Shown here: positions 1 through 50,927 of the stretch, piece by piece
Layout of the letters: each line of letters opens with the position of its first letter
How positions within the stretch are numbered: position 1 is the stretch's first letter
Source of the DNA: Gemmatimonadaceae bacterium
Lineage (GTDB): Bacteria > Gemmatimonadota > Gemmatimonadetes > Gemmatimonadales > Gemmatimonadaceae
Assembly (NCBI GenBank): GCA_024654005.1
Contig: JANLGX010000142.1
Location: 1 to 50,927, forward strand
Direction of reading: 5' to 3'
Length of the DNA: 50,927 nt
Position numbers and translations under genes: made by a program
Notes under the pieces: generated by a model
Database searches by the model: none
Told to the model about the DNA's origin: nothing
The model's input: the letters and a program-made list of their open reading frames with translations, nothing else

Positions 1-1464
1 GGGACCGGCAGGTCGGTCGTCAGCACCGTCAACGCCGGAATGATCACGGTGGCGCCGCTCAGCTCCGGGTTCCGGCTCCGCACTGCGTTCGGCGGCAACT
101 TCACCCGGACCAGGACCAGCGACCTCCTGGCGTCGGGTACCGATCTCGTTCCCGGGGCGATAGGTCTCGGCGGAGCGCGCGAGATCCGGACTACCGAACA
201 GCGCGGCGGAGTGACGACGTTCGGCTGGTACGTAGAGCCCACGCTCGAGCACCGGCGGTTCTACCTCTCGACCGGGCTGCGCCTCGACGGCGCCGATACC
301 TACGGCTCCCAGCAGTCGGTGGCAGGCTTTCCGAAGGTGTCGCTCTCATACCTGCTCTCGGACGAGCCGTTCTTCCCCTTGAAGCAGCTCTTCAGCCTAC
401 TCCGCCTTCGTGCAGCGTATGGGCAGGCAGGCGTGCAGCCCGGCCCGGCCGACCGGCTCCGGCTCTACGCATCTGACACGCGGTGGCTGGATGGCGGGAC
501 TGTCGATGCCCGGCGACTCTCGACGGTCGGCAACGACCACCTCAAGCCGGAGCGCTCCGAGGAGTTCGAGGGCGGTCTCGACGCCGACCTCTTCGGTCGC
601 GCCCTCACGATAGAAATCACGGCGTACCGGAAGACGCGGGTTGACGCGCTCATTCCGTTCACGCTGCCGCCCTCGGTCAACGCCGGCGGAACGGTTCTGG
701 TGAACGTCGGGAAGGTGCGCAACAGCGGCTTCGAGATCGGGCTTGGTACGAATCTGCTGCGGAGCGACCTGGTCACGATCGGCACGCAAATGCACGTCAG
801 CCGGAACCGCAACCTCGTGCTCAGCCTGGGCGACGTCGGCCCGATCAACAACCCGAACGGCACACGGGTCGTCGAGGGCTACCCGCTCTTCGGGCGCTGG
901 GCGCGGCCGATTCTGCACTACGCGGACGCCGACGGCGACGGCATCATCACCCACGAGGAAGTTCAGCTCGGTGATGAGGAAGTCTACCTCGGGCCGATCG
1001 AGCCGAACTACGAGGCGGCGCTGCACACGAATTTTTCGTTCTTCCGCGGGCGGATCACCGCTACCGCCGGCTTCTCGTACAGCGATGGCCAGCTTCAGGT
1101 CAATGAGATCGCTCGGCAGAATCGCGTCATCGCGCGAGGCGCCAACGACCCCAACGCGCCGCTCGGCGAGCAGGCCGCGATCGCCGTGATGGACCGGACG
1201 TCGTACGGTCTGGCGCAGGAGATCTCGACGTTCCGGTTCAACTCGCTCGCGGTTGCTGTCAGCGCGCCGCCGGCATTCGCGCGCCGGTGGTTCGGCACCC
1301 GCACGGCGAGCTTCACGCTCCAGGGGACCAATCTCGGGCTGTCGAGCAACTATCGCGGGAAGGATCCAGCCGTCAATGCCTATTCGACGGGAAATGCCGT
1401 CGTCGATACTGGCCAGTTGCCTCTGCCGCGCACCTTGGCGGTCGGCATCCGGCTGGACTACTGA
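1..1464 (+). CDS. TonB-dependent outer-membrane receptor, SusC/RagA-like, C-terminal part (5' end lies outside the window)
   Basis: Frame 1 is open from nt 1, so ORF 40..1464 only marks the first Met. The sequence is beta-barrel-like and ends ...VGIRLDY with an aromatic C-terminus. A SusD-like lipoprotein gene follows 24 nt later. Confidence 0.75.
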   Translation, partial: GTGRSVVSTVNAGMITVAPLSSGFRLRTAFGGNFTRTRTSDLLASGTDLVPGAIGLGGAREIRTTEQRGGVTTFGWYVEPTLEHRRFYLSTGLRLDGADTYGSQQSVAGFPKVSLSYLLSDEPFFPLKQLFSLLRLRAAYGQAGVQPGPADRLRLYASDTRWLDGGTVDARRLSTVGNDHLKPERSEEFEGGLDADLFGRALTIEITAYRKTRVDALIPFTLPPSVNAGGTVLVNVGKVRNSGFEIGLGTNLLRSDLVTIGTQMHVSRNRNLVLSLGDVGPINNPNGTRVVEGYPLFGRWARPILHYADADGDGIITHEEVQLGDEEVYLGPIEPNYEAALHTNFSFFRGRITATAGFSYSDGQLQVNEIARQNRVIARGANDPNAPLGEQAAIAVMDRTSYGLAQEISTFRFNSLAVAVSAPPAFARRWFGTRTASFTLQGTNLGLSSNYRGKDPAVNAYSTGNAVVDTGQLPLPRTLAVGIRLDY

Positions 1465-1488
1465 CCACCGCCTCGCGGAGATCATCGC

Positions 1489-2925
1489 ATGCACCAATCG
1501 ACTTCATTCACGTATGCTCCCCCGTCGGCTCTACTCGCGCTTGTAGTCGGCGTAGCGCTGCTCGCCGGCGTGCTCGGCGGCTGTTCGCCCGACAAGTTGG
1601 TCGGCTCGGGACAGCTTCCCCCTGACGTTTCCGATCCCGATGCGACGCAGACCGAGCAAGGCGCGCTCGCGGCGTATAACGGCGCACTCGTCACGTTCCG
1701 GAGCGGGGTGGCGGGACCGCTGTCCTCTTATATCCCGTTGTCCGGCCTGATCGGCGACGAGCTGCAGACGCTTGGTCCGTCGATCGGCGGATGGGACAGT
1801 GATCTTGAGGAAACGGACCGCCGGGTGCTACCGGCGTTTTCGGACCCGACGGCAGAGCAGCGGAATTCGCGTGCTAGCTGGCTGTACGGGGATCTCTACA
1901 AAAGCTTACACAGTGCGCGGGCCACAGCTCGCGAAGCCGTGCGGCTCTTGCGCCGGTTCGCTCCCTCGCAGCCGCCGGCCCTTGCCGGCCACCTCTACGC
2001 CGTAGAGGGCTACGCGGACGTGTACCTGGGCGATCTGTTCTGCTCGGGCGTACCGCTGAGCACTGTCGACGACGGCGGCTTCACGCTCCGGCCAGGCTCG
2101 ACCACCGCGGAGGCGTATGAGCAGGCGGTGGCGCTGTTCGACAGCGCGCTGGCCGCGGCCACGGGCAGCGCTCCGGTGCTGAATCTTGCGCGCGTAGGCA
2201 AGGGTCGCGCCCTGCTCGCGCTCGCCCGCTACAGCGAGGCCGCCCAGGCCGTGGCCGCCGTGCCGGATGGGTTCGAGCATCAGCTCCGGTTCACCGTCCG
2301 CGTCGGCGCCGACAATCAGACGGTACTCGACGCCAGCTTCATACGACTCTTCGTGGGGGCGGAGAATCCATTTCCATTCACGATCTCTCCCACGATGAGC
2401 GACGGCGAGGGAGGGACCGGCCTGGATTATCGCTCGAGCGGCGATCCACGGACCGCCAGCGCGAACTACGCGTGGGGACCGTTCGGCACTCCGCAGTTCC
2501 TGCCCGCCAAGTACAGCCGCAGGGGTGACAGCCCCATCACGCTGGCTGACTGGCGGGAAGCGCGGCTGATCGAGGCCGAGGCGGCGCTGCAAGGGGGTGA
2601 CCTGACGACCTGGCTGAACAAGCTCAACCATCTCCGCCAGAGCGGCATCGCCCCGGCGCTGCCCGATCTCGCCGACCCCGGGTCCACGGATGCGCGGGTG
2701 GATTTGCTCTTCCGTGAGCGCGCCTTCTGGCTCTTTCTGACCGGCCATCGCCAAGGGGACATGCGGCGGCTGATCCGGCAGTACCAGCGCGACCCAAGCG
2801 CGGTTTACCCGGTCGGCACGCATCCACGCGGAGCGGCCTACGGTGCCGACGTCAGCGCACCGGTGCCGGCCGCCGAGCGCCAGTTCAACCGCCACTTCAC
2901 CGGCTGTATTCACCGCGATGCTTGA
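1489..2925 (+). CDS. SusD/RagB-family nutrient-binding outer-membrane lipoprotein
   Basis: Has a signal peptide with a lipobox (LLAGVLGGCSPD). The C-terminal region REARLIEAEAAL...LFRERAFWLFLTGHRQGDMRRL resembles the SusD signature. It sits directly after the SusC-like gene. Confidence 0.7.
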   Translation: MHQSTSFTYAPPSALLALVVGVALLAGVLGGCSPDKLVGSGQLPPDVSDPDATQTEQGALAAYNGALVTFRSGVAGPLSSYIPLSGLIGDELQTLGPSIGGWDSDLEETDRRVLPAFSDPTAEQRNSRASWLYGDLYKSLHSARATAREAVRLLRRFAPSQPPALAGHLYAVEGYADVYLGDLFCSGVPLSTVDDGGFTLRPGSTTAEAYEQAVALFDSALAAATGSAPVLNLARVGKGRALLALARYSEAAQAVAAVPDGFEHQLRFTVRVGADNQTVLDASFIRLFVGAENPFPFTISPTMSDGEGGTGLDYRSSGDPRTASANYAWGPFGTPQFLPAKYSRRGDSPITLADWREARLIEAEAALQGGDLTTWLNKLNHLRQSGIAPALPDLADPGSTDARVDLLFRERAFWLFLTGHRQGDMRRLIRQYQRDPSAVYPVGTHPRGAAYGADVSAPVPAAERQFNRHFTGCIHRDA

Positions 2926-2962
2926 CCGCGGCAGGCCGCCCCACCTCGACGCCCAAGTGCCT

Positions 2963-4048
2963 ATGCAACCCGCCTTCCGCTTTTGCTCCTGGCTCGGTCC
3001 GATTATCGTTGGTGCCGCGCTCATCGCCGGCTGTGGAAGCGATGTCATCGGGCCGCCAGTGAACCCCGATCCCGTGGGCGCCTACTGGGCCCTCGAGCTC
3101 AATCATCGGGCGGCCACGATCTCCACCGTAGCGCCCAACCAGACAATCCAGCTCACGGCGACTCCGCGCTCCGTGGCGGGCGATCCGATCGCCGGGCTCG
3201 GCGCGGTGACGTTCACATCAGGGAATCCGGACGTCGTGCACGTGGACGCCGACGGATTGGTGACGGCGAAGGGACCCACGTTCGGCGTTCTCGTGATCGC
3301 CCAGCTCACCGCCACCGGCATCACCCACGCCGATACGGCGATGGTCCAGGTTACGGCCGATCCGCCGCGGACCCTCGCGACGTTCTCCATCCAGCCCGTG
3401 GCCCCTGACAGTGCCAAGTTCGCGCTCGGTGGCACGTTCACCCAGTCGTTTCGGGCATTGGGGGCAGTGGCGCGGGATACTGACGGGAATCAAATCTTCG
3501 GGCTGCCGGTGCACTTCGCGTCGCTCGACCGCACCACCGCGACCATCGATCCTCGGTCCGGGAGCATCGCTGGCATAAGACCGGGGTCGGTTCGGCTCGT
3601 CGCTACCACGACCGCGTATGGAATTACGCGGGCGGATACGGTGTCGTTCAGGATTGGCCTGCCGCTAATAGTGGACGTGCTCATCCGTGACTCGGTACTG
3701 CTCGCGACCACGCCGTCGCCGAATCTCTTCACGCCGGGCACGGTCACGATCGGCACCGGCGGCGTGGTCCGGTGGACAAACGCCACCACGGATTCGACCG
3801 ACGTCACCTTTGATAATCCCGCGAACGTGACAGCAGTCCCGGAGTGGGAGAACTGCCTCTTCTTCGGCGCGCCGTGCGACGCCGGCAACATCGCGCCGTT
3901 TGCTTGGGGGGGCAACTTCGACGACTTCTCCGATCTGGTGATGAACCTGCAGCGTGTCCGGCGCTTCGCGGCACCCGGCGTTTACCGCTACCGGAGCACC
4001 CGTTTTGGCATGGCCGGAACGATCGTGGTGGTGGACGAGAGCCAGTAA
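2963..4048 (+). CDS. Lipoprotein with two Ig-like (Big_2-type) repeats and a C-terminal cupredoxin-like domain
   Basis: The internal ATG at 2963 gives MQPAFRFCSWLGPIIVGAALIAGCGSD, a lipoprotein signal. Big_2-like segments are present (IQLTATPRS...VTFTSGNPDVVHVDADGLVTA and a second copy). The C-terminus GTVTIGTGGVVRWTN...YRYRSTRFGMAGTIVVV looks plastocyanin-like. The 2843 start would overlap susD. Confidence 0.6.
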   Translation: MQPAFRFCSWLGPIIVGAALIAGCGSDVIGPPVNPDPVGAYWALELNHRAATISTVAPNQTIQLTATPRSVAGDPIAGLGAVTFTSGNPDVVHVDADGLVTAKGPTFGVLVIAQLTATGITHADTAMVQVTADPPRTLATFSIQPVAPDSAKFALGGTFTQSFRALGAVARDTDGNQIFGLPVHFASLDRTTATIDPRSGSIAGIRPGSVRLVATTTAYGITRADTVSFRIGLPLIVDVLIRDSVLLATTPSPNLFTPGTVTIGTGGVVRWTNATTDSTDVTFDNPANVTAVPEWENCLFFGAPCDAGNIAPFAWGGNFDDFSDLVMNLQRVRRFAAPGVYRYRSTRFGMAGTIVVVDESQ

Positions 4049-5731
4049 GTGTGGAGCCGCCGCAACTTTCTCAGGGCTGGAGCCGCCGTTACGGCCGGCG
4101 TGCTGCTGCCGGCACCGGTTCGCGGATCCGCGCTGTTCAGCACCACTGCACGGCGCCTCGACGATTCCGAGATCAAGGAGCTCGCGCTCCGCGGAATTGA
4201 CGCCGCGCGTGCGGCGGGCGCGAGCTATGCAGATGCCAGGCTGACCCGGATCCGGCGACGTATCGCGCGTAGCCTTGGCCTCTGGGGGCCTGGCCTAACA
4301 GGCACGGCCGTGACGCAACGTGTGATAACCGAGCACGAGGCTGTGGCTATCGGCGTGCGGGCGCTGCGGGACGGCTCCTGGGGCTTTGCGGCGAGCACGG
4401 TTTGGTCCGGAGACGAAGCGGTGCGCCTGGGCCGTGAAGCGGTCGCGCAGGCAACCACCAACACGACAGGAACGCCGCGCGTCGTGGAGCTTGCGACGGT
4501 GCCGATCATCCGGGACGGCCATTGGACGATGCCGGTCGAGATTGACCCGTTTACCGTGCCCCAGGACGAAATCCTCGACGTGCTCGCGAGCTTCGCTTTC
4601 TTCTCTCTGAAGCAGTCGCGAGTGGTCCTTTCGGGCCCGCACCTGGCGATGGCGAAGCGGGAAACGGCGTTCGCATCGAGCGAAGGCAGCTATGCCACGC
4701 AAGTTCTCTTTGGTACTGGGGGGAGCTTCACGACGGGCTTACCGGCGTACGAGTCGACGCCGTTTCCCGACCGTACCTACAATATCCGTGGTTTCGCGCC
4801 CTTGGAGACGTTCCCCCTGGCTGGCCGCGGATGGGAGTACTTCGCCAAAGCGCCACTGCAGGAGGAGATCGAGCGGGTGATTGCCGAGGCCGACGAGGAG
4901 GATCGCCTGCCGCTCAAGCCGCTGGAGGTGGGGAGGTACGATACCGTCTTCGATGCCGTCACGACGGGACGTCTGCTCGATGGCACCATCGGCGTCGCGA
5001 CCGAGCTCGACCGCGCCCTGGGGTACGAGGCCAATGCGGGCGGCACCAGCTATCTCGACAGTCCGCTCGCCATGCTGGGGAATCACCAGGTTGGTTCCCC
5101 GCTACTGACTGTGACGGCTGACCGCTCGATGCCTGGCGGAGCCGCCACGGTGAAGTGGGACGAGGAGGGAGTGGAACCGGAGGACTTCATATTGGTCAAG
5201 GACGGCGTGTTGGTGGACTTCCAGACCACGCGGGAATCGGCCGGATGGCTCGCCGAGGCCTATGCCAGAGCGGGCCGCACGCCTCGCTCGCACGGCTGTG
5301 CCGGGGCGACGTCGGCGCTCGGTGCGCAGCAGCTGCAGCGGCCCAACCTGCGGCTGGCTTCCGGGACCGAGCGGGTCGGATTCGAGGCTCTCGCGGCTGA
5401 CGTCAAGGATGGCATTGCCGTCCGCCGTGCGGCGGTGGACATGGATTTCAACGCTCTCAACGGGATGGTGGTCCAGCAAGAGGGATTCCGGACGATGTTC
5501 TTCGAAATCAAGCGGGGGAAGAAGGTCGCCCGGCTGCAGCCAAATGCAGTAGCCGTCCTGGTTCGCGCCCCCGAGCTCTGGAAGAGCGTCGCCGCGCTCG
5601 GCGGCCAAGACAGCCTTCAGCGGGCGGAAGGGAGGAGCGTCAAAGGCGAACCGCCCCAGACCAGCTATCACACGGTCGAGGCACCGCCGATGCTGGTGCA
5701 GCAGCTTGCCGTCATCGATCCGGCGAGATAG
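4049..5731 (+). CDS. TldD/PmbA-family protein with a twin-arginine (Tat) signal peptide
   Basis: GTG start immediately after the upstream TAA. The N-terminus MWSRRNFLRAGAAVTAGVLLPAP matches the SRRxFLK Tat consensus. Overall layout is TldD/PmbA-like (..GVRALRDGSWGFAAS.., ..GGTSYL..). Confidence 0.75.
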   Translation: MWSRRNFLRAGAAVTAGVLLPAPVRGSALFSTTARRLDDSEIKELALRGIDAARAAGASYADARLTRIRRRIARSLGLWGPGLTGTAVTQRVITEHEAVAIGVRALRDGSWGFAASTVWSGDEAVRLGREAVAQATTNTTGTPRVVELATVPIIRDGHWTMPVEIDPFTVPQDEILDVLASFAFFSLKQSRVVLSGPHLAMAKRETAFASSEGSYATQVLFGTGGSFTTGLPAYESTPFPDRTYNIRGFAPLETFPLAGRGWEYFAKAPLQEEIERVIAEADEEDRLPLKPLEVGRYDTVFDAVTTGRLLDGTIGVATELDRALGYEANAGGTSYLDSPLAMLGNHQVGSPLLTVTADRSMPGGAATVKWDEEGVEPEDFILVKDGVLVDFQTTRESAGWLAEAYARAGRTPRSHGCAGATSALGAQQLQRPNLRLASGTERVGFEALAADVKDGIAVRRAAVDMDFNALNGMVVQQEGFRTMFFEIKRGKKVARLQPNAVAVLVRAPELWKSVAALGGQDSLQRAEGRSVKGEPPQTSYHTVEAPPMLVQQLAVIDPAR

Positions 5732-5747
5732 CGAGGTGGCAAACGAC

Positions 5748-7139
5748 ATGATCCTGTCGCGGGAGGCCTGCCAGGCGCTCGCGGATCGGGTAAGGCGCAT
5801 GGCCCGCGGTCCGGGCACGACGCGCGTCGCGATCAGCAGCGTGTGGCTGGGTGACGTGCGGTGGGGGCGGAACCGTACGATGATGGCGGGGGACGCTCGC
5901 GACGTGATCGTGCGGATCATGCGCAGACACCGAGCCGCGGCCGGGAGGGCAGAGACTTCACGGCTTGATGACGCGGGCCTCGAAGCAGCGGTGCGGTGGG
6001 CCGAGGAGGCGATGCGCGCGAAGTCGACGGTACACCTGTGGGATCTTCCGCCTGGCACCCGCACGTTCGCCAAGCCGACGATTTGGAGCGGGGCGACCAT
6101 CGGGCTGACCTCTGCCGCGCGGGGCGACCTCGTACGCTCTCTGATCCAGCCGGCGGAAGCCGCCGGACTTTTCTCGGCCGGGTATCTCGCCGTGGGGGCG
6201 TTCACCGAGGCCTTCTTCGATCCCGACGGGCAGCAAGGGTACTGCGCCCGCACGACCGCTCAGTGCTCGATCTCCGTGCGGGATCCGAGCGGGCGCGGCT
6301 CGGGGTGGGCAGGGGGCTCCGCGCACGACTGGGCCGCGCTCGATCCTGTGGCGCTCGCGCGCCGGGCGCAGGAGAAGTGCCGCGCATCGCGTGAACCTGT
6401 GGCCGTCGAGCCCGGACGGTATACCGTGGTTCTCGAGCCCCAGGCCGTGGGGGACCTGATGGACCTCGTTACGAACTATCTCGGTCGCCCCCCAGCCGAG
6501 CGGGGTGACGGCCCATTTGCCGACAGACAGCGACCCGGTTTCTCCAAGTTGGGACTGAAGGTCGCGGATGAGCGCGTCAGCTTTGGCCACGACCCGGAGG
6601 ACCCGGAGCTCGGGGTGTGTCCGTTCAACGCTGCCGGTGAGCCATACCGCGCCGTCCGTTGGGTCGAGCGCGGAGTGTTGACCGCCTTGACGTACGACCG
6701 CGCGTATGCGGTTGAGGAGTTCAACGAGAACATTCCGCTGCCGAACAGCCGGGCGCTGCGAATGCAGGGTGGTGAGACCACTATCGAGGAGATGATCCGC
6801 ACTACGCGGCGCGGCCTTCTCGTGACCCGCTTCTCCGGCCTGCGGGTGACCGACCACAACGCCCTGCTTGCCAGCGGTGTCACCCGCGATGGATTGTGGC
6901 TCATTGAGAACGGCAAAATATCCAAGGCGGTGAAGAACTTCGGCTTCAGCGAGTCGCCGCTCTTCGTTCTGAACAGCCTTGAACAGCTCGGCCCGCCGGT
7001 GCCCGTCTTCCGGCTGGACCAGGCGGAGGAGCAGTTCGGGCAGCACGACCGGCCGGCATTTCGCGCCCATGTGCCGATGATCGTGCCGCCACTCAAGGCG
7101 CGCGACTTCAACTTCAATCGTCTGGTGGACGCAGTTTAA
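5748..7139 (+). CDS. TldD/PmbA-family protein with no signal peptide; partner of the preceding gene
   Basis: ATG at 5748 is preceded by GAGGTGG. It is TldD/PmbA-like (EPGRYTVVLEPQAVGDLM.., ..RGLLVTRFSGLRV.., ..NGKISKAVKNFGFSESP). It overlaps the upstream gene's 3' region only if the 5706 start is used. Confidence 0.75.
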   Translation: MILSREACQALADRVRRMARGPGTTRVAISSVWLGDVRWGRNRTMMAGDARDVIVRIMRRHRAAAGRAETSRLDDAGLEAAVRWAEEAMRAKSTVHLWDLPPGTRTFAKPTIWSGATIGLTSAARGDLVRSLIQPAEAAGLFSAGYLAVGAFTEAFFDPDGQQGYCARTTAQCSISVRDPSGRGSGWAGGSAHDWAALDPVALARRAQEKCRASREPVAVEPGRYTVVLEPQAVGDLMDLVTNYLGRPPAERGDGPFADRQRPGFSKLGLKVADERVSFGHDPEDPELGVCPFNAAGEPYRAVRWVERGVLTALTYDRAYAVEEFNENIPLPNSRALRMQGGETTIEEMIRTTRRGLLVTRFSGLRVTDHNALLASGVTRDGLWLIENGKISKAVKNFGFSESPLFVLNSLEQLGPPVPVFRLDQAEEQFGQHDRPAFRAHVPMIVPPLKARDFNFNRLVDAV

Positions 7140-8458
7140 TGAAGGTGCGTACGGCGGCAGCAGCCTTAATCCTCGCGACGGCAGCGGCGCGAGCGGGCGC
7201 ACAGGAGCCGGCGTCGGCTACCCAGAGTATCCCACCGTATTTGCGGTATCCGACGCCCGCGGCGTGCGTTGCCGCCGTCGAGCGCGTCGACAAGGCCGTT
7301 ACGTGGGGCGAGGAGTTGGACTCGCTGGCGTACGATCCAGCGCGGGCATTGCCACCTGCCGCCGCCGAGATCGCGCGGCGCTGCATCGGGCAGTTTATGC
7401 CGGCGAGTGGCGGCGACTCGATTTCGGCGAAGCAGGTGGAGGCAATGTTTGTGCTCGCGCTGAGCGCCGGGAACGATTCTCTGGCAACCAAGATGCTGCA
7501 TCGCACAATGACGGCGCAGCGATCGGCGCGGGACAGCATCGAGATACTGGTTCCTGTCCTCACCGCCTACCTGCGCGGCCGCCCGGTACGACTTTCGTCT
7601 GCGCGAGCCACCGCGGCGTTGCTCGACAGCCTGGGGTACGTTCATCCCGAGCCGCCGGGGCGGTGGAGCAACCATCACGGCGACGTGCTCACCGTGGCGC
7701 AGGCGATGCTCGACAGTACGGCCATGGCCGGCGAAGCCCAGGCGCTGTTAGCTGCGGTGCGAGCGCTACCCAAGCGGGAGCGCACGCTGCCGAGCGTCCA
7801 AAGACTGGTCATGTCGGCCCTCTCGGGCGATGTACTGTGGACGCTGCACGGGCACGGGGCGGACTCCGCCTTTGCACTCCTGAAAAACCAGGTGACGGCC
7901 CTGCTCGGTCCGGAGGCATTCGCCGCGTCCTGGTTCAGGAGCGGGCTGGAACTACTGGGCAAGCCCGCACCGCCGCTCCAGCCCGACTTCTGGTTCAATC
8001 GCGAGCCGGGAGATTCCATCTTGCCCCGCGCGGGGCGCGTGACGCTGATCCAGTACGTCGACGCGGGTTGCCTCTTCTGCGACTACGCGGTGCTGCGGCG
8101 GCTGAAGGCACGCTTCGGAGACTCCCTCGAGCTGATCCTGCTGGCGCATACCCGGGGCCGGCTCGGTCCCCACATGCCGTTGGAGCCCGCGCGGGAAGCC
8201 GAGCTGATTCGCGATTTTTTTCGCGACACCCATCGCTTGAACGCAAAGCTGGCCGTCTGGACCACTCCGTTCATCAGCCGGCCCGACCCGGACCGGCGGC
8301 GGGTGCCTCAGGATATCCCGGCGTATGAGCTCTATCGCAGCCAAGGCGGCCTCTTGATCGACCGGCGAGGCATCGTGCTGCCGATATTGGCGTACCCGAG
8401 CAGCCCGGAGGGCGAGACGTTCCTTGTCAGCATGATCGAGGCTCTGCTGAAGCACTAG
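7139..8458 (+). CDS. Secreted hypothetical protein with a C-terminal thioredoxin-fold-like CxxC region
   Basis: The ATG overlaps the upstream stop (TAATG). It has a signal peptide (MKVRTAAAALILATAAARAGAQ) and a CxxC motif in LIQYVDAGCLFCDYAV. No stronger family assignment is possible by eye. Confidence 0.5.
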   Translation: MKVRTAAAALILATAAARAGAQEPASATQSIPPYLRYPTPAACVAAVERVDKAVTWGEELDSLAYDPARALPPAAAEIARRCIGQFMPASGGDSISAKQVEAMFVLALSAGNDSLATKMLHRTMTAQRSARDSIEILVPVLTAYLRGRPVRLSSARATAALLDSLGYVHPEPPGRWSNHHGDVLTVAQAMLDSTAMAGEAQALLAAVRALPKRERTLPSVQRLVMSALSGDVLWTLHGHGADSAFALLKNQVTALLGPEAFAASWFRSGLELLGKPAPPLQPDFWFNREPGDSILPRAGRVTLIQYVDAGCLFCDYAVLRRLKARFGDSLELILLAHTRGRLGPHMPLEPAREAELIRDFFRDTHRLNAKLAVWTTPFISRPDPDRRRVPQDIPAYELYRSQGGLLIDRRGIVLPILAYPSSPEGETFLVSMIEALLKH

Positions 8459-8491
8459 CGCGATCACTTTCCTCAACCTCCCGAGGCGACC

Positions 8492-8848
8492 ATGCGGATA
8501 TTTGCCCTCCTTGTTCTCGCTGCCCTGTATGGCTGCGCTACCAGCCAGTCGGTTGCTGGCTCCGCGGACCCGAACCGCGTGACTGCCGAGGAGATCGCGG
8601 CCTCGGGCGGCTCCACAGCGTACGACATCGTGGACCGGCTGCGGCCGACCTGGTTCCGCGACCAGCTCACTGGCCGGGAGGTGAGCGTGTATCTCGATAA
8701 CGAGCAGACGCCGTATAGCCGTGAGGCGCTCCGAGACATACCCGCTCAGGACGTGGCGGAGCTCCAGTATCTGGACGGCCAGACCGCCATCATGCGCTGG
8801 GGCCAGGCGGCAAGCGGTGGAGCGATCGTGGTGATCCGGCGTAGATAA
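8492..8848 (+). CDS. Small lipoprotein resembling a stand-alone TonB-receptor plug-like segment
   Basis: Lipobox LAALYGCATS. The C-terminal part VYLDNEQ...IPAQDVAELQYLDGQTAIMRWGQAASGGAIVVIRR resembles the plug-domain pattern (..I..IEVLKG..AA.YG..A..GVI.I.TK). Confidence 0.55.
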   Translation: MRIFALLVLAALYGCATSQSVAGSADPNRVTAEEIAASGGSTAYDIVDRLRPTWFRDQLTGREVSVYLDNEQTPYSREALRDIPAQDVAELQYLDGQTAIMRWGQAASGGAIVVIRRR

Positions 8849-8882
8849 TGACGGATTACCTTCGGCATGGGAGACGTAGCGT

Positions 8883-9734
8883 GTGAGGCGATGGCGACGA
8901 GCTGCGGTGAAGGTGCTCGCGATCCTCGCCGTTGTTTACGCCGCGGCCTATGCCGCGGTGCGCCTGGGCGAGCCGCGCCTGCTGTACTTCCCGGACCGGA
9001 CCCTTGGCGTGCCCCCGGCGGAGCTCGGGCTGGATATCGACCGGGTCGAGCTCTCGACCAGCGACGGCGTCACCCTGGTGGCGTGGGTTGCACGCGCCGA
9101 GCAGCCTCAGTCAGGTGAGCTCACGCCACGGTGGCTGATCATCTGCCACGGCAATGGGGGCAACATCGCCGCGCCCGGCCGGATGCGACAGTACGCGGCG
9201 CTCCGGAGGCTCGGGCTGAATGTGCTTGCGTTCGACTACCGCGGCTATGGCGAGAGTAGCGGGGCGCCGAGCGAGTCGGGGCTGTATGCCGACGCCGAAG
9301 CTGCTTACCGCTATCTGCGCGAACGGCTGGCGGTGCCGCCGGACCGCATTCTCCTCTTCGGCCATTCGCTCGGCTCGGCTGTTGCAATCGATCTTGCGGC
9401 CCGGGCTCCCATTGGCGGGCTGATTGTCGAGGGCGCGCTCACGTCGGTGGTGGATCGGGCGCAAGAGATCTACCCTTGGGCGCCCGTGCGCTGGCTCCCG
9501 TTCAGCCGGTTCGCGGGGCTCGAAAAGGTCGGCCGGGTCAGCGCACCGAAGCTCTTCCTGCACGCAACTGCAGATGCCATCATCCCGATCGCGCATGGCC
9601 GCCGGGTATATGAGGCCGCGATCGGCCCGAAGACGTTCGTCGAGCTACGTGGGGGACACAACGATGCCTTCGCGGTGGACTCGGCGCGATACTTTGGGAG
9701 TATCGCGGAGTTCCTGGCCCGTCTTCCACTCTGA
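8883..9734 (+). CDS. Alpha/beta-hydrolase (serine hydrolase) with an N-terminal membrane anchor
   Basis: Has a GHSLGS nucleophile elbow and the HGNGGN motif. The N-terminal hydrophobic helix is AVKVLAILAVVYAAAYAAV. Confidence 0.75.
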   Translation: MRRWRRAAVKVLAILAVVYAAAYAAVRLGEPRLLYFPDRTLGVPPAELGLDIDRVELSTSDGVTLVAWVARAEQPQSGELTPRWLIICHGNGGNIAAPGRMRQYAALRRLGLNVLAFDYRGYGESSGAPSESGLYADAEAAYRYLRERLAVPPDRILLFGHSLGSAVAIDLAARAPIGGLIVEGALTSVVDRAQEIYPWAPVRWLPFSRFAGLEKVGRVSAPKLFLHATADAIIPIAHGRRVYEAAIGPKTFVELRGGHNDAFAVDSARYFGSIAEFLARLPL

Positions 9735-9869
9735 GCAACAGGCGCCCGGCGCGGCGCCGCGGACTGCGTTCAGATTTGCGACATGCTGGCCAAGGTGACT
9801 GCCATCGCGAGCTTCGGTGGAATTCCCCGCTGCGCGTGGGGGTTTTGCCCGTCTCGTAGGTCTTTCTAA

Positions 9870-9915
9870 GGAGGGTTCCGCTCCCGCGGAAATCTCCCTC
9901 CGAGCAATCTTTTTT
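9870..9915 (+). terminator. Possible terminator hairpin after the hydrolase gene
   Basis: GGAGGG-TTCCGC..GCGGAA-..CCCTCC nested inverted repeat (9870-9901), followed about 8 nt later by T6 (9910-9915). The geometry is imperfect. Confidence 0.3.
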
Positions 9916-9973
9916 GGCTGCGCCGCATGTGCTTCCGGCGCGCCACCATGATCACAAGACGACGGTAAAGACC

Positions 9974-11029
9974 ATGCCTTTGGAGACCACGGATCGCGCG
10001 CAGCCCGCCGCCTCGTCCCGACCAACAGCACAGGCGCCCGGGCGCGAGGAGCTTCTCGCAGCCGCGGCCCGCCTGCGCGCGGAAGTCGCAAGGCGTATCG
10101 TCGGCCAGGAGCAGGTCGTCGAAGAAGTGCTCATGGCCATGCTGGCGGGAGGCCACGCGCTGCTCGTTGGCGTGCCTGGACTGGCGAAGACGCTCATGAT
10201 CCGCTCGATCGCAGAAGCGATGCACCTCGATTTCCGGCGCATCCAGTTCACTCCGGACCTCGTGCCCAGCGACATCACGGGCACGGAAATCCTCGAGGAA
10301 GACTCGGCGACCGGCCACCGTGCCTTTCGCTTCGTGCGCGGCCCGGTGTTCTCGAACATCGTCCTCGCCGACGAGATCAACCGCACGCCGCCGCGCACGC
10401 AGGCGGCGCTGCTCGAGGCGATGCAGGAGCGCCACGTCACCGCGGCCGGCCAGACGATGATCCTGCCGAAGCCGTTCTTCGTGCTCGCGACGCAGAACCC
10501 AATCGAGCAGGAGGGCACTTACCCTCTTCCCGAGGCGCAACAGGACCGATTTCTGTTCGACATTCGGATCGACTATCCGTCCGAGGACGAAGAAGTCGGG
10601 ATTCTCGACGCGACGACGCGAGTGGACCGCACGCAGCTCACGGCGGTGGTGAACGCCGAGGAGACGCTGGCGTTACAGGAGCTCGTGCGCGAGCTGCCGG
10701 CGTCGGAGCCGGTGCTGCGCTATGCGGCACGGCTGGCGCGGGCGACGCGGCCGGCTCGCCCTGAGGCGCCGGACATCGTCAAGCAGTACGTGCGCTGGGG
10801 CGCGGGGCCGCGCGCGGGCCAGGCGCTGATCCTCGGCGGCAAGGCGCATGCGCTGCTGCAGGGGCGGCACGCGGTAGCACCAGAGGATATTCTCCGCGTC
10901 ATACAGCCGGTGCTGCGGCACCGGGTGCTCGTCAACTTCGCCGCCGAGGCCGAGGGGGTGACGACGGAGCATGTGATCAACGCGCTGCTCGAGCACGTGG
11001 CGCCGCCGTCCAGCAAGCTCTCGCTGTAA
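9974..11029 (+). CDS. MoxR-family AAA+ ATPase
   Basis: Walker A LLVGVPGLAKT, Walker B VLADEINR, and ..FFVLATQNPIEQEGTYPLPEAQQDRF, which is diagnostic of MoxR/RavA-type ATPases. Confidence 0.9.
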   Translation: MPLETTDRAQPAASSRPTAQAPGREELLAAAARLRAEVARRIVGQEQVVEEVLMAMLAGGHALLVGVPGLAKTLMIRSIAEAMHLDFRRIQFTPDLVPSDITGTEILEEDSATGHRAFRFVRGPVFSNIVLADEINRTPPRTQAALLEAMQERHVTAAGQTMILPKPFFVLATQNPIEQEGTYPLPEAQQDRFLFDIRIDYPSEDEEVGILDATTRVDRTQLTAVVNAEETLALQELVRELPASEPVLRYAARLARATRPARPEAPDIVKQYVRWGAGPRAGQALILGGKAHALLQGRHAVAPEDILRVIQPVLRHRVLVNFAAEAEGVTTEHVINALLEHVAPPSSKLSL

Positions 11030-11043
11030 CGCAGGTCCCGAGC

Positions 11044-11928
11044 ATGGCCATCGCGACGTTTGCCCCCGTGCTCGACGCGGTCCGGGGGATCGCATGGCCG
11101 GCGCTCCGCCGCGTCCGGAGCTCGATCCCCGGGCCCCACGTTTCGGTCGTGCGCGGCTCGACGGACGAATTCGTGGAATACCGCCCATACCGGCAGGGCG
11201 ACGACCCGAAAAAGATCGATTGGAAGCTCGTCGGGCGCACGGATCGCGTCTACATCCGCGTCTCGCAGGAGCGCGCGATCCTGCCGACGATGATCCTGCT
11301 CGACGCGACGGCGTCCATGGCGTTCCCGACCGCTACGCATGCAAAGTGGGACCTGGCGCGGCGGATCGGCATCGCGCTCGCGGCCGTCGCGCGCCACCGC
11401 GGCGACCCTGTAGGGATGACGATAGTGCATCCAGAGCGCGCGCGCACCTTCGAGCCGCGCACGCGCCGCACGGTGCTGGAGGAAATGATGCGCGCGGTCG
11501 AGATCGCTGCCGGCGGCTCCCTGCCGCTCGCGCCGGCCACCGTGGACGCGATGCGCCGGAGCGCGCGCGTTGTGTTGATCAGCGATTTCCTCGGTGACGC
11601 GGACGCCCTGCTCTCGGCGGGGCGCACCTTTGCTGCAGCGGGGAACGAGCTGCACGCGGTCCACATCGTGGACGAGGGTGAGCTCGAACCGGATCCGAGG
11701 AAGCTTCTGTTGGCGGATCCGGAGCAGCCAGAGACCCGACGTCCGATGTCGCCGCCGGCACGCGCGATCTATCTCCGCCGCTTCGGCGCCTGGCGCGAGC
11801 AGCTCGCGCGGGATTGGCGCGGCGCGGGCGCGTCGTACGTGCTGGCCGTTACCGGCCAGGAGCCGCTCCGCCGGACGATCCGCCGCATCACCAATCCGGA
11901 AACGGGCGCGAGGCGGAGCTCCGGGTGA
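11044..11928 (+). CDS. DUF58 (vWA-like) protein, the usual MoxR partner
   Basis: Contains GSTDEFVEYRPYRQGDDPKKIDWKLVGRTDRVYIR, the DUF58 signature. Sits directly downstream of moxR. Confidence 0.85.
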   Translation: MAIATFAPVLDAVRGIAWPALRRVRSSIPGPHVSVVRGSTDEFVEYRPYRQGDDPKKIDWKLVGRTDRVYIRVSQERAILPTMILLDATASMAFPTATHAKWDLARRIGIALAAVARHRGDPVGMTIVHPERARTFEPRTRRTVLEEMMRAVEIAAGGSLPLAPATVDAMRRSARVVLISDFLGDADALLSAGRTFAAAGNELHAVHIVDEGELEPDPRKLLLADPEQPETRRPMSPPARAIYLRRFGAWREQLARDWRGAGASYVLAVTGQEPLRRTIRRITNPETGARRSSG

Positions 11929-13259
11929 CGTTCCTCGCCCCGATCTTCCTCTACATCGGCATGGCCGTCGCGGCGGGCGCGGTGGCACTGCACTTCATCG
12001 TCACGCGCCAGCCGACGTCGAGTCCGCTGCCCACGGTGCGCTTCATACCGGTGAGCTCGGTTCGGGTGACGACGGTGGCGCCCGTGCCCGAGGATCTGTG
12101 GGTGCTCCTGATCCGGGTGTTGGCCGCGCTGCTCATCGGCGCAGCGTTCGCGCGCCCCGTGCTCGTTCCGGAGCGGCGGCCGGTGGCGCGCGTAGTCCTC
12201 GCCGACGTGTCGCGCGGCGTCGCGCAGATCGAAGAAGTGCGCGACAGCAGCCGCAGGCTGCTCGCTGACGGAGACGCGCTCATCGCGTTCGATTCGGCGC
12301 CGCGCGAAATCACGAACTTCGCCGATTCGCTGGCCACGCTGCGGAAGTCGGGCGCCGAGGCGAAGCTCTCGCCGGCGCTCATCGCTGCGCTGCGGACGGC
12401 GTCCGAGCTGCGCGCGGCCGTCGACTCGATCGAGCTGGTGATCGTCTCCCCGCTACGCGCGAGCGCGCTGGACGGCGCGACGCACGCCGTCCGTGCGCTG
12501 TGGCCGGGGCGGGTGCGGCTGGTTCACGTCGCCGCGAGTGCGGACACGCTCGCGCCGCAAGTGGGGATCACTGTGCGCGCGGCGGACAACGACGGCGTCG
12601 CCATTGCCGCAAAGGTAGCGGGGATCGCGGCGAGCGATGCAGCGGTCCGCCTTCTCCGCGATACGCCGACGGCGGCTGACAGCAGCTGGGCGGCGGCTGG
12701 CCGCCGCGCGCTCGTGCGCTGGCCGGTGGCAGGCGCACCGCCGGGCTGGCGTGCACGTGCCACCGTTGATACGGCGGGCGCCGTGATTGCGGGAGACGCG
12801 GCGCTCGTTTACCCGCTCGAACGCCGGTGGGAGCCGGATTCGGCGGCGAGTCCGCTGCGCGTCGTCGCCCGCTGGGTTGACGGCGAGCCCGCGGCGGTCG
12901 AGCGGGCGGTCGGCGCGGGGTGCGTCCGCGACGTGGCGATCCCGGTGCCGACGCGCGGTGACCTCGTGCTCCGGCCGAGTCTCGGTCTGCTCCTCCGCGC
13001 GCTGGGCGCGCCCTGCGAGAGCACGACGGGGAGCAGCGCGATGGCCCCGGCCGACATGCTCTCTCTTTCGGGCACCGGTCCGCTGGCCGCGAGCGATGCG
13101 ATCGAGCCGCCGGACACAGTAACCACGCCGCTGGTACCATGGTTGCTCGGCGCGGCACTGTTCCTCGCGCTGCTCGAGCCGCTGGTGCGCCGTGGATCGC
13201 CGCCGTTGTGGGACGAAGATCTATCTGAGGAGCCGGTCGATCAGCGGGGCGCGGCATGA
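11925..13259 (+). CDS. Membrane protein with a BatA-type (aerotolerance) N-terminal domain
   Basis: GTG at 11925 overlaps the DUF58 stop (GTGA). The N-terminus VTFLAPIFLYIGMAVAAGAVALHFI..RQ matches the BatA N-terminal TM motif. Confidence 0.6.
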   Translation: MTFLAPIFLYIGMAVAAGAVALHFIVTRQPTSSPLPTVRFIPVSSVRVTTVAPVPEDLWVLLIRVLAALLIGAAFARPVLVPERRPVARVVLADVSRGVAQIEEVRDSSRRLLADGDALIAFDSAPREITNFADSLATLRKSGAEAKLSPALIAALRTASELRAAVDSIELVIVSPLRASALDGATHAVRALWPGRVRLVHVAASADTLAPQVGITVRAADNDGVAIAAKVAGIAASDAAVRLLRDTPTAADSSWAAAGRRALVRWPVAGAPPGWRARATVDTAGAVIAGDAALVYPLERRWEPDSAASPLRVVARWVDGEPAAVERAVGAGCVRDVAIPVPTRGDLVLRPSLGLLLRALGAPCESTTGSSAMAPADMLSLSGTGPLAASDAIEPPDTVTTPLVPWLLGAALFLALLEPLVRRGSPPLWDEDLSEEPVDQRGAA

Positions 13260-15196
13260 CGGCGCTCGAACGGGTCCGCCGCGCGCGGTGGCAGCTCCTC
13301 GCGGCAGTGATCCTGACTGCACTGCTCTGGGCCGCGACGCTGGCGATGGGAATCATCCTGCTCGCCGCGACCGTCGGCGCGATCGTGTGGCTGCCGCTTG
13401 CGGTGCGGGTTGTGATTCTGCCGCTCGCCGCGCTGGCCGCGCTCACCGCCGCCGCGGTCGTGCTCTGGCGCGGCCGGGCGGCGCGGTCGGTGCAACGCGT
13501 GGCGCTCTGGATCGAGGAGCGCGAGCCGTCGCTCAAGTTCGCGTTCGTCACGGCGATCGACAACCGTATCGCACCGGAGGAACAGCACCGTGACTTGCAC
13601 GCGCACGCCGCCGCGGCCGACGTCGAGGGAATCGTGCGGCGGGGCTGGTTGCGTGCGTTGGCGCGCGCCGTGATCTCCTTCGCGCTGGTCGGCGCGGCGC
13701 TGGCGATCGTCGCGCCGCGCGAGCTGTTGCGCGCGGCGGGCAGCGACCTGCGGCGCAGCGTCCGGGCGGGCCCGGCCGCGCCGATGGCGAACCGGCTCGC
13801 GACGCTTTCGGCGCGCGTCGTCCCGCCTGCCTACACCCGGATGAGCGCACAGACGGTGGACGAGCCGGCGGGTGTCGCGGCACTGATCGGCAGCCGGATC
13901 ACCTTCTCGGGAAAAGGGGCCGCGGACGGAGTCAGGCAGTTGTTGGGCAACGACACGGTCGAGGCCAGGCGGGATGGCGGCGAGTGGAGCACCGGCGTGA
14001 CGATGCCCGCAATCCCTGACGTCATCACGCTGCTCGATCGCGACTTCCGCCGGCTGGTGGTCCTCGAGCCGCTCACCGACTCGGCGCCGAGCCTCCGGCT
14101 GACGCTCCCGGAGCGCGACACGACCTATCAGACCGTTCCGCGCGGACGACTCGTGATCGAGTCCAGCGCCACGGACGACATCGGACTCGCCTATGGACTC
14201 GTCGAGTACATGCTGTCCAGCGGCAGCGGGGAGAGCTTCGACACGAAGCGAACGAACAGCCGCCGGTTCGCCTACGGCAACCGGCGCGCCGGGACGATCC
14301 GCGACATTATCCTGCTGGACACCATGCAGCTGGCGCCGGGGATGGTGCTGCACGTGCGGGCTGTGGCGTTCGATTTCAACGATGTCACGGGGCCGGGGAA
14401 AGGGGTTTCGGAGACGCGGACGCTGCGCATCGCCGAGCCAATCGACTCTACCTCGATCAACCCGGCGCCGCCGGTGCCGATCGACTCGATGTGGGTGAGC
14501 CAGCGGCTGCTCAACATGCGGACTGACACGCTGATCCGAACGCAGCGGCGCATGGAGCGCGCGACGTTCGTCGGCAAGTCATCCGTGTACAGCAATGACC
14601 AGGAGGCCATCCGCCAGCGCGTGCTGGCCGTCATCGCGCTGCTGGAGGACACCGGCGTGGGCGACACGTTCGAAACCGAGACGAGCGCTAAGCTCCGGGT
14701 GGCGGCGGATCTGATGCGGACGGCGCGCATGCATCTCGGCGTAGCCGAACCCGACACGGCGATGCCGTACATGAAGCGGATCCTCGCCATTCTCGACGAG
14801 ATCCGCCTGGCGAACCGGTACTACCTGCGCGGGTTGATGACGCCGGTGGCGGTGAACATCGAGCGGGTGCGGCTCACTGGAACGGACAGTGCGTCCGCGG
14901 ATGCCCGGAGTGCACGTGAGGCGCTGGCCAACGCCAACGCGGCGCTGGCGCGGCGGATCGACGCGGTGGCGGCGCTCGCGCGGACGTCGCCGGCGGCCGC
15001 GGCGGACTCGCTGGCATACATCCGCGTGGCCGCGCTGTCGACCGCGCCCGCAGCGGCGGCGGCACTAGCCGACGCCATCGTGACGCTGCGGAGGGGCGGC
15101 TCGGCGGAGCGGGCGCTGGCGCGGACGCGGCGGGCGTTGGAGCCGCCACCGCGCACGATCTCCAGCCCAACCGAGTGGGGAGGGATCGCGCAATGA
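13256..15196 (+). CDS. Large membrane-anchored hypothetical protein of the MoxR/Bat-like module (DUF4175-like by context)
   Basis: ATGA overlap with the upstream gene. It has two N-terminal TM helices followed by a long Ala/Arg-rich soluble region. The family call rests on context only. Confidence 0.5.
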   Translation: MTALERVRRARWQLLAAVILTALLWAATLAMGIILLAATVGAIVWLPLAVRVVILPLAALAALTAAAVVLWRGRAARSVQRVALWIEEREPSLKFAFVTAIDNRIAPEEQHRDLHAHAAAADVEGIVRRGWLRALARAVISFALVGAALAIVAPRELLRAAGSDLRRSVRAGPAAPMANRLATLSARVVPPAYTRMSAQTVDEPAGVAALIGSRITFSGKGAADGVRQLLGNDTVEARRDGGEWSTGVTMPAIPDVITLLDRDFRRLVVLEPLTDSAPSLRLTLPERDTTYQTVPRGRLVIESSATDDIGLAYGLVEYMLSSGSGESFDTKRTNSRRFAYGNRRAGTIRDIILLDTMQLAPGMVLHVRAVAFDFNDVTGPGKGVSETRTLRIAEPIDSTSINPAPPVPIDSMWVSQRLLNMRTDTLIRTQRRMERATFVGKSSVYSNDQEAIRQRVLAVIALLEDTGVGDTFETETSAKLRVAADLMRTARMHLGVAEPDTAMPYMKRILAILDEIRLANRYYLRGLMTPVAVNIERVRLTGTDSASADARSAREALANANAALARRIDAVAALARTSPAAAADSLAYIRVAALSTAPAAAAALADAIVTLRRGGSAERALARTRRALEPPPRTISSPTEWGGIAQ

Positions 15197-15804
15197 GCGA
15201 GTTCGTCTTCGCCACGCTGGAGTACGCGTCCGGCGACTGGGAGAGTGCACCCGCGCTCCCCGAGAATCTCATCGACACCGTGGCCAAGCACACGTCGATC
15301 GACATCGCGCCCGTGGGCGTGAACGTCAAGCTCGGCTTCCCCGAGGTGTTCAACTACCCGTTCGTCTGGATGACCGGACACCTGCCGGTGCGCTTCACCG
15401 ACGCGGAGCGGCGCAACCTGAAACGGTACGTCGAGCGAGGCGGCTTCATCATGATCGACGATCACAACCACGACATCACCGGCGAATTCCACAAGACGGC
15501 ACATGAGGAGATCGAGCGGACGTTCGGCAGGATGACGCGCTTGAAGAACGACCACGAGCTGTACAGCTGCTTCTTCGTCTTCGAGAACGGGCCGCCGAAC
15601 ACGAACCACGAGCTCAACGGCTGGGGCGACAACCTGCTGCACCGGTATCTGGACGCGGTGCTCGTGAACGGCCGCATCGGGCTGCTATACAGCAGCAAGG
15701 ATTACAGCTCGGAGTGGAACTTCCACGCGGAGACGAAGCGGACCATGCAGGACGATCCGACGAAATTCGGCGTCAATCTCATCGTGTATGCGCTCACTCG
15801 CTGA
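15193..15804 (+). CDS. DUF4159-domain protein
   Basis: ATGA overlap with the upstream gene. MSEFVFATLEYASGDWESAP...YPFVWMTGH..FTDAERRNLKRYVERGGFIMIDD matches the DUF4159 pattern I know from MoxR/BatA clusters. Confidence 0.7.
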   Translation: MSEFVFATLEYASGDWESAPALPENLIDTVAKHTSIDIAPVGVNVKLGFPEVFNYPFVWMTGHLPVRFTDAERRNLKRYVERGGFIMIDDHNHDITGEFHKTAHEEIERTFGRMTRLKNDHELYSCFFVFENGPPNTNHELNGWGDNLLHRYLDAVLVNGRIGLLYSSKDYSSEWNFHAETKRTMQDDPTKFGVNLIVYALTR

Positions 15805-17080
15805 GCGGGCGCGGGCCGGCGGCGAATGGACGCTGCGCGCGGCGGTGATCGCGTTGCTCGCGTGGTCGCTGGTGATTGCGCTACGCGGCGAGGACAACGG
15901 CGGAACAGAGCAAGCCACGTCCAGCGGACTGCGGGCGATGCTTGCCCGATGGAGCACGGTCGTCACGCCGGCGAAGGTGCACGTAACGCTCGACCATCCT
16001 CCCTCAGCGCAGGAGCGCGATTGGCTGGGCGCGCTCTCCGCGGCGCGGACCGCCGTCGAATGGAGCGGACCGTCGCTGCTGCCGATCGCGGTTGCGTTCG
16101 AGCCGCGCGCGGATCCGGCGCGTGGAGCGGACGTGTCTGTCGCCGCGCCGGCGGGCACCGGCGTCGTGCTGCGCGATACGATCGGCGTGCTCGACAGCGC
16201 GACGGCACAAGCGGCGGGATTGCGCGCTTACATACCGAAGCCACGGAGGACGGTGGATGCCGTGGCCGGACCCGTGGTCGCGCGCGCCGCGCCGCGCGAT
16301 TCGCTCGTGCTCGGCCGCCTGCTCGTGATCGGGCGAGCCGGCTGGGAGACCAAGTTCGTGACCGCGGCGCTCGAGGAGCGCGGCTGGGAGGTGGATGCGC
16401 ACGTCATCGTCTCCCCCAAGAGCGACGTCCGGCAGGGGAGGATCGACGCCATCGATACGGCGCGGTATTCGGCGGTGCTCGCGCTCGACACGACCGCGGC
16501 GCGGTATGGCGAGCAGATCGCGCGGTACGTGCGGAGTGGCGGCGGCCTGGTGCTGTGGGCGCCCGCGGCCCGGACGCGCGCCCTGGCCCCGCTCGCACCG
16601 GGCGGCGTGGGGCTTATCATGGAGGACGAAGGGCGCCCGCCGAGCGACAGCGCGCCGCGCGAAGTGCTGGAGGTGGTGCCGATCACGCCGCTGGCTCCCG
16701 ACGCGATCGCGCTGGAGCACCGCGGCGTCGAGCCGACGCTGGCAGCGCGGCGGGTGGGACCGGGCCGGGTGATCCAGACCGGCTATCTCAACTCGTGGCG
16801 CTGGAGGATGGCGGGCGGCGATGATGCGCCGGATCTCCACCGGGACTGGATTGCTGGGCTCGTGGCGCGTGTGGCGTACACCGGGCGGGTCGCGTTGCCT
16901 TCTCCGCCGACCGATCCGGCGCCGCTGGCGGCGCTGATCGCCAAGCTCGGTCCGCGGGCGAATGCCGCGATGGGCTCTACGGGATACGATCCCGCAATGA
17001 TCGCGTGGTGGGTGTTCGCGATTCTGTGCTCGGCACTCATGATCGAGTGGGCATCGCGGCGAGTCCGCGGCGTGAAGTAG
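15788..17080 (+). CDS. Membrane protein, last gene of the MoxR module (N- and C-terminal TM helices, amidotransferase-like middle region by context)
   Basis: Overlaps the DUF4159 gene by 17 nt. N-terminal TM AAVIALLAWSLVIAL and C-terminal TM WWVFAILCSALMIEW. High GC3. Confidence 0.5.
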   Translation: MRSLAERARAGGEWTLRAAVIALLAWSLVIALRGEDNGGTEQATSSGLRAMLARWSTVVTPAKVHVTLDHPPSAQERDWLGALSAARTAVEWSGPSLLPIAVAFEPRADPARGADVSVAAPAGTGVVLRDTIGVLDSATAQAAGLRAYIPKPRRTVDAVAGPVVARAAPRDSLVLGRLLVIGRAGWETKFVTAALEERGWEVDAHVIVSPKSDVRQGRIDAIDTARYSAVLALDTTAARYGEQIARYVRSGGGLVLWAPAARTRALAPLAPGGVGLIMEDEGRPPSDSAPREVLEVVPITPLAPDAIALEHRGVEPTLAARRVGPGRVIQTGYLNSWRWRMAGGDDAPDLHRDWIAGLVARVAYTGRVALPSPPTDPAPLAALIAKLGPRANAAMGSTGYDPAMIAWWVFAILCSALMIEWASRRVRGVK

Positions 17081-17280
17081 TGCGTAGCGCGCGCTCGCTC
17101 TCCCTACTGAGGCGATTGACCGTCGTCGCTCTTCTGGCTTCGGTCGGTGGCTGCTGTCACGGCAGACAGATCGTATATACAGATTGGGAGCGCGACCCTA
17201 GCGGTAACACCCACGTGACACGGTGCGTGGACGACACCACGGCGCGCGCAAGTGACGCGGCGCGCACTCCACGCATGTAA
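17080..17280 (+). CDS. Possible small lipoprotein
   Basis: GTG overlaps the upstream TAG. VRSARSLSLLRRLTVVALLASVGGC has a lipobox-like motif. It is short, GC3 is only moderate, and it ends flush against the proC stop. Confidence 0.3.
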   Translation: MRSARSLSLLRRLTVVALLASVGGCCHGRQIVYTDWERDPSGNTHVTRCVDDTTARASDAARTPRM

Positions 17281-18231
17281 TCACTCTGCCTTCAGCGACG
17301 GCCCCGTTCGCATTCCTTGGCGAGAATCACCGGCAAGCGAACGTGTGGTCTCCTCGATAGCGCGTGCTAGTACAGACCGCAGCCGACCGTCTTCCAGCGC
17401 GAGAAGGCCGGCTATCGTGCATCCACCGGGTGTCGTCACATCGTCCCTCAACGCGGCTGGATGCCGGCCTGTGCTGAGCACCATCTCGGCCGCGCCGAGC
17501 GTCATCTGGGCAGCGAGCTCGGTCGCAATGTCACGCGACAGTCCGCATCTCACCCCACCGTCTGCGAGCGCCTCCAGCACGAGGTATATGAAAGCGGGTC
17601 CGCTCGCGGACAGCGCGGTAACGGCATCCAGATGTCTTTCAGCGAGCGTCATGCAGCGCCCCAACGTTGAAAACAGCTCCGACGCCACCGCTAGGTGTGC
17701 GGCGGTCGCGGTGCATCCCTTAGCCAACACGGTCATGCCGTGCCCGATCGCACACGGCGTATTCGGCATCGCCCGGATCACGGGTGCTCGATCACCAACG
17801 ACTTCCTCGATCGCTGGTGTCGTGATCTTGGCCGCGACTGAGATCAGGAGGGGCTTGCTCGCGAATGCGCCGCAAGACACGAGCTCCGCCAGAATGTTCA
17901 GTACGTCGTGGGGCATTACGCAGATGACAACGACCGTAGCGCTCGCACACGCTGTCGCACTATCGGTTGCTACAACCACACCGAGGTCGTGAGCCACGGC
18001 TCGCGCTGCCGCCGTGTCGATGTCCGTAACCGCGATGCGCTCGGCGGCAATTGCACCGGTGCGGACCATCCCGGTCGCGATGGACCTCCCCATCGTGCCG
18101 GCCCCGATGACCGCAATGCGATGATTCGGATAGCGGGTCTGAAAGCGACCTTGAGCCCTTCTCTGGTCGACAGCTGCCGGAACAATGCGTGCGGACTTGT
18201 GCGGCGATCTCGATGGGACGTTACGAGACAT
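17281..18231 (-). CDS. proC: Pyrroline-5-carboxylate reductase
   Basis: Rossmann motif RIAVIGAGTMGRSI, plus ..IRAMPNTPCAIGHGMT.., ..SGPAFIYLVLEALADGG.. and ..TTPGGCTIAGL... The start is taken at the ATG at 18231 inside the 628-aa read-through ORF; the N-terminal 35 aa are uncertain. Confidence 0.85.
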   Translation of the reverse strand: MSRNVPSRSPHKSARIVPAAVDQRRAQGRFQTRYPNHRIAVIGAGTMGRSIATGMVRTGAIAAERIAVTDIDTAAARAVAHDLGVVVATDSATACASATVVVICVMPHDVLNILAELVSCGAFASKPLLISVAAKITTPAIEEVVGDRAPVIRAMPNTPCAIGHGMTVLAKGCTATAAHLAVASELFSTLGRCMTLAERHLDAVTALSASGPAFIYLVLEALADGGVRCGLSRDIATELAAQMTLGAAEMVLSTGRHPAALRDDVTTPGGCTIAGLLALEDGRLRSVLARAIEETTRSLAGDSRQGMRTGPSLKAE

Positions 18232-18275
18232 CGGTATGATCCGGGTGGTTAGCGGATGCGGAGAGGCTGGTTGCC

Positions 18276-18320
18276 AAAAACAAAATCGCCCCGTTCGGCG
18301 CGAGGCTCGAACGGGGCGAT
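18276..18320 (-). terminator. Rho-independent terminator, the 3' end of the aro operon transcript
   Basis: On the minus strand, ATCGCCCCGTTCG-(10 nt)-CGAACGGGGCGAT forms a 13-bp perfect stem, followed by TTTTGTTTTTGG. It lies inside the 628-aa ORF, between the hisIE remnant and proC. Confidence 0.8.
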
Positions 18321-18491
18321 TTCCGTCGGACGGAAACCTGGAATGACTAGCTGCTACTCCCCTAGGAGCACGTGCGCGCGAGCGGCGGCCAGCGCAGAAA
18401 TGCGCTGGGACGAGGGTCGCGGTCGAGGGTTCACGGTGCGGAAAAACATGGTGGAGTCCATCCATTAAGACACGCGAGAGCAACTGAGCCC

Positions 18492-19167
18492 CTATATGCG
18501 CACGTAACGGTGTTCTTGGCTGCTTGATTCCGTGGACCCAGGTTGGCCCTGGACCATGACTGGAGCTGGCGTGCGAGTAGCCAACGCGCCCCTGACCTCG
18601 CTCCACCCCACCCCCAGCCCCCGCAGCGCCACTACTATATGGTACAGGAGATCCGGCGACTTCCTCGACGGCAGCCGCGGCGTTCCCCTCGGACAGGGCC
18701 ATCACCAGCTCGGCGCACTCCTCGCCGAGCTTCTTCGTGCGCAGGTTCCGGTCGGCGAGCAAGACCCGCGTGTAGCTCCCGGACCCATTGCCTGAATCCG
18801 TAGCTCGATCTTGAATCGTCGCATCGAGAACGCTGAGCGCATCGGAACGCACGTCGTCACCAAAGCACGAGATCGTTCCCACGTGACACGCAGGTCCCGC
18901 CGGAGCGACGCGGGCCAACACCGCGTCACCGTCGCAATCGGCGGTGAGCGATACCACACGCTGAATCGAGCCGCTCGTCGCCCCCTTCCGCCACAGCCCG
19001 CGCGTACGGGACATGTAGTGCATCTCTCCGGTCGCGATCGTCCACTCGAACGCATCTCGACTCGCGTGCGCAACCATTACGACGGCTCCGGTCACCGCGT
19101 CCTGCGTCACGACCGTGACCAGGCCGCGCTCGTCGTACTTGAGAGTATCCAGATCGAGCGTGCTCAC
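18492..19167 (-). pseudogene. hisIE paralogue (PR-AMP cyclohydrolase / PR-ATP pyrophosphatase) with a +1 frameshift near its 3' end
   Basis: GTG start with a GTGA overlap to the upstream fragment. The protein is collinear with the hisIE at 24649..25260 up to ..AAAAVEEVA. One extra G, at about 18653-18656, then shifts the frame. Deleting it restores ..DLLYHIVVALRGLGVGWSEVRGAL.. and a stop at 18492. Confidence 0.7.
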
Positions 19168-19700
19168 GCTTCACCGTCGGATGAGGTGAGAATGGCGCGA
19201 ACATCGCCGGCCAACTTTCCGTTGGTCGCGATGACGCCGGCGAAGAACGAGGTCTGCCCGCCGGACCAATCGGTGAAAACGCCACCGGCTTCGGCAATAA
19301 TGGGGACGAAAGGAGACCAATCCCACACCGCCATACGCGCGTCCACCATACACTCAGCGCGGCCGGTCGCGACGACCGGATAACCGTAACCGTCGCCCCA
19401 CGTGCGCGCGTGACGGGCCCGCGCCGCGAGCGCGCGCCACTGGCCTGCACGGCCGGCCTCGGCGAGCAGCCGCTCCAGCTTCTGTTCCGGGTCGCCGGCC
19501 AGCAGCGGCCGGTCCGCGGCCGCCGCCCCCAGCCGCAGGGCTGCCGTCCGGGGCTCTACTCTAAGGTATATGGTAGGGCCGGCTTGAGGCACAAGTACCC
19601 CGATCGCCTCGTTCGAGATCCAGCCGGCACCAGGAGCAACTATAGCGGGGGTGCGGGGCAAGCGCTCGCGGAGCATGGCGATACTAGCTGCTGCAGCCAT
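19164..19700 (-). pseudogene. 5'-truncated hisN (IMPase-family histidinol-phosphatase) fragment
   Basis: The C-terminal ~110 aa closely match HisN at 25257..26030 (LLAEAGRAGQWRAL..WGD.YGY..VATGRAECMVDARMAVWDWSPFVPII.EAGGV..DWSGG). The N-terminal ~130 aa, including the DPIDGT metal site, are absent. The ORF start overlaps the aroA stop by 17 nt. Confidence 0.7.
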
Positions 19701-20976
19701 CGCTGCCGGCGCAGTACCCTACGACACGCTTCAAATCGTTCCAGAAGGTGGGGTACGACACGCTTACACATGCCGGACTCTCGATCTTGATGCGGTTTCC
19801 GGGCAACGCCCCAACTATGCCGAAGGCCATCGCGATGCGATGATCGCCCGCCGGATCGATAGTCCCATGTAGCTCCCGCCGCGGCCCCCACACCCTAAGT
19901 CCATCTTTCCGCTCTTCGGCTCGCGCACCAATTGCGATCAGATTGCTGACTACGGTCTTGATGCGATCGCTTTCCTTTGCCCGCAGCTCTTCTGCGCCGC
20001 TGATCTCGAGATCGACCCCGGCTCCAGCAGCGACGCAGGCGAGTAACGGAAGCTCGTCAATCAACGCTGGCACCTCGGCCTCAGTAATCGCAATTCCGGT
20101 CAGAATCCCGGGCAGAACACGAAGTGATCCGACTTCGTCACCGTTGCATGTCTTTGCATCTTCCCGGCTGATAATCGCTCCCATCCCATGCATAGCGCGA
20201 AGGAATCCGGTTCTGGTGCTGTTGAGGCACACATCGCTGAGAACCAGTTCGCTTTCGTCTGCGAGTGATGCGAGAGCCACGAAGAACGCAGCTGATGACG
20301 GATCCGCAGGCACATCAATCGTGAGAGGGCTCAAGCGTGCGGTGGGGTGAAGAGAAACGTGGTTCTCTCGGTCAACTCTGATATCAGCCCCCATTGACCG
20401 CAGCAGTCTCTCTGTGTGATCACGCGACAGGCTCTTCTCGTGGACGCGAACGTCGACGCCGGCGACGAGGCCTGCAAGCAGGATGGCGCCCTTTACCTGT
20501 GCGCTCGAGCCGCCCGTGTTCCAGGTCGCGCTTTTCAGGTCGCCTCCGTGCACAATGAACGGCAACCCATCGCCGCCCTCGAATTCGAACCGTGCGCGCA
20601 TCGCAGTCAAAGGTTCTGCGATGCGTTTCATCGGACGGCGGCTGAGACTTTCGTCGCCAACGAATCGTGCACTGAAGTCGCAAGCCGCCACAACGCCCGC
20701 GATCAACCGTGCTGTCGTTCCACTGTTGCCACAGTCGAGCGCACCCCGTGGCGATGTCAAGCCGCGTAGCCCCACTCCCTCAACGCGCATCGAGGTCGAC
20801 AAAGCTGGAAGCGCAACGCCGAGTGAACGGAGCACGGTCACGGTCGCGCGTATGTCCGCAGCGTCGGATATTCCACGAATATCCGACTCGCCCTCCGCAA
20901 GAGCCGCGAGGATGAGCGATCGGTGGGAGATGGACTTGTCTCCCGGCACTCGAAGCTGCCCGCGGACGCTCAACAT
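19684..20976 (-). CDS. aroA: 3-phosphoshikimate 1-carboxyvinyltransferase (EPSP synthase)
   Basis: Contains VPGDKSISHRSLILAALAEG, ..LDCGNSGTTARL.. and ..ELRAKESDRI... The start is taken at the ATG at 20976 (MLSVRGQLRVPGDKS). Confidence 0.9.
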   Translation of the reverse strand: MLSVRGQLRVPGDKSISHRSLILAALAEGESDIRGISDAADIRATVTVLRSLGVALPALSTSMRVEGVGLRGLTSPRGALDCGNSGTTARLIAGVVAACDFSARFVGDESLSRRPMKRIAEPLTAMRARFEFEGGDGLPFIVHGGDLKSATWNTGGSSAQVKGAILLAGLVAGVDVRVHEKSLSRDHTERLLRSMGADIRVDRENHVSLHPTARLSPLTIDVPADPSSAAFFVALASLADESELVLSDVCLNSTRTGFLRAMHGMGAIISREDAKTCNGDEVGSLRVLPGILTGIAITEAEVPALIDELPLLACVAAGAGVDLEISGAEELRAKESDRIKTVVSNLIAIGARAEERKDGLRVWGPRRELHGTIDPAGDHRIAMAFGIVGALPGNRIKIESPACVSVSYPTFWNDLKRVVGYCAGSDGCSS

Positions 20977-21034
20977 CCAGACCTGGGGATGCGGTCGACC
21001 GCGGTTGTCCCTTCGCGGTGGCGGGTGGTTACGC

Positions 21035-21490
21035 TCAATCGTAGCATCGGTCCGGCCGTAACGATCGCGCCTTCCGCAAATAGACGTGCTTAACGCCATT
21101 CAATGGCAACGTCGTCTCGACGTGCAACAAAACGCGGATGCAAAGCGGAGGTGCGTGCGGAACGGGAATCTCCGTAGCGCACAGACACGGGATGTCGTTC
21201 CAGTTCAGGTCGCGCGTCGCCCGAGCGGGAAACTCGCTGCGAATGTCGTGGGTGACGGTGAAAATGGCGCTCACGATCTGCGAGGAATCGAAGGAGTTCT
21301 TCTCGCCCATCTCGACCAGCAGCTCTGCCGTCGCTGACCTGACCTCATCCGCCTCATCCTGGTCGATCGTAGTTGCCCCGCGAACCGCCAGAACGCGAGA
21401 GTGCTGTGAGTTCTCCTCCCGGTCATGTATTCTTGCTGGCCCCTCGGGCCATGGAGCTGTAGGAGTCGCGCCCGCGCGTTGACTCTTCAT
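21035..21490 (-). CDS. aroH: Chorismate mutase, AroH class
   Basis: LAVRGATTIDQDEADEV...IVSAIFTVTHDIRSEFPA.. is the AroH (B. subtilis-type) pattern. The ATG shares one nt with the pheA stop (TGATG). The N-terminal ~30 aa extension is uncertain. Confidence 0.8.
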   Translation of the reverse strand: MKSQRAGATPTAPWPEGPARIHDREENSQHSRVLAVRGATTIDQDEADEVRSATAELLVEMGEKNSFDSSQIVSAIFTVTHDIRSEFPARATRDLNWNDIPCLCATEIPVPHAPPLCIRVLLHVETTLPLNGVKHVYLRKARSLRPDRCYD

Positions 21491-22077
21491 CAGAAGCTCT
21501 TTCGAGTCACGATGCGAAACAACGTGCGATTGTCGGGCACGTCGTCGATATTCTCCAACACGATGGTCAAGCCGTACCTCGCAGCAGCGGCGCGACCGGC
21601 TATCGCAGCCTGCGTGAGGCTACGCCCACTCGCGACGTGTCGAGCCGCGCCTCCCGTGTCGTAGCCCGGAACCGGAGTCAATGCCGGATGGTCGGCGAAG
21701 AAGCGTTTGCATTGCGCGATTGCCATGGGATGGCTCATCACGGTGCGAATTGTGTCGAGCCGCGCTCCGGGAAGAGCCAGGAGACAGTTGCGAATCGGAA
21801 ACAGGATCTCTCTCACAACCCTGAGATCATCCGCTTCTGCCAGAGCTGCCTCGCTCTCCACGACCGGACCAGCAATCGCGTTTCTGATCGGCAGGACACC
21901 GAATTCAACGCTTCCCGTGCTGACTTCTCGAATGACCGCTCGGAAATCGCGCTGCGGACACGATTGCGCCGATCCTTGCCAGACATGGGCGATCACCTCG
22001 TCGCTGTAGGCACCGTGCTCCCCCTGGAAAGCAACCCGCTGTATAGGTGCTTTCACGCTGGTACTGCCTCGGACCAT
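21490..22077 (-). CDS. pheA: Prephenate dehydratase, catalytic PDT domain only (no ACT domain)
   Basis: Contains [15 protein letters not shown].., ..[14 protein letters not shown].., ..[10 protein letters not shown].. The protein stops right after DNRTLFRIV, where an ACT domain normally begins. An alternative GTG start at 22056 makes a GTGA overlap with the aroF stop. Confidence 0.8.
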
Positions 22078-22949
22078 CGGTTCGCGCCCAGCACTCTCTC
22101 GCTCGTACCGTGACTCTGCTCGCGAACGTCGCGCTCCGCCGCCAGAGCGTAGCGACGGATGGTTTCCATAACGCGCTCGAATGCGGGGATGGTGAGCGAC
22201 TGCGGCCCATCGGATTTTGCTGTCGACGGGTCCGGGTGCACTTCGATGATGAGTCCGTCCGCCCCGACCGCAACGGCAGCGCAAGCCAGGGGCCCAATGA
22301 TGTCTGCTCTGCCGGCCGCGTGACTCGGATCAACTATCACGGGAAGGTGGGTCTCGGACTTGAGCACCGGGACCGCCGAGAGATCGAGAGTGTTGCGGGT
22401 TGCGGTCTCGAAGGTGCGAATGCCCCGCTCGCAGAGCACTACTCGAGGATTCCCTTGAGCCATGACATACTCCGCCGCGAGCAACAAGTCGTTTATCGTG
22501 GCTGACAGACCGCGCTTCAACAGAACCGGCTTCCCGCTTCTCCCAACCTCCGCAAGCAACGCGAAATTCTGCATGTTGCGCGCGCCTACCTGCAGCAAGT
22601 CTGAGTATTGACTGACAAGCTCGACCTGGCGGGTGTCCATTACTTCCGTAGCGACAGGTAGTCCGGTTTCGGCACGAGCTTCCGCGAGCATCTCGAGTGC
22701 TTGCTCACCGAGCCCCTGGAACGCATACGGCGATGTCCGCGGCTTGAACGCACCGCCTCGCAGCATCGACGCTCCTGCCGCCTTTACGGCCCGGGCGGTC
22801 TCGAGCAACATCGCTTTGCCTTCGACCGCACAGGGGCCGGCGATCACGACGAGACTGCGACCGCCGATCACGCAATCATCGGTGACCGTAACTTCGCTCG
22901 CGTTCTTGATGACATTCGTTTGCCGCGCAACAAGCTTGTAGGACTGCAT
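22053..22949 (-). CDS. aroF: 3-deoxy-7-phosphoheptulonate (DAHP) synthase, type I-beta, without an N-terminal regulatory domain
   Basis: Contains IAGPCAVEG.., ..[19 protein letters not shown].., ..CERGIRTFE.., ..VDPSHAAGR... It is collinear with the unadorned archaeal-type enzyme. The ATG at 22949 is used because the listed 22973 start is a TTG lying inside the terminator T-run. Confidence 0.9.
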
Positions 22950-22971
22950 CGGACGTTGGATTGGAGGAAAC

Positions 22972-22998
22972 AAAAAAAGGCCCCCGTGTTCGGGAGCC
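22972..22998 (-). terminator. Intrinsic terminator in the aroF 5' leader (the attenuator terminator)
   Basis: On the minus strand, GGCTCCCG-AACA-CGGGGGCC is followed by TTTTTTT. The T-run ends 22 nt before the aroF ATG. No minus-strand gene lies upstream that it could terminate. Confidence 0.8.
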
Positions 22999-23034
22999 TT
23001 GGAGAGGCATGCAGGAAGAAGCGTCAGCTTCTAG

Positions 23035-23121
23035 TTATACGAATGCACGCGATCTGGCCCCCGGGGTTGGCCCCGAAAAAAACCAGATAAAATAGAAGTT
23101 GGTGGCGAGCATTCTCGGCAT
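23035..23121 (-). CDS. Candidate aromatic-amino-acid leader peptide, MPRMLATNFYFIWFFSGPTPGARSRAFV
   Basis: A 28-codon ORF with a second in-frame ATG at 23112. It contains TTC TAT TTT ATC TGG TTT TTT (23097->23077). It lies between a promoter-like element and the leader terminator. Confidence 0.65.
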   Translation of the reverse strand: MPRMLATNFYFIWFFSGPTPGARSRAFV

Positions 23122-23130
23122 TGTACGGCA

Positions 23131-23159
23131 ATTGTATGTGTGCTCAGAAAAATGCGCAA
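23131..23159 (-). promoter_or_regulatory. Sigma-70-like promoter for the aro leader
   Basis: On the minus strand: TTGCGC (23159->23154), a 17-nt spacer, then TACAAT (23136->23131). A second TACAAT overlaps the first leader ATG. The region is locally AT-rich in an otherwise GC-rich genome. Confidence 0.5.
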
Positions 23160-23393
23160 GTGCATGGATCGACAAAATTCGGAGTACAAGAAGCGAGTCC
23201 GCGTGATCGCAAAAAGAATCGGTCGATGACGTAGGGGTATAGCGCGTTTCGCGCGTCGTTTTACGCATCACACCGCGCATCGTTTCTGTCTCGACGGCCC
23301 GGTTCGCTGGCGAGACCTCTCATCGCACGCGCGGGCGGCGCAGCAAAAGTGGCCTCTTTTATCTCTGCGTCCGAAGTAGTCTCCGTTGACTCC

Positions 23394-24461
23394 ATGACCA
23401 ACCTCCCGTACCCGATAAGAGTTGAGTCGGGCTCTTTTGCCGGCCTCGGTGGTCTTGTCAGGGAGGTCGCGCCTGCGCACAGGTACGCGATAATCACTGA
23501 CGCGAACGTGGCCCACCTGTACGGAAAGGCGGCCGCGTCATCTCTCGGAATAGATCAGGCGGATGTACTCGTCATTCCGGCGGGAGAGTCCAGCAAGACT
23601 CGCGCAACGTGGGGCTGGCTCACCGACGGGCTGATCACGCGCGGATTTGGCCGCGACTCTGCCGTCATATCGCTCGGCGGGGGAGTCGTTCTCGATCTCG
23701 CCGGGTTCGTCGCCGCGACGTACATGCGCGGCATCCCGATCGTCCACGTGCCGACCACGCTCCTTGCGATGATCGACGCCTCGATCGGCGGAAAGAGCGG
23801 CGTCGACACGGTGTTCGGGAAGAACCTGGTGGGCGCGTTTTACCGGCCGAACGGTGTACTCGTTGATCCGCTGTTCCTTGAAACGTTGCCGCGCAACGAG
23901 CTCCGAACGGGATTCGCCGAGGCGCTGAAGCATGGGGTCATCGCCGACCGGCATTACTTCGACTCGGTCGTGAGCGCGATGACTGGCGTTCTCAATGGTG
24001 CAGCGGCGGGTGAGTCACTCACGAGGCTGATCGAGGGCAGTGTAGCGGTCAAGGCAGGGATCGTAGGTCGTGACGAACGCGAGGATGGCCTAAGGAAGAT
24101 CCTCAATTTCGGGCACACAGTCGGCCACGCGGTCGAAATGCTGAGTGGTTACACGCTGGCGCATGGTGAAGCGGTGGCCATCGGAATGACTGTCGAGTCG
24201 AGAGTCGCCGAACGGGCCGGAGTAGCCATCAGTGGCACTGCTGCGGAGATCCGGAATGCTGTGGTCGCGGCCGGCCTTCCTGGTTCCGTGCCCCGAGGGA
24301 TGTCCGCGGATCGAATTCTCGAAGTAATGCGCTCCGACAAGAAGACGCGCGGAGGATTTGTGCACTACTCTCTCCCCAGGTCGATCGGTGACATGGCCGG
24401 ATCGGAATCCGGGTGGACGGTGGCGGTCAAAGACACGATCGTGAGAGAGGTTCTGCTGTGA
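23394..24461 (+). CDS. aroB: 3-dehydroquinate synthase
   Basis: Contains GGGVVLDLAGFVAATYMRGIPIVHVPTTLLAMIDASIGGKSGVD..GKNLVGAFYRP.. and ..NFGHTVGHAVE... A GTG at 23349 is an alternative start. Confidence 0.9.
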   Translation: MTNLPYPIRVESGSFAGLGGLVREVAPAHRYAIITDANVAHLYGKAAASSLGIDQADVLVIPAGESSKTRATWGWLTDGLITRGFGRDSAVISLGGGVVLDLAGFVAATYMRGIPIVHVPTTLLAMIDASIGGKSGVDTVFGKNLVGAFYRPNGVLVDPLFLETLPRNELRTGFAEALKHGVIADRHYFDSVVSAMTGVLNGAAAGESLTRLIEGSVAVKAGIVGRDEREDGLRKILNFGHTVGHAVEMLSGYTLAHGEAVAIGMTVESRVAERAGVAISGTAAEIRNAVVAAGLPGSVPRGMSADRILEVMRSDKKTRGGFVHYSLPRSIGDMAGSESGWTVAVKDTIVREVLL

Positions 24462-24648
24462 AGCCATACATCGATTGAGCGGCTAGTTCGACCCAAGGCC
24501 GCGGCGAAACAATAGGATTGACAAGTTCGGGCTGACTCCTGACCATTGCTTCAATGCCTATCGGCCTGACCCACCAAACCGGTGATCCGGCCCCCATCCG
24601 CGGTTTTTTTGAGCAGCAGGGGTGGGTTGCGCGCATTCGAGCCGGTGA

Positions 24649-25260
24649 TCACGCGGCATTCAAGGCTCTCGCAGCCAGTGCGCCCCTGACCTCGCTCCAC
24701 CCGACGCCCACTCCTCGAAGCGCCACTACTATATGGTATAGCAGGTCCGCGGCCTCCTCGACCGCAGCCGCGGCGTTCACCTCGGACAGCGCCATCACCA
24801 GCTCGGCGCACTCCTCGCCGAGCTTTTTTGTGCGCAGGTTCCGGTCTGCGACCAAAACCCGCGTGTAGCTCCCGCTGCTATCACTCGAATCGCCGGCCCG
24901 CTCCTGCACCGTCGCGTCGAGGACGCTGAGCGCATCGGAACGCACTTCGTCTCCAAAGCACGAGATCGTTCCGTCGTGACACGCCGGCCCCGCCGGAACG
25001 ACACGCGCCAATACCGCATCACTGTCGCAGTCGGCCGTGAGTGACACCACGCGCTGAGTCGCGCCGCTGGTCGCTCCTTTCCGCCACAGTCCGCGCGTGC
25101 GAGACAAATAGTGCATTTCTCCGGTTTCTACCGTCCACTCGAGCGCATCACGGCTCGCGTGCGCGACCATCAGAACGACGCCACTGACCGCGTCCTGTGT
25201 CACGACCGTGACCAGGCCGCGCTCGTCGTACGCGAGACTATCGAGATCGAGCGTGCTCAT
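24649..25260 (-). CDS. hisI: Bifunctional phosphoribosyl-AMP cyclohydrolase / phosphoribosyl-ATP pyrophosphatase
   Basis: MSTLDLDSLAYDERGLVTVVTQD...CHDGTISCF (HisI part), then ..RTKKLGEECAELVMA...DLLYHIVVAL (HisE part). ATGA overlap with the hisN stop. Confidence 0.9.
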   Translation of the reverse strand: MSTLDLDSLAYDERGLVTVVTQDAVSGVVLMVAHASRDALEWTVETGEMHYLSRTRGLWRKGATSGATQRVVSLTADCDSDAVLARVVPAGPACHDGTISCFGDEVRSDALSVLDATVQERAGDSSDSSGSYTRVLVADRNLRTKKLGEECAELVMALSEVNAAAAVEEAADLLYHIVVALRGVGVGWSEVRGALAARALNAA

Positions 25261-26030
25261 GCTTGACCATCCGATGCGGTGAGAATGGCGCGAACGTCGT
25301 TGGCCAACTTTCCATTGGTCGCGATGACGCCCGCGAAGAACGAGGTCTGTCCTCCGGACCAATCGGAGATAACTCCGCCAGCCTCAGTAATGATCGGGAC
25401 GAAAGGCGACCAATCCCACACCGCCATCCGCGCGTCCACCATGCACTCGGCGCGGCCGGTCGCGACAAGGAGATAGCCGTAGCAATCGCCCCACGTGCGC
25501 ACGTGACCGGCGCGCGCCGAGAGAGCGCGCCACTGGCCTGCACGGCCGGCCTCGGCGAGCAGTCGCTCCGCGGTCGTGAGCACCATCGCCTGGTCGAGCG
25601 TAGCGCGGTCGGACACGCGGACGCGCGATCCGTTCCACCAGCAACCCGCTCCGGGCGCAGCGGTGATCCACTCACCCAGCGCGGGAAAGACTGCGCAACC
25701 GGCGAGAATGTTATCACTTTCGACTACCGACACCAGCGTACCCCAGAGCGGTACGCCGCTCACGAAGGAGGCCGTGCCGTCGATAGGATCGAGGATCCAT
25801 TTGCGTGGTGCCTTCGGCCGGACCTCGCCGCACTCCTCGCCGAGTATCCCGTCGTCGGGGAAGTTTATCTCGAGCCACGATCGCATGGCTTCTTCCGCAA
25901 GCCGATCCGCGACAGTGACCGGCGAGCCGTCGAATTTCGTGTCCACCGCGGTCCGCCGCCCGAACCAGCGCTGAGCGACGTCGCCGCCGACGCGTGCGAC
26001 CTCGAGTGCAACTCTGGATAGCTCGTTCAT
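25257..26030 (-). CDS. hisN: Histidinol-phosphatase, inositol-monophosphatase family
   Basis: IMPase motifs are present (..PVTVADRLAEE.., ILDPIDGT, WDWSPFVPII). It is embedded in the his operon next to a monofunctional hisB. ATGA overlap with hisF. Confidence 0.8.
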   Translation of the reverse strand: MNELSRVALEVARVGGDVAQRWFGRRTAVDTKFDGSPVTVADRLAEEAMRSWLEINFPDDGILGEECGEVRPKAPRKWILDPIDGTASFVSGVPLWGTLVSVVESDNILAGCAVFPALGEWITAAPGAGCWWNGSRVRVSDRATLDQAMVLTTAERLLAEAGRAGQWRALSARAGHVRTWGDCYGYLLVATGRAECMVDARMAVWDWSPFVPIITEAGGVISDWSGGQTSFFAGVIATNGKLANDVRAILTASDGQA

Positions 26031-26794
26031 GCGGCGGTCTCCAGTCTCACAGGAATTCCCGCCGCGGCCACATCGGCCTTGAGTGCGGCGATGGTCGTGA
26101 TGCCATCGTGTACGATGCCGGCAATCAGGGCCGCGTCAGCCATGCCGTCCACGAATGCCGCGACTACGTGCGCCGCGGTACCCGCTCCTCCGGACGCGAT
26201 CACCGGAACACGGGACACCGCGCGCACCGACCGCAGCAGCTCGAGATCGTAGCCTTCACGCATCCCGTCACAATCGACGCTCGTGACCAGCAGCTCGCCG
26301 GCGCCGCGGGCAACGCACTCGCGTGCCCAGTCGACTACGTCGAGGCCGGTGATACGTGACCCACCGTGGGTGTACGCGCGCCATGATTCGGTGTGCCGCC
26401 GCGCGTCGATACTCACGACCACGCACTGGGAGCCGAACTGATCCGCTGCACGTGAGATCAGGAACGGGTCGGCGACCGCCGCCGAGTTGATGCTGACTTT
26501 GTCGGCGCCGCTCCGGAGCAACTGCCGGACGTCGGCGATCGTGCGGATCCTTCCGCCGACGGTCAGCGGTACCGAGAGTTTGTCCGCGGTCCGGCGCACG
26601 ACATCCAGCATGGTCCGCCGGCCCTCGGCGTATGCAGAGACGTCGAGCAGCACGACCTCGTCCGCCGAGTCGCGCTCGTACCGGACGGCGAGCTCCGCAG
26701 GATCGCCTACGTCGCGCAGCTGCTCGAACTTCGTTCCCTTCACGACGCGCCCCACGGCCACGTCGAGACAGACGATGATTCTTCGAGTCAGCAC
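26027..26794 (-). CDS. hisF: Imidazole glycerol phosphate synthase, cyclase subunit
   Basis: RIIVCLDVAVGRVVKGTKFEQLRDVGDP.. and ..VPVIASGGAG... GTG start at 26794 overlaps the hisB stop. Confidence 0.9.
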   Translation of the reverse strand: MLTRRIIVCLDVAVGRVVKGTKFEQLRDVGDPAELAVRYERDSADEVVLLDVSAYAEGRRTMLDVVRRTADKLSVPLTVGGRIRTIADVRQLLRSGADKVSINSAAVADPFLISRAADQFGSQCVVVSIDARRHTESWRAYTHGGSRITGLDVVDWARECVARGAGELLVTSVDCDGMREGYDLELLRSVRAVSRVPVIASGGAGTAAHVVAAFVDGMADAALIAGIVHDGITTIAALKADVAAAGIPVRLETAA

Positions 26795-27333
26795 GAGCCG
26801 TCCTTTAGAATAGGCACGCCCTTCATGCTCAACGGACCGCCGGTGTCCTCGCGCAGCGCACTGCGCAGCGCGAGTCCCAGCGCCTTGAACGCGGCCTCGA
26901 CGATGTGATGGCGGTCGCGCCCGCGAAGAACACGGATGTGCAGCGTGCAACGCGCGTTGTCGGTAAACGAGCGCATCCAGTGATCATACAAATCGCTCGG
27001 CAGATCACCGCTGTAGTACGGGCGCCCGCCGAGATCCACGACGACCTGCACGAGGGCGTCGTCCATCGGAATGGTTCGCTCGGCAAACCGGGCAGCGCCA
27101 GGACTCGCCAAGCTGGCGACGGCGGAACCGTACACGATCCCGACGTCTTCGATGAGATGGTGCTTAAGATCTGCCTCCGCTTCGATCGAACCGTTCAACC
27201 CGGCATACCGAGTGAGCGTAGCCAGCATGTGATCGAGAAAAAGAACGCCGGTTTGCACGACCGTCGCACCGTCGCCGATGGCGAGGCCAATGGCCACGCT
27301 GGTCTCGCGTGTCTTTCGCGTTATCGTCTTCAT
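26788..27333 (-). CDS. hisB: Imidazoleglycerol-phosphate dehydratase (monofunctional)
   Basis: RKTRETSV.., ..LDHMLATL.., ..DLKHHLIEDVGI.., ..RDRHHIVEAAFKALG... ATGA overlap with hisA. Confidence 0.9.
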   Translation of the reverse strand: MKTITRKTRETSVAIGLAIGDGATVVQTGVLFLDHMLATLTRYAGLNGSIEAEADLKHHLIEDVGIVYGSAVASLASPGAARFAERTIPMDDALVQVVVDLGGRPYYSGDLPSDLYDHWMRSFTDNARCTLHIRVLRGRDRHHIVEAAFKALGLALRSALREDTGGPLSMKGVPILKDGSC

Positions 27334-28043
27334 GCCGCGAACTCCTTCACGAGTGCGACCGGATCGAGAGCGCCGCTGTATAGCGCGGTCCCGATCACCA
27401 CGGCCGAAGCGCCCGCGCCTTCGAGCGCGCGCAGATCGTCCAGCGACGCGATACCACCGGCGGCGATTACGGGGTGCCGGGTTTGCGTCTTCACCGACTG
27501 GATGAGGGGAATGTCGGGGCCGGCGAGGAGGCCCTCGCGATGCACGGCGGTCACGAGGATGCCACCCAGCGGCAGCTTATCCATGCGGGTCAACATCGCG
27601 TCGATGGTAACTGGTGCCGCGCGCAGCCATGCATCGGTCACAGGCTGGCGGTCGCGGACGTCCAGCGCCAACACAATGCGACCGGGGTATCGTCCGGAAA
27701 CGTTCGCCAGCCACGGTGCGTCGCGGAGCGCGCGCGTGCCGATGACGACGGACGCCGCACCGGCATCCAGCCAGGCGCGCACGGCGTTCTCGTCACGCAC
27801 TCCGCCGCCGAACTGAACGCGCGTGGTCGTGGCGTAGATGATTCTGCGCGCAAGCTTGGTGTTTCCGCGGCGGCCGGCCGCGGCATCGAGATCCACGAGG
27901 TGCAGCTCGGTGAAACCGGCGGATTGCCAGCGGCGCGCGACTCGCATGACGTTCGGAATCCGGACGCACTCGCGGTCGAAGTCGCCGCCGACGAGCTGCA
28001 CGCAGCAGCCGTCGCGCAGGTCGATCGCGGGTATCACGCGCAT
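27330..28043 (-). CDS. hisA: ProFAR isomerase
   Basis: MRVIPAIDLRDGCCVQLVGG.., ..LHLVDLDAA.., ..VIAAGGIASLDDL... AAGGAGG lies 6 nt upstream of the ATG at 28043. Confidence 0.9.
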   Translation of the reverse strand: MRVIPAIDLRDGCCVQLVGGDFDRECVRIPNVMRVARRWQSAGFTELHLVDLDAAAGRRGNTKLARRIIYATTTRVQFGGGVRDENAVRAWLDAGAASVVIGTRALRDAPWLANVSGRYPGRIVLALDVRDRQPVTDAWLRAAPVTIDAMLTRMDKLPLGGILVTAVHREGLLAGPDIPLIQSVKTQTRHPVIAAGGIASLDDLRALEGAGASAVVIGTALYSGALDPVALVKEFAA

Positions 28044-28627
28044 CGCTCGACCTCCTTGATCCAGGTGCGGAGAAAGGCACGGCCGGCCTCGCCGCTCTTC
28101 TCGGGATGAAACTGAACGCCAGTGGTGCGAGCTGTCTGCACGAGCGCCGGGAAGCGGTCGCCGTCGCAATCCGTCCAGCCACCGACGGCGGAGGGGTCGT
28201 TGGGACGGCAGGCGTAAGAGTGTGCGAAGTACATCGGCTGCGAGTCGGAGAGGAGCGGGCTGGCGGTCGCCACGGTGTTCCATCCCATGTGCGGGACGCG
28301 GTCTCCCGTAAGGCGCGTGCTGCACCCCCCGATGAGCCCAATACCCTTGCCTTGACCTTCCTCGCTGCCATGAAAGAGGAGCTGCATGCCAAGGCAGATG
28401 GCGAGACAGGGGAGGCCGTCCGCGAGCGCAGCGCGCAGCTCCTCCCGAACCGGCGCGAGCTGCCGCGCTGCGGCGGAGAATGCTCCGACGCCCGGCAGGA
28501 CGAGCAATTCGCTCGCGAGGGCTTCACGCGGATTGTCGGTTACCTCGATGGAGAGGCCAAGACTCAGCAGCCCGCGGGTAAGCGAGTGGACGTTGCCGAC
28601 GCCGAAGTCGAGGACGGTGGCGATCAC
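28034..28627 (-). CDS. hisH: Imidazole glycerol phosphate synthase, glutaminase subunit
   Basis: VIATVLDFGVGNVHS.., ..LPGVGAF.., ..CLGMQLL.., ..GVQFHPEKS... GTGA overlap with the hisC stop. Confidence 0.9.
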   Translation of the reverse strand: MIATVLDFGVGNVHSLTRGLLSLGLSIEVTDNPREALASELLVLPGVGAFSAAARQLAPVREELRAALADGLPCLAICLGMQLLFHGSEEGQGKGIGLIGGCSTRLTGDRVPHMGWNTVATASPLLSDSQPMYFAHSYACRPNDPSAVGGWTDCDGDRFPALVQTARTTGVQFHPEKSGEAGRAFLRTWIKEVERCA

Positions 28628-29631
28628 TTTTGCGTTGCTCTTCGGAGGGCAGTGAGGCACCTGTCCATGATCGGCCAGGGGGCCATCGCGATGCGGATTG
28701 CATCGCCGATTCCCGTGAGATTCTCGAACATCCGCGCGCGCACGCGGACAGCCTGCAGCTCTTTCGCTGCTGCGCGCACGTCCACGCCCGTGACTAGCAC
28801 GAAGTTCGCCTGGCTGGGCAGGGCACAGATTCCGGCGGAGGCCAGCTCGGAAAGAAAGCGGGCACGCAGCGCCCTGGTGTGGCTCACGCACACCTCCACC
28901 CACGGCAAGCCACACTCGAGCGCGGTCAGCGCGGTCTGTTGCGCGATGGCGTTGACGGAATACGGCGCGCGAACGGCATCGAGCGATGCGATCAGTGCGG
29001 GCGACCCGACTGCGTAGCCGACTCGAACCCCGGCCAGGCCGAACGCCTTGGAGAACGTGCGGAGCACGAGCAGGCGGTCCGACGATTCGACAAGATCGAT
29101 GTTCGAGCGATCGGCGAATTCGATGTACGCCTCATCGAGGATGACGATGCCTCGAGTGATCATCAGCAGACGCTCCAGGTCTGCGCGATCGATCACGCCG
29201 CCGGTGGGGTTGTTCGGCGAGCAGACGTACACAACGTCCGCATCCGCCCGCGCCAACGCGCGTATGTCTGGGCTGTAATCCGGCGCGAGAGGCGTGGGAA
29301 TCGTGATGAGCCGGCTGGAGCGCGCGAATTGCTCGACTGTTGGGAAGGTCGGATCGGGATACGCCACGCGCGCGCCGGGACGCGCAAACGCGCGAAAGGC
29401 GGCGTCGATCAGCTCGTCCGAGCCGCACCCGACAGCGATCGAGGCCGGCTCGAAGCTGACGTGATTCGAAATCGCTGATCGAAGTGATGCGCCCTGTGCG
29501 GCCGGATATTCCGAGAGAATGTTTGCCGGAAGCTCCGAGAGGAACGCCCTGACGTCCGGCGGCGGTCCCCAGAAGTTGGTGTTGTAGCTGAGGTCCGCGA
29601 TCGCCGAGCCATTTTTCGTGAGGATCGTCAT
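28624..29631 (-). CDS. hisC: Histidinol-phosphate aminotransferase
   Basis: Class-II aminotransferase pattern (..YVCSPNNPTG.., ..RTFSKAFGLAGVRVGY..). ATGA overlap with the hisD stop. Operon context supports the call. Confidence 0.85.
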   Translation of the reverse strand: MTILTKNGSAIADLSYNTNFWGPPPDVRAFLSELPANILSEYPAAQGASLRSAISNHVSFEPASIAVGCGSDELIDAAFRAFARPGARVAYPDPTFPTVEQFARSSRLITIPTPLAPDYSPDIRALARADADVVYVCSPNNPTGGVIDRADLERLLMITRGIVILDEAYIEFADRSNIDLVESSDRLLVLRTFSKAFGLAGVRVGYAVGSPALIASLDAVRAPYSVNAIAQQTALTALECGLPWVEVCVSHTRALRARFLSELASAGICALPSQANFVLVTGVDVRAAAKELQAVRVRARMFENLTGIGDAIRIAMAPWPIMDRCLTALRRATQK

Positions 29632-30962
29632 GCCGCCTCCATTGGCTGTGATTTGTTGCCGGGTCCGACCGCAGACAGCCACGCCGCCCGTGCATGGCCG
29701 TTCAACCCTTCGGCGTCCGCGATGACGGCGACGTCCGGGGCGAGCGACCGCCGAGCGTCCGGGGAAACCCACTGCAGCGTGGTGAAGCGCATGAAGTCGC
29801 TGGTCGAGAGTCCGGACCAGCTCCGCGCCGCGCCGCCCGTCGGAAGCACGTGGTTGGCGCCCGTCAGGTAATCGCCGAACGCGACTGACTGCCCCACGCC
29901 GATACAGATCGTACCGGCGGTCGTGATCTGCATTGCAACGTCACCCGGATCGGATAGCGCGAGGAGGAGGTGCTCCGGGGCGAACGCGTTGGCGAACGCG
30001 ACCGACTCGTCCAGCGATGCAGTCAGGATCCCGCCTGATCTCCGCAGCGATTCCGCGATTATGGCTCTGCGCGGAGCGGAGGCCATCTCGGCCGCGACTC
30101 CGCCCAACACCGCTCTGGCCAGCGCCTCGCCAGGGACGATCGCGATCGCTATCGCGTCGGCATCATGCTCGGCTTGCGCGATGAGCTCCGCCGCGATCTG
30201 TGCGGGCGACGCCGTGCCGTCAGCAAGGATGAGGACTTCGCTCGGGCCGGCCGGACAATCGATTGGGACGACGTCCGCCAGGCGTCGCTTCGCCTCGGCG
30301 ACGTATGCGTTCCCCGGTCCGACGATGCGATCCACGCGCGGGATGCTCTGCGTGCCGAACGCCATCGCCGCGATCGCGCCCGCTCCGCCGACGGCGAATA
30401 CGCGGCTGGCGCCCGCAAGCTCGGCGGCAGCCAGCGTAACCTGGGCGGGAAGACCGTCGGCGGTCGGCGGTGCGCACACAATGATCTCGGGGACGCCGGC
30501 AACGCGCGCAGGAACCACGGTCATGATCACGCTGCTCGGGTACGCTGCGCGGCCGCCGGGCGCGTAAACGCCGACTCGGCGGATCGGATCAGCTCGCCGG
30601 ATGATTGTAATCCCGGGTTCCGGCGAGACCTCTATCGTGCGCGGCTTGGTCGCAGTGTGCACAGTCGCGACGTTGCGCAAGCCGCGCTCGAGCGCGCAGC
30701 GCAGGTCGGGCGGGATCTTCGACAACGCGGCGCGCCATTTTGCGCGAGGAACCTCCAGCGAGTCTGCCTTTGGCTCGCCCAGGTCCCGCGCGACATCCCG
30801 CAGCGCGGCGTCGCCCCGCTGCGAGACGTCGGTGATGATCCCAGCGGTCGTCAAGCGAACAAGGTCGGAGGTTTGCCGCAGGAGCCGCCGCTCCAGTATT
30901 GCGCGGTCTTTCTGCGCGAGATCGCGGAGCGCTCCCGTCCACCGCAGAACGGGTGTCGTCAT
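29628..30962 (-). CDS. hisD: Histidinol dehydrogenase
   Basis: ..VYAPGGRAAYPSSV.., ..AGPSEVLILAD.., ..QAEHD.., ..GDYLTGANHVLPT... ATGA overlap with the hisG stop. Confidence 0.9.
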   Translation of the reverse strand: MTTPVLRWTGALRDLAQKDRAILERRLLRQTSDLVRLTTAGIITDVSQRGDAALRDVARDLGEPKADSLEVPRAKWRAALSKIPPDLRCALERGLRNVATVHTATKPRTIEVSPEPGITIIRRADPIRRVGVYAPGGRAAYPSSVIMTVVPARVAGVPEIIVCAPPTADGLPAQVTLAAAELAGASRVFAVGGAGAIAAMAFGTQSIPRVDRIVGPGNAYVAEAKRRLADVVPIDCPAGPSEVLILADGTASPAQIAAELIAQAEHDADAIAIAIVPGEALARAVLGGVAAEMASAPRRAIIAESLRRSGGILTASLDESVAFANAFAPEHLLLALSDPGDVAMQITTAGTICIGVGQSVAFGDYLTGANHVLPTGGAARSWSGLSTSDFMRFTTLQWVSPDARRSLAPDVAVIADAEGLNGHARAAWLSAVGPGNKSQPMEAA

Positions 30963-31810
30963 GGCATCAACCGCTCGATGCGGGTGACGAGGATCGCGCG
31001 CCCGCCGAGCCCCTTGATGTCCGCCACCGCGCGGTACACGCGACTTGCCGGCACGACCGCGTGCACGGCGACCATCGAGCCGCCGTTCAGAATCTCCGAA
31101 ATCGTGGGGCCGTCCATGCCGGGGACGGCTGATTTGAGATCGCCGAGCCGGTCGCGCGGGACGTTCGCCATCAGGTAGCGCATTCCGCGGGCGCGGAGGA
31201 CGGACTCGAGCGCGATTCTGACGTCGCCAACTGCACTGGCGGTCGGGTAGCCCGTGTCGCGGACGATCAGGCGCGCCGTCGAAGTGAGCACCGTGGCGAT
31301 CTCACGGAGCCCGTTCCCGCGCAGTGTCGAGCCGGTGGAGGTGAGATCCACGATCGCGTCGGCGATTCCGAGCCGCGGGGCGCTTTCCGTAGCACCTGAG
31401 ACCGGAACCAGCTCGACCGACTTGCGCGCACGGGCGAAGTAGTCGGCGGCGAGGCGGGGGAATGCCGTGGCGATGCGCGTACCGGGAGGGATCTCTTCTA
31501 TAGAAGTGATGTCGCTCTCCTCGCGCGCGGCGACGACGAGCCGGCACTCGCCGAAGCCGAGGTCGAGCGCACACTCGAGCGGGCGGGCTGACTCGAGCAC
31601 GAGGTCCCAGCCGGTCACGCCGGCGTCGGCGGCGCCGTCGGCGACGAACTCGGGGATGTCCTGGGCGCGGACGAAGATCGCCTCGATGTCGTCCCCGATC
31701 ATGGAGCTGAGCGCGCGCTCCGGCCGTGCGGCGCCGAGCCCGGCTTCGTCGAGCAGCTCGAGCGTGGCGTCAGCGAGTCGTCCTTTATTGGGCAGTGCTA
31801 GTCGGATCAT
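30959..31810 (-). CDS. hisG: ATP phosphoribosyltransferase, long form with the C-terminal regulatory domain
   Basis: MIRLALPNKGRLAD.., ..DLTSTGSTLR.., and a C-terminal ~75 aa HisG_C-like tail. The ATG at 31810 is used; the longer ORF extension crosses the leader terminator. Confidence 0.9.
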   Translation of the reverse strand: MIRLALPNKGRLADATLELLDEAGLGAARPERALSSMIGDDIEAIFVRAQDIPEFVADGAADAGVTGWDLVLESARPLECALDLGFGECRLVVAAREESDITSIEEIPPGTRIATAFPRLAADYFARARKSVELVPVSGATESAPRLGIADAIVDLTSTGSTLRGNGLREIATVLTSTARLIVRDTGYPTASAVGDVRIALESVLRARGMRYLMANVPRDRLGDLKSAVPGMDGPTISEILNGGSMVAVHAVVPASRVYRAVADIKGLGGRAILVTRIERLMP

Positions 31811-31839
31811 GGAATGGTCAAATGATTGGTGCCGGATGC

Positions 31840-31865
31840 AAAAAGCCCGTCGCGTCGCGACGGGC
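31840..31865 (-). terminator. Intrinsic terminator in the hisG 5' leader
   Basis: On the minus strand, GCCCGTCG-CGACG-CGACGGGC is followed by TTTTT. The T-run ends 29 nt before the hisG ATG. No minus-strand gene lies upstream. Confidence 0.75.
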
Positions 31866-31907
31866 TTTCTGGCATAACAGGGGACATCGCCGGGTCCAGC
31901 GCTCCGA

Positions 31908-32003
31908 TTACAATCCCCCACACATGACAAGCCGCCGCGATCGATTGTCTCGATCATGGGTGTGCCGACGGTGCCACTTATGAGTCACAGAGGAGTATTG
32001 CAT
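31908..32003 (-). CDS. Candidate His-rich leader peptide, MQYSSVTHKWHRRHTHDRDNRSRRLVMCGGL
   Basis: A 31-codon ORF with 4 His codons in a 9-codon stretch (31982->31956). Alternative hairpins and the leader terminator follow. There is no obvious SD and the His codons are not consecutive. Confidence 0.4.
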   Translation of the reverse strand: MQYSSVTHKWHRRHTHDRDNRSRRLVMCGGL

Positions 32004-32102
32004 GACGAGTGTGTGGAGGGGCGGATGCCCCGATATGAGTAAGACGCCTGAGGAGGCGTAAACCCCTATACGAGCTTTTGACAGGGCTTGGCATTGTCCC
32101 GC

Positions 32103-32207
32103 GGAGCGTGCTACGGTGAGCTCCCCCAGTCGCGCCTACGCTTCGCTCGCAAACAGCGCTCGCTCGCTAAGACGGCGCTTTGGGGGAGCCCACCGCGAGC
32201 ACGCTCC
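32103..32207. repeat. Long imperfect hairpin element A (~26-nt arms)
   Basis: GGAGCGTGCTACGGTGAGCTCCCCCA ... TGGGGGAGCCCACCGCGAGCACGCTCC. An inner GCGCC/GGCGC stem encloses TACGCTTCGCTCGC... The loop core is shared with element B. Confidence 0.6.
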
Positions 32208-32253
32208 CATGCCTGGAGTGCCGGAGCGCCGGCGCTCCGCGCGCCTGGTCGAG

Positions 32254-32424
32254 CTACGCATCTGCGACGTGAAGGCGGCCGTGTTTGCGCGATTTTGGCG
32301 CAGGACGCACGACGATTTCCACGTCGTGCCCAAGGGCCGTGAGAAAGGCCAGCAGGCGTTGCGTGGAGAAGCCGCCGAAGCGCCCCCGCAGCATGCGCGA
32401 GACTTTCGGCTGGTCAATACCCAT
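32254..32424 (-). pseudogene. Fragment of an XRE-family HTH (antitoxin-like) gene
   Basis: The minus-strand frame reads ..QAAAALMGIDQPKVSRMLRGRFGGFSTQRLLAFLTALGHDVEIVVRP.. This is the C-terminal two-thirds of a ~95-aa XRE/HigA-type protein. The frame is closed by a stop ~25 codons upstream of the only ATG, and all three frames are closed further upstream. Confidence 0.5.
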
Positions 32425-32537
32425 GAGCGCCGCGGCTGCCTGGGGCGCGCTTATTCGCCTACGACTGAGGGGATTTCGTGATTCTCTTACGTTACGGGCG
32501 CCCTATCGTGGCGGATGCCGTATGAAGGAGATAGAGT

Positions 32538-33083
32538 ATGGCAATGGCGATCAGCGTACCCCTCTATACCGTGGACGATCTCGACGGATTCCCACGCGAT
32601 GGGAACCGGTACGAGCTGCTGGACGGTGTGCTGCTCGTGACGCCGGCCCCGTCGATGTCGCACCAACTGGTCGCGAGTCGGCTGCAGCTTCGGCTCAGCA
32701 ACGCAGTCATGTTGCCGGGCATGGCGAACGTCGTCGGTCCGGGAGCGGTGGTGCTACTGCCGAAGACCCAGCTCGAGCCCGACATACTCGTGTTTCCCGC
32801 GGGCATTCGCGCCAGCGCTCACTGGCGCGAGGTGCACGAGCACTGGCTCGCGGTCGAGATCCTGAGTCCTTCGTCGCGCGTCTACGATCGCGAGTTCAAG
32901 CGCGACGCATATCTGGCGCTGGGCGTTCGCCAGGTGTGGTTGGTGGACCTGCCGGACAGGAGCGTCGAGGTGTGCCGAGGTGCGGGGGATAGTGAGACGG
33001 TGCGTGACGTCGTGCGGTGGCGCGTGCCGGGGATTGACACGCTCGTGTCCATCGGACTCGAGGAGATCTTTGCTGGTTTGTAG
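32538..33083 (+). CDS. Uma2-family (DUF820) putative endonuclease
   Basis: ..DGNRYELLDGVLLVTPAPSMSHQ.., ..EPDILVFP.., ..LAVEILSPSS...D...K...Y...GV.. is the Uma2 signature. GAAGGAG lies 7 nt upstream of the ATG. Confidence 0.85.
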   Translation: MAMAISVPLYTVDDLDGFPRDGNRYELLDGVLLVTPAPSMSHQLVASRLQLRLSNAVMLPGMANVVGPGAVVLLPKTQLEPDILVFPAGIRASAHWREVHEHWLAVEILSPSSRVYDREFKRDAYLALGVRQVWLVDLPDRSVEVCRGAGDSETVRDVVRWRVPGIDTLVSIGLEEIFAGL

Positions 33084-33134
33084 CTCGTAAGGGCTGGGAC
33101 AAACACAACCCTGGCTTTCATGTAGTTTCCCACG

Positions 33135-33216
33135 GCTGAACGACAGAGGGTCTCACCCCGTTGGCGCTACGCTTCGCTAGCACGCGCCACGGGATGAGAC
33201 CCTCTCTTCGTTCAGC
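33135..33216. repeat. Long imperfect hairpin element B (~30-nt arms) between convergent genes
   Basis: GCTGAACGACAGAGGGTCTCACCCCGTTGGCGC - TACGCTTCGCTAGCAC - GCGCCACGGGATGAGACCCTCTCTTCGTTCAGC. The loop core TACGCTTCGCT is identical to that in element A. Confidence 0.6.
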
Positions 33217-33221
33217 TCAGG

Positions 33222-33383
33222 CTACGATTCGTACTGCCTCGCAAAGCGGACGGCGAGGTAGATCCCGAGGCCGGTGCCGACCATGCTCACCATGAAGGCG
33301 GTCATGATCCCGACCTTCGCGCCGAGCCACCAGCCCAGCCAGCCGCCTATAGTGGCGCCCACGAACGCTGCGAGCTTCTTCAC
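33222..33383 (-). CDS. Small (53 aa) two-helix membrane protein
   Basis: Not in the ORF track because it is under 60 aa. GTG start with GGAG 5 nt upstream. VKKLAAFVGATIGGWLGWWLGAKVGIMTAFMVSMVGTGLGIYLAVRFARQYES has Gly-zipper-like helices and good GC3. Confidence 0.5.
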   Translation of the reverse strand: MKKLAAFVGATIGGWLGWWLGAKVGIMTAFMVSMVGTGLGIYLAVRFARQYES

Positions 33384-33483
33384 GCCCGCTCCGGCTTGAT
33401 TCTTCCCATGAGTCTAGTTTAGCTGGTGGACCTTCGACGCCTGGGAGAATTCCTATCCGGATGCTTGTGGTGCGGTGGCGGCG

Positions 33484-33970
33484 ATGACGCGAACCCGGAA
33501 GCTGGCGATCACTGCCGCGGTGCTCGTCGGCATGTCCGCGGGGCTGGGCTTCTTCACGTTCGGCTACGCCAAAGGGGCGTCGTACCTCACCAACGACCCG
33601 GCGGCGTGCGCTGAACATCAACCGGTCGTGCCAGACCTGTCACAAGGTCACGGAGGACGAGCTGCGGCAGCGGGTGCATACGATCCAGGACCGGACGCAG
33701 GAGCTGCGAAACGTGGCGATCGACGCGGTGCTCAACCTGTCGCGCGGGATCGCGGCGGCGGCGCGGGCCGACAGCGGCAACCGGAATCTCGCCGCCGCGC
33801 GGGACTACCAGCGGAAGGCGCAGTTCTTCGCCGATTTCGTGGAGGCGGAAAACTCGATGGGATTCCACGCGCCGCAGGAAGCGGCGCGGATCCTCGCGCG
33901 CTCGATCGACTACTCGCGGATGGGGGAGCTGGCGTTGCGCGGCTCGGCACCGAACAGGGCCGCTCCGTGA
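33484..33970 (+). pseudogene. Deletion remnant of a cytochrome c nitrite reductase locus (nrfH 5' end joined to nrfA 3' end, out of frame)
   Basis: In frame A, MTRTRKLAITAAVLVGMSAGLGFFTFGYAKGASYLTNDPAAC matches the NrfH/NapC membrane anchor up to the first Cys of its CxxCH. From about 33610, frame B reads ..NINRSCQTCHKVTEDELRQRV..AQFFADFVEAENSMGFHAPQEAARIL.., the last heme motif and C-terminal helices of NrfA. Confidence 0.6.
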
Positions 33971-33984
33971 GGCGCCGAGATAGC

Positions 33985-34548
33985 CTACTCCTGCAGCACT
34001 TTCCGGAAGTAGTCGGGTAGGCTCACAGACAAGGGTGAAAGCTCCGCGGCGGGCTGCCATTCGATCCGATCGGTCAACAGCTCCGGCCGATCGTCGTCCG
34101 GCCGCCATCGTTCAACGAGCCGGGCGTCGAGGTCGACGATCCAGTACTCCGGCACGCGCTGGCGCTGATATAGCCGGCGTTTGGTGATCCGGTCCGCGCG
34201 GGCGCTGCTCGGCGAGATCACCTCGACCACCAGCAGCAATCCACCCAAGTCGGCATACGACCGGGGACGGCGACCCTCCAGCAGCGGCGCTACGAAGATA
34301 TCGGGCTCGACCACAGTGCGGTCGTCGTACTCGACGTCGGCCGGCGCGATCACGGTCAGGCCAATGCGGAATCGGTCCACGTAGTCCGCGATCAGCCGGG
34401 CGAGCTCGAACGTGGCGAGCTGGTGGGGAAGCGCCGGCGACGGCGTCACCAGCAGCTGTCCCTCGACGAGCTCGTATCGATTGCCGTCCGCGGGCAGATC
34501 GCGCCACCGCTCGACGGTCCACTCCGGTGCTGTCTCAACCATACCCAT
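33985..34548 (-). CDS. Uma2-family (DUF820) putative endonuclease, second copy
   Basis: ..DGNRYELVEGQLLVTPSPALPHQ.., ..EPDIFVAP.., ..LVVEVISPSS...D...K...Y...VPEYWIVD... Confidence 0.85.
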   Translation of the reverse strand: MGMVETAPEWTVERWRDLPADGNRYELVEGQLLVTPSPALPHQLATFELARLIADYVDRFRIGLTVIAPADVEYDDRTVVEPDIFVAPLLEGRRPRSYADLGGLLLVVEVISPSSARADRITKRRLYQRQRVPEYWIVDLDARLVERWRPDDDRPELLTDRIEWQPAAELSPLSVSLPDYFRKVLQE

Positions 34549-34691
34549 ACTCTAGGCTCTCCGGGGCCGAGCTGGCAAGGGCTCACAGTTGGAGCCTGGC
34601 CTCCTGAGGGCACGCCGGCGTAACCGTTCCTCTGCCGCCCGGAGCCTAGGACTGCGGTGGACGCGCATCAGTTGTTTTGTCTTGCGCCCGG

Positions 34692-34713
34692 TTTAATTAA
34701 GCGATTAATTAAA
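34692..34713. promoter_or_regulatory. Probable TetR operator: a 22-bp AT-only palindrome
   Basis: TTTAATTAA-GCGA-TTAATTAAA has perfect 9-bp inverted arms. It ends 3 nt before the TetR ATG at 34717 and stands out in a ~68% GC genome. Confidence 0.6.
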
Positions 34714-34716
34714 ACC

Positions 34717-36333
34717 ATGCCCCGGAAGGACTCCAAAGAGATCATCCTCGACGCAGCGGAGGCGCTGTTCGCCAGCCGCGGCTTCGACGCGACCACGATC
34801 AAGCAGATCGGAACGCGCGCGAAGGTGAACCCCGCGCTGCTGTACTACTACTTCGGCGACAAGAAGGCGCTGTATCGGGCCGTCCTGGCGCGCCTCATCG
34901 GCGGACTGGCCGAGACACTCGGCGGACGACTCCGCGATGCCCGCACTCCTGGGGACGCGATCCACGCCGTCGTAGAAGCCCAGATGGAAGTCCTCGGCGC
35001 GCACCCCGACCTCGCGCGGATCTTCGTCCGCGAGATGGTCGAGCACCGCGGGGAGAACGCGGCCGACCCGATCTCGGATTCGATGACCAGGGTGTTCTCG
35101 CGGCTATGCGGGATCATCGAGCAGGGCCAGCGCGCGGGCTTGTTCCGCAAAGAGCTTGATGCGCGTTTCGCCGCGATCTCGGTGGTCTCGCAGGTGGTGT
35201 ACGTTCACGTCGCCCGCCCGGCCGTCGGGATGCTGCTCGGCGAGGGCCGCAAAGGCGTTTCGGAGAAAACCATGAAGAAGTTTGGGGCGCACGCCGTCGA
35301 GTTCGCGCTGGCCGCGCTCGAGGAGCGGCCGCGCGGACGGGCGCGTGTTGGCCGGCTCAAGCGCGCGAGCGCGCTCCTGCTGCTCCTCGCGGGCGTCGCC
35401 TGCGCGGGCGGCGACGACGGCCGCATCGAGGGCACGGGCACGATAGAAGTCATGGAGATGGACGTCGCATCGCTCATCCCCGCCCGCGTCGCGCGCGTAC
35501 TGGTGGACGAGGGGCAGAGCGTGCGCGCCGGCGACACGCTCGCGCTGCTCTCCCAGGCGGCCACCAGCTCCGAGGTCGAGGTGCGGCGCGGGGCGCTGCA
35601 GCGTGCCGAGGCTGTGCTGCGGGATCTCGAGGCAGGGTCCCGGCCGGCCGAAGTGCGGCAGAGCTCGGCGGAGGTCACGGCCGCTGAAGCCGAAGCGGCG
35701 AGGCTCGCGCGCGACTACTCCCGCGCGCAGGCGCTGTACGACGGGGGCGCGATCTCGCGGCAGGAGCTGGAGGCGGCGCGCACGCAGGCCACCGTCGCGG
35801 CGCAGCGCGCGAGCGCCGCGCGGCAGGGACGACAGCTCGTCGTCGAGGGCATGCGGCCCGAGCGGATACGGGCGGCTCGGGCCGACGTCGCCACCGCGCG
35901 CGCCGCGCTCGACGCCGCCCGCGGCACCGCCGCGGAGCTCGCGCTCACCGCGCCCGTGAGCGGCACGATCATCCGGCGCCTCGCGGACCCCGGTGAAACG
36001 GTGGCTGCGGGCGAGCCGGTCGTCACGCTGGGCAAGACGGATTCGCTGTGGGTCAGGATCTATCTGAGCCCGACGGCTGTGGCGCGCATCCGCGTGGGCG
36101 ACGAGGCGAGAGCGACGCTCGACGACTTCCCTTCGCGCCGCTTCACCGGCAGTGTCGCGGCGATAGCGTCGCGCGCGGAATTCACCCCGCGCGTCGCGCT
36201 CACCGAGCGGGAGCGCGCGGATCTGCTGTTCGGCGTCAAGGTGACGCTCGTGGACGCGACCGGCGCTCTCAAGGCGGGGCTTCCGGTGACTGTTCGCATA
36301 GAGCCAGGCCGTTCCGGCGCGGCCGCGCCGTGA
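34717..36333 (+). CDS. TetR-family HTH domain continuous in frame with a HlyD/YbhG-type membrane-fusion protein (apparent fusion)
   Basis: The N-terminus is TetR-like (ILDAAEALFASRGFDATTIKQIGTRAKVNPALLYYYFGDKKALY). From about 35355 comes a TM/lipobox-like segment (LKRASALLLLLAGVACAG). After that comes MFP-type sequence (..VARVLVDEGQSVRAGDTLALL.., coiled-coil region, ..LTAPVSGTII..). No stop codon separates the two parts. Confidence 0.6.
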   Translation: MPRKDSKEIILDAAEALFASRGFDATTIKQIGTRAKVNPALLYYYFGDKKALYRAVLARLIGGLAETLGGRLRDARTPGDAIHAVVEAQMEVLGAHPDLARIFVREMVEHRGENAADPISDSMTRVFSRLCGIIEQGQRAGLFRKELDARFAAISVVSQVVYVHVARPAVGMLLGEGRKGVSEKTMKKFGAHAVEFALAALEERPRGRARVGRLKRASALLLLLAGVACAGGDDGRIEGTGTIEVMEMDVASLIPARVARVLVDEGQSVRAGDTLALLSQAATSSEVEVRRGALQRAEAVLRDLEAGSRPAEVRQSSAEVTAAEAEAARLARDYSRAQALYDGGAISRQELEAARTQATVAAQRASAARQGRQLVVEGMRPERIRAARADVATARAALDAARGTAAELALTAPVSGTIIRRLADPGETVAAGEPVVTLGKTDSLWVRIYLSPTAVARIRVGDEARATLDDFPSRRFTGSVAAIASRAEFTPRVALTERERADLLFGVKVTLVDATGALKAGLPVTVRIEPGRSGAAAP

Positions 36334-36337
36334 CATC

Positions 36338-37105
36338 GTGAGCACCGCCTTGGATACGGTCGCGACGGAAGTCGCGGTGCAGACGCGCGGGCTGCGCAAG
36401 ACGTTCGGTCCGGTAGTCGCTGTGGAGGGGCTCGACCTCGAGATCCGCCGCGGCGAGGTGTTCGGCGTGCTCGGCCCGAACGGATCCGGGAAGACGACGA
36501 CCATCCGCATGCTGTGCGGGCTGCTCACGCCGAGCGCGGGCGACGCCACGGTCGTCGGCTACGACCTGCGCTCGCAGCAGTCGGAGATCCGCCGGTCGAT
36601 CGGCTACATGTCGCAGCGGTTCGGCCTGTACGACGATCTCACGGTGCGGGAGAACGTCAGATTCTACGCCGCGGTGTACGGGCTGCGCGGCGCGGCGCTG
36701 GACGCGCGCATCGTCGAGCTGTTCGAGCAGCTGGAGCTGACTCCGCGCGCGGAGCAGCTCGCCGGCAAGCTGAGCGGCGGCTGGAAGCAGAAGCTCGGGC
36801 TCGCTTGCGCTACCGCGCACCATCCGAAGATGCTCTTCCTCGACGAGCCGACGGCGGGTGTGGACCCCGCGGCGCGGCGCCGGTTCTGGGAGATCATCTA
36901 CGATCTGGCGCGCGACGGGACGACCGTGCTGGTCACCACGCACTACATGGACGAGGCCGCGCGCTGCCAGCGGCTCGCGTTCCTCTCACGCGGACACCTG
37001 ATAGCGCAGGGGACCGCCGCCGAGATCCCGGCGCAGTTCGGTGAGCGAACCATCGAGGACGTCTTCATCGAACTGCAGCGGCGCGACGAAGGCGAGGCGG
37101 CGTGA
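36338..37105 (+). CDS. ABC transporter ATP-binding protein (ABC-2/YbhF type)
   Basis: Walker A GPNGSGKTT, signature LSGGWKQKL, Walker B MLFLDEPT. Confidence 0.9.
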   Translation: MSTALDTVATEVAVQTRGLRKTFGPVVAVEGLDLEIRRGEVFGVLGPNGSGKTTTIRMLCGLLTPSAGDATVVGYDLRSQQSEIRRSIGYMSQRFGLYDDLTVRENVRFYAAVYGLRGAALDARIVELFEQLELTPRAEQLAGKLSGGWKQKLGLACATAHHPKMLFLDEPTAGVDPAARRRFWEIIYDLARDGTTVLVTTHYMDEAARCQRLAFLSRGHLIAQGTAAEIPAQFGERTIEDVFIELQRRDEGEAA

Positions 37106-38232
37106 GCGTGCTGGCGCGCTTTCGCCGGGCCGGGTTGTGGCCGATGCTGCGGAAGGAGTTCATCCAGCTGCGACGCGACCGGCTGACGCTCGCGATGGTG
37201 GTAGTGCTGCCCGCGGTGCAGCTCCTCCTATTCGGCTACGCCATCCGGACCGAAGTGCGGAACCTGCCGACGGTCGTGCTGGACGAATCGCAGAGCAGCG
37301 AGAGCCGCGCGCTCATCGACGTCATGCGCAACACCGGCAACTTCCGTGTCATCGGGAGCGTGGCGAGCCGAGCGGAGGTGCGCCGCGTGATCGAGCGTGG
37401 GGAAGCGAGCGCGGCGGTGATCATCCCGCCGGATTTTGCCGCCAATCTGAAGCGCGGGCGCAGTGCGACCGCGCAGATAGTGGTGGACGCGGCGGACCCG
37501 ATGGCCGCCTCGGCGGCGATCTCCGGCGCGGCGCTCGCGGGCGCGGCTCGCAGCTCGGCGATTCTCGCGCAGCGTACCGGCGGCCAGCCGCCGCTGGAGG
37601 TTCGTGTCCGGCCGTGGTACAACCCGGGGATGCGCTCCGAGGCGTACATCGTTCCCGGCGTGATCGGCGTGCTGCTGTCCATCACGTCGCTGGTGGTAAT
37701 GAGCCTCGCCGTCGTGCGCGAGCGGGAGCGCGGAACGCTCGAGCAGCTCGTGGTGACTCCGCTGGGCAGGACCAGCCTGCTGCTGGGGAAGGTGCTGCCA
37801 TTCGTCGCGGTCGGGTACGTACAGATGACCGTCGTCCTCGTGCTCGGGAAGCTGGTGTTCGACATCCCCGTCCGCGGGAGCCTGCTGCTGCTGTACCTGA
37901 TTGCCGGCGCTTTCATTACAGCGAACCTGGGGATCGGGCTGCTCATCTCGACGGCGGTGAAGTCGCAGGTCCAGGCCACTCAGCTCGGGTATTTCGTGAT
38001 GCTGCCGAACATCCTGCTGTCGGGGTTCATGTTTCCGCGGGAGTCGATGCCGGAGATCGCGCAGTGGATCGGTCTCGTGCTCCCGCTGACGTACTTCCTG
38101 ACGGTGCTCCGGGGGATTCTGCTGAAGTCGGCGTCGCTGTCCGCCATCTGGCCCGAAACGCTGGCGCTTGTGACCATGGCAACGGTGCTGTTCTCGCTCA
38201 GCGTGCTGCGGTTCCGAAAGACGGTCGAATGA
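37102..38232 (+). CDS. ABC-2-type transporter permease (YbhS/YbhR-like)
   Basis: GTGA overlap with the ATPase gene. N-terminus MLRKEFIQLRRDRLTLAMVVVLP, followed by a large extracytoplasmic loop and five C-terminal TM helices. Confidence 0.85.
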   Translation: MSVLARFRRAGLWPMLRKEFIQLRRDRLTLAMVVVLPAVQLLLFGYAIRTEVRNLPTVVLDESQSSESRALIDVMRNTGNFRVIGSVASRAEVRRVIERGEASAAVIIPPDFAANLKRGRSATAQIVVDAADPMAASAAISGAALAGAARSSAILAQRTGGQPPLEVRVRPWYNPGMRSEAYIVPGVIGVLLSITSLVVMSLAVVRERERGTLEQLVVTPLGRTSLLLGKVLPFVAVGYVQMTVVLVLGKLVFDIPVRGSLLLLYLIAGAFITANLGIGLLISTAVKSQVQATQLGYFVMLPNILLSGFMFPRESMPEIAQWIGLVLPLTYFLTVLRGILLKSASLSAIWPETLALVTMATVLFSLSVLRFRKTVE

Positions 38233-38241
38233 ACTCGGCAC

Positions 38242-38505
38242 GTGGGTTCCGACCCCACCACGGTGTACCTGAGCGAGCTGACGGCCGCGGCGGAGCGGAT
38301 CGACCCCGTAGCGGACGAGGGCGACGATCCGGTGCCTGAGGCCGAGGCGAGCCGGCGCGATATCGCGGCGGCTCATGGCACGACGGCCTGGGCATCCGCG
38401 CCCGTGTTCATCCCCGCCCCGGTACTCAAGCCGGAGTTCATTCCTGCCCCGGCATTCAAGCCGGAGTTTATACCCGCGACGGAGTTCCGATCCGGCGATA
38501 CCTAG
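38242..38505 (+). CDS. Hypothetical small protein with a C-terminal KPEFIPAP-type repeat
   Basis: GTG start 10 nt after the permease stop. GC3 is fairly high. The C-terminus is encoded by the 30-bp tandem repeat. No recognisable family. Confidence 0.35.
   Translation: MGSDPTTVYLSELTAAAERIDPVADEGDDPVPEAEASRRDIAAAHGTTAWASAPVFIPAPVLKPEFIPAPAFKPEFIPATEFRSGDT
38404..38493. repeat. Three tandem ~30-bp repeat units
   Basis: GTGTTCATCCCCGCCCCGGTACTCAAGCCG / GAGTTCATTCCTGCCCCGGCATTCAAGCCG / GAGTTTATACCCGCGACGGAGTTCCGATCC. Confidence 0.7.
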
Positions 38506-38565
38506 CCGGGGGCCCAAGCTCCATGTGGGACTATTCCTCGGCAGCGTTCTCGGGGCCTGGATACG

Positions 38566-38594
38566 TTGACATAAGTTCCCGCCCCGTCTAACTT
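38566..38594 (+). promoter_or_regulatory. Sigma-70-like promoter upstream of rpsL
   Basis: TTGACA (38566-38571), a 17-nt spacer, then TAACTT (38589-38594), about 125 nt upstream of the rpsL ATG. Confidence 0.5.
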
Positions 38595-38719
38595 TATCAG
38601 TCTCTGTCGCCCCAGCCGGCAACGGCGGGGCGCCTTTTGTGTCCTGGAGTTTCTGTACCGTGGCAAGGGCTGACCGGTTCAGCAAAGAGCCAACAGCCAA
38701 TAGCCAATAGCCGCATTTA

Positions 38720-39112
38720 ATGCCCACTATCAATCAGCTCGTCCGGCAGAGCCGCCGCGACGTAGAGAAAAAAGAGAAAGCGCCCGCGCTCAAGGCGAAC
38801 CCGCAGAAGCGCGGCGTGTGCACGCGCGTGTACACCACGACCCCGAAGAAGCCGAACTCGGCGCTGCGCAAAGTCGCGCGCGTCCGGCTCACCAACGGCT
38901 TCGAGGTGACCGCGTACATCCCGGGTGAAGGCCACAATCTGCAGGAGCACTCGATCGTGCTCATCCGCGGCGGCCGCGTGAAGGATCTGCCGGGCGTGCG
39001 GTATCACATCGTGCGCGGCTCGCTCGACGCGTCGGGCGTCACCGGCCGGAACAAGAGCCGCTCGAAATACGGAACGAAAAAGCCCAAGGGCGCAGCCGGA
39101 GGAAAGAAGTAA
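38720..39112 (+). CDS. rpsL: 30S ribosomal protein S12
   Basis: [10 protein letters not shown]...[37 protein letters not shown]. Confidence 0.98.
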
Positions 39113-39583
39113 ATGAGTCGCCGGAAAAGCTCGGTGAAGCGCACCATCCTGCCCGATTCCCGCTACGACAGTCAGACGGTCTCGAAGTTCATCAACTCGC
39201 TGATGTACGACGGCAAGAAGTCCACGGCCGAGCGCATCTTCTACAAGGCCATGGACCTCGTGGAGACGCGCACCAGCCAGACGGGCGTGACGGTGTTCAA
39301 GCAGGCGCTAACGAACATCAAGCCGGTCGTCGAGGTGAAGAGCCGCCGCGTCGGCGGCGCGACGTATCAGGTGCCGGTGGAAGTCCGCCCCGACCGCCGC
39401 ACGGCGCTCGCGATGCGCTGGCTGATCTCGTTCTCGCGCGACCGCAACGAGAAGTCGATGGCGGAGAAGCTCGCCACCGAAGTCGTCGCGGCGTCGAAGG
39501 GAGAAGGCAACGCGGTGAAGAAGAAGGAAGACACCCACCGCATGGCCGAAGCCAACAAGGCGTTCGCGCACTACCGCTGGTAA
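39113..39583 (+). CDS. rpsG: 30S ribosomal protein S7
   Basis: [20 protein letters not shown]..., ..[21 protein letters not shown].., ends ..AFAHYRW. Confidence 0.98.
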
Positions 39584-39603
39584 GCTGAAAACCGCGCGAA
39601 ATG

Positions 39604-39640
39604 AAAAAGGCGGTCCGGTGATCCGGACCGCCTTTGCTTT
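39604..39640. terminator. Bidirectional rho-independent terminator between rpsG (+) and the sensor kinase gene (-)
   Basis: AAAAA-GGCGGTCCGG-TGAT-CCGGACCGCC-TTTGCTTTG has a 10-bp perfect stem, with an A-run on one side and a T-run on the other. Confidence 0.85.
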
Positions 39641-39651
39641 GCGCGGGTAGA

Positions 39652-41883
39652 TCAGCCCGCGGTGTGAGCCGGACCGTTTCCTTCGATTGCTTTGCGTACC
39701 GCGGCGAGCAGGGTCTCGCTCGTGAATGGCTTCTCCAGAAACGCGAGCGAGCCGTTCTCTTCGCCGCCGCGGCTCATCATGTCGAGCCCGCCGTAACCCG
39801 ACATCAGGAGAAACGCCGTGTTCGGGCGAATCTCGCGAAGCCGCCCTGCCAGCTCTGCGACGCGCAGCCCGGGCATCATCATGTCGCTCACCACTACCTG
39901 GATCGCGTCCGGATAAACCTCGGCCAGCCGGAGCGCGTCATTTCCGTCCTTCGCCTCCAGCACCGTGTAACCGCGCTTCGCCAGGATACGCCGCGTCACC
40001 TCGCGGGTCTGCGCGTCGTCTTCGGCCAGTAGAATCGTCTCCCGCACCGGCGAGTCGTCGCGCAGCAGCGAGATGTCGTACGATTCGCTGACCTCGCCGG
40101 ACACTTCCGGCAGGTAGATCTTGAACGTGGCGCCGTGGCCGAGCTCGCTGTATGCCCGGATGTGGCCGCCGGATTGCGTCACGATCCCGTGCACGGTGGC
40201 GAGCCCGAGTCCGGTGCCCTTTCCGACTTCCTTCGTCGTGAAGAAAGGATCGAAGATGCGCACCATCGTGTCGCGATCCATCCCAGCGCCGGTATCCGTC
40301 ACGATGAGGCTGGCGTAACGGCCGGGCTTGACCGGTGTGTCCTTCAGCGAGAAGGTCTCGTCCAGCCGGGTGCGCTGCGTACGAATCGTGAGCGTGCCTC
40401 CGTCCGGCATCGCGTCGGCGGCGTTGATGGTGAGGTTCAGCAGCACCTGCTCGAGCTGGCCCTGGTCCACGAGCACCAGGCCCAGGTCCTCGTCCAGCGT
40501 AGTGACGAGCTCGATGTTGCTCGGCACGACGCGCCGGAGCATGTTCTCCGTTCCCGAGATCACCTCGTTCACGTCCAGCATCTTGGGACTCACGACCTGC
40601 TTCCGGCTGAACGCCAGCAGCTGTCCCGTGAGCGCGGCGGCCCGATCGGTGGCGCAGAGGATCTCGCCGACGTCGGCCGCGACGGGGCTGTCCCACGACA
40701 ATTCCTCGCGCACGAACTCGGCGTAATTACGAATGACCGTGAGGATGTTGTTGAAGTCGTGGGCGATTCCGCCCGCGAGGCGTCCGACCGCCTCGAGCTT
40801 CTGCGCCTGGCGCAGCTTGCCCTCCAGTTCCTGATGCTCCTCGACGCGAACAGTCATCCGATCGAACGCGTTGCTGAGCCGGTCGAGCTCGTCGCGTGAG
40901 CCGTCGTCGCCCCTCGCACCGGTCGACTCCTCGGGCACAATGTGCTCGACCTGGTCGGTGAGAGTGACGATCCGGTGGGTCACGCGGTGGCTCACGATCC
41001 AGACGAGCAGCGCTCCGACGATCGCCACCAGCGCGCCGATCGGAACCGTGCGCCACACGAAATCGTGCACCGGCGCCAGCACGAGTCGTTTCGGCTGTTG
41101 CATCCACATCTCCCACGGCGTGCCCGGTATGGTTCTTCCCGCCCCGATGCCGGGGCCGTAAGCCGATCGCTCGAATTCCCTGGGCTGGCCATCGGCCGAC
41201 GCGCGCGGAGGCGCGGGCATGATCCGCTCGAGGTCGGTCCACACCCCGGCGTCCCGTTGCCCCAGCAGCATCGTCACGCTGTCGCCGACGAGTCCGCGAA
41301 TCGTCGACTGGGATTCGACCAGCGCGCGCGTGTCAGCGATGTATCCTATCGGCGCGCGGCTCGACCGCCGGAGCTCGTGTACGGGCAGCAACAGCTCGTA
41401 CACGGGGATGCCGTTCACGTCGAGGATCGGACTGATCGTCATCTCACGCGGGGCGGCGTTGCCGCGTGCTACCACCGAGTCGGCCCACGCCGGCCACCCT
41501 GGAGCGGGCTGCCAGGGACGGTCGAGCACGGTGGCTCCGCGCGCATCGAGCAGCCGTGCGCGCCAGCGACCCCGGCTCCGCGCAGGATTCGATCGATCCA
41601 GCGCGGCCACGGCCGCCGCCTCCCCTTCGCCCGTTTTCAGGAAGCTGACGACCGAGGGATCGTCCGCGATCGAGTCCAGCTGGGCCCGCCAGCGGGGCGG
41701 GGTCTGCGCGACGAGGTTGGAGACGAGCTCGGCCCCGGTCGTTAGACGCTGACCGGCATTCGCGTACAGGTGATCGCCGAACTGCCAGTAGCCTGCCCAC
41801 GCGAAGATCCCAACCGTCGCCAGCACCAGCGCCGACATCAGCAGCGGCAACTTCCGGTCTAGCGGTTGGAGCTTCTTGATCAC
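39652..41883 (-). CDS. Hybrid sensor histidine kinase / response regulator with a periplasmic sensor domain
   Basis: GTG start. Two TM helices flank a ~260-aa extracytoplasmic region. The HisKA H-box is [12 protein letters not shown]. The HATPase has N, G1 and G2 boxes (..[11 protein letters not shown].., [14 protein letters not shown]). The C-terminal receiver has ILLAEDD...VVSDMMMPG. Confidence 0.9.
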
Positions 41884-42009
41884 ATTGGCGGTGGTTGGGC
41901 CGAGACGCCGTGGAATGTCCAGCTCCTACGTTTCTTTCATCTGACGCGCAGGGTACGTAAATCGTTTCATGCTGGCGATTTGCGACACTACTACTGGTAG
42001 TAGTCCAAC

Positions 42010-42044
42010 AAAAAAGCCCCGCCCAAATTGGGCGGGGCTTTTTT
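42010..42044. terminator. Bidirectional rho-independent terminator downstream of the OmpA-family gene
   Basis: AAAAAA-GCCCCGCCC-AAATT-GGGCGGGGC-TTTTTT. Confidence 0.85.
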
Positions 42045-42063
42045 GGATTGAGCGGGTCAGTCT

Positions 42064-42741
42064 TTATGGATTCTCCCGCAGAATCCGCTGCCGATATTCC
42101 TCGCTCGCGTAGATGGCTACTTCCACGCGCCGGTTCTGCTGGCGTCCCGCTTCCGTCGAATTCGCAGCGATCGGCTCGGTCTCGCCGCGCCCCAGCGCCG
42201 TGATGCGGCTGGTCGCGATGCCCTTGGACTGCAAATACGCCGAAGCCGCCGTCGCGCGCCGCTGCGACAGCGCCAAGTTGTACGAGTCGGTTCCGACGCT
42301 GTCGGTGTGACCGACGATCGTCAGGGACGAGTTGGGGTACCGCTGCAGGCTGAGCGCCAGCTCGTCGAGATTCGCGCGGCCGGCGGGGAGGATCTGGTCG
42401 GAATCGAACGGGTACAGGATGCCCGATGCGAACGACACCGCGATCCCCTCACCGATGCGCGTGACGGTCGCGCCTTCGATTCTGTCGCCGAGCTCCTTGG
42501 CCTGCTGATCCATCTGATGACCGATCACCGCTCCGGCAGCTCCGCCGAGCACCGCGCCGATGATGGCGCCGCGCGCGGTGGAACCGGTCTGGTTGCCGAT
42601 CACTCCGCCGATGACGGCGCCGGTGCCGGCTCCGATGACCGCCCCGCGGTCGCGCTGGCTCATCGAGCTGCACGCGCTGGCCGCGAGTGATACTACTATC
42701 AAGCCACTGAGTAGCTGTGTTCTTCCGATTCTATTGGACAT
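42064..42741 (-). CDS. OmpA-family lipoprotein with an N-terminal glycine-zipper region (YiaD-like)
   Basis: Lipobox VSLAASAC. Gly-zipper GAVIGAGTGAVIGGVIG...GAIIGAVLGGAAGAVIG. OmpA_C motif TIVGHTDSVGTDSYNLALSQRRA...NRRVEV. Confidence 0.85.
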   Translation of the reverse strand: MSNRIGRTQLLSGLIVVSLAASACSSMSQRDRGAVIGAGTGAVIGGVIGNQTGSTARGAIIGAVLGGAAGAVIGHQMDQQAKELGDRIEGATVTRIGEGIAVSFASGILYPFDSDQILPAGRANLDELALSLQRYPNSSLTIVGHTDSVGTDSYNLALSQRRATAASAYLQSKGIATSRITALGRGETEPIAANSTEAGRQQNRRVEVAIYASEEYRQRILRENP

Positions 42742-42782
42742 GGTCGACTTCCCGGCTGAATGTGTCTTCCAGGACTATCAAG

Positions 42783-43508
42783 ATGGGTGCCATGGATGAC
42801 CCAGCGAGCCGGGAACATTTAGTTCTTTTTGCGCGGCGAATTGCGTTGTTCGCTTGCGTCCCGGTCGCCATGCTCGGCTGCGCGGAGGACCACGTTGCCC
42901 CCGCGGGGACGCCGGCGGTCGTGGCGGAAGCGCCGATCGTGGACATGTCGCCCTCGGCTCAGCGACCCATACTGCCGGCGGAAACCCCGTTGCTTGCCGC
43001 CGAGCCCGCGGCCGGTCCAGCGCCGAGGACAGTCCCGGCGCGCGGCGCGGCCGTCGTCAGCAGCGGCGACGTTGCCGCGCTGCGCTCGCGGCAACTGCTG
43101 GTGCCGGTCGCCGGCGTGCGGCCGGCGAATCTCGTCGGCAGCTTCGCCGATGCTCGCGGGGGACGCGCGCACGAGGCGCTCGACATTGCGGCCCCGCGGG
43201 GAACGCCCGTCCTCGCGGCCGACGACGGAACGGTGCTGAAGCTGTTCACGAGCGGTGCGGGAGGGCTTACGATCTATCTCGCCGATCCCACCAGGAAGTT
43301 CATCTACTACTATGCGCACCTGCACGCGTACGCGCCCGCGCTGCGGGAAGGACAGGCCGTCGCGAAGGGGCAGCAAATCGCGACCGTGGGCACGAGCGGC
43401 AACGCTCCGCCGAACACGCCGCACCTCCACTTCGCCATCCTGCGGACCGACGACATGACGAAGTGGTGGACAGGCACGCCGCTCGATCCCTACGCGATTC
43501 TGAGGTAG
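42783..43508 (+). CDS. M23-family metallopeptidase lipoprotein
   Basis: Lipobox VAMLGCAE. HEALDIAAPRGTPV.. and ..YYAHL.., ..GTSGNAPPNTPHLHFAI are the M23 HxxxD / HxH motifs. The ATG at 42783 avoids overlap with the divergent OmpA gene. Confidence 0.85.
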   Translation: MGAMDDPASREHLVLFARRIALFACVPVAMLGCAEDHVAPAGTPAVVAEAPIVDMSPSAQRPILPAETPLLAAEPAAGPAPRTVPARGAAVVSSGDVAALRSRQLLVPVAGVRPANLVGSFADARGGRAHEALDIAAPRGTPVLAADDGTVLKLFTSGAGGLTIYLADPTRKFIYYYAHLHAYAPALREGQAVAKGQQIATVGTSGNAPPNTPHLHFAILRTDDMTKWWTGTPLDPYAILR

Positions 43509-43521
43509 TACTCCCGGGAGG

Positions 43522-43863
43522 CTAGCTCCCTTTGCGCTTGGCGCTCGACTGGCGCTCGGCGCGTGTTCGCGGAGTGTCGGGCCCGTGGCCGTGCCGGTCC
43601 TTGTCCCGCGACAGGCGCGTCTTCTCGCTCAGCTTCTCGGCGTCGTCGTGCTGCTGGCGGTCGGCGAACAGCCGGTCCTTGCCGGGCGTGTCGTGCTCGC
43701 GGATATCCTCGGGGTCGTACCGGGGTCCCGTATCTACCGAGGCCGATCCACTTTGCTGCACATGCTGCTTGCGGAGAAATTCGATCGTCTTCCGCCCATG
43801 CTGCCCCTCGGCGTGCTGCTGAGCGGGCGCCTGATGTCCATCGTTCCGCTTGTTCTTGCTCAT
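43522..43863 (-). CDS. Small, highly charged hydrophilic protein of unknown function
   Basis: GGAG lies 9 nt upstream of the ATG. GC3 is strong. Composition is His/Gln/Asp/Arg/Lys-rich with no hydrophobic segment. It sits 25 nt downstream of the L,D-transpeptidase gene. Confidence 0.55.
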   Translation of the reverse strand: MSKNKRNDGHQAPAQQHAEGQHGRKTIEFLRKQHVQQSGSASVDTGPRYDPEDIREHDTPGKDRLFADRQQHDDAEKLSEKTRLSRDKDRHGHGPDTPRTRAERQSSAKRKGS

Positions 43864-43888
43864 CGAGTCAGCTCCGGATGCGCGTTTG

Positions 43889-44497
43889 TTACGGCGTTAT
43901 GGTGAGAGTAATTGGATTTTTCAGGTGCACGATGTGTTCCCGCCTCGCGAGCCGCCTGATTCGCTCGAACCAGCTCGGCGGGCGCGGCTCGCCGCCGTGC
44001 TCCATTACCCGTTTGGCCACGTCCGCCACTTCCTGAGGGTCCATCCGCAGGCAGCCCTTGGAACCGGACTCGCCCAGCGATTCCACCGCCGGCGTGCCGT
44101 GGATGTAGTAGTCGGGCTCCTTGAAGAAGATCTTCACGGTCTGCATGGGATTGTCGGAATCGCCCGGCGCTTTCGCGGTCTTGCCGCGCGCCCACGGCTC
44201 CTTGGGCGGAACCCAACGCGGATTCCAGATCAGCTTCCTGATCCTGAATGTGCCCGTCGGCGTCGGATGCCCGTCGGCGCCCACAGCCACCGCGTATGTC
44301 GCGACGACGGAGTCGCGCATTCGCACGGTGAGAATGCGTGCGCCGAGGCTCGCCGACAGCGTGAGGGCCGCGGCGGGCGCCGCCACGGCCACGCTATCAG
44401 GCTTTGCGGCTGAGTCGGCGCGTACCGAGTCGACTGACGCTCCAGCCGCCGGACCGGCGAGAATGGCTGCTGCGAAAAGGCCATTTATGTGATTCAA
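43889..44497 (-). CDS. L,D-transpeptidase (YkuD domain)
   Basis: ..HPTPTGTFRI.., ..YYIHGTP...LGESGSKGCLRM is the YkuD H..G..S.GC.R motif. A TTG start at 44497 with GAGGG upstream gives signal peptide MNHINGLFAAAILAGPAAGA. The longer ORF would overlap the M2 peptidase gene. Confidence 0.75.
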   Translation of the reverse strand: MNHINGLFAAAILAGPAAGASVDSVRADSAAKPDSVAVAAPAAALTLSASLGARILTVRMRDSVVATYAVAVGADGHPTPTGTFRIRKLIWNPRWVPPKEPWARGKTAKAPGDSDNPMQTVKIFFKEPDYYIHGTPAVESLGESGSKGCLRMDPQEVADVAKRVMEHGGEPRPPSWFERIRRLARREHIVHLKNPITLTITP

Positions 44498-44565
44498 CGT
44501 GTCGCCCTCGTTTCGGATTGTGGCCGCTACAGAAGGCAACAAGTGTTCCTGCCGCTCCCGTCTCG

Positions 44566-46413
44566 CTACAGATTCGGCAGCGTGTGGGTGCGCCCTCTGT
44601 TCTGCTCCTGCAGCCACGCGTGCAGCGGCGCGAAGTACTCCATCATCGCATTGGCGTTGAGCTCCTGGCCCGTGGTCTCGCGCAGCACGTCGCGCCATGG
44701 ACGGCTCGCGCCCGGCGCCATGAGCGTGCGCAGAAAATCTCCGACGCCCGTGCTGCCATAGTAATTCGTGTTGCGCGGGTCCTGCTTCAGAATGTCTTGC
44801 GCGATGTGGTTGTGCATCTGGAACAGGAGCGCGAACGACAGCGCGTAATCGTAGTACTGGCCCGGGTCGTCGTTGATATGCGTCTTGGTCAGCGCGTCGG
44901 CGAACTGCTCACCGCGCGGCGCGGGCGGGACGATCCCCTGATAGCGGCGCGCAAGCTCCCACCAGCGCGCATTCCACTGATCGGGCGACAGGTTGTTCGC
45001 GTACAACTCGTGCTCGAACCGGGTCATGACGCCGGCCGAGAAAGGCATGAACACTATGTAGTTCAGCGCTTCGCGCAGCAGCTGGGCCCGCTCGTCCGCC
45101 TGCGCTCCCGCCGGCAGCAGGCCGCGTCCCACAAGAAACGGGCGCTGCATTGACGCGAGCCCGATCATCGAGCCGATCGCCTCGTGGTACGCGCGATTGG
45201 CTCCGCCGCGCAGCACGAGCGGGACCTCGGGCCGCGTGTACGCGACGTAGTAGTAGATGTGGCCCAGCTCGTGATGCGAGGTCTCGTACCAGTCAGCATT
45301 GGGCTCCACGCTCATGAGCGAGCGCACGTCGTTCTCGAGATCCAGGTGCCACGCGGATGCGTGCGTGTTCTTCTTGTAGGGCGCATTCGCCGGCAGTGGA
45401 TACAATGACGACTTCTCGTAGAAGCTCGCGGGCAGGGCGGGGAAGCCGAGCGATTTGTAGAAGTCCTCGCTCGAGCGCACTACCCACTCCGCGGTCTTTC
45501 CCTTGAAGGCGTCGTCGAGATTGGGTCCGCCCTCGGAGCGCGCGAGATCCTCCCACGACTGGCCCCATCTGTTCGGCAGCCAGTGCGCGGGGAGATACTC
45601 GGGCACGGGGACGTTGTACTTCCTGGCCAGCTCGTACCGCGCCCAGGTGTGCAGCTCGCGGTACAGCGGCCGGATCTGCCGCAGCAGATTGTCGGTCATC
45701 TGCAGCATCTCATCCGTCGTCATGCCGTAGTCCGACACCTGATACGTGAAGAAGTCTGGGTAGCCGAGCGCCTGGACCGTCTGGTTGCGCAGGTCGCGCA
45801 GGCTCATGATCCCCGGCTTGAGCGTCGGGCCGACGGCCTTGGACGATTCCCAGTACGCGCGGCGGTCGGCGATGTTCGTGCTGTTGCGCAGCGTCGAGTC
45901 GATCTGGTTGGGCGTGACCGCTTTGCCGTTAACCATGAACGTGTAGCCGTACAGCTTCTCGGTCTGCTCCGTCTCCGCGGCGATGCGCCGGCGCACGACG
46001 TCGGGCGCCGTTTGCGGCTGGTTGGCGGCGGCGTACAGCATCGCCTCGAGCTGGCGCACCTGGATCGGGGTGAGCCGGTCCTTCTGCGCCAGGTAGCCGC
46101 GGATGCGCTCGATGTTGGCGACGCTGCCGACGAAGCTCGCGTACGCTTCGTTCGCCGCCTTGGTGCGGCGCGCATTGGTCGAGTCGCCTTCCACGATGTG
46201 CGTGTTCGATACCCACTCGGCCTGCGCCGAGGCGTAGTACAGCCGCTGGAATTCCGTGGCATAGCTGTCGAGATACGCCTGCGCGTCGGCCTGGGCGGCG
46301 ACGGTCGTCGCGATCGTCGCGGCGGTCTGGGCGGTCTGCGCGATCTGAGTGCAGCTGCCGGCAATGGTCAGGAAGACGACAGGCAGGACGGTGGCGCGGA
46401 AGAGGCGCTGCAT
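44566..46413 (-). CDS. M2-family (angiotensin-converting-enzyme-like) peptidyl-dipeptidase, secreted
   Basis: Signal/lipobox MQRLFRATVLPVVFLTIAGSC. Zinc motif HHELGHIYYY...GANRAYHEAIGS (HEXXH + E), as in ACE-family enzymes. The ATG at 46413 has GGAG 9 nt upstream. Confidence 0.8.
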   Translation of the reverse strand: MQRLFRATVLPVVFLTIAGSCTQIAQTAQTAATIATTVAAQADAQAYLDSYATEFQRLYYASAQAEWVSNTHIVEGDSTNARRTKAANEAYASFVGSVANIERIRGYLAQKDRLTPIQVRQLEAMLYAAANQPQTAPDVVRRRIAAETEQTEKLYGYTFMVNGKAVTPNQIDSTLRNSTNIADRRAYWESSKAVGPTLKPGIMSLRDLRNQTVQALGYPDFFTYQVSDYGMTTDEMLQMTDNLLRQIRPLYRELHTWARYELARKYNVPVPEYLPAHWLPNRWGQSWEDLARSEGGPNLDDAFKGKTAEWVVRSSEDFYKSLGFPALPASFYEKSSLYPLPANAPYKKNTHASAWHLDLENDVRSLMSVEPNADWYETSHHELGHIYYYVAYTRPEVPLVLRGGANRAYHEAIGSMIGLASMQRPFLVGRGLLPAGAQADERAQLLREALNYIVFMPFSAGVMTRFEHELYANNLSPDQWNARWWELARRYQGIVPPAPRGEQFADALTKTHINDDPGQYYDYALSFALLFQMHNHIAQDILKQDPRNTNYYGSTGVGDFLRTLMAPGASRPWRDVLRETTGQELNANAMMEYFAPLHAWLQEQNRGRTHTLPNL

Positions 46414-46557
46414 AAAGAGACTCCGGTGTTCGCGTTGGTCGATGCTGGGAATTAACGCACGGCTCTCCCGGGGCGCCACGGTCTGGCGAGCCGAACCGAG
46501 GGAGGGTAGCGTTGGCGCCAGAAGGCACAGCGTCTTTTCCCGTAACCGGACGATCCG

Positions 46558-46899
46558 ATGCTTTTGTTTTGGCGGGGCCACGGCTGGGCCGTGCTGCTGA
46601 TCCTGTTCGGCTGGTTGTTTCTTTTGATCGGCGTGACGATCGCAACCCACGGCCCGGAGGGCGACCCGAGCGCGGCGGCGAACACGGACCGAACGTTCGC
46701 TCTCGCGTTCGCGCTGTCGGCCGTAACGGTTTACGCCATGGCCTGGCGGAAGGAGAGGAAGCTTCGCGCCGCCGCCGATCCGGTCCCGTACGACGACAAT
46801 TTCATGTTCATCCCGGTGAAGTTCTGGGCGTACGGCTTTGCGGTGATTGCGGTGTTCCTGCTGGTCCGTTCGTTCTCGCTGCTTGGATTGTCGCCCTGA
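46558..46899 (+). CDS. Small integral membrane protein (3-4 TM helices), unknown function
   Basis: Hydrophobic helices (WAVLLILFGWLFLLIGVTIA, FALAFALSAVTVYAMAW, FWAYGFAVIAVFLLV). High GC3. Confidence 0.6.
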   Translation: MLLFWRGHGWAVLLILFGWLFLLIGVTIATHGPEGDPSAAANTDRTFALAFALSAVTVYAMAWRKERKLRAAADPVPYDDNFMFIPVKFWAYGFAVIAVFLLVRSFSLLGLSP

Positions 46900-46956
46900 C
46901 CATGTAGAGCGGCGTGTTCGGCATGGTAGGTGCAGCAATTCGAAGCGGGGGTCGTC

Positions 46957-47631
46957 ATGACCATGAAGTTTCGCGACCGACTCGATGCGGGACGACAGCT
47001 GGCGAGCAGGCTGGCCGAGTACGCCGACCGTACGGACGTGCTGGTGCTCGGCTTGCCGCGGGGCGGCGTACCGGTCGCGTTCGAGGTCGCGCGCGCTCTT
47101 TCCGCTCCGCTCGACGTCTTCGTCGTCCGCAAGCTCGGGCTGCCGCATCACGAGGAGCTGGCGATGGGCGCTATTGCGATGGGCGGAGCGCGCGTACTGG
47201 ATCGCGCCCTGATCGCGCAGGTGGGCGTGAGCGACGCGGAGATCGAGCAGGTCACGCGGCGCGAGGAGATCGAGCTGGAGCGGCGCCAGAAGCAGTACCG
47301 TGGCGACCGTCCGCTGCCGGACATCGCCGGGCGCACGGTGATCCTGGTGGACGACGGGCTCGCGACCGGGTCAAGCATGCGCGTCGCTGTCGCCGCGCTC
47401 AGGGAAGAGCACCCGCGGAAGATCGTCGTGGCGGTTCCGATCGCCCCGGAGGAGACCTGTGAGATGCTGCGCGGCGCGGCCGACGAGGTCGTGTGCGCTC
47501 TCACGCCGGAGCCGTTTTACGCGGTCGGGCTCTGGTACCGCGACTTCTCGCAGACGAGCGACGAGGAAGTGCACGACCTGATCGAGCGCTCGAGGGAGGA
47601 GCTCGTTCCCGCGCCTTTCCCGCGCCGCTGA
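46957..47631 (+). CDS. Phosphoribosyltransferase-domain protein (type I PRTase fold)
   Basis: ..VLVLGLPRGGVPVA.. and the PRPP-binding loop VILVDDGLATGSSM. Confidence 0.8.
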   Translation: MTMKFRDRLDAGRQLASRLAEYADRTDVLVLGLPRGGVPVAFEVARALSAPLDVFVVRKLGLPHHEELAMGAIAMGGARVLDRALIAQVGVSDAEIEQVTRREEIELERRQKQYRGDRPLPDIAGRTVILVDDGLATGSSMRVAVAALREEHPRKIVVAVPIAPEETCEMLRGAADEVVCALTPEPFYAVGLWYRDFSQTSDEEVHDLIERSREELVPAPFPRR

Positions 47632-47665
47632 GCGGGCGCGCTCGCACGGCAGACAGGGAGGACGA

Positions 47666-48391
47666 ATGACTGTGGCATCCGATTCAGCTTCGGTGGAGCG
47701 CATGGTGGTGGTCGAGGCCGGCGACGCGTCGCTCGAGGGGACGCTGGCGCTTCCGCCGGCGGCGCGCGGTGTCGTCGTGTTCGCGCACGGCAGCGGGAGC
47801 AGCCGGCACAGTCCCCGAAACCGCTTCGTGGCGGAGGCGCTGCGCGAGGGAGGGATGGGTACGCTGCTGCTCGATCTGTTGACGGCGCGGGAAGAGGGAG
47901 TGGACGTCTACACGCGCGAGCACCGGTTCGACATCGGATTGCTGGCGCGGCGGCTCGCGGGCGCGATCGACTGGCTGGACGAGGAGGAATCGACCCGCGC
48001 CCTTCCGGTCGGACTGTTCGGGGCGAGCACGGGCGGAGGCGCCGCGCTGGTGGCCGCGGCGGATCATCCGGAGAAGGTGCGCGCCGTGGTGTCGCGTGGC
48101 GGCCGGCCCGACCTGGCGGGCGAGGCGCTGGCGCGCGTGCGGGCGCCGACGCTGCTGATCGTGGGCGAGCGTGACGAGCAGGTGATCGAGCTGAACCGGG
48201 AAGCGATGTCTCGGATGACGGCGCCGGTGCGGCTGGAGATCGTGCCGCGCGCGACGCATCTATTTGAAGAGCCCGGGACGCTGGAGCAGGTCGCGCGGCT
48301 GGCCCGCGACTGGTTCGTCCGCCAGCTCCCAGTGAACGTGGCTGAGCTGACCCACTCCAGGTCGCCGGGAGGAGTTGACTCCCGCCCGTAG
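47666..48391 (+). CDS. Dienelactone-hydrolase-family alpha/beta hydrolase
   Basis: GGGAGGA lies 5 nt upstream of the ATG. ..VVVFAHGSGSSRHSPRN.., nucleophile region GLFGASTGG, ..IVGERDE... Confidence 0.75.
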   Translation: MTVASDSASVERMVVVEAGDASLEGTLALPPAARGVVVFAHGSGSSRHSPRNRFVAEALREGGMGTLLLDLLTAREEGVDVYTREHRFDIGLLARRLAGAIDWLDEEESTRALPVGLFGASTGGGAALVAAADHPEKVRAVVSRGGRPDLAGEALARVRAPTLLIVGERDEQVIELNREAMSRMTAPVRLEIVPRATHLFEEPGTLEQVARLARDWFVRQLPVNVAELTHSRSPGGVDSRP

Positions 48392-48619
48392 CGGCTTACA
48401 TTACTAAGGCTATGGCAAACTACGCTTTGCGTGGCGAGCCGTGGCACAGTAAGAGACAACCAAACCGCCGAGGAAGTTTTCGGCGCGCCTCGAGTCCCCA
48501 CCCGTGCAGGAGCGGCGGGTGCACCCGGCGGCAGCGGATGGATACCGGCCCACCATGGGTGCCTGGTCCACCCGCGTTTTCGTTCTCTGGAACCGCTCCG
48601 CAGCCTGAATCAAACGAAC

Positions 48620-50755
<2,136 letters not shown>

Positions 50756-50759
50756 AGTC

Positions 50760-50927
<168 letters not shown>

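Follow-up and report, generated by a model that had tools for sequence, protein, structure and literature searches.

We found that the aroF-pheA-aroH-aroA operon of this Gemmatimonadota bacterium is preceded by what is very probably a classical ribosome-mediated (leader-peptide) transcription attenuator, a reading of the sequence and of RNA folding models to which we would give a probability of roughly 85%. The sequence elements of such a device lie upstream of aroF (Table 1), its antiterminator and terminator exclude one another, their formation in silico depends on the position of the ribosome, and the arrangement is conserved in related genomes. A preliminary description of the window (the whole analysed stretch of DNA, 50,927 nt or 51 kb) had pointed out this element; its observation was confirmed in all details, and its attenuator interpretation, which is supported by ribosome-masked folding and by conservation, holds because the element is conserved in relatives.

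According to the proposed mechanism, transcription would start at, or a few nucleotides before, the leader AUG, and translation of the leader would proceed with no Shine-Dalgarno sequence. As long as charged Phe-, Tyr- and Trp-tRNAs are available, the ribosome would clear the F-Y-F-I-W-F-F run and get to the stop codon; behind it region 2 would be held in the 1:2 hairpin, and the 3:4 terminator with its U7 tail would form and halt RNA polymerase 22 nt before aroF. If any of the aromatic aminoacyl-tRNAs became scarce, the ribosome would stall on the run and mask region 1; free region 2 (CGGGGGCC) would then pair with region 3 (GGCUCCCG) once region 3 had been transcribed, and with the 2:3 pairing in place no terminator would form and the operon would be transcribed. 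The scheme thereby predicts that the leader is translated, that termination takes place in vivo and that the operon responds to amino-acid supply.

Table 1. Features of the attenuator and its operon in the window (all on the minus strand), with the evidence for each
Feature	Position	Strand	Description and evidence
Leader promoter	23131..23159	-	-35 TTGCGC (23159-23154), 17-nt spacer, -10 TACAAT (23136-23131); sequence reading and conservation
Leader ORF	23035..23121	-	28 codons plus TAA, MPRMLATNFYFIWFFSGPTPGARSRAFV and stop; start ATG 23121, stop TAA 23037-23035; reading and alignment with relatives
Regulatory codon run F Y F I W F F	23077..23097	-	TTC TAT TTT ATC TGG TTT TTT, leader codons 9-15; uniqueness in window and conservation
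Region 1, 5' strand of 1:2 hairpin	23071..23088	-	outer part UCUGGUUUU (23088-23080), inner part (U)CGGGG (23076-23071); minimum-free-energy fold and RNAalifold consensus
Region 2	23052..23066	-	CCCCGGGGGCCAGA; masked folding and octamer count
Middle hairpin	23007..23050	-	GCGUGCA...AGAAGC-UGAC-GCUUCU...UGCAUGC; fold and RNAalifold consensus
Intrinsic terminator	22972..23000	-	AAGGCUCCCG-AACA-CGGGGGCCUU; DNA AAGGCTCCCG-AACA-CGGGGGCCTT (23000-22977), 3' arm overlapping the seven-T run 22978-22972; terminator scan and fold
aroF-type DAHP synthase, class I-beta, 298 aa	22053..22949	-	PF00793, NF006421 (from profile position 67)
Prephenate dehydratase, 188 aa, catalytic domain only	21490..22056	-	PF00800 only; translation
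AroH-type chorismate mutase	21035..21490	-	PF07736, TIGR01796; start overlaps prephenate dehydratase stop
aroA (EPSP synthase)	19684..20976	-	PF00275, TIGR01356; start set from the 430-aa L161 orthologue

The leader is a short ORF rich in codons for the end products of the pathway, located just 5' of aroF-pheA-aroH-aroA. Its aromatic run, six F/Y/W codons out of seven as described before, is the sole such window among the 90,933 stop-free 7-codon windows in the six frames of the whole 51 kb, in whose genes F, Y and W together account for 6.4% of codons. The conserved start is the first ATG, the ATG of Met4 being missing in L163, L166, L167, L168 and L169. The leader ORF also forms the 3' part of an 81-codon open frame starting at 23280; this extension is not conserved, because in-frame stops located 6–25 codons 5' of the leader ATG close the frame in three relatives. 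A second aromatic-rich stretch (42717-42743) was considered as a leader and dropped, as it has neither a terminator nor an aromatic-pathway gene downstream and lies antisense to the 5' end of an OmpA-family gene. No His-codon run was found upstream of hisG (31958-32100), where a His leader was looked for.

The promoter, TTGCGC and TACAAT separated by 17 nt, is likewise present as previously described, and nine relatives keep both hexamers as well as their distance to the ATG; the -10 box lies 9 nt from the leader ATG in the window and 6–10 nt 5' of it in most carriers. It is weak compared to the TTGACA consensus: a generic promoter scan of 21500-25000 called no site, missing this one because TTGCGC shares just 3 of 6 positions with TTGACA, so the assignment rests on conservation. 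Since the promoter is only 9 nt 5' of the ATG, the transcript is probably leaderless or nearly so, its start being placed near the leader AUG from promoter spacing. Inspection of the upstream sequence revealed no Shine-Dalgarno-like motif before the ATG, and leader translation would therefore need leaderless or near-leaderless initiation.

The divergent intergenic region is AT-richer than its flanks, as had been remarked (GC 0.49–0.53 vs 0.58–0.67), and the leader folded with a z-score of −2.9, none of 200 shuffles folding as well. The first hairpin pointed out in the preliminary description, CGGGG-CCAA-CCCCG (23075-23062), is lengthened in the minimum-free-energy fold by an outer stem in which UCUGGUUUU pairs with GGGGCCAGA (23060-23052). 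Region 1 overlaps the last aromatic codons and would be covered by a ribosome stalled on them, while region 2 has two possible partners, region 1 or, via its octamer CGGGGGCC (23063-23056), the 5' arm of the terminator, the latter pairing being the antiterminator. The identity of this octamer to the 3' arm of the terminator was verified, the second copy lying at 22986-22979, 77 nt away; these two are among four in the 51-kb window, both strands counted. The antiterminator encloses the middle hairpin, inside or adjoining which is the leader stop codon; the motif AGCUGACGC of this hairpin is invariant in the close family and was seen again in L006 and L011, and the hairpin presumably has a role in the attenuator. 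The scan and the fold both located the expected terminator in the stretch separating the leader ORF from aroF, the first structural gene. Its stem of 10 bp (region 3, 5' arm; region 4, 3' arm) includes 7 G-C pairs and is closed by a loop of 4 nt, a U7 tail follows, and the terminator ends 22 nt before the aroF ATG (22949).

The energies of the three helices are balanced (1:2, −20.8; 2:3, −18.2; 3:4, −19.4 kcal/mol). In the antiterminator, 23063-23056 pairs with 22998-22991, a strand common to the terminator, and the two structures are thus mutually exclusive; the 1:2 hairpin (23088-23052) behaved as an anti-antiterminator, in that masking of codons 9–15 freed region 2 for 2:3 pairing. Folding under a ribosome mask was done on a transcript ended at the terminator loop, before the 3' arm. 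Without a ribosome, none of the ten 5'-arm bases paired with region 2 and four were in a weak local stem; with the ribosome on codons 1–15, 7–8 of the ten paired with 23056-23063; and with the ribosome at the stop codon, region 2 was again in the 1:2 hairpin and the 5' arm was not bound by it. Because the antiterminator also forms in this shortened transcript with the ribosome on codons 1–8, the two states are to be regarded as near iso-energetic rather than cleanly switched. Equilibrium folding of the full transcript, in which the terminator prevailed at 27 of 29 modelled ribosome positions, was dropped as a test since it ignores the order of transcription, and was replaced by the folding before the 3' arm; equilibrium folding is in any case a crude proxy for co-transcriptional folding. 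The mutually exclusive terminator and antiterminator are hence present, and which of them forms in silico varies with the position of the ribosome in the way that had been proposed.

For comparison with close relatives, nine loci whose DAHP synthases are 81–97% identical were collected by a protein-cluster search and contig look-ups; scans of genomes and metagenomes with the DAHP synthase protein gave relatives of at most 75% identity among the matches listed. A search of orthologous aroF upstream regions, as suggested by the preliminary description, recovered the short ORF with its aromatic run and the terminator in all nine close loci, which also retain the promoter and the antiterminator octamer, so that the codon run and both structures are conserved in related genomes. 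Within the close family the run reads N-F-(Y/F)-F-(I/T)-W-(F/Y)-(F/Y/W), with aromatic-to-aromatic substitutions. Beyond the run, the reading frame of the window is shifted by an indel relative to its relatives and yet the nucleotides are conserved, as would be expected if the RNA itself is under constraint. The terminator is conserved in all relatives, its 3' arm changing from G to A in step with the antiterminator octamer, and in the inner stem compensatory changes turn CGGGG:CCCCG into CGGGC:GCCCG (L161) and GAGG:CCUC (L164). In eight sequences 96.9% of the cells of the antiterminator helix were paired, compared to 34–50% in slid controls of the whole named structure; most pairs do not vary in the close family, so that its covariation is modest.

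The design extends well beyond this family. Distant Gemmatimonadota carry leaders of the same design with differing sequence (L001, L002, L003, L005, L006, L009, L011, L013, L016 and L017, as well as L008, where the leader precedes pheA-aroF), as do the cultured Longimicrobium terrae and a Gemmatimonas MAG, and analogous leaders were found in Acidobacteriota, Geobacterales and one Planctomycetota MAG, so that DAHP synthase genes of at least four phyla are preceded by aromatic-codon leaders, a design that Rfam does not include. In L. terrae the leader spans 3805-3888 of L170, with its terminator at about 3913-3950. A covariance model of the close family matched just the aroF leader site in the window and gave weak full-length matches, at the expected place, in L157, L008, L083, L001, L006 and L002. 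An aromatic ORF together with a terminator was present in 42 of 153 DAHP synthase upstream regions, and adding one short region gave 43 positive loci. With the ribosome on the aromatic run, an antiterminator of at least 5 bp formed in 43 of these 43, and a clean free/stalled/stop pattern was observed in 13.

A terminator/antiterminator pair does not by itself reveal its trigger, and the RNA switch could be real but flipped by a trans factor or ligand (a TRAP-like or PyrR-like protein, a T-box tRNA or a small molecule), the ORF being incidental; the striking conservation of the middle-hairpin motif would suit such a switch. We regard this as very unlikely, since the aromatic run is the one feature retained in leaders that otherwise share little sequence, and in the positive loci it lies always about 15–25 nt 5' of the antiterminator strand. 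In addition, no T-box or riboswitch family in Rfam matched at E values up to 10 (the T-box covariance model was run on 22900-23350), Rfam at gathering thresholds gave no match in the whole window, a permissive Rfam scan of the leader region gave just sub-threshold matches over the terminator end (Phe_leader, suhB, ctRNA and isrD), and no TRAP-type GAG/UAG repeat array was seen by reading the sequence.

Equally improbable is that the short ORF works in translation, by reinitiation or coupling for aroF, and not in transcription termination. Leader genes near structural genes have been proposed to raise translation by reinitiation (PMC4833913), and aroF itself has no Shine-Dalgarno sequence while the 22 nt preceding its ATG are conserved; the leader stop, however, lies 85 nt 5' of the aroF ATG, whereas the published reinitiation peak is at 10–13 bp (PMC4833913), and the intervening sequence holds a conserved canonical terminator, a 10-bp GC-rich hairpin with a U7 tail.

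Still less probable is a chance ORF that happens to lie, between divergent genes, beside a hairpin acting as a constitutive terminator or as an insulator. Terminator-like sites are indeed about as frequent as expected in this neighbourhood (3 found in a 3.5-kb stretch vs 2.5 expected from shuffles), and the octamer is not over-represented across the whole window. The comparative data already make such a coincidence unlikely: the aromatic run has no equal in the window, relatives keep the ORF, promoter and structures regardless of the upstream neighbour, and the 42 of 153 real upstream regions stand against 0 of 153 reverse complements and 7 of 523 random windows. Furthermore, the hairpin lies 22 nt ahead of the first gene of an operon for an essential biosynthesis, and constitutive termination there would shut the operon off. 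That the hairpin ends an upstream minus-strand transcript, a possibility raised in the preliminary description, does not fit, because the gene upstream in the window is the divergent aroB and the upstream neighbour varies among relatives while the leader stays with aroF.

Regarding the enzymes of the operon, the N-terminal ferredoxin-like regulatory domain PF18152 is missing from the DAHP synthase and from its homologues of 297–298 aa, whereas most Gemmatimonadota homologues have it. The prephenate dehydratase, whose GTG start overlaps the aroF stop and which has a 188-aa orthologue in L161, has no ACT domain, and the earlier claim that allosteric domains are missing is therefore borne out. 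The suggestion that this loss fits control at the transcript level stands only in part: L171 has both domains and also the leader, and since such relatives carry it, domain loss does not explain the attenuator. The last intact operon gene in the window is aroA, and beyond it the operon is truncated or rearranged compared to the nearest relative.

The mechanism is a textbook one, and nothing is altered in the understanding of how attenuation works. It is conceivable, although we would put it at somewhat less than even, that the leaders form a large uncatalogued RNA class of mixed Phe/Tyr/Trp attenuators, devoid of Shine-Dalgarno sequences and probably leaderless, which gate type I-beta DAHP synthase in Gemmatimonadota, Acidobacteriota, Geobacterales and Planctomycetota and which in the clade of the window became the main feedback device after loss of the ferredoxin-like and ACT domains. 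A curated Rfam family would better annotate many soil metagenome-assembled genomes, in which the leader ORFs are now missed or called hypothetical proteins, and regulatory annotation would be gained for the poorly known phylum Gemmatimonadota. The domain-less clade could serve as a natural test case for the ability of transcriptional attenuation to substitute for allosteric feedback, and for a possible evolutionary trade-off between the two.

The novelty assigned to the element in the preliminary description was overstated. Our literature search found no account of attenuation in Gemmatimonadota, with an earlier description possible in the survey of Lopatovskaya et al. (2010); a DAHP synthase leader attenuator is known from Corynebacterium glutamicum (PMC11802643, PMC4046766), and predictions exist for the type I-beta class (PMC1173090). 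The latter are putative attenuators listed in 2005 from the Merino database (PMC1173090, Table 7), where they precede operons with a type I-beta DAHP synthase in Thermus thermophilus, Bacteroides thetaiotaomicron and Thermoanaerobacter and where no Gemmatimonadota were included. Like the leader of the window, they place a terminator and antiterminator before the same class of DAHP synthase outside Proteobacteria, but in that table they are structural predictions only, with no leader peptide described (PMC1173090).

Leaderless leader peptides are known in Deinococcus deserti (PMC4007540), and mycobacteria have polycysteine leaderless short ORFs (bioRxiv 10.1101/834739), with starts mapped experimentally in both cases. 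The leader of the window resembles them as a regulatory ORF at or near the 5' end of the transcript without a Shine-Dalgarno sequence, its start being placed from promoter spacing.

A close characterised counterpart is aroR-aroF of C. glutamicum, an F-Y-F leader before DAHP synthase (Neshat et al. 2014, as summarised in PMC11802643; predicted in PMC4046766), in which read-through is reported to rise as ribosomes stall under Phe limitation (PMC11802643). That element is reported to respond to Phe and not to Tyr. It and the leader of the window are both mixed aromatic leaders right before an operon headed by a DAHP synthase gene. Unlike the actinomycetotal aroR, the run of the window is longer (6 of 7 codons) and includes Trp, and the likeness established is a functional one. 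The C. glutamicum enzyme cg1129 we take to be a class I-alpha DAHP synthase, and that of the window is class I-beta.

In its architecture the element also resembles E. coli pheL-pheA (RF01859), which follows the same four-region logic: a short ORF with a run of Phe codons, hairpins 1:2, 2:3 and 3:4 as alternatives, and an intrinsic terminator ahead of a gene of the Phe pathway. Prephenate dehydratase is among the genes of the operon in the window too. The Phe_leader model RF01859 scored 24.1 bits vs its gathering score of 55, and this match spans 22971-23039, covering the stop codon, middle hairpin and terminator and not the aromatic run. In E. coli, pheL is a Shine-Dalgarno-led ORF with Phe codons only and controls pheA alone, whereas the leader of the window would gate the entry enzyme of the shikimate pathway.

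All elements of the aromatic leader-peptide attenuator that the preliminary description had proposed upstream of aroF-pheA-aroH-aroA were found where it had placed them, between aroB and aroF on the minus strand, and this intergenic region is indeed AT-richer than its surroundings (GC 0.49–0.53 versus 0.58–0.67 in the flanks). The RNA of 22950–23130 folds with a minimum free energy (MFE) of −58 kcal/mol (z-score = −2.9, 0 of 200 shuffles equally stable) into a long hairpin, a middle hairpin and the terminator. Among 90,933 stop-free seven-codon windows in the six frames of the 51-kb window, the leader run is the sole case with six aromatic codons, which account for 6.4% of codons in the window's genes. 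Counting both strands, the window has four copies of the octamer CGGGGGCC, two of them 77 nt apart within the leader. Since the aromatic run is unique and two octamer copies share the leader, a chance origin of the leader elements is unlikely. Besides the leader run, the window has just one more aromatic-rich stretch, VFFRFYWTW at 42717–42743 on the plus strand. It precedes an M23 peptidase gene and lies antisense to where an OmpA-family gene starts, no terminator follows it, and it was judged to be a chance occurrence. From the terminator to the aroF ATG there are 22 nt (22950–22971, minus strand, GUUUCCUCCAAUCCAACGUCCG); they have no Shine-Dalgarno sequence and include a conserved CCUCC resembling an anti-Shine-Dalgarno sequence, the whole stretch being well kept in the close family. 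The same divergent intergenic region also holds, on the plus strand and about 100 nt before aroB, a short GC hairpin, GCGCGTTTCGCGC (23242–23254), with a T-rich tail after it.

Features of the predicted attenuator and adjoining aro genes
Feature	Coordinates	Strand	Remarks
−35 box TTGCGC	23159–23154	minus	17 nt to −10 box
−10 box TACAAT	23136–23131	minus	9 nt before leader ATG
Leader ORF, MPRMLATNFYFIWFFSGPTPGARSRAFV-stop	ATG 23121 to TAA 23037–23035	minus	28 codons; sequence reading
Aromatic run, TTC TAT TTT ATC TGG TTT TTT	23097–23077	minus	leader codons 9–15
Long hairpin, first side UCUGGUUUU + (U)CGGGG	23088–23080 (UCUGGUUUU)	minus	MFE fold
Long hairpin, other side CCCCG(G) + GGGGCCAGA	23060–23052 (GGGGCCAGA)	minus	MFE fold
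Middle hairpin	23050–23007	minus	MFE fold
Terminator AAGGCUCCCG-AACA-CGGGGGCCUU	23000–22977	minus	runs into seven-U tract 22978–22972
aroF ATG	22949	minus	next ATG after terminator; opens 298-aa class I-beta DAHP synthase
aroF, DAHP synthase I-beta	22949–22053	minus	NF006421 match begins at profile position 67
pheA, prephenate dehydratase	22056–21490	minus	188 aa; catalytic domain only, no ACT
aroH, AroH-type chorismate mutase	21490–21035	minus	
aroA, EPSP synthase	20976–19684	minus	
aroB	23349–24461	plus	divergent from aroF

The competing helices have similar energies (−20.8, −18.2 and −19.4 kcal/mol for the 1:2 anti-antiterminator hairpin, the 2:3 antiterminator and the 3:4 terminator, respectively, where region 2 contains the octamer and region 3 is the terminator 5′ arm). 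The transcript was cut just before the terminator 3′ arm and folded with a 30-nt ribosome footprint masked codon by codon. Without a ribosome, region 2 lay in the 1:2 hairpin and the terminator 5′ arm was unpaired with it, four of the ten bases of this arm being in a weak local stem only. With the ribosome at any of codons 1–15, including the aromatic codons 9–15, 7–8 bases of 22998–22991 paired with 23056–23063, and the resulting antiterminator surrounded the middle hairpin. From codon 17 through the stop, region 2 was masked or back in the 1:2 hairpin, and the 5′ arm was free of it. Codons 1–8 gave the same fold as the stalled positions, indicating that the antiterminator and 1:2 states are near in energy, so that the default state must be set by transcription order. 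In equilibrium folding of the full leader the terminator was kept at 27 of 29 ribosome positions, which is to be expected since attenuation is decided by kinetics. Thus, the mutually exclusive terminator and antiterminator anticipated for 22950–23130 were both found and respond to ribosome position in silico, which shows that the switch is feasible but does not prove it. When Phe, Tyr or Trp is scarce, a ribosome stalled on codons 9–15 would let the 2:3 antiterminator form instead of the terminator, and a ribosome reaching the stop codon would leave region 2 masked or in the 1:2 hairpin and the 5′ arm free for the 3:4 terminator.

Close relatives were collected by a protein-cluster search for DAHP synthases, followed by retrieval of the contigs of nine loci (L161–L169), among which the leader can be aligned over its full length. 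The promoter is kept (−35, TTGC(G/A/T)(C/T/G); −10, TACAAT, TACAGT or TAGGAT; 8–9 nt to the ATG), as is the first leader ATG, Met4 being variable, and no Shine-Dalgarno-like motif precedes this ATG in the window or these relatives. Substitutions inside the run nearly all exchange one aromatic residue for another (MPTMLAANFFFIWFYSGQKARGPDRVHSYN, MPRILATNFYFTWFYGVKPRGPGRVRSY, MTRMLAGNFYFTWFYEAKPRGPGCMHSYD, MPRILATNFYFTWFWGVKPWEPGCVHSYN, MSKTHTANFYFTWYYGVLPREPGRARLYS and MPRVIAISSYFTWYRGLTPRGPGRVRFYR for L161, L163, L164, L166, L167 and L169, respectively). Past the run, the window's reading frame differs from that of the relatives by an indel, yet the nucleotides are still conserved, which argues that selection here acts on the RNA rather than on the peptide tail. 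Compensatory changes occur in the inner hairpin, where the window's CGGGG:CCCCG is replaced by CGGGC:GCCCG in L161 and by GAGG:CCUC in L164. A variable base of the octamer and of the terminator 3′ arm, whose partner in the 5′ arm is in either case one and the same U, is G at both sites in the window, L161 and L162 and A at both in L166, L167 and L168. The antiterminator helix was paired in 96.9% of alignment cells (34–50% in slid controls of the whole named structure); formal covariation in the close family was modest because most pairs are invariant. The hairpin might alternatively terminate a transcript arriving from upstream; however, the upstream gene varies among relatives (aroB, a his operon, an ECF sigma factor or a co-directional gene) while the leader stays with aroF in every one of them, so this explanation was rejected. 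The short ORF, its aromatic run and the terminator are thus a conserved feature upstream of aroF orthologues in L161–L169.

Minus-strand genes were assigned using Pfam and NCBIfam. Since its NF006421 match lacks the first part of the profile, the aroF product has no N-terminal ferredoxin-like domain, and together with PheA without ACT this bears out the earlier statement that the operon's enzymes lack allosteric domains. Its clade in Gemmatimonadota (P0002–P0013, 81–98% identical) comprises proteins of 297–298 aa, one gene call being extended to 318 aa. The ferredoxin-like regulatory domain PF18152 was found in none of the 81–98% identical enzymes from the protein-cluster search, and prephenate dehydratases adjoining domain-less DAHP synthases have no ACT; PF18152 is present in most DAHP synthase homologues of Gemmatimonadota. 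The best relatives in named genomes, among the matches listed, are from Gemmatimonadota MAGs (62–71% identity). At such loci the upstream sequence is little like that of the window and the design is the same: leaders MTTHATSYLAYFTSFWGYSPGSR-stop (L001), ...GYRYYRF... (L003, aromatic part), MTRATAYRYYYYFATR... (L009), ...ALFTFAFYFGTSGG... (L011, aromatic part), MTRFWFSATYYYGFFGYNRW... (L013 and L016) and ...YTRFYF... (L017, aromatic part) each have a GC-rich hairpin plus U-tract downstream, and a copy of the locus's own terminator 3′-arm sequence comes soon after the aromatic run. Cultured Longimicrobium terrae has the leader MTNATFSYRGYRFYGLPSGTSWRGARV-stop with a terminator, and in L008, a Gemmatimonadota MAG, the order is swapped, with MLIAPATRPYYFSSTSYRFTPGAAGAYVSV-stop (1657–1809) before pheA and then the DAHP synthase gene. 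A Gemmatimonas MAG encodes MSYSAAFAYFRFYWATPKTGRGRRHARM-stop and an antiterminator, ACGGGCCGC, identical to the terminator 3′ arm, along with a DAHP synthase with the ferredoxin-like domain and a prephenate dehydratase with ACT, indicating that the leader is independent of domain loss; the domains are missing, as the preliminary description had it, but their loss does not explain the attenuator. When a covariance model of the close family was run, its only match in the window was the leader; in L157 (29.9 bits), L008 (25.4 bits), L083, L001, L006 and L002 it matched weakly, over the full length and where expected.

A rule demanding a terminator and an upstream ORF of 10–45 codons in which four or more of seven residues are aromatic was applied to all loci. 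It was positive in 42 of 153 regions upstream of DAHP synthase genes, in 0 of 153 reverse complements of these regions and in 7 of 523 random windows of the same loci; named positives include Geomonas, Geoanaerobacter, Terriglobia, other Acidobacteriota and a Planctomicrobium MAG. With the ribosome placed on the run, all 43 positives (the 42 and one short region) formed an antiterminator of 5 bp or more, its upstream strand beginning about 15–25 nt past the last aromatic codon, and a clean three-state pattern appeared at equilibrium in only 13. Most of the 43 have a −10-like hexamer 6–12 nt before the leader ATG, and 37 lack a Shine-Dalgarno-like motif. Aromatic leaders with a terminator before type I-beta DAHP synthase genes were seen in Geobacterales, Acidobacteriota/Terriglobia and a Planctomycetota MAG (loci L004, L024, L033, L039, L040, L071 and about 20 metagenome loci, e.g. 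L129, L132, L141, L144, L158), and a terminator GGCCCACTC-loop-GAGTGGGC(T/C) is common to many Acidobacteriota-like leaders.

The surroundings of the aro cluster are rearranged. L161, 96% identical to the window from 24462 to 19668, has aroC and full aroK after aroA, where the window lacks about 1.3 kb with aroC and the 5′ part of aroK. Here (19462–19666, in the 17281–19700 area) an aroK fragment runs into a copy, 85.5% identical, of the hisN-hisIE junction whose original lies on the other side of the cluster, resulting in chimeric ORFs (SKI fragment with HisN C-terminus, 19164–19700; HisIE N-part with ProC, 17281–19167). An 898-bp direct repeat, 85.5% identical (18579–19476 and 24673–25569; 3′ part of hisN and 5′ part of hisIE), brackets the entire cluster. 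Either recombination has left a scar here or the assembly is chimeric; the leader is not affected. Upstream of hisG, a 107-bp palindromic element (32100–32206, GGAGCGTGCT...CGGTGGGCTCCCCCA...TGGGGGAGCTCACCG...AGCACGCTCC), which has a 94% identical copy in an unrelated context in L161 (2075–2180), looks like a small mobile repeat of MITE or REP type; a tRNA was rejected, and no run of His codons typical of a His leader was found there.

Conservation in relatives and alternative structures responsive to ribosome position in silico uphold the leader-peptide attenuator, and from sequence and modelling we put the probability that the finding is real and this reading right at about 0.85. The predicted mechanism is attenuation of the classical trp/phe/his type, and the leader start is probably leaderless. 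Rfam Phe_leader scored 24.1 bits against the leader (threshold, 55) at the terminator end only, indicating that it would work like pheL yet lies outside that family, and no Rfam T-box or riboswitch model matched it. Leaving aside Lopatovskaya et al. 2010, we found no paper on attenuation and leader peptides in Gemmatimonadetes. Naville and Gautheret (2010) described leader peptides as known only in Proteobacteria and Actinobacteria, adding a Firmicutes case (PMC2965389), and a list from 2005 (PMC1173090) has putative attenuators in Thermus, Bacteroides and Thermoanaerobacter, upstream of operons for I-beta DAHP synthase. Leaderless precedents are the leader peptides with mapped starts of Deinococcus deserti (PMC4007540) and the cysteine-responsive short ORFs of mycobacteria (10.1101/834739). 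The closest functional precedent is C. glutamicum aroR, an F-Y-F leader upstream of aroF, a DAHP synthase gene (PMC11802643; predicted in PMC4046766), where Phe limitation raises read-through (PMC11802643). The logic, the target enzyme and even the probable leaderless start have precedents, but the lineage is new and this leader is absent from Rfam.

Follow-up and report, generated by a model that had tools for sequence, protein, structure and literature searches.

The window, a 50.9-kb stretch of DNA, carries on its minus strand a complete histidine operon in the order hisG-D-C-H-A-B-F-N-IE, with hisG as the first gene and the last genes extending down to about position 24649. hisG (30959..31810, minus strand, ATG at 31810) matches TIGR00070 (E 3.5e-62) and TIGR03455 (1.5e-23), and these profile matches identify its product as the long form of the enzyme with a C-terminal regulatory domain. 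Upstream of hisG and on the same strand, direct reading of the sequence and the ORF listing both reveal a short leader ORF (31908..32003), composed of 31 codons plus TAA, which encodes MQYSSVTHKWHRRHTHDRDNRSRRLVMCGGL*. The ORF starts at ATG 32003..32001 and stops at UAA 31910-08. The putative regulatory codons occupy 31956..31982 (minus strand), where four of nine consecutive codons (HKWHRRHTH) specify histidine, namely codons 8 (CAT, 31982-80), 11 (CAC, 31973-71), 14 (CAC, 31964-62) and 16 (CAT, 31958-56).

Between the leader ORF and hisG lies an intrinsic terminator (31840..31865, minus strand) of the form GCCCGTCG(C), loop, (G)CGACGGGC, then T5. Its arms are located at 31865-58 (GCCCGTCG) and 31852-45 (CGACGGGC), separated by the loop CGACG and followed by the T-run at 31844-40, and a gap of 29 nt (31839-31811) remains before the hisG ATG. 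All of these elements had been described in a sequence-only reading of the same DNA, and reading of the minus strand reproduces them. The same reading had stated that no minus-strand gene exists upstream for the terminator to act on, which is incorrect: a truncated HTH_37 ORF is present at 32254..32481 on this strand. The fragment is not kept next to hisG in relatives and is therefore not the owner of the terminator. A search of sequencing runs with the window returned metagenomes only, with at most 27% of words matched, and no RNA runs.

The terminator has a folding energy of -23.4 kcal/mol, compared with -9.1 ± 2.4 kcal/mol in shuffled sequences, none of which was as good (0/2000). Both a standard promoter/terminator scan and a separate strict scan missed it, because flanking A/T and G-U pairs lengthen the stem into the T-run; we attribute this to a tool artefact. 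Two further pairings involve a common switch strand, region 2 (31919..31940, minus strand), whose partner is either region 1 or, via UCGCGGCGGCUU, the terminator 5' arm. Region 1 (31966..31982, minus strand) forms the 5' strand of the 1:2 stem and overlaps His codons 8 and 11. In the minimum free energy fold, 31982-31966 pairs with 31937-31919 (dG -24.8), and the resulting stem encloses a small hairpin (31938..31956, minus strand), (U)GAUCGA, loop GACAA, UCGAUC(G), with its arms GATCGA at 31955-50 and TCGATC at 31944-39. This small hairpin had earlier been taken for the 1:2 pairing itself; it does exist, but the candidate functional stem is the larger one in which it is nested. The nine-base-pair alternative proposed at the same time is present as described, with TCGCGGCGG (31940-32) complementary to CCGTCGCGA (31863-55) and one G-U pair. 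Region 3 (31855..31869, minus strand) comprises the terminator 5' arm and its flanking bases. According to the pair lists, region 2 is common to 1:2 and 2:3 and region 3 is common to 2:3 and 3:4, making the overlapping pairings mutually exclusive in silico.

Taken alone, the statistics of the window are weak, and only the terminator is clearly non-random. The 2:3 duplex reaches -20.9 kcal/mol against -16.1 ± 2.4 kcal/mol in shuffles (p≈0.04), and the 1:2 duplex has p≈0.11 against shuffles. Clusters of at least four His within nine stop-free codons occur 16 times in the six frames of the 50.9-kb window, corresponding to a chance of about 3% for a given 200-nt stretch. Such weak single-sequence statistics would fit a coincidence, in which a plain terminator, or an insulator against transcription from upstream, stands beside a chance ORF, or in which hisG starts at the in-frame ATG 31957 as a 332-aa ORF. 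The truncated HTH ORF, on this strand and about 390 nt upstream, could supply such transcription, open frames are cheap at 66% GC, and one cluster member is annotated as 333 aa by a gene caller. However, an extended hisG frame would cross the -23 kcal/mol terminator hairpin, and with HisG homologues the alignment begins at residue 1, encoded by ATG 31810.

This explanation also leaves aside the relatives, where the same arrangement recurs. Across Gemmatimonadota, Myxococcaceae and Candidatus Eisenbacteria, about 155 loci show the corresponding elements in the same place ahead of hisG: a leader ORF rich in His codons (mostly 5-8), a strand complementary to the terminator 5' arm, and a terminator with the CCCGTC/GACGGG core seen in the window. 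What lies upstream varies: depending on the relative, it is an ECF sigma factor, a gene with a PIN domain or a gene for a 761-aa protein. The leader is always with hisG. Nearly all of the 80 best genome matches to HisG (57-65% identity) have a His-rich ORF, for example ..HHHHAHHHGPTGRG.., and, 14-100 nt ahead of hisG, a terminator that shares this core. A script located the GC-rich terminator in 75 of these 80 loci, and in nearly all the terminator-bearing ones a His-rich short ORF lies 85-113 nt upstream of it. Conservation of the His-codon ORF ahead of hisG, which had been suggested as a check on the proposal, is thus observed. In 78/80 metagenome loci, which are independent of the genome set, a leader was recognized directly upstream of hisG by R1, a covariance model of the family built from distant relatives only, with the window and its close relatives left out.

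An unbiased column-pair scan of 71 distant leaders recovered exactly three helices. The terminator core CCCGTC/GACGGG is invariant across these leaders, and the helix is 98.7% paired with three covarying pairs. The antiterminator strand is 89% paired with the terminator 5' arm, and at most 44% when slid. The His run is 85% paired with a downstream GCGCGTG, with double changes in five of six pairs and a score reached in 0/500 shuffles. RNAalifold, applied to the same 71 leaders, returned the terminator only, so the other two helices come from the column-pair scan. A canonical family member has a run of at least five His codons around a central GCG/GTG codon that pairs with the downstream GCGCGTG, followed by GGCCCGACGGGTC. 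Myxococcus RNA-seq on one such canonical member, L036, shows flat coverage in both orientations, in which transcript starts and stops are not visible.

R1 matches the window at 31836-31973 (minus strand) with 28.9 bits (E 2.4e-5, model positions 1-145), a full-length match and the best in the 50.9 kb. The scores are graded, from 67 bits in L088 through 46 in L086, 37 in L082 and 34 in L085 to 32.5 in L081. The score of the window is the lowest but one, with about 15 of its 29 bits contributed by the terminator alone. The full-length matches among the 80 metagenome loci all exceed it, with the exception of one at 38.9 bits. The window leader is homologous to this family and shares with it the position and strand relative to hisG, the terminator core CCCGTC..GACGGG, a similar ORF length and, after the His codons, a strand complementary to the terminator 5' arm; the spacing from His codons to terminator is also similar (about 117 nt, against 85-113 nt). 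The canonical arrangement of His run, GCGCGTG and GGCCCGACGGGTC is, however, absent in the window. Here an eroded His run, HKWHRRHTH, is followed by GAUCGA..UCGAUCGCGGCGG, the 1:2 stem is built from different bases, and GGCCCGACGGGTC is replaced by TCGCGGCGG, which matches a terminator stem lengthened by GCG. The helices are analogous and the bases are others.

The coincidence set out above is already contradicted by these comparative data. The element accompanies hisG in about 155 loci whose upstream genes differ, and this linkage and the family-model match both speak against chance; we consider such an origin extremely improbable. The occurrence of a His-rich ORF and terminator in these loci and the R1 match instead support the earlier proposal of ribosome-mediated attenuation by histidine. 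The element is probably a ribosome-mediated (leader-peptide) attenuator of the his operon, and a diverged member of the Gemmatimonadota/Myxococcaceae/Candidatus Eisenbacteria his-leader family.

In Rfam, no family reaches its gathering threshold across the whole window, nor in 20 relatives. At E≤10 in the interval 31700-32500, the only matches are chance miRNA-hairpin ones, which arise from a long inverted repeat at 32103-32207, and those of the terminator to Thr_leader (E 0.89) and to the rnk leader. A canonical relative scored 30.5 bits against the Burkholderia sRNA ncS037, far from the gathering score of 112; the consensus of this RNA has no His-codon run, and the candidate was dismissed. 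These searches bear on the possibility that a different type of antitermination (T-box, riboswitch or RNA-binding protein) acts on the terminator and that the leader ORF is incidental. The T-box model RF00230 has no match at gathering threshold, and neither a T-box nor a riboswitch model is found in 31700-32500 even at E≤10, in answer to the alternative that the sequence-only reading had raised against itself. The window motif GUGGCACCGUCG superficially resembles GGUGGNACCGCG, which we take to be the T-box core, but in the window this motif pairs with region 2 and not with the terminator arm, and the T-box-like GUGGCACC is not conserved beyond the closest relatives, being missing from those at 87% and 71%. 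A Stem I/specifier domain would not fit into so short a leader, and the family-wide enrichment of His codons would be left unexplained. In Firmicutes and Actinobacteria, his genes can be under T-box control (PMC9413887), likewise by a cis-acting RNA with a choice between terminator and antiterminator, but one that senses uncharged tRNA directly and needs no ORF. We regard control of this type at the present locus as very unlikely.

To follow the leader at shorter distances, we aligned seven sequences of the window clade (HisG 71-96% identity); a metagenome scan for closer relatives returned nothing above 71% HisG identity. The leader ATG, TCGCGGCG and the terminator are invariant in the clade, and the stop codon falls at the same alignment position. 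All members have leader ORFs of 29-31 codons with three to five scattered His each, compared with mostly 5-8 in the family, so the interspersed His codons noted earlier are real. TCGCGGCG is invariant in the seven sequences despite different reading frames: between the window and L086, for instance, two compensating 1-nt indels cause region 2 to be read in different frames. This points to selection on the RNA and on ORF length, and not on the peptide. The five closest sequences retain 20-23 of the 23 pairs of the 1:2 stem; the differences are G-U/G-C exchanges and a single T-A to C-G double change. No covariation is seen in the 2:3 pairing, which is conserved and not compensated. The ORF also contains six Arg codons, which we considered as regulatory codons and rejected; their positions are not conserved, since the frame differs, and they follow from the CG-rich stems.

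The condition of the His codons raises the question of whether the window leader still senses histidine. Codon 11 is His in all seven clade sequences, while His at codons 14 and 16 is swapped for Tyr in L081 and L084. Given scattered and swapped His codons, His sensing may be weakened in the window clade. In the extreme case the element would be a relic, descended from the His-leader family and deprived of effective His sensing, and would now either terminate part of the transcripts constitutively or respond to translation coupling in general and not to histidine. Its His content is the lowest in the family, its family-model scores are lowest, and both the GGCCCGACGGGTC strand and the leaderless promoter of the family have been replaced. 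Decay of this kind does happen, as a clearly decayed second leader copy in L081 (96% HisG) shows, and in L172/L173, a 70% relative, the leader is wholly absent. A relic would not, however, be expected to keep the ATG, the stop position and the length of its ORF, together with region 2 and the terminator, down to 71% HisG identity, compensating frameshifts included, nor to retain His codon 11 throughout. Low His content is also not disabling in itself: another Gemmatimonadaceae subgroup works with three to four His (..RHAHSHHGLTGRG..), and trpL of Escherichia coli senses through only two Trp codons. We therefore consider loss of His sensing unlikely, though less so than the other alternatives, and favor a His-responsive attenuator.

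Masking the positions covered by a ribosome in folds of the window leader indicates how translation could set the switch. With the ribosome at codons 1-17 the terminator 5' arm is sequestered with a probability of 0.87, which falls to 0.31-0.54 with the ribosome at codons 18-28. A like trend is obtained for 75 family leaders (0.83 versus about 0.52). In equilibrium folds the antiterminator also forms without any ribosome, and such folds do not separate the absence of a ribosome from a stalled one; the switch would therefore have to be kinetic.

A promoter-like block is located upstream of the leader at 32033..32062 (minus strand), consisting of TTTACG (32062-57), an 18-nt spacer and TCATAT (32038-33). 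In alignments it sits within GGCGTCTTACTCATATCGGGGC, the upstream stretch that is best conserved in the window clade. The block is not a consensus sigma-70 promoter, and a standard promoter scan found no consensus promoter upstream of the leader. In the family, most leader ATGs are found 5-10 nt behind a TTGACN-17/18-TAnnnT promoter, and the -10 hexamer ends 5-10 nt before the leader start in 44 of 50 loci with a good promoter. Because of this short distance, most family leaders appear to be leaderless. In the window, 29 nt separate the end of the block from the ATG, and its own leader is, unlike most members, probably not leaderless. No Shine-Dalgarno sequence is visible ahead of the window ATG. 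Its absence, previously counted as a weakness, is the norm in the family, where an SD-like 4-mer occurs in only 4/71 leaders, but most family ATGs are placed for leaderless initiation and the one in the window is not.

In the mechanism that we propose, transcription would start from a promoter some 20-30 nt ahead of the leader ATG, and the 31-codon ORF would be translated. With charged tRNA-His in good supply, the ribosome would pass codons 8-16, cover region 2 (codons 21-28) and reach the UAA. Region 2 would then be blocked during the synthesis of regions 3 and 4, allowing the 3:4 hairpin to form and transcription to terminate at the U-tract 31844-40, the predicted product being an RNA of about 165-190 nt. 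Under a shortage of tRNA-His, the ribosome would stall with His codon 8, 11, 14 or 16 in the A site, covering region 1 (31982-66) and leaving region 2 (31940-19) free. Free region 2 would pair with region 3 (31869-55), preventing the terminator from forming and permitting read-through into hisGDCHABFN-IE. If translation is absent, 1:2 and 3:4 could both form, again leading to termination.

This scheme follows the same logic as hisL of Escherichia coli and Salmonella (RF00514, His_leader), where a short ORF with His codons also lies directly upstream of hisG, and overlapping 1:2/2:3/3:4 pairings and a rho-independent terminator precede the operon; the general model of attenuation is described in PMC1183508. 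RF00514 itself does not match the window at its gathering score, nor at E≤10 in 31700-32500. hisL has seven consecutive His in a 16-aa peptide, whereas the window leader has four scattered His in 31 aa, no Shine-Dalgarno sequence and a host from a different phylum (a Gemmatimonadota-like MAG). Regulatory ORFs on leaderless mRNAs, as we infer for most his-family members, are found in mycobacteria, where Cys-rich short ORFs act as attenuators that sense cysteine through a reported mechanism other than the classical terminator switch; the window copy differs from them in that it is probably not leaderless. The leader peptides of Bacillus hisS/hisZ, which were found via a terminator and a short His-rich ORF, are also His attenuators of the leader-peptide type outside Proteobacteria, but they control other genes, are unrelated in sequence and belong to a Firmicutes host (Naville & Gautheret 2010, PMC2965389). 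According to the same paper, leader-peptide systems had by 2010 been known from no groups other than Proteobacteria and Actinobacteria.

In a literature survey of incomplete coverage, we found no paper that describes a his leader from either Myxococcus or Gemmatimonadota. A comparative study by Lopatovskaya, Seliverstov and Lyubetsky, in Russian, reportedly appeared around 2010. The mechanism itself is textbook; the his-leader family lies outside Rfam, we found no paper describing it, and the window leader is a real, diverged member. Beyond this, we tentatively read the window leader, at slightly less than even confidence, as the most diverged branch of an undescribed his-attenuator family marked by horizontal transfer, mostly leaderless translation and a switch rebuilt in place. 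The spread of the family over Gemmatimonadota, Myxococcaceae and Candidatus Eisenbacteria would in this case mean that his operon and leader moved together by horizontal transfer. If the reading is true, the switch of the window clade was rebuilt, with the His run eroded to three to five codons and a new region 2, TCGCGGCGG, fitting the altered terminator stem, and the compensating frameshifts keep the length of the ORF and not the peptide.

To our knowledge, leader-peptide attenuation has been documented almost wholly in Proteobacteria, Actinobacteria and a few Firmicutes, and we know of essentially no experimental data on gene regulation in Gemmatimonadota, an abundant soil phylum that is hard to culture. 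The family, with about 155 members, extends to the cultivable Myxococcus, Cystobacter and Corallococcus, which makes it directly testable. It also has consequences for annotation: the leader ORFs are unannotated, Rfam has no model for them, and gene callers at times place the hisG start in the leader, beyond the terminator, which gives 332-333 aa. For evolution, the window clade provides a natural series in which selection holds the start codon, ORF length, switch strand and terminator, whereas peptide and His run drift. The aro leader mentioned in the sequence-only reading exists as well. Attenuation appears to govern histidine synthesis in Gemmatimonadota, and probably the synthesis of aromatic amino acids too.

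The his operon of the window is complete (hisG-D-C-H-A-B-F-N-IE) and extends on the minus strand from hisG (ATG at 31810) down to ~24649. HisG is the 283-aa long form (TIGR00070, 3.5e-62; HisG C-terminal domain, 1.5e-23); its relatives at 71% identity carry the Gemmatimonadaceae label, and the window is the entire MAG contig of 50,927 bp. Upstream of hisG lies a leader ORF of 31 codons (ATG at 32003, TAA at 31910-08, minus; product MQYSSVTHKWHRRHTHDRDNRSRRLVMCGGL*), also found in the mechanical ORF listing, with His at codons 8 (31982-80), 11 (31973-71), 14 (31964-62) and 16 (31958-56). It is followed on the same strand by a GC-rich terminator hairpin composed of GCCCGTCG (31865-58), the loop CGACG, CGACGGGC (31852-45) and T5 (31844-40), with the hisG start codon 29 bases beyond T5. 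Re-reading the minus strand, we recovered all coordinates, the leader peptide, the hairpins and the 9-bp complementarity described in the sequence-only reading. An in-frame ATG at 31957 opens a 332-aa ORF (30959-31957, minus) that takes in part of the leader and the terminator before continuing as hisG. Since one member (P0125) of the 90% protein cluster has a recorded length of 333 aa, hisG is sometimes mis-extended here by gene callers.

It had also been stated that no minus-strand gene lies upstream; we find a truncated helix-turn-helix ORF (32254-32481, minus) that precedes the his terminator by ~390 nt. Its match to the Pfam HTH_37 profile (80 positions; E 3.6e-15) is confined to positions 33-80, and the ORF is probably a gene remnant. 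Between this remnant and the his promoter block, an imperfect inverted repeat of ~105 nt (32103-32207; arms 32103-32129 and 32181-32207) is present in one copy in the window and produces spurious, sub-threshold Rfam miRNA-precursor matches. Two Uma2-family genes (PF05685, putative restriction endonuclease-like; 32538-33083, plus, and 33985-34548, minus) flank the region upstream of the operon.

ViennaRNA folding resolves the leader RNA into four successive strands, regions 1-4. The 1:2 stem (ΔG -24.8) is formed by region 2 (31937-31919) and region 1 (31982-31966), the latter spanning His codons 8 and 11 together with the UGG-CAC-CGU-CG stretch. The small hairpin noticed earlier is present (31956-50/31944-38), nested inside this larger stem, which the earlier description had missed. 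Region 2 (31940-31926, and further) alternatively pairs with region 3 (31855-31869), the terminator 5′ arm plus flanking bases, forming the 2:3 antiterminator, and regions 3 and 4 form the 3:4 terminator (-23.4 kcal/mol). Because regions 2 and 3 are each common to two helices, the arrangement is genuinely mutually exclusive. We also folded the RNA cut at the terminator loop with the ribosome footprint masked. The terminator 5′ arm is sequestered with a probability of 0.87 when the A site is at codons 1-17, all four His codons among them; the probability falls to 0.31-0.54 when the A site is at codons 18-28, over region 2. The His codons are therefore the last stall positions that still spare region 2.

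When histidine is plentiful, the ribosome would translate across region 2 to the UAA, occluding region 2, so that 3:4 would form and transcription would end at 31844-40. When charged tRNA-His is scarce, the ribosome would stall at His codons 8-16, covering region 1 and freeing region 2; 2:3 would then form, and the polymerase would continue into the his operon. If the leader is not translated, 1:2 and 3:4 would both form, leading to termination. The antiterminator forms at equilibrium also without any ribosome, and in this model the decision between terminator and antiterminator must be kinetic, as in classical attenuators.

Judged from the window sequence alone, only part of the leader evidence stands above chance. 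The terminator exceeds its shuffles in stability by a wide margin (-23.4 versus -9.1±2.4 kcal/mol; 0 of 2000 as stable), the gain of the 2:3 duplex is modest (-20.9 versus -16.1±2.4, p≈0.04), that of the 1:2 duplex lacks significance against shuffles (p≈0.11) and the 200-nt leader fold has a z-score of just -1.6. Across six frames, the whole window holds 16 clusters of at least four His codons in stop-free 9-codon windows, which gives a chance of ~3% for one in any given 200-nt stretch. The earlier caution about the strength of the His case was justified on these values.

Comparison with relatives is the decisive part of the evidence. Among species-representative genomes, the 80 best matches to HisG reach no more than 57-65% identity and come from Gemmatimonadaceae/Gemmatimonadales, Myxococcaceae (Cystobacter, Archangium, Myxococcus, Corallococcus, Pyxidicoccus) and Candidatus Eisenbacteria. 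Upstream of hisG, nearly all 80 loci (one has no upstream sequence) carry a short ORF that includes a His run, e.g. MAQRHHHHVHHHHGPTGRG.. or MHLVSIHHHPAHHHRFGPDG.., the motif GGCCCGACGGGTC and, 85-113 nt past the His run, the terminator GGCCCGTCC..GGACGGGCC with a T-run. A script detected this terminator in 75 of the 80, and three more have imperfect stems visible by eye. An unbiased column-pair scan of 71 aligned family leaders recovered exactly three helices. The terminator is 98.7% paired, with three covarying pairs. The pairing of ACGGGTC with the terminator 5′ arm GGCCCGT (89%; at most 44% when slid by one column) has no covariation because both strands are nearly invariant. The third helix joins the His-run core CACGCG to a downstream CGCGTG (85% paired), with five of six pairs changed on both sides and a score reached by 0 of 500 shuffles.

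A covariance model trained on these 71 leaders, leaving out the window and its close relatives, has its best match in the window at the his leader (31836-31973, minus; 28.9 bits, E≈2.4e-5), over the full model length. Among 80 independent metagenomic hisG loci, it matches directly upstream of hisG in 78, the full-length matches scoring 57-114 bits and one 38.9; the two loci without a match both have <90 nt of upstream sequence. The proposed His-attenuation leader is thus supported, mainly by this conservation among relatives.

A protein search yielded closer relatives with HisG identities of 96%, 88%, 87% and 71%, and further members of the 96% cluster. The window clade forms a graded series under the covariance model (67, 46, 37, 34, 32.5, 28.9 and 27.9 bits). 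Its leader ORFs (MQNSSVTHKWHRRHTYDRDFRSRRLVMCGGL in L084, MRNTSVTHKWHRQHNHGRELRSRRLALCGGF in L085, MRTSSKHHEWHRQYTHDRNIRSRRLALCGGF in L081, MRPSSMNHEWHRHLHHGRITGRGGSPCVEDC in L086, MRSSFDYRWPHHHQGWALGRGESPCVEDC in L082 and MPRTNSHIALHHRHGHTGRGGVVVRVWRSA in L088) have an invariant ATG, 29-31 codons and 3-5 His within the same stretch. L086 and L088 retain the family signature ..GRG.. and so bridge to the main family. From the conserved TGG-CAC-CGT to TCGCGGCGG there are 27 nt in the window versus 26 in L086, and from TCGCGGCGG to the stop 24 versus 25; region 2 and everything downstream are therefore read in different frames. Both ORFs nevertheless have 31 codons, and their stops coincide in the alignment. 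Conserved as nucleotides are TCGCGGCG, GTGG(G/A)GGATTG and the terminator. This pattern indicates that selection acts on the RNA and on the translation end point, not on the peptide, as an attenuator predicts.

The window 1:2 stem has 23 pairs, of which the five closest sequences retain 20-23; the differences are G-U/G-C changes and one T-A to C-G double change. The 7-bp core of the 2:3 pairing does not vary. The clade terminator stem is extended (CCCGTCGC..GCGACGGG versus CCCGTCC..GGACGGG in the family) and the switch strand differs correspondingly (TCGCGGCGG versus GACGGGTC), so that complementarity is preserved between clades. The leader remains with hisG next to varying upstream neighbors: the truncated HTH fragment in the window, and in relatives a divergent ECF sigma factor, a PIN/DUF5615 gene or a 761-aa protein.

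The main rival reading, which we consider unlikely, is that most of the His sensitivity has gone from the leader copy of this clade. In its favor are the number of His codons, which is lowest in the window clade, the exchange of His and Tyr among relatives, a decayed duplicate leader in L081 and outright loss in L172 and L173. In L081 (HisG 96%, GCA_040960095.1), promoter block, leader and terminator are tandemly duplicated upstream of hisG (2505-2990), and the model matches both copies (32.5 and 31.6 bits). The proximal copy is intact; in the distal one (2505-2745), the start codon is missing, the frame is changed by 1 nt and region 2 is mutated (TCACGCCGG), but the terminator is still perfect. 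In L172 and L173 (HisG ~70%), hisG lies ~137 nt downstream of another gene with neither a His leader nor a family-type terminator, so the attenuator was lost or never gained in some lineages of the HisG clade. We judge it probable that the window leader is a working His-responsive attenuator, and nearly certain that it descends from one.

In the family, 50 loci have a good TTGACN-17/18-TAnnnT promoter, and in 44 of them 5-10 nt separate the end of the -10 hexamer from the leader start codon; most members among L001-L080 and L090-L169 have this arrangement upstream of hisG. Given this spacing and the near absence of SD-like motifs (a 4-mer upstream of the leader ATG in 4 of 71 family leaders), the leader peptides of most members appear to be translated from leaderless mRNAs. 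Unlike most of the family, the window clade has a conserved promoter-like block that ends 29 nt before the ATG. In the window, TTTACG, an 18-nt spacer and TCATAT (32062-32033, minus) lie within the best-conserved upstream block of the clade, and transcription would start downstream of them. The C-rich sequence between this block and the leader ATG holds no SD, as had been remarked, and window hisG has no obvious SD either.

The leader is proposed to work like enterobacterial hisL, yet it falls outside Rfam RF00514, with no match even at E≤10. The suggestion that a T-box or another riboswitch might explain it found no matching model, and 20 relatives gave no Rfam match at the gathering score. 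A 2010 survey knew leader-peptide systems only from Proteobacteria and Actinobacteria and added the Bacillus hisS/hisZ systems (PMC2965389). Our full-text literature search, of incomplete coverage, turned up no account of his leaders in either Myxococcus or Gemmatimonadota.

The same leader RNA is found in two or three phyla (Gemmatimonadota, Myxococcaceae, Candidatus Eisenbacteria), together with HisG of 57-65% identity. Myxococcaceae loci (L008, L015-L017, L036, L038, L040, L041, L056 and L058) and Gemmatimonadota loci have the His run, GGCCCGACGGG and the CCCGTCC terminator in common. This sharing suggests that the his operon was transferred horizontally together with its attenuator. Elsewhere in the window, a second HisI/HisE-like segment lies in one open frame upstream of proC (within 17281-19167, minus; residues 4-171 of the mechanical ORF). 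The hairpin-forming 23-nt GCTCGGCGCACTCCTCGCCGAGC is identical in this frame (18708-18730) and in the operon hisIE (24801-24823), which points to a partial duplication of hisIE.

The earlier idea of attenuation at two or more operons gains support from the aro leader region (22979-23280, minus). An ORF (23280..23035) containing ..MLATNFYFIWFFSGPTPG.. is followed by the terminator-like hairpin GGCTCC-CGAACACG-GGGGCC with T7 (22998-22979), directly upstream of DAHP synthase (22973..22053), prephenate dehydratase and aroA; it looks like an aromatic-codon leader-peptide attenuator.

The window his leader is a diverged, newly found case of a well-known kind of regulator, and the sizeable family to which it belongs appears to be uncatalogued. 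The mechanism itself is unsurprising; the finding is useful for annotation and as a starting point for work on gene regulation in Gemmatimonadota.
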